NCBI GenBank assembly: GCA_030614005.1
Contig: JAUWKS010000003.1
Coordinates: 30,001-62,000, forward strand
DNA length: 32,000 nt
Direction: 5' to 3'
Source of the DNA: Candidatus Heimdallarchaeota archaeon
GTDB taxonomy: Archaea > Asgardarchaeota > Heimdallarchaeia > JABLTI01
In this document: positions 1 to 32,000 of the stretch, piece by piece
Layout: each line of letters opens with the position of its first letter
How positions within the stretch are numbered: the stretch's first letter is position 1
Notes under the pieces: generated by a model
The model's input: only the letters and a program-made list of their open reading frames with translations
Told to the model about the DNA's origin: nothing
Database searches by the model: none
Translations under genes and position numbers: made by a program

Positions 1-1
1 A

Positions 2-1378
2 GGAAGTTTAGCTGGTGCAGATAACATTTATTCTGCAGCATTCAAACAATGTGGTGTTCTCAGAGCGATAGATGCTTCTGAAGCTTTTGACTGGGCCCGA
101 TGTATTACGAATAATCCTCGACCTAAAGGAAAGAATGTTGTTATCATTACTAATGGTGGTGGAGTAGGCGTAATGGCAACTGATGCATGTGAGGACAATG
201 ATTTAGAACTTTACAACGATCAGGAAAAACTCAAAGAATTATTCTTCAAAACAGAGATTATGCCACCTTTTGGGTCCACAAAGAATCCCGTAGACATCAC
301 TGGTGGTGGTGGAGAATTAGCTTACAAAAAAGCAATTGAAGCGGCTTTCAATGCTAAAGAAATTCATTCTATTGTTGTTCTTTATTGTCAAACCGCAACG
401 ACAAATCCAGATTTGTTGGCTGATTATATTATTGAAGTTGTAAAGAAAAACAACAACAAAAAACCATTTGTTATAGCAAATATAGGTGGAGAAGCAGTAG
501 AAACCATGATTGACAAACTAAATGAAAATGACCTCTCCGCGTACGACCTGCCCGAAAAAGCTATTTCTTCATTGAGTGCACTATACAGATGGTCTGATTT
601 CATAGACAGACACGAAAAACAAGGGAAAACTAAACCACTAAAATTACCAATTCCACAGATCAAAGCAATCATTGACAATATCAGAAAGGAAGGCAGAATT
701 CAAATGCTCGAACATGAATCCAAACAAATTTTCAAATTGATTGGTTTAAATGTTCCTCCCTTCGCACTAGCACAAACCGTTGACGAAGCACAAAAATTTG
801 CTCAAGAGGTTGGGTATCCAGTTGTTATGAAGATTGTTTCTGAAGATATTATCCATAAAAGTGATGCCGGAGGAGTAGTAGTTGGACCAAAAAATGCTCG
901 AGAAGTTGATGAAGCATTTAACAAGATTTTAACAAATGCCAAAAACTACAAAGCAGACGCAAATATTCGTGGTGTATTCATCTCCCAAATGGTACCAAAA
1001 GCAACAGAAGTCATTGTAGGTGTAACTCGAGATCCAACCTTTGGACCAGTAGTAATGTTTGGTTTAGGTGGTATCTTCGTAGAAATAATGAAAGATGTTG
1101 TCTTCAGAGTTGCTCCATTCCCAAAGGACGAAGCAAGACATATGATAGATGAAATAAAAAGCAAACCAATGCTCTATGGAGCTAGAGGAACAAAACCCGC
1201 AGATATTGATGCTTTAGTAGAAACCATCTATATAATTAGTCAGCTAGTATCTCAAGTGGATGATATTAAAGAATTAGACATCAACCCACTCTTTGCACTA
1301 GAAAAAGGCGCAAGTGCTGTCGATGCTCGAATTACTTTAACAGAGAAAATCTATCCAAATGACATTCAAACAAAATGA
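2..1378 (+). CDS. ADP-forming acyl/acetyl-CoA synthetase, fused alpha-beta type (5' end lies outside the window)
   Basis: The frame is open from base 2 (GSLAGADNIYSAAFKQCGVLR...IITNGGGVGVMATDAC), so the ORF-track ATG at 173 is internal. Alpha-subunit motifs (GSLAG, TNGGG, NPVD) are followed by an ATP-grasp beta domain (GYPVVMKIVS, IIHKSDAGGV, DPTFGPVVMFGLGGIFVE, ELDINPL). Confidence 0.92.
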   Translation, partial: GSLAGADNIYSAAFKQCGVLRAIDASEAFDWARCITNNPRPKGKNVVIITNGGGVGVMATDACEDNDLELYNDQEKLKELFFKTEIMPPFGSTKNPVDITGGGGELAYKKAIEAAFNAKEIHSIVVLYCQTATTNPDLLADYIIEVVKKNNNKKPFVIANIGGEAVETMIDKLNENDLSAYDLPEKAISSLSALYRWSDFIDRHEKQGKTKPLKLPIPQIKAIIDNIRKEGRIQMLEHESKQIFKLIGLNVPPFALAQTVDEAQKFAQEVGYPVVMKIVSEDIIHKSDAGGVVVGPKNAREVDEAFNKILTNAKNYKADANIRGVFISQMVPKATEVIVGVTRDPTFGPVVMFGLGGIFVEIMKDVVFRVAPFPKDEARHMIDEIKSKPMLYGARGTKPADIDALVETIYIISQLVSQVDDIKELDINPLFALEKGASAVDARITLTEKIYPNDIQTK

Positions 1379-1411
1379 GTGAATCGTTTTCACTCGTTCT
1401 TTTCTATTTTT
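1377..1411 (+). terminator. Hairpin plus U-rich tract after the acyl-CoA synthetase gene
   Basis: GAGTGAA-tcgtt-TTCACTC (1377-1395) overlaps the stop codon and is followed by GTTCTTTTCTATTTTT. Confidence 0.55.
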
Positions 1412-1578
1412 CAAGTATAGAAAGCTTAATTTTGAGCAAATGGTAATGAGAAATGAAAGTTGCAATTCTATGAGATGTTCGATAATTTTAATAATCGGTT
1501 TGAATTGAGCAATAGACGATAAATGAATGCTAGCAAAGGTGGGTCTCGAAAATATACAAATTCAGCTATCAAAGTGGG

Positions 1579-2733
1579 TTGTTTTTAGAATTTTCTAATA
1601 ACCAGAAGGTAATGATTGATAGTAAGAATGTCAAAATACCACTAAAAGTAAACGCAATTGTGACACATGCGCATTCAGATCACTTTGCAGCGATGAATTC
1701 GTATTCTCCAACATTTGCAACACAAGCAACAATTGATCTTTTCAACAATTTAAAGAAAACAAAAACACGAAGTAATTTTATCCCAGTAGAATTTAATGAA
1801 CAATTAAAACTACAACCTGACACACCAGATGTGAAAATTTCTTTCATACCGTCGGGACATATTCTTGGATCTGCATCTGTAATCGTTGAAAATGATAATA
1901 GCAGATTACTATTCTCAGGAGATGTAGGAGGGAAGGGACAATTAACTTCATTAGCACCACTGAAAGCTGTTCAAGCAGATATTCTGGTTGTAGAAGCAAC
2001 GTTTGGTTCTCCGGAATTAGTTTTCCCATCTCGAGAAGAAATTTCAATGGACATATTGAAATGGTCGGCAAATGTCATAAAAGAAAATAAGAACGTGCTA
2101 TTTTCTGCAGGAAGATTAGGCTCCTCACAAGAATTGATTAAATTATTTAATAACCTGACAAATCTAAATGTCGTAACGCATGGAGAAGTAACTCAGCTAT
2201 CTGAAATCTATCAAAAACATGGAGTAAAACTGGCTTTCCACGATTCAAAATCAGAGGAAGGAAAGGAAATACTAAGAAACGGAGAGGCAATAATTATTCA
2301 ACCTCGAGGGAAAAAAATCGTTCCGTATTTTATAACAGAACATGTGGAGTGTAAAACTGCAATAGTAACAGGAATGGCTACAAGATTTCAATACAGAAAT
2401 TACGACGCATCATTTCCGTTGTCTTCGCATGCGAACTTTAACGAATTAATAGACTATATAAGAGAAGTATCGCCAGAATTGGTTTTCACAATATATGGTC
2501 TCGAGAAAAAACTCGCAGAAGCAATATCAAGAGAGTTAGATATTCCAGCAATTCCGCTAAAAGATAAAACACCGAATGCAATACAAAAAACAAGTGAAAA
2601 AATTGCTGCGGAACAAAATATACGAAAAAACCTAGAAAGGGAAAAAATACCCCTTAAGAAAATTGAGAGCAAAGTTGTTTCCAAAGAAAAGAAAGAAATA
2701 ACCTTAGATGATTTTTTCAAACAAGATGACTAG
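1579..2733 (+). CDS. Beta-CASP metallo-beta-lactamase-fold nuclease (true start may be further upstream, near 1552)
   Basis: Motifs THAHSDH, GHILGS, FSGD, EATFG and SSHA. The compact layout resembles SNM1/Artemis-like or short aCPSF-type nucleases. Lys/Glu-rich C-terminal tail. Confidence 0.85.
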   Translation: MFLEFSNNQKVMIDSKNVKIPLKVNAIVTHAHSDHFAAMNSYSPTFATQATIDLFNNLKKTKTRSNFIPVEFNEQLKLQPDTPDVKISFIPSGHILGSASVIVENDNSRLLFSGDVGGKGQLTSLAPLKAVQADILVVEATFGSPELVFPSREEISMDILKWSANVIKENKNVLFSAGRLGSSQELIKLFNNLTNLNVVTHGEVTQLSEIYQKHGVKLAFHDSKSEEGKEILRNGEAIIIQPRGKKIVPYFITEHVECKTAIVTGMATRFQYRNYDASFPLSSHANFNELIDYIREVSPELVFTIYGLEKKLAEAISRELDIPAIPLKDKTPNAIQKTSEKIAAEQNIRKNLEREKIPLKKIESKVVSKEKKEITLDDFFKQDD

Positions 2734-2754
2734 TTTTAGTGGCGCTGATTAAAT

Positions 2755-3198
2755 ATGGCTAGAATTTTTAAAATAGCGTTATCAAAAATCCAACCAAGTC
2801 AGCTCTATATCAGTGAGAAAAAATTAGCAAGTATAAAGGAAAAAATAACCAAAAACGGAATAGATGAATTAGAACCAATCCCGATAAAAAAATTAGGTGA
2901 GGATATAATCTATACTGATGGGCATACTCGTGCTTTTCTTGCCTATCAAAATGGCGACAAAGAAATTGCTGTTGAATGGGACGAAGATGATTTAGATTGG
3001 GAAATGTATGAAATATGTGTTCAATGGTGTAAAGATGAAGCAATTTATACTATTGCTGATTTGCAAAAGAGAATTGTTCCACATAAAAAATATGAAGTGG
3101 TTTGGTATAAGCGATGTGATACATTGCACGCGGAAATAGATCTGAAGAGAGCACAAAAAAAACAAAAACGAATAAAAACGACAAAAAAAAACTTATAA
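2755..3198 (+). CDS. ParB/sulfiredoxin-like N-terminal domain protein
   Basis: IQPSQ and PIPIKK...IIYTDGHTRAFLAY match the ParB/Srx DGH(H/T)R core. Starts 21 nt after the nuclease gene. Confidence 0.7.
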   Translation: MARIFKIALSKIQPSQLYISEKKLASIKEKITKNGIDELEPIPIKKLGEDIIYTDGHTRAFLAYQNGDKEIAVEWDEDDLDWEMYEICVQWCKDEAIYTIADLQKRIVPHKKYEVVWYKRCDTLHAEIDLKRAQKKQKRIKTTKKNL

Positions 3199-3254
3199 CC
3201 TTTGAGAGCTTCTTTCTTTTAGTAAATTTAGTTTAATATCCGGGATATGTAAAT

Positions 3255-4248
3255 TTGCAAATTAAAAGAAAATTAATAGTTACAATAATGTTACTTTGTT
3301 TTATAATTCCTCTATTTAGTTAAAATAGTATAACACCTCAACCAATGGTACAAAACGTTATCGGTGCATCATTGGAGTTAGAACAAAAGTGGAACTATAC
3401 GACAAGTGGAATATCTGTAAGTGCAACACCAACACTGTTCGATTTATACGAAGATGGAACAATGGACGTAATTTATGGAACTAATAAAGATGTGACTTGT
3501 CTTGATGACCAAGGAAATCTCAATTGGTCATATTACACTAATAGTGTAGTTAGGGGATCACTTGTTGTAGTTGACGTAGATAATGACTATAAACCAAACA
3601 TTGTCGTTGGTGTTAGTGATAGTTTGCGATTTTTTGATTATGATGGTTCATATATGAGAAATACTGGAACTGGCTATATTATGGATGCCCCATCTATTGT
3701 TGATTTTGAAGGTGATGGAGAATGGGAATTCTTAGTACCAAGCTATCTATTCTATGATGGTATTTACTGTATTAATAGTAATGGATCCATAAGATGGTCT
3801 TACACAGATATTTCATCACCTGGAACACCTGATAGAGTGTATGGTACTCCTACTGCTTGTGATCTTAATGGAGATGGAGTAATTGAAGTTCTCTTTGGTT
3901 CATGGGATGGATATCTTTATTGTCTTAATGAAACTGGGCATTTCCAATGACAATATTCTCGATGGAGAAGAAGTTATTGCTGGAGCAGATGGTTTTATTA
4001 CCAATCCCAACAACGCGGATACCGATGGCGATGGTATCGATGATGACATAGAAATTGGCAATGGCACCGATCCAACCGATTCTAGTGACCCACCCGTAGA
4101 GACTCCAACTCCTACCACCACTCCTACAAATACTACTCCTACAGGCGAAGGCTCATTCATTGGTGGTTTTGTTAGTTTAGGTATTGTTTTATCTACTGCC
4201 TTATTTATCATAGCTTCAGTAGAACGTCGAAAGAAATATTACAAATGA
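3255..4248 (+). pseudogene. Disrupted membrane-anchored surface protein: signal peptide, FG-GAP/PQQ-like beta-propeller, remnant DxDxDG repeats, Thr/Pro linker, C-terminal TM anchor
   Basis: TTG at 3255 opens a signal peptide (MQIKRKLIVTIMLLCFIIPLFS) cut by an in-frame TAA at 3321-3323. The propeller frame (DLYEDGTMDV, DVDNDYKPNI, DFEGDGEWEF, DLNGDGVIEV) stops at 3948-3950. The repeats, linker and anchor continue in a different frame to 4248. Confidence 0.8.
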
Positions 4249-4281
4249 AAGAGAAGAATCTCTTTCCATTTTTTTCTTTTT
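4247..4281 (+). terminator. Hairpin plus U-tract after the surface-protein pseudogene
   Basis: GAAAGAGA-agaa-TCTCTTTC (4247-4266), then CATTTTTTTCTTTTT. Confidence 0.6.
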
Positions 4282-4338
4282 ATTAATCGGTTTTTCCGTA
4301 CTCTCTATACTGTACTTTTACAATTTTGGTTTTGTGAG

Positions 4339-4866
4339 TTACTTTGATTTTGGATCTCTTTTTTCCTTACCTTTATTTAAATCAATAACTTCTTCTTTTG
4401 TTTGAGTGATTGGTGATACATCTTGGAATCTTCGATTTGTTACAACATAAAGTTCAGCTATACCTTTTTCTGTGAAATTTTTAACCATGCGACCTGAATG
4501 ATGACCAAAGGGCGCAGGATATTGAACATCTCGGAAAGTTAATCGATAATATGTTGCAAGATGTGCCCATTCATTAAGTTCATCAGGATGCTTGACAGAT
4601 TTAGGAGCTGTTTCTGCTAAGCCAATCCAATCGTACCAAGCATGTGCATCTTCAGGGTCACCAGAGGCACGATCTGTACTTTGGTCCATAGTACTCCCGC
4701 TGTAATTTGCTGTGATTTTAATACATAACCATTTACCGACAAGTGCAATCACTCTGTCAGAAGTACATGGTCCATCTTCATCGAAAGCGGAACCCCATTC
4801 ACTTTCCACATCCTTTACAAGTTTCTTAATTATGAATTTTTCTAGTTCTGAAATATCAATAGGCAT
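4339..4866 (-). CDS. Hypothetical protein, 175 aa
   Basis: ATG preceded by an AAGGAG RBS and protein-like composition. No family recognised. Confidence 0.65.
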   Translation of the reverse strand: MPIDISELEKFIIKKLVKDVESEWGSAFDEDGPCTSDRVIALVGKWLCIKITANYSGSTMDQSTDRASGDPEDAHAWYDWIGLAETAPKSVKHPDELNEWAHLATYYRLTFRDVQYPAPFGHHSGRMVKNFTEKGIAELYVVTNRRFQDVSPITQTKEEVIDLNKGKEKRDPKSK

Positions 4867-5045
4867 TGATTTGACTCCTTAATTTTATAGTAATATATTC
4901 ACTTGCCAGAAAACAAATAGAATTCGCACTTAATTAGGATGAGTTCTAGTAAAAATACTTTGTGAGTAGGAATAAATACCTCCAAAAGTATCTCTCTTAC
5001 AAATAATTTACTAAAAAGTAATTACTCTCTATCGATGTTCTATTG

Positions 5046-5903
5046 TTAATGTTCGATTTTTCCATATTTGACATCTTTTGCTTTTACAACTTCAACATTA
5101 CGTGTTGAGCACCCATCTTTGATGATTTGAATTAAGGTCGCATTCAAGCTACTACGATCAATTATCGCCCATTTAACTTCCTCAATTGTTTTATCAATCA
5201 TTTGTTCTACTATTGTTTGAGTGAGGTGTTCTTTGTGATATTTTGGTAGTATGTGACCGATTGCAACTGGTGTTAATTCCATTAATTCATTAAACCGGGT
5301 AGTGTAATGTCCACCACCAAAACAAATACTGGGAATAATTTCCTCTTCATCTTTTTGCAAACAAATTTTCATCAGAGTATTAGCAACAGCTTGTAAAGCT
5401 GATTTGTTATTGTATTCGACTTCTGTGCTCCCTACTTCAACATAGATTAATGGTGTTTTTAGATTGGTTGGTCCATGGTGCGTTGCTTCTACTGTAACGT
5501 CAAAATCTGTTAATGCTAATTTCTCTTGTTCTTTCAGAAGGTTCAGATAAGCTTCTCTAATTGCTCGAGTGCTTCCATATGCTAATTCCAAAGGATTGCC
5601 ACCATGACTATTATCAGAGCTAAGATTTCCAGTAATATGCGTTAATAGGCTTGGTTTATTTGCTCCACTTTGATGACGTGAACCAAATAGCAATAGATCT
5701 GCTTCAAGTTTATCACAATGGTCTGCATGGATAACATCTTTCGTTGAATACACTAATCTGATATCTTTATACTTGTAAATTGGTGTTCCATCAAATGTTT
5801 CTTCAGTTTGCTCGAAGGACCAATTTTCTAATAACTTTTGACGAATATTTCTTCCGCAAATATTTTGATCAGTAGTTATTATAACTGGTTTTTTGATATT
5901 CAT
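5046..5903 (-). CDS. dtdA: D-aminoacyl-tRNA deacylase (archaeal DTD2/GEK1 type)
   Basis: Motifs SRHQS, LLTHITGN, EATHHGPT, YVEVGSTE, GGGHY and GHILPKY. Confidence 0.93.
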   Translation of the reverse strand: MNIKKPVIITTDQNICGRNIRQKLLENWSFEQTEETFDGTPIYKYKDIRLVYSTKDVIHADHCDKLEADLLLFGSRHQSGANKPSLLTHITGNLSSDNSHGGNPLELAYGSTRAIREAYLNLLKEQEKLALTDFDVTVEATHHGPTNLKTPLIYVEVGSTEVEYNNKSALQAVANTLMKICLQKDEEEIIPSICFGGGHYTTRFNELMELTPVAIGHILPKYHKEHLTQTIVEQMIDKTIEEVKWAIIDRSSLNATLIQIIKDGCSTRNVEVVKAKDVKYGKIEH

Positions 5904-5917
5904 TTGAGCTTGACCTT

Positions 5918-6835
5918 CTAATTCAAAGTTTTATTTTTAGCGTTAATAAAATCATCAACTTCATCTTTTCTAGGCATGCCATCTCGAGCATTTGAGAGTG
6001 TTATTTGTAACGCTGCACACGCGGCAGCATATTTTCCACAGTCAGAGAGTGAAATGTTTTGTTGGTAAGAATGAATAAATCCTGCTGCATACGCATCTCC
6101 CGCCCCTGTTGTATCAACAACGGGCACTTCATAAGAAGGTATTTTCTGCACTCCATCTCGGGAAAGAATGTAAGACCCTTCAGGACCAAGCGTTACATTC
6201 AAAATTGTTGTCTCGCTCAATCTAAGACTGTCTAATTTTTCTTTTGTTGGTAAAAATCCATATGCTTTTTCAAAAGCAATTTTATTTAGAAAAACAAGTG
6301 AATAATTTTGTATTATTTCTTGAAGTACTTGACTTGATTCAGTCATTAATTCTCCGCCAAAATCAATGGAAGAGACGATTGATTTCTTCTTACAAACTTG
6401 AGCAATTTTTAGTGCTACTTTAGCTGAAACGCTAGAAGCATGCACAATTTTAACATTTGAAAATAATTGCCCAGTGATCTCTTTTGGTGAGAGCTTAGTA
6501 TTTGCATCTCGGTATCCAATTTTTACTGTTTGCCCTTCTTTATCAACTAAAATGATGACAAAACCAGTAGCATAAGCTTCTTCTTTGATTACTCTTGAAA
6601 CATCGATTTTTTCATCGATTAGAGAAGATAATCCTAGTTTACCATTTTGGTCATCCCCCACATGACCGAACAATGAAACTTTTGAGCCTAAACGTGAGAG
6701 TCCTACAGCAAAATTACAGGCTCCCCCACCAGGTACAATAGCAAGATTCGAAACAATTACCTTATCATCCGGACTAGGAAGACGTGGTACTTGACAAATA
6801 AGATCAACATTGATATTTCCGATTGTTAAAATCAA
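5918..6835 (-). CDS. PfkB/ribokinase-family carbohydrate kinase
   Basis: PGGGACNFAVGLSRLG, GHVGDDQNG, VTLGPEGS and VVDTTGAGDAYAAGF (PfkB signature). TTG start. Confidence 0.92.
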   Translation of the reverse strand: MILTIGNINVDLICQVPRLPSPDDKVIVSNLAIVPGGGACNFAVGLSRLGSKVSLFGHVGDDQNGKLGLSSLIDEKIDVSRVIKEEAYATGFVIILVDKEGQTVKIGYRDANTKLSPKEITGQLFSNVKIVHASSVSAKVALKIAQVCKKKSIVSSIDFGGELMTESSQVLQEIIQNYSLVFLNKIAFEKAYGFLPTKEKLDSLRLSETTILNVTLGPEGSYILSRDGVQKIPSYEVPVVDTTGAGDAYAAGFIHSYQQNISLSDCGKYAAACAALQITLSNARDGMPRKDEVDDFINAKNKTLN

Positions 6836-6915
6836 ACCTTCATCCGAACCTGTTTTCTTTAGTAATAATTCACAGCATAAGTAACACTAATTAAAATTAA
6901 TGGTAAAATCGGAAC

Positions 6916-6947
6916 AAAAAGAAAAAGAATCATCGGGGTTAAACCCC
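6916..6947 (-). terminator. Hairpin plus U-tract after argF
   Basis: Minus strand reads GGGGT-tta-ACCCC (6947-6935), then GATGATTCTTTTTCTTTTT. Confidence 0.55.
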
Positions 6948-6959
6948 AAATGAATACTA

Positions 6960-7901
6960 TTAATCGCTCATAAGAGCGAGCATAACTGCTTTTTGTGCAT
7001 GTTTTCTATTTTCAGCTTCATCAAAAACTACACTTTGTTTGCTATCAATAACTTCATCTGTTACTTCGTAACCTCTGTGAGCCGGCAAACAGTGTAAGAA
7101 AATAGCATCATTCTTTGCGTGAGCCATCAATTCTTTGTTGACGGTGAAATCCTTGAATGCTTTGAGTCGTATCTCTTTCTGTGATTCATCACCCATAGAA
7201 ATCCAGGTGTCAGTGTAAACAACATCTGCGTCTTTAACTCCTGCTGGAATGTCACTGGTAATCTCTAATTTGGTACCTATTTTATCAGCAATTACTTGAA
7301 CTTTCTTAGTAATTTCTGCATCTGGTTGATAGTCATCTGGACAAACTATTGAAACGTCCATACCCATTTTTGTACAACCAATCATTAAGGAGTGTGCAAC
7401 ATTGTTGCCATCGCCAACATAAACGAGTTTTAGTCCTTTTAGCTTTCCTTTGTGCTCTTCAATAGTTTGAAGGTCAGCCAATATTTGGCACGGATGATAA
7501 AGATCACAGAGACCATTTATCACAGGAATTGTTGCAAATTCGGCCATTTCTGTGAGTGTTTTATGTTTGTAGACTCGAGCCATTATTCCACCAAGATATC
7601 TCGAGAGAACTTGAGCAGTATCAGAAGGTGCTTCTCCTGTTCCGACAAGTTGTGTGTCTCTAAAACTTAGAAAGAGAGGTTGTCCTCCTAATTCCCAAAT
7701 GCCGGTTTCAAAGGAAACTCTGGTGCGGGTAGAAGTTTTTTCAAACATCATACCTAAGCTTTTCTTTAATGGTTTGCGATCTGGATGACCGCCATTTTTC
7801 TTGTATTCTACCTTTAATTCAACCCCAAGGTCTAAGAAATATTGGATCTCTTCAGGGGTGTAATCAAAAAGTGTAAGCATATGTCGCCCTTTAAAATTCA
7901 T
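6960..7901 (-). CDS. argF: Ornithine carbamoyltransferase
   Basis: STRTR, HPCQ, DTWISMG (ornithine-binding DxxxSMG) and HCLP motifs. The ATG at 7901 has a GAGG RBS, so it is preferred over the ORF-track start at 7919. Confidence 0.95.
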   Translation of the reverse strand: MNFKGRHMLTLFDYTPEEIQYFLDLGVELKVEYKKNGGHPDRKPLKKSLGMMFEKTSTRTRVSFETGIWELGGQPLFLSFRDTQLVGTGEAPSDTAQVLSRYLGGIMARVYKHKTLTEMAEFATIPVINGLCDLYHPCQILADLQTIEEHKGKLKGLKLVYVGDGNNVAHSLMIGCTKMGMDVSIVCPDDYQPDAEITKKVQVIADKIGTKLEITSDIPAGVKDADVVYTDTWISMGDESQKEIRLKAFKDFTVNKELMAHAKNDAIFLHCLPAHRGYEVTDEVIDSKQSVVFDEAENRKHAQKAVMLALMSD

Positions 7902-7934
7902 AATTATTCCTCGTATCATAATTTTATCTCAGAA

Positions 7935-8018
7935 CAGCTGACAGAACAGATCTGAACAATCAACTGTGGTCGTGAGTGCTCTTTTCACTTGCTTCGACCG
8001 AGGAAAAGATAAACTCGG
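7935..8018 (-). promoter_or_regulatory. Candidate structured 5' leader of argF
   Basis: Locally GC-enriched (40 of 90 nt in 7931-8020). Three stems: CCGAG/CTCGG, GGTCG/CGACC enclosing AGTG/CACT, and CAGTTGA/TCAGCTG. A TATA-like TTTTATTA lies at about 8046-8053. Confidence 0.35.
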
Positions 8019-8256
8019 ATTCAAAAAACATCCAATTAAGGATACTAATAAAATATTCGTCATAACCTAAAATTGATTTTTCATCTACTTGCAGATAGCA
8101 AAATTGCCAGTAAACTTTGAAAAGACATTTTTTAGCTCATTTTTACTGCGAGTATTTTACTTATTCATCGACAGATTTCTTTTTTTACACAAAAAACAAT
8201 ATCTTTATTAATATTCTTGGTCAATTAATAACTGAGCCCAGAAAAGTGGTGAATAC

Positions 8257-8308
8257 ATTCTCACACAGATGAGAATCTTATTATCATTTATCTAAAAAGG
8301 TTTTAAAT
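8257..8308 (+). promoter_or_regulatory. Inverted repeat plus BRE/TATA upstream of the large surface-protein gene
   Basis: ATTCTCA-N6-TGAGAAT (8257-8276), then AAAAAGG-TTTTAAAT (8294-8308), about 40 nt before the ATG at 8350. Confidence 0.4.
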
Positions 8309-8349
8309 AGTAAACTATAAAAAACCTAGTATTAATTAGTCGTAAAGAG

Positions 8350-11300
8350 ATGCAATTGATGCACAAAAATAGGTACCCCCCGCAATTAGTATTAATTGGC
8401 AGTTTATTCATATTTTTAATGTTATTCAATTCAGCTGTAAATGCTATCGAAGTGGAAGTTGGCAGTGAGGTAGGAATGACAGCAATACCGCCACAAATGG
8501 GTGGGGACTCTTTTGAGACACAAGCAACGAAAATCAATGGTTATGATTGGGAAGATGAGGAGGTTTTTGAAACATTTGCTCCGCTAAATGATTTGAAAAT
8601 AGCTCTTGATGGCGATGAAAACGTTCATGTGTTTTGGTCTGGTGTAGAAAATGGTGATTATTATCTATTCCATAAAATTAGATACAAAGTAAATGAAACT
8701 TGGAGTGAAAGAGAAAGTTTAGGTACAACCTCTTCTGAAACTGGTGCAGTATTAGATGTCCAGACAGATGATGCCGGTATAATCCATCTTACCTGGCAAC
8801 AAAATTCAATAGTAAGATACAGACGTTACAATTATGGTATTTGGGAAAATCCACAGGTTGTCAGTAGTGGTATACATCCAACTATTGATATTAGTACAAC
8901 AAACGGTGCTCCAAATGTAATTTACAAAAGAAAAGTGGATAGTAGGTATATAGATTATAATTATTATTTTACTGAATATAATACTTCTACTGAAATTTGG
9001 AATGCAGAACAAATCGCTATGGGTGACTATTCTCCAAATGGAGGGTCATCTTATGCTTATTCACTTGTAAAAGATGGAGAATTTGACAAACCGTATATTT
9101 TTACAAGCTTTCTAGATAGCTATTGGTATTGGGATGATTCATCAGGTTATTGGGTTAGAAAAGTAGTTGATACAATCAACTATAAAATACTGAGTCGAGA
9201 TAGCGAGACTTCAACTTTCTCTAATGATGGATTTGATATTGAAAGTGCAATAAGCGTTACTGTGCCAGTAGTAACAAAACCACTGCTAATCAATAGTCCA
9301 TCTGATGGGTTATTTGCTTTTTATAATAAACCAAAAGATGATGGAACTTATGAGATTACCTATGCTAAAAAAGCTGGCTCTTACTGGAGCAATCCAATAA
9401 CACTATCTGATAAAGCTGCTCTGAAGTGTGAAATGACCGCAGTAGTGGATCAATTTGGAAAAATAACCCTTATTTGGAATTATGTACACCAAACAATGAT
9501 AGAAGGACAACTAAGATCGTCCGCTGAATTATATATGAAAACATTTTCTCCATACACACAAACATGGTCAGATGATTTACCATTAAATACTATAGAAATG
9601 TATACTCACTTTCCATCAATGACTCAAGATACAGATGGTAATTTGTACTTGGTATACATCGATATAAATATCACTGATTCATCAGAGAAGAAATTAATTT
9701 TTAGAAAAGGTTGGACAGATTCGGATGAAGATGGGTTAACAAATAATGTGGAAACAGAGATACATGGAACTGACCCTTATGACCCCGATTGCGATGATGA
9801 TCAAATGCTGGATGGAGAAGAAATAGCATTAGGTTTTGATCCTTTTAACCCCGATGAAGATTCCGATGGAATGGCAGATGGGTATGAAGTGCACAATGAT
9901 TTAGATCCTTATAGTGACGATTCCTTGGGTGATTATGACTCAGATAACTTGACAAATATGGAAGAATTCTTAGCTGACACATTTGCTAATGATAACGATA
10001 CTGACGATGACGAAGTGAGTGATTATAACGAGTTAAAGGTGTATTTCAGTAACCCGAAAAACCCTGATTCAGACGAAGATGGATTAAGCGATGGAATAGA
10101 AATAAACATTGTTGGTTCTAATCCAAATTCTAATGATACTGACAATGATACTATGTTAGATTATTATGAGTGGACTAATGAGTTGAATCTGACTCTAAAT
10201 GATACTTTTGAAGATTTTGACGGAGATGGATTGTATAATATTTATGAATTCTTATACAATATTAAGGCGAATAAAGCAGATACCGAGGGGGATGGTTTGG
10301 GTGATTATGAAGAAGTAATGATTTATTTCACTATACCAAATAAATTCGATACGGATGACGATGGACTTTGGGATGGTATTGAAGTATACACCTATGGGAC
10401 AAACCCATTATTACCGGATACAGATAGTGACTTTTTGTTAGATAAAACAGAAATTGATGCCGGTTTAAATCCCGTCGATAACGACACAGATAATGATTTA
10501 ATGCTAGATGGTTATGAATATATTTTTGGTCTTGATTACTTTGATGATTCAGATGCAAATTTGGATTATGATGGTGATACTCTTACAAATCTAGAAGAAT
10601 CTTATTTATGGACAAATCCATTTGATGATGATTCTGATGGCGATAAAATAGTTGACAATTATGAGCTTGAATTAGGTAGTGATCCTGCAAAATATGATAC
10701 CGACGACGACGGTTTAAACGATTATAATGAGATATTTGTAATTGGTTCTGATTTTGATAATAATGATACCGATAGCGATGGTTTGATAGATGGCGATGAA
10801 GTATTTATTTATCAATCAAATCCACTCATTGTTGATTCCGATGGTGACACTCTCGATGATGGTGATGAAGTATATATTTATCACACAAATCCTGCTTCTA
10901 CAGACACCGATGGTGATCTTCTTGCTGATAATTTAGAGTTAGATAACAATTCAAATCCACTGGTCGTTGATACTGATTTAGATGGTATGGATGATTATTT
11001 TGAATGGCTCTATGGACTTGATCCCACAGAAGATGATTCACTAATTGATACCGACCAAGATGGTGTGCCAAACTTCGAAGAGTATCTTCATAATACTAAT
11101 CCTTTGGTTAATGATACAGATCTGGATGGCTTAACTGATTTCGATGAAATTTATGTTTATTATACTGCTCCTGATTCCAACGATACCGATGAAGACTCTC
11201 TTGCAGACTACGATGAAATAATGGTTTATGGAACATCCCCTCATGATCCAGACAGCGATGACGATGGCATTTTAGATGGAGAAGAAGTTAGGATTGGTAC

Positions 11301-11613
11301 TGATCCCACAGAAATTGATTCTGATAAGGATGGTGTTTCCGATGGTCAAGAGCTTTTAGATGGAACAGATCCCACTGACTTCTATGACAACAAAGATATC
11401 AGACGCTCGCGCTTACTGATCGTCACCTTTTCTGTTATTGTTGGAGGCATTCTTGTGTATTATATTGGTCCCTTCCTTATCATAAAATTATCACGTAATG
11501 AAGAAACTAAATGGGTTCAAGAAGGACTTTTATGGCGAAAACGGAAAGGAACTGAAATCCTCGAAACGTCACCTCATTCTGAAGAAATTTCGGAATCGAA
11601 TATGGAAGAATAA
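8350..11613 (+). CDS. Large type I membrane surface protein: signal peptide, beta-rich (probably propeller) domain, 24 Ca2+-binding TSP3-like repeats, TM helix, cytoplasmic tail
   Basis: Hydrophobic N-terminus ending in AVNA. About 420 aa of beta-rich sequence with recurring W. Repeats of D[TS]DxDG[LM]xDxxE...[TS][ND]P. TM segment [24 protein letters not shown]. Confidence 0.9.
9718..11390 (+). repeat. 24 tandem DxDxDG...E...P protein-level repeats (22-27 aa each)
   Basis: Counted by hand from [12 protein letters not shown] to [12 protein letters not shown]. Degenerate at the DNA level. Confidence 0.85.
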
Positions 11614-11635
11614 TTCTTCCACTCATTTTCTTTTA
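11604..11635 (+). terminator. Hairpin with the stop codon as its loop, plus U-tract
   Basis: GGAAGAA-TAA-TTCTTCC (11604-11620), then ACTCATTTTCTTTT. Confidence 0.45.
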
Positions 11636-11670
11636 TTATAGTAATCGTTTTTTAAAAAATTAGCCTTTTG

Positions 11671-11704
11671 AAAAGAAAAATCCTCATAACAGAATTGAGG
11701 ATTT
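11671..11704 (-). terminator. Hairpin plus U-tract after ftsY
   Basis: Minus strand reads AAATCCTCA-attctgtta-TGAGGATTT (9-bp stem, 11704-11678), then TTCTTTT. Confidence 0.6.
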
Positions 11705-11709
11705 AACAT

Positions 11710-12624
11710 TTATTTCTCAGCGATTATTGCGTCTGCAAACCATTTAGCATCAAAGGGTTTGAAATCAGAGTATTTTTGCCCTATTCCAATGAAAATAATT
11801 GGTGCATTTGTTGAATATACGATTGAAAGTGCTGCTCCTCCTTTCGGATCAGCATCCACCTTTGTTAGGATACTTGCGTCTATTCCAACCATTTTATCAT
11901 ATTCTTTGGCTTGCATTGCTGCATCGTTGCCTGTGAGTGCATCTGCCACGAAAATATTCAAATCAGGTTCAGCAACTCTAACGATTTTTTGGAGCTCTCT
12001 CATAAGATTTTTGTTCGTTTGCAATCTTCCTGCTGTATCTGCAATAACGACATCAACTTTCTTTGAACGCGCATGCTGGATGGTATCATATATAACCGCT
12101 GCGGGGTCCGAACCGTAATCTTGTTTGATTATTTTAACACCCAGTCTCTGACAGTGTTTACTTATTTGATCTATTGCTCCGGCACGAAAAGTATCGCCTG
12201 CCCCAATAACTACTGTATATTTATTATTAATAAGAAACTGTGCGAGTTTTGCTATGGTAGTAGTTTTCCCTGCACCATTTGGTCCGAAAATAGCTAATAC
12301 TGTTGGTTCTCCATTGGCTTTATTATCTTTAATAATCTCTAAAAGGTCTATTTTAACTTCTGGTGAATCAAGAATTTTTATTATTGATTTTCTTAAAGCA
12401 TCATAGGTTAATTTCTTTTTACTTGAAAGTCTACCAACCTTTGTTTTTATTAGCTCCTGCTCAACCTCTTTTGCAATTTTCTCTGCAATAGGCACTGCAA
12501 CATTGTTTGCAATTAAGGCAAGCTGTAATTCATACAACGGTTTCTCTAGAGCTTTTTCAGTCAAATCTCTTTGAGTGATAGCTTCTACAGCACTATTAAC
12601 TCCATCTCTGAATTTTTTGAACAA
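11710..12624 (-). CDS. ftsY: Signal recognition particle receptor FtsY (NG domain only)
   Basis: GPNGAGKTTTIAKLA, DTFRAGAIDQ, DTAGR, TKVDADPKGG and GIGQ motifs. TTG start with a GGTGA RBS. Conserved position after pfdA. Confidence 0.96.
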   Translation of the reverse strand: MFKKFRDGVNSAVEAITQRDLTEKALEKPLYELQLALIANNVAVPIAEKIAKEVEQELIKTKVGRLSSKKKLTYDALRKSIIKILDSPEVKIDLLEIIKDNKANGEPTVLAIFGPNGAGKTTTIAKLAQFLINNKYTVVIGAGDTFRAGAIDQISKHCQRLGVKIIKQDYGSDPAAVIYDTIQHARSKKVDVVIADTAGRLQTNKNLMRELQKIVRVAEPDLNIFVADALTGNDAAMQAKEYDKMVGIDASILTKVDADPKGGAALSIVYSTNAPIIFIGIGQKYSDFKPFDAKWFADAIIAEK

Positions 12625-12707
12625 AAGAAATCACCTTACGTTTTTGATTATTTATAGAGGCTTTCGCTTTAATAAAGTATAATGAATAAATAAATATTAT
12701 TCATTCT

Positions 12708-13175
12708 TTAGCTTACTAAGCTTGGATCATATTGAGCGGGAGCTGGACCCTGCAATTGTTGTATAAGAGTTTGCCCTTTTTGCTCGAGAGATCCCATTTG
12801 GTTAGCAATTTGGTTTAATTGATCTACTAACGTTAGACTTTCCTTTTCAACTTCTTCTATTCTCTTATCAATGCTTATTATAGCATCATCAACTGGTTTT
12901 GTTACAACTATTCCTGCACCAACACTATACAAAACATTCTTTGTGTCCAATGGTTTTGCTTTTAGCATTATGCCGCTGCCTAATTGCATCAAAGTTTCCT
13001 CTGGGTTCTTCTCTTCTTTTAAATTAACTAAAGTTGATTTTGATCTGCTTAAATCAAGAATAAAACTTCGCAAAGTTTCTAATTGTGTCTGGAGTTGTTT
13101 ACTATACTCTTCAAATTGTTGAAGAGTACCACTAATTTGTTGCAACTCATTTCTTAAATTCTCTTCATTACTCAT
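12708..13175 (-). CDS. pfdA: Prefoldin alpha subunit
   Basis: Coiled coil, beta-hairpins (LMQLGSGIMLKA, VLYSVGAGIVV), coiled coil. Lies between rpl18a and ftsY. Confidence 0.92.
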   Translation of the reverse strand: MSNEENLRNELQQISGTLQQFEEYSKQLQTQLETLRSFILDLSRSKSTLVNLKEEKNPEETLMQLGSGIMLKAKPLDTKNVLYSVGAGIVVTKPVDDAIISIDKRIEEVEKESLTLVDQLNQIANQMGSLEQKGQTLIQQLQGPAPAQYDPSLVS

Positions 13176-13256
13176 TTAATTCACCAATTGTTGCCTACAA
13201 TCTTTCCTAGTAAAAAAGTTTCTTACAGTTTAATTACTGTTCTTGTATACTTTATT

Positions 13257-13526
13257 TTATTTTGAGACTGGGAGTTTGAGGTTATCGTTACCCGCAATTT
13301 CTCTCAAAATAGGACTCTTTAACTCTTGCATATCGATTTCAGCTACTTTGCGAACTACTAACAATATTCTTGGAACTCTATGTTTGCTTCCGATCAGTGA
13401 ATAAGCTTCTTCCAAAGCGTCTTCTTTTGATACGGCTCTTATTTCTATTTCAAACATTTTTTTATTCTTCAGTGGTTTTCTCGCAAATAATATTCTGAAA
13501 TTTTTTACTTGAACTTCATTTGTCAT
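13257..13526 (-). CDS. rpl18a: 50S ribosomal protein L18Ae/LX (eL20)
   Basis: FEIEIRAVSKEDALEEAYSLIGSKHRV...KVAEI matches LX, in the conserved eIF6-LX-pfdA-ftsY order. Confidence 0.88.
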   Translation of the reverse strand: MTNEVQVKNFRILFARKPLKNKKMFEIEIRAVSKEDALEEAYSLIGSKHRVPRILLVVRKVAEIDMQELKSPILREIAGNDNLKLPVSK

Positions 13527-13609
13527 TTATTTTTGACCTTCTTTTTACGATTTGTTTGAACTGAAAATTTGATGTTTTTATTATTTTTGGATGAAATGAA
13601 TAATAACTA

Positions 13610-14284
13610 TTAGCTTCCTTTCAAGGTTTGATACAATCTCTGCAACTCTGGGCCAGTTGTATCTTTCCCTGTCACTGCTCCTCGTGAATTTGCGAAAGCT
13701 CCTATACTAACATATGGAGTTCCTCTATTCATTGTTCCGACGTTAACTGGAACACCCAACTTCTCACTTAACCAAGTCATCTCCATCTCTGTTGTTAATG
13801 GGTGAGTTAATGCTCCTCTATTGGTTGCTAGAGCGTGTGAGCCAACTAAAGGTGAATTGATTATATTGCCTTTTTCTACTTCTACATCAAAAACTTCCTT
13901 AATAATAGAAACCGCTTCAGGCTCGAATTTCTCATGGATAATTGCTCCATTGTCATTTACGAGGATACAATTAGCTAGGCATGTGAGTTTACTTTGGACT
14001 ACACCAATTTTTACATCATCAGTTAATGCTTCTTGAAGTCTTTTCAAATCGCGGTCACTGACAAAGTGGGGAACTAGAATTCCATTTGAATTAGCAACAG
14101 CTAATATTCCAATAAGATTTGTATCGCCTACATTCACCTGGAAAACTGGAACTTCTAGAGCTTTTTCGATTGCCTCTACTGCTTTCTGTTCCCAGAGTTC
14201 TGAGATGATAGCAAATTTATCTGTAGCAACACCAAATGCACCTAGTGAAGTTAGACCTTCAACAGTAGTGCGTATAATATTCAT
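13610..14284 (-). CDS. eif6: Translation initiation factor 6
   Basis: eIF6 repeats (LIGILAVANSNGILVP, LANCILVNDNGAIIH, VGSHALATNRGALTHP, GTMNRG). The ATG at 14284 has a GGTGA RBS, so it is preferred over the GTG at 14323. Confidence 0.93.
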   Translation of the reverse strand: MNIIRTTVEGLTSLGAFGVATDKFAIISELWEQKAVEAIEKALEVPVFQVNVGDTNLIGILAVANSNGILVPHFVSDRDLKRLQEALTDDVKIGVVQSKLTCLANCILVNDNGAIIHEKFEPEAVSIIKEVFDVEVEKGNIINSPLVGSHALATNRGALTHPLTTEMEMTWLSEKLGVPVNVGTMNRGTPYVSIGAFANSRGAVTGKDTTGPELQRLYQTLKGS

Positions 14285-14546
14285 TTCGTTCACCTTGTTT
14301 GATTTCAGAGGATCAATTTTCACCTAATACTAGTGAAGTATACAACCAGTACTAAGAAAACGATTTTCTCTATTTGTGCTTCCTTCTGAATTGCTATTTA
14401 AATCATTGTGAAAGAACGAGTTTTCATTGACTCATTGAATAAGATAGTAAAAATATTTGAAATTCTGGAAAAAATGATTAGATTTGTTTGAAAAAAATAC
14501 TAATTATATGGATAATTTTAAACTATATATGTGCACCAATTTTAGT

Positions 14547-15470
14547 ATGGCATCTTTAAAGGTAGTCTCAATATCACATTCAATTGATCCCGATGGAATA
14601 GGGTCCCAAGCAATTATTTTTAGATACTTTAGAGAACTGAAAATTGAGCCTATCGGTTTTCTTGCTGATTATCACAATTTTGTTGAAGTATTTCAACAAG
14701 CTTTAGAAGAAAAACCAAATGTTTTGATAATTAGTGATATTGGTATCAATAAAAGTCACTTCTCCGAGATTGTTGCCTATTTGAAGGAGCTTCAAGCAAG
14801 AAAAATTTGGATTGACCATCATAAAGTATCCGATGAAGAGAAAGCTATTTTGCTGGATGTTTTGGATGAATTTATTCATGATACAAAATATTGTGCTGCT
14901 GAACTTGTTCAAAAAAGGTTTATGCCAAATGACGAAATATCTAAGAAAATTGCTACAATAGGGCATAATGGAGATTTTGATGTTCCAGACAGGTTGACAA
15001 ATATTTTCTATACATTGATTGACTATTACAGACTATCAATGAAAGATTTGATTAAAGTACGAGAAATGTTTGCAAAAGGCGATTTTGAAGATGAACAGTT
15101 TATCAATTGTTATCTTGAAGCATACAAAGTTTTCGAAGCAGAACGAGATCGAATTAGTAATTCAAAAAAAGTACTAACAATAGCAGGGTTAACTATTGCC
15201 GTTGCTGAATCTGCTCTACTTCCAAGAGGGAAGGTCACTAAATTCTTATCCGAAATTGGTGCTCAAGATATTTATCTAGCAATTGATACTACTAATTTCC
15301 GAATAGGGATGAGAAGTGATAATTTTGATGTTGCAGCATTGGCTGCCAAATTCGGTGGTGGTGGGCACAAACACCGTTCTGGTTTTACCTACAAGGGAGC
15401 TCTTGATGAAGAGCAAAATTTAGATGAAGAGTTTCTCAAGAAAATTGAAGATGCTCTTAAAAATCCTTAA
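14547..15470 (+). CDS. DHH/DHHA1 family phosphoesterase (NrnA-like)
   Basis: SHSIDPDGIGS, IISDIG, WIDHHK and a C-terminal GGGGHKHRSG. Start placed at MASLK; the ORF track starts at 14484. Confidence 0.88.
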   Translation: MASLKVVSISHSIDPDGIGSQAIIFRYFRELKIEPIGFLADYHNFVEVFQQALEEKPNVLIISDIGINKSHFSEIVAYLKELQARKIWIDHHKVSDEEKAILLDVLDEFIHDTKYCAAELVQKRFMPNDEISKKIATIGHNGDFDVPDRLTNIFYTLIDYYRLSMKDLIKVREMFAKGDFEDEQFINCYLEAYKVFEAERDRISNSKKVLTIAGLTIAVAESALLPRGKVTKFLSEIGAQDIYLAIDTTNFRIGMRSDNFDVAALAAKFGGGGHKHRSGFTYKGALDEEQNLDEEFLKKIEDALKNP

Positions 15471-15554
15471 AGATAACAAAAAGCATATCCTTCTAGGTTT
15501 AATAATTCGTAATTGTAGAAAGAAGATATTGCGCTATTTGGAAGTTTATCAGAA

Positions 15555-16640
15555 ATGTTAGAAGAAAGGCAAAAACGTTTGAAAGAATTAATGAAAACTA
15601 ATGGTTCAGAATGTTTACTTTTATTTCCTGGAGTAGATTTGTTTTATTCTACTGGTTTGGAAATACATGCAAGTGAACGATTGACTACAGCAATAATTCC
15701 AGCTGATACTGATCCAATAATTATTTGTCCCAGCTTTGAAAAAACACGACTCGAAAGAGGCATTGAAACAGGAACAATACGAACTTGGGCGGAAGATGAA
15801 AATCCGTTCGAATTATTAGGAAAAACATTACAAGAGCTTGATGTTGACCAGAAGCAGATAGCATTAGATAACAAATTATGGTTTGAGTGGTTTCTAAAAA
15901 TTAGAGAACAAATACCAAAAGCAACCTTTGTCGATGCGAAAGCAATCGTTCAAGCATCACGATTGATAAAATCTGAGGGAGAAATTTCTTTACTTCGTGA
16001 AGCAACGAAAATAGCTGCTAATTCAATAAAAGATACATTCGCCGAAGCAGAAGTTGGTATGACTGAGCTTGAAATTGTTAAAATCGTCAGCGAGAAATTA
16101 GCAAAGGCAAGTGGAACGGCAGCATTTGCTACAGTACAATCTGGTCCTAATACTGCAATACCTCACGCTGGACCTTCCGAAAGAAAAATAGAAAAAAATG
16201 ATGTTTTACTTATCGATGCTGGACCTAAGTACAAGGGGTACCTTGGAGACATAACCATAACTTCTGTAATTGGCGAACCCAGCGAGAAATTCAAGAAAAT
16301 TTATGATATTGTCTACAAAGCAAACAGAGCTGCATTTGCTGTTGCGAAAGAAGGAATAATTGCAGAAGATGTCGATAAAGCAGCACGACAAGTTATTACA
16401 AAAGAGGGTTTCGGAAAATACTTCACTCATCGACTAGGTCATGGAATAGGTGTAGAAGTACATGAAGCACCCTACATGGTGTCTGGAAATAAACTTGTAT
16501 TAAAAGATGGCATGTGCCATACAATTGAACCCGGAATTTATATTGAAGGTGAATTTGGTGTGCGAATAGAGGATGACGTTGTTATCCGGAAGAATAATTG
16601 TGAATTCCTTTATGAAACACCAAGAAGGATTTGGGAGTGA
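15555..16640 (+). CDS. pepQ: Xaa-Pro dipeptidase/aminopeptidase (M24B)
   Basis: Creatinase-like N-terminal domain. Metal ligands in LIDAG, YLGDITIT, HRLGHGIGVEVHE, TIEPGIY and GVRIEDD. Confidence 0.9.
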   Translation: MLEERQKRLKELMKTNGSECLLLFPGVDLFYSTGLEIHASERLTTAIIPADTDPIIICPSFEKTRLERGIETGTIRTWAEDENPFELLGKTLQELDVDQKQIALDNKLWFEWFLKIREQIPKATFVDAKAIVQASRLIKSEGEISLLREATKIAANSIKDTFAEAEVGMTELEIVKIVSEKLAKASGTAAFATVQSGPNTAIPHAGPSERKIEKNDVLLIDAGPKYKGYLGDITITSVIGEPSEKFKKIYDIVYKANRAAFAVAKEGIIAEDVDKAARQVITKEGFGKYFTHRLGHGIGVEVHEAPYMVSGNKLVLKDGMCHTIEPGIYIEGEFGVRIEDDVVIRKNNCEFLYETPRRIWE

Positions 16641-17146
16641 TCCCAGTCCAAAATTATTTTTCTAGCTCAAATCTACAGTTAACTGCCGCAAGTGGTACGT
16701 ATGTTCTTTTCATCGATGTTTCTAAAGATATCACTTTAGAAATAGGTTCACTTGGTGAAATAAAATTCGTTAAGGGATTCTATATCTATATTGGTTCTGC
16801 ATTAAGTCCTGGTGGATTAGCAAAAAGAGTTGAAAGGCATTTGCGAAGTGAAAAGAAACTTTTCTGGCATATTGATTATTTATTGAATTCTTCTTTAACT
16901 GAAATTTCTGCAGTTGCTTGGATAGCAGATCAACAAAAATTAGAATGTTCAATTTCACAGGAAATAGACAAATTAGTAGATTTGGTTTCTTCTATTTCCC
17001 ATTTTGGCTCGAGTGACTGTAAATGCAAGGGTCATCTGAAACTGATAAAGGGAAAATCTATAAGAGACTTTTATAAAATAATTCTCTCAGTAATCGTACC
17101 TTTTGATTTCGTTTTCGAAAAATTTAGTAATAATCTCTCTAGGTGA
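16637..17146 (+). CDS. GIY-YIG-like (DUF123/Uri superfamily) endonuclease
   Basis: GTYVLF, GFYIYIGSA, KRVERH, FWHIDYL and FGSSDCKCKGHL motifs. The GTG start overlaps the peptidase stop (GTGA). Confidence 0.85.
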   Translation: MIPVQNYFSSSNLQLTAASGTYVLFIDVSKDITLEIGSLGEIKFVKGFYIYIGSALSPGGLAKRVERHLRSEKKLFWHIDYLLNSSLTEISAVAWIADQQKLECSISQEIDKLVDLVSSISHFGSSDCKCKGHLKLIKGKSIRDFYKIILSVIVPFDFVFEKFSNNLSR

Positions 17147-17245
17147 TAATTTTTTAAATAAGATTAATAATCAGTAGTTAATATATTGCCAATAAAAATA
17201 GTTTAGCTTTAAAAAAATGATTTCACAGATACAGTGGTTGATAAA

Positions 17246-17815
17246 ATGTCCGAAGTTGACACAATTGAATATTTCAAAAGTCCAGGGAAAGTAAATACAG
17301 AGAAAGCATTGAAAATTGCGTATGAATACTCTGAAGAATATAAAATCCCCAAAATAGTTATTGCTACTACAAAAGGAAGCACAGCAGCAAAAGCATTGGA
17401 TATTTTCACCGATCTAGAAAAATTAGTTATTGTTACTCATTCATTCGGCTTTTTGAAGCCAGGTGAGAATGAAATGGATGCTGATTTGCTTGAACTACTT
17501 AAGAAAAAGAACATTTCAGTTCTAACAGGAACTCATGCTTTTGCAGGTGTAGATCGAGCTATTAGAAAAAAACATGGTACATGGGAAATCGCAGAGTTAT
17601 TTGCTGAAGTCTATAGAACATTTGGTCAAGGAACAAAAGTTTGTGCAGAAATAACTTTAATGGCTGCTGATTCAGGACTCGTACCTATTGATCAGGATAT
17701 CTTAGCTGTAGGCGGCACTGGTAGAGGTGCAGATACTGTGTGGCAAATTCAACCTACAAATACCTTTAGTTTCTTTGATTTAAGAATGAAAAAATGTCTT
17801 TGCAAACCAATATAG
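17246..17815 (+). CDS. Conserved archaeal protein with pyruvate-kinase C-terminal-like alpha/beta domain
   Basis: YFKSPGKVNT, IVIATTKG, VTHSFGF, THAFAGVDRA, FGQGTKVCAEITLMAADSG and GGTGRGADT motifs. Confidence 0.85.
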   Translation: MSEVDTIEYFKSPGKVNTEKALKIAYEYSEEYKIPKIVIATTKGSTAAKALDIFTDLEKLVIVTHSFGFLKPGENEMDADLLELLKKKNISVLTGTHAFAGVDRAIRKKHGTWEIAELFAEVYRTFGQGTKVCAEITLMAADSGLVPIDQDILAVGGTGRGADTVWQIQPTNTFSFFDLRMKKCLCKPI

Positions 17816-17816
17816 A

Positions 17817-18287
17817 TTATTGTTCTAATCTTTTTGCTGCTTCAATTATGTACTCTCGAGCGTTCTCTCGAGATGCTTGCTTGATTATTAATTGAATAAA
17901 GAAGTTTAGCTTGTCGTCATCCAAACTAAATCGTTCAACTAAAAAACCCTTTATTTCCGCTTCAGATGAGTTTGTAGGTAAATCAGCAATATATTCAGCA
18001 ACATCTAATATAGAAGCATCTTGAACTGTTTCCCTTTTTGGTATGCCAAAAATTTGTTTTGAAAGTTCTTCCAAGTAATTGTTATGAGCTTTAACAATGA
18101 CTTCATATTCTTCTCCTTCATACTTCGGTAAAATGTGAATTTCTAAAGAACGATCCTCATTGCGCAAACTGTAACCCAATTCTTCATCAAAATTTGCTTT
18201 TCTTATTTCTACTCTTTCTTCTAGCTTATCGATGAGTGCTTCAACTTCTGAATCGGATTTAAAATTGTAAATTAATTCCTTAGCCAA
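17817..18287 (-). CDS. Hypothetical protein, 156 aa (paralogue A of the 20582-21031 protein)
   Basis: TTG start with a GGTGA RBS. Aligns by eye with the 149-aa protein. Confidence 0.75.
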   Translation of the reverse strand: MAKELIYNFKSDSEVEALIDKLEERVEIRKANFDEELGYSLRNEDRSLEIHILPKYEGEEYEVIVKAHNNYLEELSKQIFGIPKRETVQDASILDVAEYIADLPTNSSEAEIKGFLVERFSLDDDKLNFFIQLIIKQASRENAREYIIEAAKRLEQ

Positions 18288-18382
18288 ATGAGTTCACCTG
18301 AAAGCCTAACACCAAAGTTAGTCTTTCTAATTACTATTGAACAATTCTAATTTTAATAAGTATCTATTTATGTTTAAAATTG

Positions 18383-18422
18383 AAAGAAAAAGAGTAATTG
18401 TTGGTAGTATTGTTCTACCAAC
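18383..18422 (-). terminator. Hairpin plus U-tract after the PLD gene
   Basis: Minus strand reads GTTGGTAG-aacaata-CTACCAAC (18422-18400), then AATTACTCTTTTTCTTT. Confidence 0.6.
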
Positions 18423-18445
18423 TCTTCAATATATTTCTGGAATGT

Positions 18446-20503
18446 CTATTGTTTTCTTCTTTTTATTGAAACCGTTGCAACCAAAATTATTGCAAAAATG
18501 CTGGTAACGAAAACATATCCAGGAATAAATCCTGAAGCACTTGTTGGAGGTATTGTAATATATACTTCACCCGGATTTGGTGTATCTGTTATGAAATCTA
18601 CAGAACAATCATCTGTGTCGTGATTTGCTGGGTCTCTTTGTAGGGTCAAAGATTCATCCATATCACCTGTCCAAGCAGTTATCGATGGAAGACTTCCAGT
18701 ACCCCAAACAACTGCATCTACCGATGAGGTTGTAGGCGTATCTAATTTCAGATAATCACCTGTATTTGCAAGAGTAATGGAACCATAGGTGAAATCTGCT
18801 GGGTATGTATAAGCTCCAAGAGCAGTCATTTGTTCTGTGAATGCAGTGGCATTTCGAGCAAATATCAAAATGTCTCCTGCTGTAAACTCTGTTCCTGCTG
18901 GTATAACATAGGTTGCTCCATTATCTGAAACTTCCCATCCTCCAATACCAACATCGAAAGAGAACCCATTATACAACTCGAAGAACTCTCCTTCCGGTTC
19001 AGGTGTATCTGCATCAAATCTGACTTCAGAAAAGAGTAACAACCATTCAACACTATTTATGAGATTAACATCAATTTCATACTCAATAGTAGATAGATCA
19101 GATTTCGTACCCACTAGTTTCAATGTATATAATCCATCAGCATAAATTGAAGAATCTAAATTATAGGTAACAACTGCAGAAGGATTCGTCCAAGTATTAG
19201 CTAATGTATCTCCAACGAATAATTCACCTTTAATGTAAGTATCAATATAGAATCCGGCATCTATAACATAAGTTCCTTCAATAACTTCATGCTCTTCTAT
19301 GTCAATAATTTCCACTACGCCAGTATATCCTGTAGGAACTTCACTATTTGCCCAGTCCCAATCAAAGACTGTTTTGAAATATGATGCAACATTGGTGTTT
19401 TTAACAATCGCGCCTGCTTCTCGATTATTCACTACGGAATTGTTAGACCAATTAATACTCGAGACTGCAGTAACTTCTCCATCAGCACTAACATATTTGT
19501 TATGATTATGACCGAGTCCTTTGAAGAATCGTATCTCAATATCATTTGACAACAGAACTTCTGTAACATTCGCATTAGGCGTTCCCGGTTCTGGTATCAA
19601 TACTCTAACATCAACTCCTCTATTTGCTGCAGCAATAATATCATCTAATAAATAACAATCAAACTTAATGTATTGCTGTGAAATATCAAGTGTTGTTGTT
19701 GCATTATCTATGAGTGAAGATAATAACTGATAGCTATTATCGGGTGCGAATATTGGTGTGACTTCCATATATTCATTTATAACTTCAGGAGTGTCAAATG
19801 GATGAGTGTATGTTCCTCCTGTTTCATTTCCTTGTAATAAACCAAGATGAGGTTCAGTACCTGCATACAGATTGCCAATACCTTGGTCATCGAAGAAAAC
19901 ATTTTCATAAAACGCCGCTATGCTTGCATCTTCAAATGCAAATCCTAATTCCCTATTGGTTCTTGCATAGTTTACTTGTGGAATACTCGAAGGAGCCCAG
20001 TTCCCTGAATAAACAAAGGTTTCAAGACCATCCACAATCCAGAATTTAGCATGAGTAAAGGTAAAACTAGAACTACACCAAGTAACTATTACTCCAGCAG
20101 CATCAAGTCGAAAAGCAGCTTCTTCTGTGTAATCATCTTCGTACCCACTAACCCGATCATGGGATAATGAAACTTGAACATCTACACCTCTATCTTGAGC
20201 AGCAATTAATCGATTGACTAATGGTTCACTCGAGAGTGTATAAACTTCGAGATAGAATGACGTTACTGAATCATTTAATGCTTTCATAATCACTTCATAA
20301 GCTGAATCCGGCCCGACGAAACAAGTGACCTTGCTCACTCCCGTGAACGTTTGGGTAGGAATTGCATCGGGGTTTACCCATGGTTCAGAAATATTTATTG
20401 GATCTTTCGCAACAACAACTGTTACAGATGGGTTGAGTACCATTAACACTGTAGGCAGCATTAGCATAGTTGCTACAAAAATCACTAGTCTATTTATTTT
20501 CAT
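18446..20503 (-). CDS. Secreted, C-terminally anchored phospholipase D-superfamily enzyme with Ig-like and lamin-tail domains
   Basis: Signal peptide. Two HxKxxxxD motifs (HAKFWIVD...SGNW and HNKYVSAD...SINW). Lamin-tail-like LLFSEVRFDA...EFFELYN...LANTGD...L. Ends in PGY, a TM helix and KRRKQ. Confidence 0.88.
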   Translation of the reverse strand: MKINRLVIFVATMLMLPTVLMVLNPSVTVVVAKDPINISEPWVNPDAIPTQTFTGVSKVTCFVGPDSAYEVIMKALNDSVTSFYLEVYTLSSEPLVNRLIAAQDRGVDVQVSLSHDRVSGYEDDYTEEAAFRLDAAGVIVTWCSSSFTFTHAKFWIVDGLETFVYSGNWAPSSIPQVNYARTNRELGFAFEDASIAAFYENVFFDDQGIGNLYAGTEPHLGLLQGNETGGTYTHPFDTPEVINEYMEVTPIFAPDNSYQLLSSLIDNATTTLDISQQYIKFDCYLLDDIIAAANRGVDVRVLIPEPGTPNANVTEVLLSNDIEIRFFKGLGHNHNKYVSADGEVTAVSSINWSNNSVVNNREAGAIVKNTNVASYFKTVFDWDWANSEVPTGYTGVVEIIDIEEHEVIEGTYVIDAGFYIDTYIKGELFVGDTLANTWTNPSAVVTYNLDSSIYADGLYTLKLVGTKSDLSTIEYEIDVNLINSVEWLLLFSEVRFDADTPEPEGEFFELYNGFSFDVGIGGWEVSDNGATYVIPAGTEFTAGDILIFARNATAFTEQMTALGAYTYPADFTYGSITLANTGDYLKLDTPTTSSVDAVVWGTGSLPSITAWTGDMDESLTLQRDPANHDTDDCSVDFITDTPNPGEVYITIPPTSASGFIPGYVFVTSIFAIILVATVSIKRRKQ

Positions 20504-20544
20504 AAAAGATAATTAGCATCTCATTAAATAAATAGGTAGCGCCT

Positions 20545-20575
20545 AAAAAAATGAGTTGTGGGATAGAGGTATCCC
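20545..20575 (-). terminator. Hairpin plus U-tract after the 149-aa gene
   Basis: Minus strand reads GGGATA-cctc-TATCCC (20575-20560), then ACAACTCATTTTTTT. Confidence 0.6.
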
Positions 20576-20581
20576 GATTAA

Positions 20582-21031
20582 TTATTTCTGTAATATTTCA
20601 GATGCTTTTACAAAAACTTCTGCTGGATTTGGTCGTCTTAGTTGGTTTTTTATTAATCTTTGATATTGAAGATATTGACGATCATCGAGTTCCATTATTT
20701 CTATAATCTCTTCTTTTGTTTTCTCCATTATTCCAGGAATAGCTATTAGCTCTTGAGCAAATTCTAATGGACTTAAGCGTTGTTCTGCAGTTCTTGCGGG
20801 TTCGCCCAAAATAGATTTGAAAAAGTTAATATCTTCTTGAGTTGCACCCCAGACATTAAATGAATACTTGTCTTCCTCTTTTTGTTCTTTGATTTGTAAT
20901 TTTGGTTTCACTAAAATGAATCTATTAACACCATCATCGGCGATATGAACAGTAGTTGCATATTTTTCAGCGATTTTGTCTAGTTGATCTGGAGAGTAGT
21001 TTTCTTTACTAATAAAAAATACGGCTTTCAT
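20582..21031 (-). CDS. Hypothetical protein, 149 aa (paralogue B of the 17817-18287 protein)
   Basis: ATG start and protein-like composition. Aligns by eye with the 156-aa protein. Confidence 0.75.
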   Translation of the reverse strand: MKAVFFISKENYSPDQLDKIAEKYATTVHIADDGVNRFILVKPKLQIKEQKEEDKYSFNVWGATQEDINFFKSILGEPARTAEQRLSPLEFAQELIAIPGIMEKTKEEIIEIMELDDRQYLQYQRLIKNQLRRPNPAEVFVKASEILQK

Positions 21032-21084
21032 AACTTTGAATTCTTTCCGTACTTTTTATTGCTTTCTCTATCAGCAAAAATGAA

Positions 21085-22194
21085 CTAAAAAAGATCTTTG
21101 ACTGAAAGTTCAATCGCTTTTAAGAAATCATCGGGGGTTACACCAGGAATATCTAGTTGATGTTCTTGATAAGCAATTGAAATAGCACTTTCGATGTGTT
21201 TTGGATGAACAAGCTTACCAATGAGAGCATTTTCAAGAATTTCGGGAGTATTCATTGGGTTAGCAGAAAAATCACCACTAATAATAACATCCTTGAAAAA
21301 ATTATCAACAATTTCCATGAAGATACGAATAAGTCCACCCGGAGCTTTGTAGACTGATTCGTAAATTTGAGTTGAACCTGAAATCTTCACTTTTCGTTTT
21401 GACATTAAATCGGTGCGCCTGTGTTGTGGAATATTCAACCATTCATCTTCTTTGTAAAGTTTGAGAAGTTCTTTATTGATAACTTGTTCTTTTGGCAGAA
21501 ATTTTGTTTCTCTTCTAAACTTCACGCCAAGAACTTTCTCAAAATTAGCAATCAAGATTTGTTTGACTTCCTGTCTATCTGGTTCTTCCTTAAGGAATCC
21601 CTTAATTGTTCCTAACCTTTCACGTAAACTTGAAGCTACTTTATCTCTAAATTTCTCATTTGGTACTTTGAGAATCTTGACCATTTCTTCAAAATTAAAA
21701 TCAAAAATAAGATTGCCTGTTAAAACTCGAGCACCACCAACTTGTGCTGCGCCATTTCCGGAAATTTTCTTGCCCTCAGCAATAATATCATTTACTGGTG
21801 CATAAACGGCATTGATTCCTATTGTTTTGTAAGTTTCAATTGGTGCTTGAAGTATTTTCTGATAGAATCCAGCAACATCTTTTGGTATAATTTTACTATC
21901 TAATCTGGCAATTACTTGGTAGAACAATTGACCATTATCAAGGTAAACCGCTCCACCTCCTAAGGGTCTCCGAACTATTGGCAAATTATTTTTCTTACAA
22001 TATTCTACGTCTACTTCTTCATCAATTATTTGATGATACCCTATACAAACCACCGGATCTTCAGGCCAACAAATAATAATTGTATTTTCAATATCATCGT
22101 ATTTTTCCATTGCTTCAGCAACTGCATGATATACAGTTTGAGATTCAGCTCCAGGTAATCCATCAAATTCAATTAAACGCCATTCTTCAGACAT
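21085..22194 (-). CDS. lplA: Lipoate-protein ligase A family, with C-terminal domain
   Basis: VCIGYHQ, IVRRPLGGGAVYLD, NDIIAEGKKISGNGA and YKAPGGLIR...IISGDF motifs. Confidence 0.92.
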   Translation of the reverse strand: MSEEWRLIEFDGLPGAESQTVYHAVAEAMEKYDDIENTIIICWPEDPVVCIGYHQIIDEEVDVEYCKKNNLPIVRRPLGGGAVYLDNGQLFYQVIARLDSKIIPKDVAGFYQKILQAPIETYKTIGINAVYAPVNDIIAEGKKISGNGAAQVGGARVLTGNLIFDFNFEEMVKILKVPNEKFRDKVASSLRERLGTIKGFLKEEPDRQEVKQILIANFEKVLGVKFRRETKFLPKEQVINKELLKLYKEDEWLNIPQHRRTDLMSKRKVKISGSTQIYESVYKAPGGLIRIFMEIVDNFFKDVIISGDFSANPMNTPEILENALIGKLVHPKHIESAISIAYQEHQLDIPGVTPDDFLKAIELSVKDLF

Positions 22195-22309
22195 AGTTTA
22201 CCAACTCTAATTATTATGTTGCCTTTCTTCCAATACAAGTAATTGTTAATATTTCTTTCCCAATAATTTTTAAAATTGGAAATCTAGATTGTATAAGCAT
22301 GGTGATACA

Positions 22310-22675
22310 ATGATTTTTGAGAAAACGAAATTTGGTTTTGTTATTGTTGATGGGAAAAAATATACTCATGACATTTATCTTAACCTTGATGGAACAATTA
22401 CCAAACGAAAGAAAGAGCTATCAAAACCTCATAGTAAGGGTCATACAGTCTTAGGACCTGAAGAGATAAAATACCTGCTAGATCAAAAACCTGAAACATT
22501 GATTATTGGTAAAGGTCAATATGGTATTTTGCCCATGCCTAAAGAATCTAAGAAACTGTTGGATGAGTCTGGAATTATTGTTATTAAAACAAAAACACCA
22601 AATGCTCTGCCAATGATTAATGAACTTTTGAAACAAAAAGCAAAAATCGTAGCAATATTACATTTAACATGCTAA
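22310..22675 (+). CDS. Mth938-like (DUF498) protein
   Basis: FGFVIVDGKKYTHDI, PETLIIGKGQYG, TPNA and ILHLTC. GGTGA RBS before the ATG at 22310. Confidence 0.88.
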   Translation: MIFEKTKFGFVIVDGKKYTHDIYLNLDGTITKRKKELSKPHSKGHTVLGPEEIKYLLDQKPETLIIGKGQYGILPMPKESKKLLDESGIIVIKTKTPNALPMINELLKQKAKIVAILHLTC

Positions 22676-22726
22676 AACAACTTAGCTATTAAATTGAATA
22701 GTGTTTTATAGAATGAAAATCAATAA

Positions 22727-23962
22727 ATGTTACCTAGAAAAAATTTGTTGGAGAGTAAAAGTGTGCCAAAAAGAGATGTTATTACAGAAAAAGTATTCAC
22801 TATAAGAAAACCTAGTTTCTCTAAACTTCTCTCTCCAACTATAACTGCTGCTGAGAAAGAAATAAATGACCATCTAAAACGTAATGACATTGAATCAACA
22901 GCAGACCCTCGTAATGAGGGAGACATTTTAGTTGTTTTCATACATGGTTTTGCTGCTTCTAAATATTGCTGGCTTGATCCTGATGTTGGCAATATGGGTT
23001 GGGTTAAGGATTACGAAAATACCCCACCTATTCGAGATTTTGGTTGGCACACTATCCCTCCACCTCCCTTTGTGCCTATTGATTGGACATTATCAAATCA
23101 AATAATCATTAATGGTGCATCAACAGAAATGGATAAGGCTGGAGTTGAGTGGTTAACATACTCCCAAGGTTCAGCTTTTGGTGATATTGAAAATTCTGTA
23201 GATGAATTAAAAAATATTATGCGTGAAATAAGAATTATCTACGGTCATAGAAGAATCATAATTATCGCTCATTCACGAGGTGGACTGATCTCAAAAAGAT
23301 ATCTTGATACAGTTCAAGATACTGACGTGGAGAAACTTATTACGTTTGGAACACCGTTTGGTGGGACATTTATGTCTTCAATAGAGACATTTCGAAAACC
23401 TTCGAAACATTTCTTGAATAGATTTAAAACAGCAAGAAAATTGTGGGATGTCAGCCAAGAGCGTCGTGTCGAATCTGTTGCAACAAAACAAATGGCACCA
23501 AACTCGGAATTTCTCACGCAATTACATAATAGTGGTTGCAGAAATGATGTCAAATATGTTAATGTCGCAGGATCAAATTCGCACTACACAAATGTGTATT
23601 CTTGGAGATGGGCAACATCCTCTTGGAAAAGAAATTTTCGACTAGCTAGAAGAAAGAAAAAGGAACGAAAAAAACTGAAAGCAAATAATCACCCTCCAAT
23701 AGATTGGTGGAATCTCCCAAATTATCCATTTATCAATGCCCACAATTGGATTATGGAACCTGTCAAATTATTTGAAATTTATCCTAAAATAGGTTATCCT
23801 GAAGTAATGCAAGGTGATGGTGCTGTTTCAATTATAAGTGCTCTTTCTGATCTTCCGGAAGTTAAGCATTATGTTATACATAAAAATCATATAGATATGA
23901 CTTGTTGTATTGATGGGTATGAAATAATGCATAAAGAATTGGAATTAAGCATGGAAGATTAA
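22727..23962 (+). CDS. Alpha/beta hydrolase (lipase/PGAP1-like)
   Basis: VFIHGFAAS, nucleophile elbow AHSRGG, GTPFGG, GDGAV (Asp) and NHIDM (His). Confidence 0.85.
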   Translation: MLPRKNLLESKSVPKRDVITEKVFTIRKPSFSKLLSPTITAAEKEINDHLKRNDIESTADPRNEGDILVVFIHGFAASKYCWLDPDVGNMGWVKDYENTPPIRDFGWHTIPPPPFVPIDWTLSNQIIINGASTEMDKAGVEWLTYSQGSAFGDIENSVDELKNIMREIRIIYGHRRIIIIAHSRGGLISKRYLDTVQDTDVEKLITFGTPFGGTFMSSIETFRKPSKHFLNRFKTARKLWDVSQERRVESVATKQMAPNSEFLTQLHNSGCRNDVKYVNVAGSNSHYTNVYSWRWATSSWKRNFRLARRKKKERKKLKANNHPPIDWWNLPNYPFINAHNWIMEPVKLFEIYPKIGYPEVMQGDGAVSIISALSDLPEVKHYVIHKNHIDMTCCIDGYEIMHKELELSMED

Positions 23963-23995
23963 TGCTTACAAATTTACTATAGTGGTTGTTTAATT

Positions 23996-25015
23996 TTGCA
24001 TGAAATGAAAATTACCCAAACTAATCAAAAAAATAAGGTCAAAATCAAGCGAGTGTTTTTTTGGCGACTGTTTTGGTTTGCAAAACTAAACATTAAAATT
24101 CATAAAAAGGATCCCATATTTCGTAAAGCACAAGTCAATTTTTCTGCAAGGCTAAAGTTCTTTTTGAGTTTTAGTTGGAAAATCTTCCTCCAAACGCGTT
24201 TCATATTATTAGAAAATGGTCATGTTGCTGGCACGCTTTCTTTAGATGTTAAACCTAATTCAGTTTTTGTTTATGCCGTTGGTTTATTGGAAGAATATCG
24301 ACGTAAAGGATATGGTAGTATACTTATGAAATTTACAGAAGATTTTGCTAAAAAACGAAAAATAGATTTTGTCAATTTTTCTGTTCTGTTGGATAACGAA
24401 GCTGCAATAGGTATGTACAACAAATTAGGTTATGAATCTCAAGGAATAGGTTTAACGTTAATTAGATATATTAAAGAGAAATTGGTGGAAATAAATACAG
24501 ATGAAATAATTGATGAATTTGGTGAGATAACTTTTAGAAGAATGATACATAGCAAAGAAATTAAGTCAAAGTCGATTTATTGGTGGAGTGAGGAAATTGA
24601 AGCGTTTGCTGGTCAGAAAGCAAAAGAGAATAGTATTCAAACAGGTCTTTTAGACTTTGATTTCAGAAACGAATGGAAAATATTTGAGATACTAACAAAT
24701 AATAAGGAATCTGGAATTGTTGCAATTCTTCCCTCAGGCATTTTTTTAACTTTAGTCTTTTTTTCAGACCCAAAGAATACTTGGTCAGTAAATTGGACTA
24801 AATTATTTATACATACAATTGTAAATGAAAAACTTGGCAAGCCCTTAATAAAAAATCTCACTGCCACTTCAAGTTCAATATCATTGAATACTACTCCCCT
24901 TATTCAGGTATTTCTAACAAACCAACACAAAGATGCCCTCGCAGAGGCGAATAAATCACTCTTCATCCATGATCCAGATGAGGATCGACAAATCTTTTTC
25001 AAAAAGCTGGATTAA
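23996..25015 (+). CDS. GNAT acetyltransferase with an unrecognised C-terminal domain
   Basis: Acetyl-CoA motif YRRKGYGSILM and NEAAIGMYNKLGY. Confidence 0.8.
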   Translation: MHEMKITQTNQKNKVKIKRVFFWRLFWFAKLNIKIHKKDPIFRKAQVNFSARLKFFLSFSWKIFLQTRFILLENGHVAGTLSLDVKPNSVFVYAVGLLEEYRRKGYGSILMKFTEDFAKKRKIDFVNFSVLLDNEAAIGMYNKLGYESQGIGLTLIRYIKEKLVEINTDEIIDEFGEITFRRMIHSKEIKSKSIYWWSEEIEAFAGQKAKENSIQTGLLDFDFRNEWKIFEILTNNKESGIVAILPSGIFLTLVFFSDPKNTWSVNWTKLFIHTIVNEKLGKPLIKNLTATSSSISLNTTPLIQVFLTNQHKDALAEANKSLFIHDPDEDRQIFFKKLD

Positions 25016-25113
25016 ATTATTAAATATAGTAATTCTTTTAACTTTAGTAAGCTTGAAGGAATTTATTGAGTAATCACTATCTATTCTTAATCTAAGTAAG
25101 CAGGTGAATTAGA

Positions 25114-25773
25114 ATGACCTCAGTTGACAAAAACGAGATAACTGTTGATGGAAAAAGTGAAATGATAATAACCCATACAAAGAAAAGAATATTGATAGAA
25201 CTTGTTTTCTTCTTATTTTGGGGTGGAATTGGAATTGCATTGATAGTTTTTGGTTCTATGCTTGTTGAGATTAGTAACCTTGGACTTGGCATTCCTATGA
25301 TAATTATTGGTAGTTTTATTTTTATAATTTTCTTCGAATCATTTCTTTCTAAATTAACTAATAAAATAATATTGAATAAGGGAGAAATAAAAACTAGAGC
25401 ATTTATTAGATGGTTTTCTCTGTCTTGGTCAGAGATTGAATCATTCGAAATTGAAAAACGAGCTTCTTCAGTATTGAGAAGCAATTGGTCTTCGAGAATT
25501 ACAATAATGAAAATTATCTCTACCAGTGAGAAACAAATACTATACCCTCTGTACAGATTTAATGCTGCTGAAGCAGAAAATATCGTTATCTTGATAAAAG
25601 ACTACTTTAAAGCCAATAGAGGTATCGAACTCAATGAAAAAACAATCAAATTTTCAGGAAAGAAAGAATTTGAGCCTTCTAGTGATTCTGATGAAAATCA
25701 TTCATTAAATCTTGAGAAAGATATTGAATCACAAATACCACCTCGAGTAAAAGAATATGAAATAGAAGATTAA
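25114..25773 (+). CDS. Membrane protein with two TM helices and a probable bacterial PH-like domain
   Basis: Two hydrophobic segments, then KIILNKGEIK...LSWSEIESFEIE (bPH-like pattern) and an acidic tail. GGTGA RBS. Confidence 0.65.
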   Translation: MTSVDKNEITVDGKSEMIITHTKKRILIELVFFLFWGGIGIALIVFGSMLVEISNLGLGIPMIIIGSFIFIIFFESFLSKLTNKIILNKGEIKTRAFIRWFSLSWSEIESFEIEKRASSVLRSNWSSRITIMKIISTSEKQILYPLYRFNAAEAENIVILIKDYFKANRGIELNEKTIKFSGKKEFEPSSDSDENHSLNLEKDIESQIPPRVKEYEIED

Positions 25774-25786
25774 ATAGTAAAATCTT

Positions 25787-26785
25787 CTACATAGTTAGTG
25801 AGGAGCAATTAACAATCCATTCATTATCATGGTCATAAGATTTTATATCTTCGCTAAATTTTATCATTCGTAATAAAGATGATCTGATATGAAACCCATA
25901 ATTCAGAAGGTATTCATATACCAACCAATAACTTGAGTTAACACTCAATCTTAATTCTGTTTTCCCATGTTTTTGTCCAAAATCTTCACAACAAAGAAGA
26001 AGAACATCTAATACTTGTTTATTTTTTTCATCTTTATCAATAACAAGTATTTTTACCATTAATGTGGGATTATCTTTCTCTCCTTGTCTATTAGATACTA
26101 ACCGGCAATTCGCAAATGCTATAATGAATCCATCTTTCTTGAGTAAAATGGTTTCACCTTGGTTGTATTTTTCTGTAACAACAATTTTAGAAGTATAATC
26201 TAACCCGTTCTCGGTTTTGCTTGATAACCACCTACATCTTGTAAGGGCATCTTCCTGTTGAGGTTCCTCGGAAAAATATTGTATTTCAATGCTATCTTTT
26301 TCGAGTAATTTATTTAATTCTATTTGTTTTTTAGAAGTGAAATCAATCTGCTTTTTTAATGACATCGTTTGAAAAGCCGGTTTGAAGCCTAATTTACTAA
26401 ATAAACCAATATTTGTTGCACTTGAAGTCATTGTTTCTAAACTTAATTTAGTGACATTCTTTTCAACATCGAGGTATTTTATAGCACCTACCATTAATTC
26501 TTTTCCTACTCCTTTATTTTGATAATCTGGATGCACACCAAATGTACCTATCCATCCAAATTTACCCCAAACATGCGCAAAGATTGCTCCGACAACTTTT
26601 CTTTTATCTATAGCAACTAAACATCCATTTGGGTCTAATTCCATATAAGGAATAATATATTCAGGAGCTCTGTACCTTTTCACAGCATCTTTTCCTCTTC
26701 TTTGAATATTCCAAACTTGAAAAGCTTCAGCTAGTACATCGATAACCTCTGGTAGATGCTTTTTTGTCATCTTTGTAATTTTCAA
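25787..26785 (-). CDS. Tandem GNAT-fold acetyltransferase
   Basis: FGVHPDYQNKGVGKELM and NIGLFSKLGF, followed by a second degenerate GNAT-like domain. Confidence 0.82.
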   Translation of the reverse strand: MKITKMTKKHLPEVIDVLAEAFQVWNIQRRGKDAVKRYRAPEYIIPYMELDPNGCLVAIDKRKVVGAIFAHVWGKFGWIGTFGVHPDYQNKGVGKELMVGAIKYLDVEKNVTKLSLETMTSSATNIGLFSKLGFKPAFQTMSLKKQIDFTSKKQIELNKLLEKDSIEIQYFSEEPQQEDALTRCRWLSSKTENGLDYTSKIVVTEKYNQGETILLKKDGFIIAFANCRLVSNRQGEKDNPTLMVKILVIDKDEKNKQVLDVLLLCCEDFGQKHGKTELRLSVNSSYWLVYEYLLNYGFHIRSSLLRMIKFSEDIKSYDHDNEWIVNCSSLTM

Positions 26786-26852
26786 TAGATAGTCACTTCT
26801 TTTTTTTCAAACAGTTCATTGTATTTTTCTTCTAATGAACAATATCAGCTTT

Positions 26853-27362
26853 TTAATTAGGAAGGAATATTCTCCATCCATTTATAACAAATAATGTTAC
26901 TCCAATCAATACAAGAACCAATCCTAGTACTCTGCCTAGAGTGAGGGTATTTTTTAAACCAAGACCTTTAACTGTTTTTTCTCCAAGATAGGGGAAAATA
27001 ATAATACCTATTCCTAAAGAGACGAAAACTAAGAAAACAAATAACAAATTACCGAAAATAGCCAAACAAGTTAACAAAATCACGGGAAATATAATAATGA
27101 ACAAAAAATAGATTACTCGAAGTATCTTAGAATAATTGTAAAATCGAATTATCTTCTGTTCATGCTCTTTGGAGCAGTAATAATATGCCCGTGTTTGATC
27201 TTCTTTAGTTATTTTTACTTGCGAAAATTGTTCATTTTCATCTTCTAATTGATGACACCAATGACACAATGGTTCTAACGTTTCATTTGAAGTAGTGTCT
27301 ACGTTTTCCTGTGAATCTAAAGACTGTGTACTGCTATTGTTAAATTCAGAATCTTGTGTCAT
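26853..27362 (-). CDS. Membrane protein with an N-terminal Cys/His metal finger (TRASH/YHS-like)
   Basis: CHWC...YYYCSKEH followed by three to four hydrophobic helices. Confidence 0.65.
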   Translation of the reverse strand: MTQDSEFNNSSTQSLDSQENVDTTSNETLEPLCHWCHQLEDENEQFSQVKITKEDQTRAYYYCSKEHEQKIIRFYNYSKILRVIYFLFIIIFPVILLTCLAIFGNLLFVFLVFVSLGIGIIIFPYLGEKTVKGLGLKNTLTLGRVLGLVLVLIGVTLFVINGWRIFLPN

Positions 27363-27565
27363 AAAGAATCAATATAATCTTGAAATAAAATCTTTGCCTA
27401 AATTTCTGGTTATTTTAGTACAATTTGCAATCGTTATGTTTTAATTCTTCAAAAACAATTTAATAACAGAAAAATTATCAATTAAACAAATTTTATTCAA
27501 AGCAACAAACTTAAAAGTAAAATACCTATTAATAAAACCGTAGATAAACTATAAGGTGAAACATC

Positions 27566-27709
27566 GTGCCCTTTCAATGCCCAAAGTGCGGATCAGAAAA
27601 TATCAAAGAAGTAGAAGACAAATCAAGAGTTTTAGGCTATGCTGGTCATGTGCCCATTTACGCAAAAATAAAAGTTTGCAAAGAATGTAGTAACAGATTC
27701 AATGATTAG
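27566..27709 (+). CDS. 47-aa zinc-ribbon protein (not in the ORF track)
   Basis: GGTGA RBS, 6 nt spacer, GTG start. Translation: MPFQCPKCGSENIKEVEDKSRVLGYAGHVPIYAKIKVCKECSNRFND, with two CxxC pairs. Confidence 0.8.
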   Translation: MPFQCPKCGSENIKEVEDKSRVLGYAGHVPIYAKIKVCKECSNRFND

Positions 27710-27818
27710 TCGATTGAATAAATCAACTAACTGCCTGAAAAGAAAGAATTGATTTTTCATTTCTTTCCTCAAGATTTTATAAGATGAAAACAAACCTTTT
27801 TTTCTTTATTTTTTTAAT

Positions 27819-28010
27819 TTAATCCTTCTCCCAAATCACTTTGCCATCTGGTTGTGGAACTTGTACTATATCCACAATAATGGGTGGGCGCACACGAATT
27901 TTAAGTCCATATTTTCGCGCTAGTTCGTTCAATTTTTCTTTGGTATCTTCTAAAGCATAAACAATTGTTTCATCCACTAAAAAATCAAGTGTTTCTTTAT
28001 CTATCGGTAT
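27819..28010 (-). CDS. 63-aa small protein with no canonical start codon (not in the ORF track)
   Basis: Open frame (M/I)PIDKETLDFLVDETIVYALEDTKEKLNELARKYGLKIRVRPPIIVDIVQVPQPDGKVIWEKD*. It begins at ATA, 7 nt after GAGG, with an in-frame TGA just upstream. Confidence 0.55.
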   Translation of the reverse strand: MPIDKETLDFLVDETIVYALEDTKEKLNELARKYGLKIRVRPPIIVDIVQVPQPDGKVIWEKD

Positions 28011-28157
28011 TTTTTTTCCTCATATACTTTTATGTAATGAGTCTTTTTCTCAGTTCCTATTGTTGACTATAATTTGCTTTTAACAATTTTCAATATTAGG
28101 TAGATTTTTGTAATATGAGTTCTTAATCAAAGTACTAATTACTTTGAGGAAAAATAG

Positions 28158-28688
28158 TTGATTAACATAGCTAAGACAATACTCAACACATTTATTACTG
28201 CTGTTTTTGCGTTAAGTGTAACGTTATTTTCCGCTTATTTTATTGACCGTCAACCAGTAACATTTTGGGTTTTAGTAGTGTTAATTTGGATTATTGCAGG
28301 TATTATTAATGGACTCTTTTTTGAAGAGTGGAAAGAAGCGTTAATATCCGGTGGACTAATAAGTGGCACTATTTTTCTCGTTATATCTTTGTTTTTGATA
28401 ATACTAAAGCTATTTTCTGAAGCAATAGTTGAATACTTTTCAGGTTTGAACATCTACCAAGTAGAGGATATCCTTGGAATCTCCTTTTTGATTGGTTTGT
28501 TGTTTGCTCTTGGAGGTGGAGTGATTTTTACTGGCTCCGCTATAGCAACAATTTATATTACAAAAAGTATTAAAAAATCAGAAGGTATTCAATCAACTCA
28601 AAATTACGAATCAGAGTTATTTGAACAGTACGAAACCCCTGATGATGCGGGGGAGTATATTTCCTCTGAAAATAAGGAGGAAATTTGA
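28158..28688 (+). CDS. Integral membrane protein (about 4 TM helices) with acidic tail
   Basis: Four hydrophobic segments. GAGG RBS before the TTG start. Confidence 0.7.
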   Translation: MINIAKTILNTFITAVFALSVTLFSAYFIDRQPVTFWVLVVLIWIIAGIINGLFFEEWKEALISGGLISGTIFLVISLFLIILKLFSEAIVEYFSGLNIYQVEDILGISFLIGLLFALGGGVIFTGSAIATIYITKSIKKSEGIQSTQNYESELFEQYETPDDAGEYISSENKEEI

Positions 28689-28779
28689 TAGACAAATTTC
28701 AGTCTGTTCAACTTTTAATATTAAGAATTACTCCTATATTTAATCGCAAGGTTATTATTTGAATCTCGCTACGTTTACA

Positions 28780-28790
28780 ACGAAATTCGT
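28780..28790. promoter_or_regulatory. Candidate Lrp autoregulatory operator
   Basis: Palindrome ACGAA-A-TTCGT, 26 nt upstream of the lrp start. Confidence 0.35.
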
Positions 28791-28816
28791 ATATTATTTA
28801 TGATTCTTCGTGATGG

Positions 28817-29251
28817 ATGAAAGAAATGTTTGACCAACTAGATAAAGAAATAATTGATCTATTAAGAGACGATTCAAGAATTACAAATATTCAAATTGCT
28901 AAAAAAATTAAGAGAAGCGAATCAACTGTTAGGCAAAGAGTAAATAAATTAGTAGAGAAAGGAATAATAAAAAAATTCTCTATTATGGTAGATCCAATTG
29001 CTTTAGGTTTCAATACCATTGCATTTATCGGAATTAATACTCATCCTAGTCGTTTACTTAAAGCAATAAAAGCATTGAAAAAAATAGATGAAATAATCTT
29101 CATTTCCACAACCACAGGTGATTATATGATTCTTTGTCAAATCTGGGCAGAGGATGGAGTTCATTTATCTGAAGTAGTTGATAAAATAGAAGAAATCGAT
29201 GGTGTTCTAGAAGTTTTACCATCAATAATCCAAGAACGGCATAAAGAGTAG
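28817..29251 (+). CDS. Lrp/AsnC family transcriptional regulator
   Basis: HTH LDKEIIDLLRDDSRITNIQIAKKIKRSESTVRQRVNKLVEKGIIKKF and a RAM domain (TTGDYMI). Confidence 0.93.
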   Translation: MKEMFDQLDKEIIDLLRDDSRITNIQIAKKIKRSESTVRQRVNKLVEKGIIKKFSIMVDPIALGFNTIAFIGINTHPSRLLKAIKALKKIDEIIFISTTTGDYMILCQIWAEDGVHLSEVVDKIEEIDGVLEVLPSIIQERHKE

Positions 29252-29275
29252 TTATTTAGTAGTTAGCTAATTCTT

Positions 29276-30226
29276 CTATTTGTCTTTAATGTAATCCAAT
29301 GGATAATGCTTTTCGATTAAATTTTTTATATTCACTTCAGTATGATTGTTAACGGATCTTACCATTTTATCAAGTAAGCTTTTGACTATTTGAACTGCTC
29401 GTGCTGCAGGATCCATTTCACCAACAAATATGCCAATGACATTTTTCTTCTCCTTTATGAGAACTAATTGTTTATTATCTACTTGAAGGAGAGATTCTGC
29501 AGTCTCAAATCCAGCCATCTGTTTAATAAATTTGATTATCTCATAGCGACCTTTTTTGAACAATGGAACATTTTTAGCTTGTGTCTTTGGTTTTCCAAAG
29601 AGAGTTGTTTCTACTTCCATTCCTTCACTTTTGAAGAAATAGTAACCATGGATTTTAACAATGTTCTTAGGAATATCTTCGTCTTTACATAATTCCAATG
29701 TTAACCAATCCCAAGATTCGAAGAGCATTGCACCTGTTAATGCTGAGCATCTGGTAAAATTGTATTTTCTTTGCAAACGTACTAGTTCACCGAAATCAAT
29801 TATATTTAATATCTCATCTGTAGAAGCAGCATCTTCAAGATCTATTTTATTTGAAATAAATAAAATAGGTGCTGTCTTATTAAAAGAGAGAGCTCTATTA
29901 AATTCCTCCGAAGCTAATTCAAATCTGCCCTTATCTGCAGAATCTAAAACAAAGACAAGTCCATCTGCGCTTGTAATAAATTTCTCCCATAAGGATTCTC
30001 TCAAAGGAGTTTGTCCCCCTAAGTCGTACACTATAAATTCCAAAGATCGGTATTTGTATACTTCAATATTAACTCCGAAAGTAGGTCGAGTAAGAGTAAA
30101 TTCTGATCTTAGTATTCTTTTAACAATTGTTGTTTTTCCTGCACCATCTAAACCAACGATAGCAACTGATTTCTTTTCAGCATTTCCTTCTTCTTTTGCT
30201 TTAGTTAATCTTCTAAATAAAGACAT
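29276..30226 (-). CDS. Arf/Sar-like small GTPase with a C-terminal extra domain of about 130 aa (longin-like)
   Basis: G1 GLDGAGKTT, switch I PTFG, G3 DLGGQ, G4 NKID, G5 CSA, plus DGLVFVLDSAD. Confidence 0.9.
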   Translation of the reverse strand: MSLFRRLTKAKEEGNAEKKSVAIVGLDGAGKTTIVKRILRSEFTLTRPTFGVNIEVYKYRSLEFIVYDLGGQTPLRESLWEKFITSADGLVFVLDSADKGRFELASEEFNRALSFNKTAPILFISNKIDLEDAASTDEILNIIDFGELVRLQRKYNFTRCSALTGAMLFESWDWLTLELCKDEDIPKNIVKIHGYYFFKSEGMEVETTLFGKPKTQAKNVPLFKKGRYEIIKFIKQMAGFETAESLLQVDNKQLVLIKEKKNVIGIFVGEMDPAARAVQIVKSLLDKMVRSVNNHTEVNIKNLIEKHYPLDYIKDK

Positions 30227-30351
30227 ATGATTAATTCCCTTTGTTTGTGAAAAGATTATTTATCACTCAGTTTCCCTCAATGAATTATTTTGCAAGGGAA
30301 TTCTATATATTATCAGAAATAGCTCTAATACTAAAAGTTTTAGTTTTGGTT

Positions 30352-30387
30352 AAAAACGAAAAAAAACGGTAAAAAACGACAAAAATC
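30352..30387. repeat. Phased direct repeats AAAAACG (three copies) plus AAAAATC, about 10-bp period
   Basis: Copies at 30352, 30362, 30372 and 30381, in the divergent GTPase/ABC promoter region. Confidence 0.55.
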
Positions 30388-30478
30388 ACTTTTCATAGAT
30401 AATTTTTTCTTATAGCAAACAAATAAAAAGTTAGTAGATATGATATGGTGAAGGATTAAATAATTATGGTGCTGAAAA

Positions 30479-31405
30479 ATGAGTCAAGATTATATTATTG
30501 AAGTTAGAAATTTAGTTAAAAAGTATGGCTCAGTAGAAGCACTTTCAGAAATATCATTTAAAATAAGTAAAGGACAAATTTTTTCTCTTCTAGGTTCAGA
30601 TAGTTCTGGAAAAACTTCATTAATAGAAATTTTAGTAGGTCTGCGAAAACCAACTTCCGGAGAAGCCTTTGTTTTAGGTTTTAATATTAATAGTAAAACA
30701 GAGATGCGTGAGATTAAGAAAAGAATCGGCGTATTACCACAAGAATTCAAAACACATGATAATCTTACTGTGAAAGAAAATATTTTGTTTTGGGGAAAAA
30801 TGTATGACAAAATGGTTGACCCCATAGAATTAATGAAACTATTGAAACTTGATGAAGTAGCAAATGTTCGATATAAAAAACTGTCAAATACATTGAAACA
30901 AAAAGTTGGGATAGCTACTACTCTTGTAAGTGATCCTGAGATTATCTTTCTTGATCAACCTACTGCTGGTCTTGACTATTATATTAAGAAAGAAATTTGG
31001 CAAGTATTGATGGATTTACGTGAACAAGGAAAAACTATCTTTCTAACCTCAAATGATGTATTAGAACCACAAGCAATCGCCGATAGAGTTGCAATACTCC
31101 ATAATGGTATAATAAAAGATATTGGCTCACCCAATGAATTGATTGATAGATATAGTAGTGAAAAGAAATTCATTATAAGATGTCCAAACAAGGATATAAC
31201 TAAGAACGCCTTGAAAGCTTTACAGGAAATCGAAGTTGCAGAAACCGAAACTGGTGATTTAGTTGTTTCAAGCGATGAGATAACCCTACTAGAATTATTA
31301 GAAAAATTAGAGAAATTTAATGTTAAATATTCAGATATAATTACTCAAAGTCCTTCTTTGAATGATGTCTTTCTAATTTTAACAGGAGAAGAATTACGTA
31401 AATAA
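30479..31405 (+). CDS. ABC-2-type ATP-binding protein with degenerate catalytic motifs
   Basis: Walker A GSDSSGKTS, Q-loop VLPQ, signature LSNTL, Walker B IIFLDQP, H-loop position LTSN. Confidence 0.9.
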   Translation: MSQDYIIEVRNLVKKYGSVEALSEISFKISKGQIFSLLGSDSSGKTSLIEILVGLRKPTSGEAFVLGFNINSKTEMREIKKRIGVLPQEFKTHDNLTVKENILFWGKMYDKMVDPIELMKLLKLDEVANVRYKKLSNTLKQKVGIATTLVSDPEIIFLDQPTAGLDYYIKKEIWQVLMDLREQGKTIFLTSNDVLEPQAIADRVAILHNGIIKDIGSPNELIDRYSSEKKFIIRCPNKDITKNALKALQEIEVAETETGDLVVSSDEITLLELLEKLEKFNVKYSDIITQSPSLNDVFLILTGEELRK

Positions 31406-31430
31406 GCTAACTGATATTTGGTGATAAAAT

Positions 31431-32000
31431 TTGAGTGAAGATATTGTCCAATCTGATGAAACACCCCCAAACCAATTCAAATTGTTCATCAGAAAAATAA
31501 AAGCCTTTTTCCGTCCAGTTGGAAATAGCTTAAGGAGAATATCAAATCAAATCGGTGGGCTTAGTTTAGGTTTTTTCAGATCACCTGGATTAATTTTTCT
31601 CACAATTGTTCTACCAATCATCTTAACATTACTATTTGGAGCACTATTTGGTAGTACAATAGATACAAATTATCAGTTAGATGTTCTCGATAAAGATCAA
31701 AGTGATGCGTCAATACAGTTTACCGATTATTTGGGAAATGACACTGGTTTGATGATAGAGGTGCTTGATGAGACAAGTATTAACCCAGTCGAATGGTTGA
31801 AAGAGAATACTAAAACTATTTTACTGGTAATACCAATGAATTGGGGCGCATTTATTAACGATTCAGATCAAACCGATTTAACAGTTTATTATGATCATTC
31901 ATCATCATCTGCAAAAACTACTTTGAAAATAATTGAAGAGGCTGTAATAGAACTCAATTTTGAAATATTAGCAATAGATAATACTTTGGGCGTAGAAACT
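31431..32000 (+). CDS. ABC-2 type permease (runs off the window end; not in the ORF track)
   Basis: GGTGA RBS, 6 nt spacer, TTG start. Translation MSEDIVQ...FFRSPGLIFLTIVLPIILTLLFGALFG...LDVLDKDQSDAS, open to the window end. Confidence 0.85.
   Translation, partial: MSEDIVQSDETPPNQFKLFIRKIKAFFRPVGNSLRRISNQIGGLSLGFFRSPGLIFLTIVLPIILTLLFGALFGSTIDTNYQLDVLDKDQSDASIQFTDYLGNDTGLMIEVLDETSINPVEWLKENTKTILLVIPMNWGAFINDSDQTDLTVYYDHSSSSAKTTLKIIEEAVIELNFEILAIDNTLGVET

Follow-up and report, generated by a model that had tools for sequence, protein, structure and literature searches.

The gene at 29276-30226 of the window, by which is meant the whole 32,000-nucleotide stretch of DNA analysed here, belongs to a Heimdall-group Asgard archaeon and encodes an Arf-type G domain that is directly followed by a longin-fold domain. 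Fusions between GTPases and longin or roadblock domains have already been published for Asgard archaea (bioRxiv 10.1101/2020.10.19.343400; PMC10933270; PMC11914678), and the general kind of protein is thus known; this one is a variant that differs from the Rag-like fusions of Prometheoarchaeum MK-D1 in the Arf type of its G domain and in the position of the longin-fold domain immediately after it. We lean towards reading this two-domain Arf-type GTPase as a membrane switch with an attached longin docking platform, by which it would pair with itself or with a paralogue; the membrane binding and the dimerisation are both inferred. The features of the gene and its product are as follows.

29276..30226, minus strand: whole gene, 316 codons plus stop, with an ATG start and the stop codon at 29276-29278
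30191..30223, minus strand: N-terminal amphipathic helix, residues 2-12 (SLFRRLTKAKE), without Gly2; helix predicted for residues 3-12
29690..30181, minus strand: Arf-family G domain, residues 16-179, from Pfam PF00025 and from sequence and structural matches in the PDB
30128..30154, minus strand: P-loop GLDGAGKTT (G1), residues 25-33; K31 and T32 invariant in 46/46 sequences
30062..30091, minus strand: switch I TRPTFGVNIE, residues 46-55; T49 invariant
30047..30052, minus strand: tip of the interswitch hairpin, Y59-R60; invariant or nearly so in the fused family only
30011..30025, minus strand: switch II DLGGQ with the catalytic Gln72, residues 68-72, from a motif check
29840..29851, minus strand: G4 motif NKID, residues 126-129; N, K and D invariant
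29741..29749, minus strand: G5 motif CSA, residues 160-162; S161 and A162 invariant
29654..29689, minus strand: linker, residues 180-191 (CKDEDIPKNIVK); coil by DSSP, no helix
29306..29653, minus strand: predicted longin-fold domain, residues 192-307, with the order beta-beta-alpha-beta-beta-beta-alpha-alpha, from AlphaFold2/DSSP and fold searches
29279..29305, minus strand: C-terminal tail YPLDYIKDK, residues 308-316, from family conservation; P309-L310-D311 at 29294-29302

A check of the open reading frames confirms a 316-residue frame on the minus strand with the end coordinates 29276 and 30226, and the motifs quoted in the initial annotation, among them LWEKF at residues 79-83, together with the N-terminus MSLFRRL, were each found at the expected position when the coordinates were verified. 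The gene is real and not a chance frame, since its product matches the Pfam Arf profile with an E-value of 1.5e-38, since there are more than 110 clusters of full-length homologues, each of 305-329 amino acids, and since the G domain has a dN/dS of about 0.10 and the C-terminal domain one of about 0.20 when compared with the closest orthologue. Both domains are under purifying selection. That the two-domain frame should be an artefact, in which two genes were merged through an assembly or sequencing error, has virtually no probability. Nothing was found in favour of such an error, and it is already refuted by the same uninterrupted architecture and length in the more than 110 protein clusters and in 63 genomes from independent assemblies, by the occurrence of the architecture in metagenomes from four studies, and by the purifying selection across both halves. 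No RNA data set is listed as containing the gene. The gene is solitary, flanked on one side by a convergent gene for an Lrp/AsnC regulator (28817-29251, plus strand) and on the other by an operon for an ABC-2 transporter that is divergent to it (from 30479, plus strand), and these neighbours are retained around orthologues of as low as 54% identity. No partner gene adjoins it, in contrast to the tandem pair of paralogues described below.

The initial annotation assigned the G domain to the Arf family, and this is upheld by profile, PDB match, structural comparison and hallmark residues. The domain scores 132.4 bits against Pfam PF00025 (Arf), for which the curated cut-off is 22.3, while the competing profiles SRPRB, Ras and Roc reach 38.5, 35.5 and 43 bits; when the whole genome was scanned with the Arf profile the protein scored 133.9 bits. 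The best sequence match in the PDB is HodArfR1 (8oul, E 3e-29), and the alignment covers residues 1-178 and thus includes the N-terminal helix. All of the top 50 structural matches are Arf or Arl proteins (Z 19.5-21.5). The conserved G motifs and Arf hallmarks (GLDxAGKTT, PTxGxN, DxGGQ/H, LW, NKxD, SA and the final W-L) are all present and are invariant in the family, the catalytic position of switch II being occupied by Gln in 33 and by His in 13 of the 46 sequences. R76, W80, R101, R153 and W174 are common to Arf-type proteins and missing in the Rag and Ras groups. Model confidence is low at residues 41-49, as expected of a mobile switch; the low confidence in switch I and the interswitch would agree with a GTP-driven toggle but is no evidence for it. 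From its motifs the G domain is most likely catalytically competent and of the ArfR type.

Only among the fused proteins are certain G-domain residues invariant, namely R37 in alpha1, Y59 and R60 at the interswitch tip, R150, R159 (10/13) and D173 in the C-terminal helix. Among intact fused members Y59 is found in 13/13 and R60 in 12/13, and both positions are variable in the single-domain Arf relatives. In the degenerate paralogues Y59, R60 and R150 are mostly lost.

An amphipathic N-terminus lacking the myristoylated Gly2 had also been proposed, and it is borne out by the predicted helix, the conserved hydrophobic pattern and the residue at position 2, which is Ser in 45/46 family sequences. 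Positions 3, 4 and 7 are hydrophobic in all. The helix of the protein studied has a hydrophobic moment of 0.56 and a charge of +2; across the sampled sequences the moment is 0.52-0.71 in most and 0.36 in one, and the net charge is +2 or +3.

The AlphaFold2 model of the full-length protein has a pLDDT of 82 and a pTM of 0.80, and that of the C-terminal domain alone a pLDDT of 87.5 and a pTM of 0.81. In the model this domain consists of strands 192-199 and 204-209, helix 213-236, strands 242-249, 252-259 and 262-269, and helices 274-293 and 300-307 by DSSP, which agrees element by element with the secondary structure that had been proposed for the last 130 or so residues. No helix precedes the first strand, and it is this feature that distinguishes longin from roadblock topology. 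When the model was compared with solved structures using VIA-align, the highest score was obtained with the VAMP7 longin domain (Z 11.8, rmsd 3.4, 111 residues aligned), followed by Sec22 (11.3), AP sigma (about 11) and the TRAPP longins (10.6). The longin alignments extend to model residues 130-132 or so and cover the last helix, while roadblock matches (Z 8-9.5) stop near residue 110. The matches also include SRX (6frk_y, Z 9.0; 2go5_1, Z 7.9), and the C-terminal domains of LokiRagM and LokiRagO align with Z 8.9 and 8.7. Among the predicted models of Swiss-Prot, coatomer zeta, AP sigma and Sec22 take the top ranks. The Foldseek E-values for the domain are weak (1e-3 to 1e-4), with the longin and roadblock classes mixed. 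The choice between longin and roadblock, which the initial annotation left to structure prediction and fold search, thus falls on longin (Z 11-11.8 versus 8-9.5), and an unrelated fold was not seen. The assignment is supported by the fact that longins rank first with both of two independent aligners and their libraries.

At the sequence level the domain stands apart. Identity to solved longins in the structural alignments is 5-10%, and it reaches 20% for some predicted models. A Pfam scan of residues 180-316 at E 10 returned noise only, with no match to longin (PF13774) or roadblock (PF03259), and nothing meaningful was matched in the PDB when the domain was used as a query by phmmer and by profile. 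Comparison by hhalign with the ten roadblock proteins of the same genome gave a probability of only 6.8%, and among the other two-domain GTPases in the genome, profile comparison showed the C-terminal extensions of only the three true paralogues to be related. The Pfam Longin and Sybindin profiles had zero matches in the genome, but also zero in control genomes, which makes that search uninformative. A feature search of the ESM Atlas gave a best score of 0.80, which is below the useful range. As modelled, the C-terminal domain has the longin fold, belongs to the longin/roadblock superfamily and lies outside any named longin sequence family; it is filed under the fold and not under the sequence family because there is no sequence-profile match.

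The most conserved positions of the domain are charged (K258, D272, R276 and D311), and the last of these belongs to the C-terminal tail. In the tail P and D are conserved in 46/46 sequences and L in 45/46, the residue before the proline is always aromatic, and P-L-D is retained in distant members of the family.

A profile search with the C-terminal domain among 1.84 billion proteins gave 17 representatives, all of them found behind an Arf-type G domain. This exhaustive search returned no sequence relatives outside the fusion, whether in eukaryotes, as free-standing proteins or elsewhere, and as far as the sequences collected go the fusion is obligate. It is present in 63 of 399 genomes of the phylum, distributed over three of the 33 families sampled, all in one Asgard class. 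Within its three families it is nearly universal, and it is absent from the 30 other families sampled. Source names put some of the members in Hodarchaeales.

In a tree of G domains the fused proteins form one clade (UFboot/SH-aLRT 96/89), and on this tree the fusion had a single origin. The clade lies inside an Arf assemblage (80/81) together with single-domain ArfRs and eukaryotic Arf/Arl references, the latter being only three in number and including no Sar1, SR-beta or labelled ArfL. The fused family is separate from both the Rag (core 100/96) and the Ras (99/99) clades. The references came from a word search using the G domain only, which brought in almost no named eukaryotic proteins, so that most Arl families as well as Sar1 and SR-beta are missing. 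Of the phylogeny suggested in the initial annotation, which was to set the G domain against Arf, Arl, Sar1, SR-beta and Rag, the position inside the Arf assemblage and apart from Rag was obtained with the three eukaryotic references. The family probably belongs to ArfR rather than to ArfL, in the terms of bioRxiv 10.1101/2024.02.28.582541.

The genome contains four paralogues. Two of these are intact (C35 and C49a), and two (C4:90441 and C49b) have degenerate G1, G3 and G4 motifs and are probably non-hydrolysing. C49a and C49b lie in tandem, an arrangement found again in another genome. In each of the three families with the C-terminal domain a degenerate paralogue occurs together with an intact one, and this set of intact and degenerate paralogues hints at pairs of the Rag style. 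A 267-residue protein encoded in the C49 operon has no Pfam match. The neighbours of the C4 paralogue are unrelated housekeeping genes.

In the working model that we favour, binding of GTP would shift the interswitch hairpin and thereby free the N-terminal helix, as in Arf proteins, and the freed helix would then settle on the membrane. The longin domain would serve as a built-in platform for protein docking. By means of this platform the protein may pair with a second copy of itself or with a paralogue, the degenerate ones included, in the way that Rag/Gtr proteins pair through their C-terminal domains, and the platform might also bring in further partners. There is an AF2-based precedent for Asgard GTPases that dimerise through roadblock or longin domains (PMC10933270), and the solved structure of LokiRagO (8yl2) is a homotetramer.

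The longin domain could instead act in cis on its own G domain, with dimerisation being secondary or absent. Such a role is possible but rather doubtful; it might involve docking at the face that interswitch and C-terminal helix form, or contact through the P-L-D tail, and the outcome might be autoinhibition, with the N-terminal helix or the switch kept in one state, tuned hydrolysis or exchange, or release triggered by GTP, which would lay open a binding surface. With its pTM of 0.80 the two-domain model points to a single defined arrangement, so the domains may pack in one fixed way, and a role in cis would account for this no less well than pairing. The G-domain residues that are invariant in this family only, which cluster at the interswitch tip, alpha1, R150, R159 and the C-terminal helix, also suggest a cis contact, as does the charged character of the most conserved C-domain residues up to the extreme C-terminal tail. 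Longin and roadblock domains are moreover described as GAPs, GEFs or effectors of GTPases, with MglB, FLCN, NPRL2, TRAPP, and SRX acting on SR-beta, as examples (PMC10933270; PMC12290439), and an arginine-finger and GP-motif arrangement has been described for longin GAPs (PMC12290439). The two modes might also be combined. In one branch of Heimdall-group archaea an Arf-type switch would then have gained a Rag-like mode independently; its longin domain would read its own G domain at the interswitch face and would also pair the active GTPase with a pseudo-GTPase paralogue into a membrane-binding heterodimeric Arf switch. We regard this as unlikely; if true, the protein would be an 'Arf-Rag hybrid' arisen by convergence, and would provide a natural model, in covalent form, of longin-Arf engagement as found in coats and in the SRP receptor.

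Two further readings concern the identity and the descent of the protein. It could be a Rag/Gtr orthologue merely labelled Arf by annotation pipelines, as is often the case for the Rag-like proteins of MK-D1 (PMC10933270). The layout is the same, with a small GTPase and a C-terminal domain of the roadblock/longin superfamily in about 310 residues, the Foldseek alignment of the whole model with LokiRagO (8yl2) spans 303 columns, the C-terminal domains align with the Z-scores of 8.9 (LokiRagM) and 8.7 (LokiRagO) given above, and some homologues have faint precomputed Gtr1_RagA matches. The protein itself, however, has no match to Gtr1_RagA (PF04670) at E 0.01, nor does hmmscan at E 1 report this profile. 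Four other loci of the genome do match it, with 57-117 bits, and fall in the separate Rag clade, from which the fused family is excluded. LokiRagO shares 14% identity with the protein, and the two domains together superpose poorly (rmsd 13 Å). R76, W80 and W174 are present here and missing in the Rag group, and the C-terminal domain lacks the N-terminal helix of roadblock domains and has the extra C-terminal helix of longins. A Rag/Gtr-type G domain is ruled out by profile, tree and hallmark residues, and Rag orthology as such is highly improbable. Among the top 50 structural matches to the full-length model there was no solved two-domain GTPase.

The initial annotation had also taken the protein for a surviving single-chain precursor of eukaryotic GTPase-longin modules, such as SR-beta/SRX and the Arf/coat small subunits, whose separate chains would then have arisen by gene fission. 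We consider this very unlikely, even though AP sigma, coatomer zeta and the SNARE longins are among the best fold matches, SRX is among the fold hits at Z 9.0 and 7.9, and some members are named as Hodarchaeales, a lineage discussed as being near to eukaryotes. Within the Arf assemblage the fused family makes up one derived clade, it is confined to 63 of 399 genomes, its C-terminal domain is without detectable eukaryotic or free-standing sequence relatives, and a Z of about 11 at 5-10% identity singles out no eukaryotic longin family. The precursor claim is thus unsupported. Because of the derived clade, the three-family range and the lack of outside sequence relatives of the C-terminal domain, the protein looks like a lineage-specific fusion rather than a retained ancestor of the eukaryotic pairs.

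Eukaryotic Arf GTPases initiate membrane budding, and longin and roadblock domains are standard regulatory platforms for small GTPases. The family bears on how the Arf switch and the longin platform first came together, and so on the origin of endomembranes. It offers a compact natural construct that locks an Arf-type switch to a longin domain and that nearly all genomes of three Heimdall-group families carry. It should be easy to express and is suited to assays of self-association, of regulation in cis and of membrane binding that depends on the nucleotide. Its value is that of a tractable model and not of a surprise; the family does not demonstrate any descent of the eukaryotic modules from a fusion of this sort.

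Among known systems, the longin domains of VAMP7, Sec22, Ykt6, AP sigma, coatomer zeta and TRAPP are the closest to the C-terminal domain in fold, sharing all eight elements (Z 9.5-11.8). There is no link to them at the profile level, however, and the P-L-D tail is specific to the family described here. We know of no SNARE, coat small-subunit or TRAPP longin that is fused to a GTPase. SR-beta and the SRX domain of SR-alpha likewise bring together an Arf-related GTPase and a longin-fold domain, but as two polypeptides with a transmembrane anchor in SR-beta, while the present protein is a single chain without an SRP-receptor context; SRX is also outside the best fold matches. The eukaryotic Rag/Gtr proteins (RagA-D, Gtr1/Gtr2) share the layout of a G domain and a C-terminal domain of the same superfamily, which in them serves for dimerisation, and the intact and degenerate paralogues, one pair of which is in tandem, recall the obligate Rag heterodimers. 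The present family differs from them in having no Gtr1_RagA match, in its longin topology, in its N-terminal amphipathic helix, and in lacking a Ragulator-type context.

The Rag-like GTPases of Prometheoarchaeum MK-D1, LokiRagO (8YL2) and LokiRagM (9M28) are also GTPases fused to a domain of the roadblock/longin superfamily, and for those of MK-D1, which are often annotated as Arf, dimerisation through that domain has been proposed. Their G domains are of the Rag type, while the one described here is of the Arf type. The architectures reported for MK-D1 are GR, XGR, LGR, RG, LG, LGX and GXLX (PMC10933270). In these the longin domain precedes the G domain or follows an intervening domain, and the domain directly C-terminal to it is roadblock, whereas here the longin domain comes directly after the G domain. 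For the G domain itself the nearest counterparts are the ArfRs (HodArfR1 and GerdArfR1; 8OUK, 8OUL, 8OUM, 8OUN), which have the same Arf motifs and an unlipidated helix with hydrophobic positions 3, 4 and 7. In the GDP form of HodArfR1, Phe3, Phe4, Leu7 and Ile11 are docked, and multi-domain ArfRs were left aside in the helix analysis of that study (bioRxiv 10.1101/2024.02.28.582541). So far, the ArfRs under study have had one domain and about 180 residues; to these the present family adds an obligate longin-fold domain, the P-L-D tail, and invariant residues of its own at the interswitch tip and in the C-terminal helix.

The GTPase gene is solitary and lies between an Lrp/AsnC regulator gene and an ABC-2 transporter operon. 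All the G-domain motifs named in the initial annotation were found in its open reading frame, and the window coordinates were verified:

28817-29251, + strand, Lrp/AsnC regulator gene, convergent with the GTPase gene
29276-30226, - strand, Arf-longin GTPase gene (C35), open reading frame of 316 residues
from 30479, + strand, ABC-2 transporter operon, divergent from the GTPase gene
30479-31405, continuing into 31431-32000, + strand, ABC transporter ATPase, divergent from the GTPase gene

Compared with the closest orthologue, dN/dS is approximately 0.10 for the G domain (residues 16-179) and 0.20 for the C-terminal domain (C-domain, residues 192-307), and both halves of the gene are thus maintained as protein. 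Antisense to the gene runs a 189-aa open frame (29661-30230, + strand), which was rejected as a gene: it has no support and is only a shadow of the GTPase reading frame. DNA nearly identical to 29276-30226 is found in cold-seep and marine-sediment metagenome contigs from four studies, which fits a sediment-dwelling Asgard lineage.

The G domain is of the Arf family, as had been proposed. Pfam gives Arf with E 1.5e-38 (132 bits) and SRPRB, Ras, and Roc with only 35-43 bits. By sequence, the closest protein of solved structure is Asgard HodArfR1 (8oul; E 3e-29; residues 1-178 with the N-terminal helix), ahead of eukaryotic Arf1 and Arl1. Structure comparison with the model places Arf/Arl proteins, and no others, in the first 50 ranks (Z 19.5-21.5, rmsd about 2-3 Å for most). 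The nucleotide-binding residues are unchanged across 46 family members, and the catalytic position of switch II is occupied by Gln in 33 and by His, the Sar1-type residue, in 13 of them. The amphipathic N-terminus suggested earlier was also recovered: positions 3, 4, and 7 are hydrophobic in every member, residue 2 is Ser and not Gly in 45 of the 46, and over the best stretch of 11 residues the charge is +2 or +3, with a hydrophobic moment that lies at 0.52-0.71 for most of the sequences sampled and at 0.36 for one.

A maximum-likelihood tree was calculated from 63 G domains, comprising the small GTPases of the window's own genome, family representatives, and three named eukaryotic Arf/Arl proteins; C31:31694 was excluded for its extremely long branch. 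The Ras-like clade (99/99) and the core of the Rag clade (100/96) are separate from an Arf assemblage (80/81) containing the eukaryotic references, single-domain ArfR-like proteins, and the fused G domains. All G domains bearing the C-domain form one clade (96/89) inside this assemblage, and the fusion has a single origin. A topology joining the long-branched tandem partner C49b (see below) to the fused clade is not rejected (p-AU 0.24). The family is probably, and only probably, of the ArfR type, since the tree holds no Sar1, SR-beta, or labelled ArfL sequences; the word-based search gave few eukaryotic proteins. Five residues (R76, W80, R101, R153, and W174) common to Arf-type proteins are missing in the Rag and Ras groups, in agreement with the tree. 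A Rag/Gtr identity was rejected because of this residue pattern, the separate Rag clade, and the missing profile match: Gtr1_RagA is absent from the Pfam matches of the protein, and in the genome scan it has no match at this locus at E 0.01 (Arf 133.9 bits, Ras 37.1 bits), while four other loci of the genome score 57-117 bits.

The C-domain is modelled by AlphaFold2 with a pLDDT of about 90 over residues 190-290 in the whole protein, and of 87.5 (pTM 0.81) when folded alone. The models show no helix in the 12-residue linker ahead of it, and the predicted order of elements, beta-beta-alpha-beta-beta-beta-alpha-alpha, agrees with the longin topology first read from the sequence. In a VIA-align scan against the full set of 48,161 solved chains, longins rank first (VAMP7 Z 11.8, Sec22 11.3, AP-5 and AP-3 sigma 11.3 and 11.0, TRAPP longins 10.6), with alignments extending to model residues 126-132 and in most cases including the last helix. 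Roadblock proteins reach Z 8-9.5 with alignments ending near residue 110, and the C-domains of solved Lokiarchaeal Rag-like proteins 8.9 and 8.7. Longins are also first among Swiss-Prot models, where coatomer zeta, AP sigma, and Sec22 align from their own second residue or near their start, while roadblock models align only past their own first helix. Foldseek returned weak E-values with both classes mixed. No link to longin or roadblock families was obtained by any sequence method tried, and it is from the longin-first ranking and the topology that the C-domain is called a longin-fold domain of the longin/roadblock superfamily, predicted structure being the sole basis.

The Arf-longin fusion is obligate, old, and narrow in distribution. 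A C-domain profile search of 1.84 billion representative proteins found just 17 representatives. Every full-length match is 291-336 aa long and has an Arf-type G domain ahead of the C-domain; the short matches checked are fragments, most of which still include the G-domain end. At its C-terminus the family carries an invariant aromatic-P-L-D motif. In the phylum, 63 of 399 species-level genomes have the C-domain, and they belong to three families and no others, all in a single class (11 of 11 in the first, in addition to the window's own genome; 29 of 30 in the second; 22 of 22 in the third). Source names assign members to Heimdallarchaeota and Hodarchaeales. The remaining 30 families, of which one was represented by 135 genomes, gave no match. 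The window's subfamily (at least 54% identity) is confined to its own genome family, with one copy per genome, always flanked by this ABC-2 operon on one side and the AsnC gene on the other.

Four genes in the window's own genome carry the C-domain: C35, with intact G motifs, and three paralogues, listed here with the genes clustered with them:

C49:20437-21396, - strand, intact paralogue; switch II DLGGH (Sar1-type His)
C49:19313-20293, - strand, degenerate paralogue C49b (GEQGSGKTT, DIGKE, NKKS); tail NID, not PLD
C49:18414-19217, - strand, gene for a 267-aa protein, third in the cluster
C49:17731-18252, - strand, gene for a 173-aa Ras-like GTPase, fourth in the cluster
C4:90441-91370 (3442-4371 of locus L020, C4:87000-95000), - strand, degenerate paralogue (GLTNSGKTS, DLKDH, SKSD)

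The C49 genes (locus L019, C49:15000-22500) are all on the same strand, the intact and degenerate copies in tandem, and the same gene order surrounds the homologue P0040 in another genome. The 267-aa protein has no Pfam match. The cluster is a candidate for a Rag-style pair accompanied by a regulator and another GTPase. The C4 paralogue stands alone among unrelated genes (PFOR, ferredoxin, MazG-like, RsmB) and has kept the longin domain and P-L-D tail; its orthologues, 27-30% identical to C35, are found alongside intact members in each of the three families. Degenerate and intact paralogues are found together in all three. Small-GTPase loci number about 45 in the genome, from 44 matches to the Arf profile and 46 to the Ras profile that overlap for the most part, and roughly ten of these loci have C-terminal extensions of 100-170 aa. 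Besides the carriers of the C-domain, at least three Arf-type two-domain proteins (C112:16237, C31:28894, C74:34988) have extensions unrelated to it in sequence.

In every orthologous locus examined, at identities down to 54%, the GTPase gene has the complete ABC-2 operon as its neighbour (ATPase, two permeases, and a Ham1-like gene). Judging from its translation, the ATPase may bind ATP without hydrolysing it, because it has LSNTL at the LSGG signature, FLDQP at the Walker B Glu, and LTSN at the switch His. About 4.5 kb upstream of P0091, a member of subfamily 3 (Hodarchaeales-type), lies a gene that matches Folliculin (PF11704) faintly (1-428 of locus L018, + strand) and could be a candidate longin-type GAP.

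Most likely the G domain would act as an Arf-like, GTP-triggered membrane-binding switch. The longin domain would most likely be a docking or dimerisation platform, by analogy with the C-terminal domains of Rag/Gtr and Asgard Rag-like proteins (PMC10933270). A serious rival is that the longin domain acts in cis on its own G domain. The two-domain model has a pTM of 0.80, and R37, Y59-R60 at the interswitch tip, R150, R159, and D173 are invariant or nearly so only in the fused family. All of them lie on the face that accommodates the N-terminal helix when Arf is bound to GDP; the degenerate paralogues have mostly lost Y59, R60, and R150.

The initial annotation had further regarded the protein as a precursor of eukaryotic GTPase-longin modules. 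This is not supported, because the family has a derived position in the tree, a narrow range, and no eukaryotic sequence relatives. Longin- and roadblock-fused Asgard GTPases have been published before. The architectures described from MK-D1 are GR, XGR, LGR, RG, LG, LGX, and GXLX, and many Rag-like proteins carry an Arf annotation (Tran et al., PMC10933270); multi-domain ArfRs have been set aside by Vargova et al. (bioRxiv 10.1101/2024.02.28.582541). The texts consulted contain no description of an Arf-type G domain followed directly by a longin domain with a P-L-D tail, nor of the three-family range and the sets of intact and degenerate paralogues of this fusion. Zhu et al. (PMC11914678) mention Asgard Arfs that carry a longin domain at the N-terminus.
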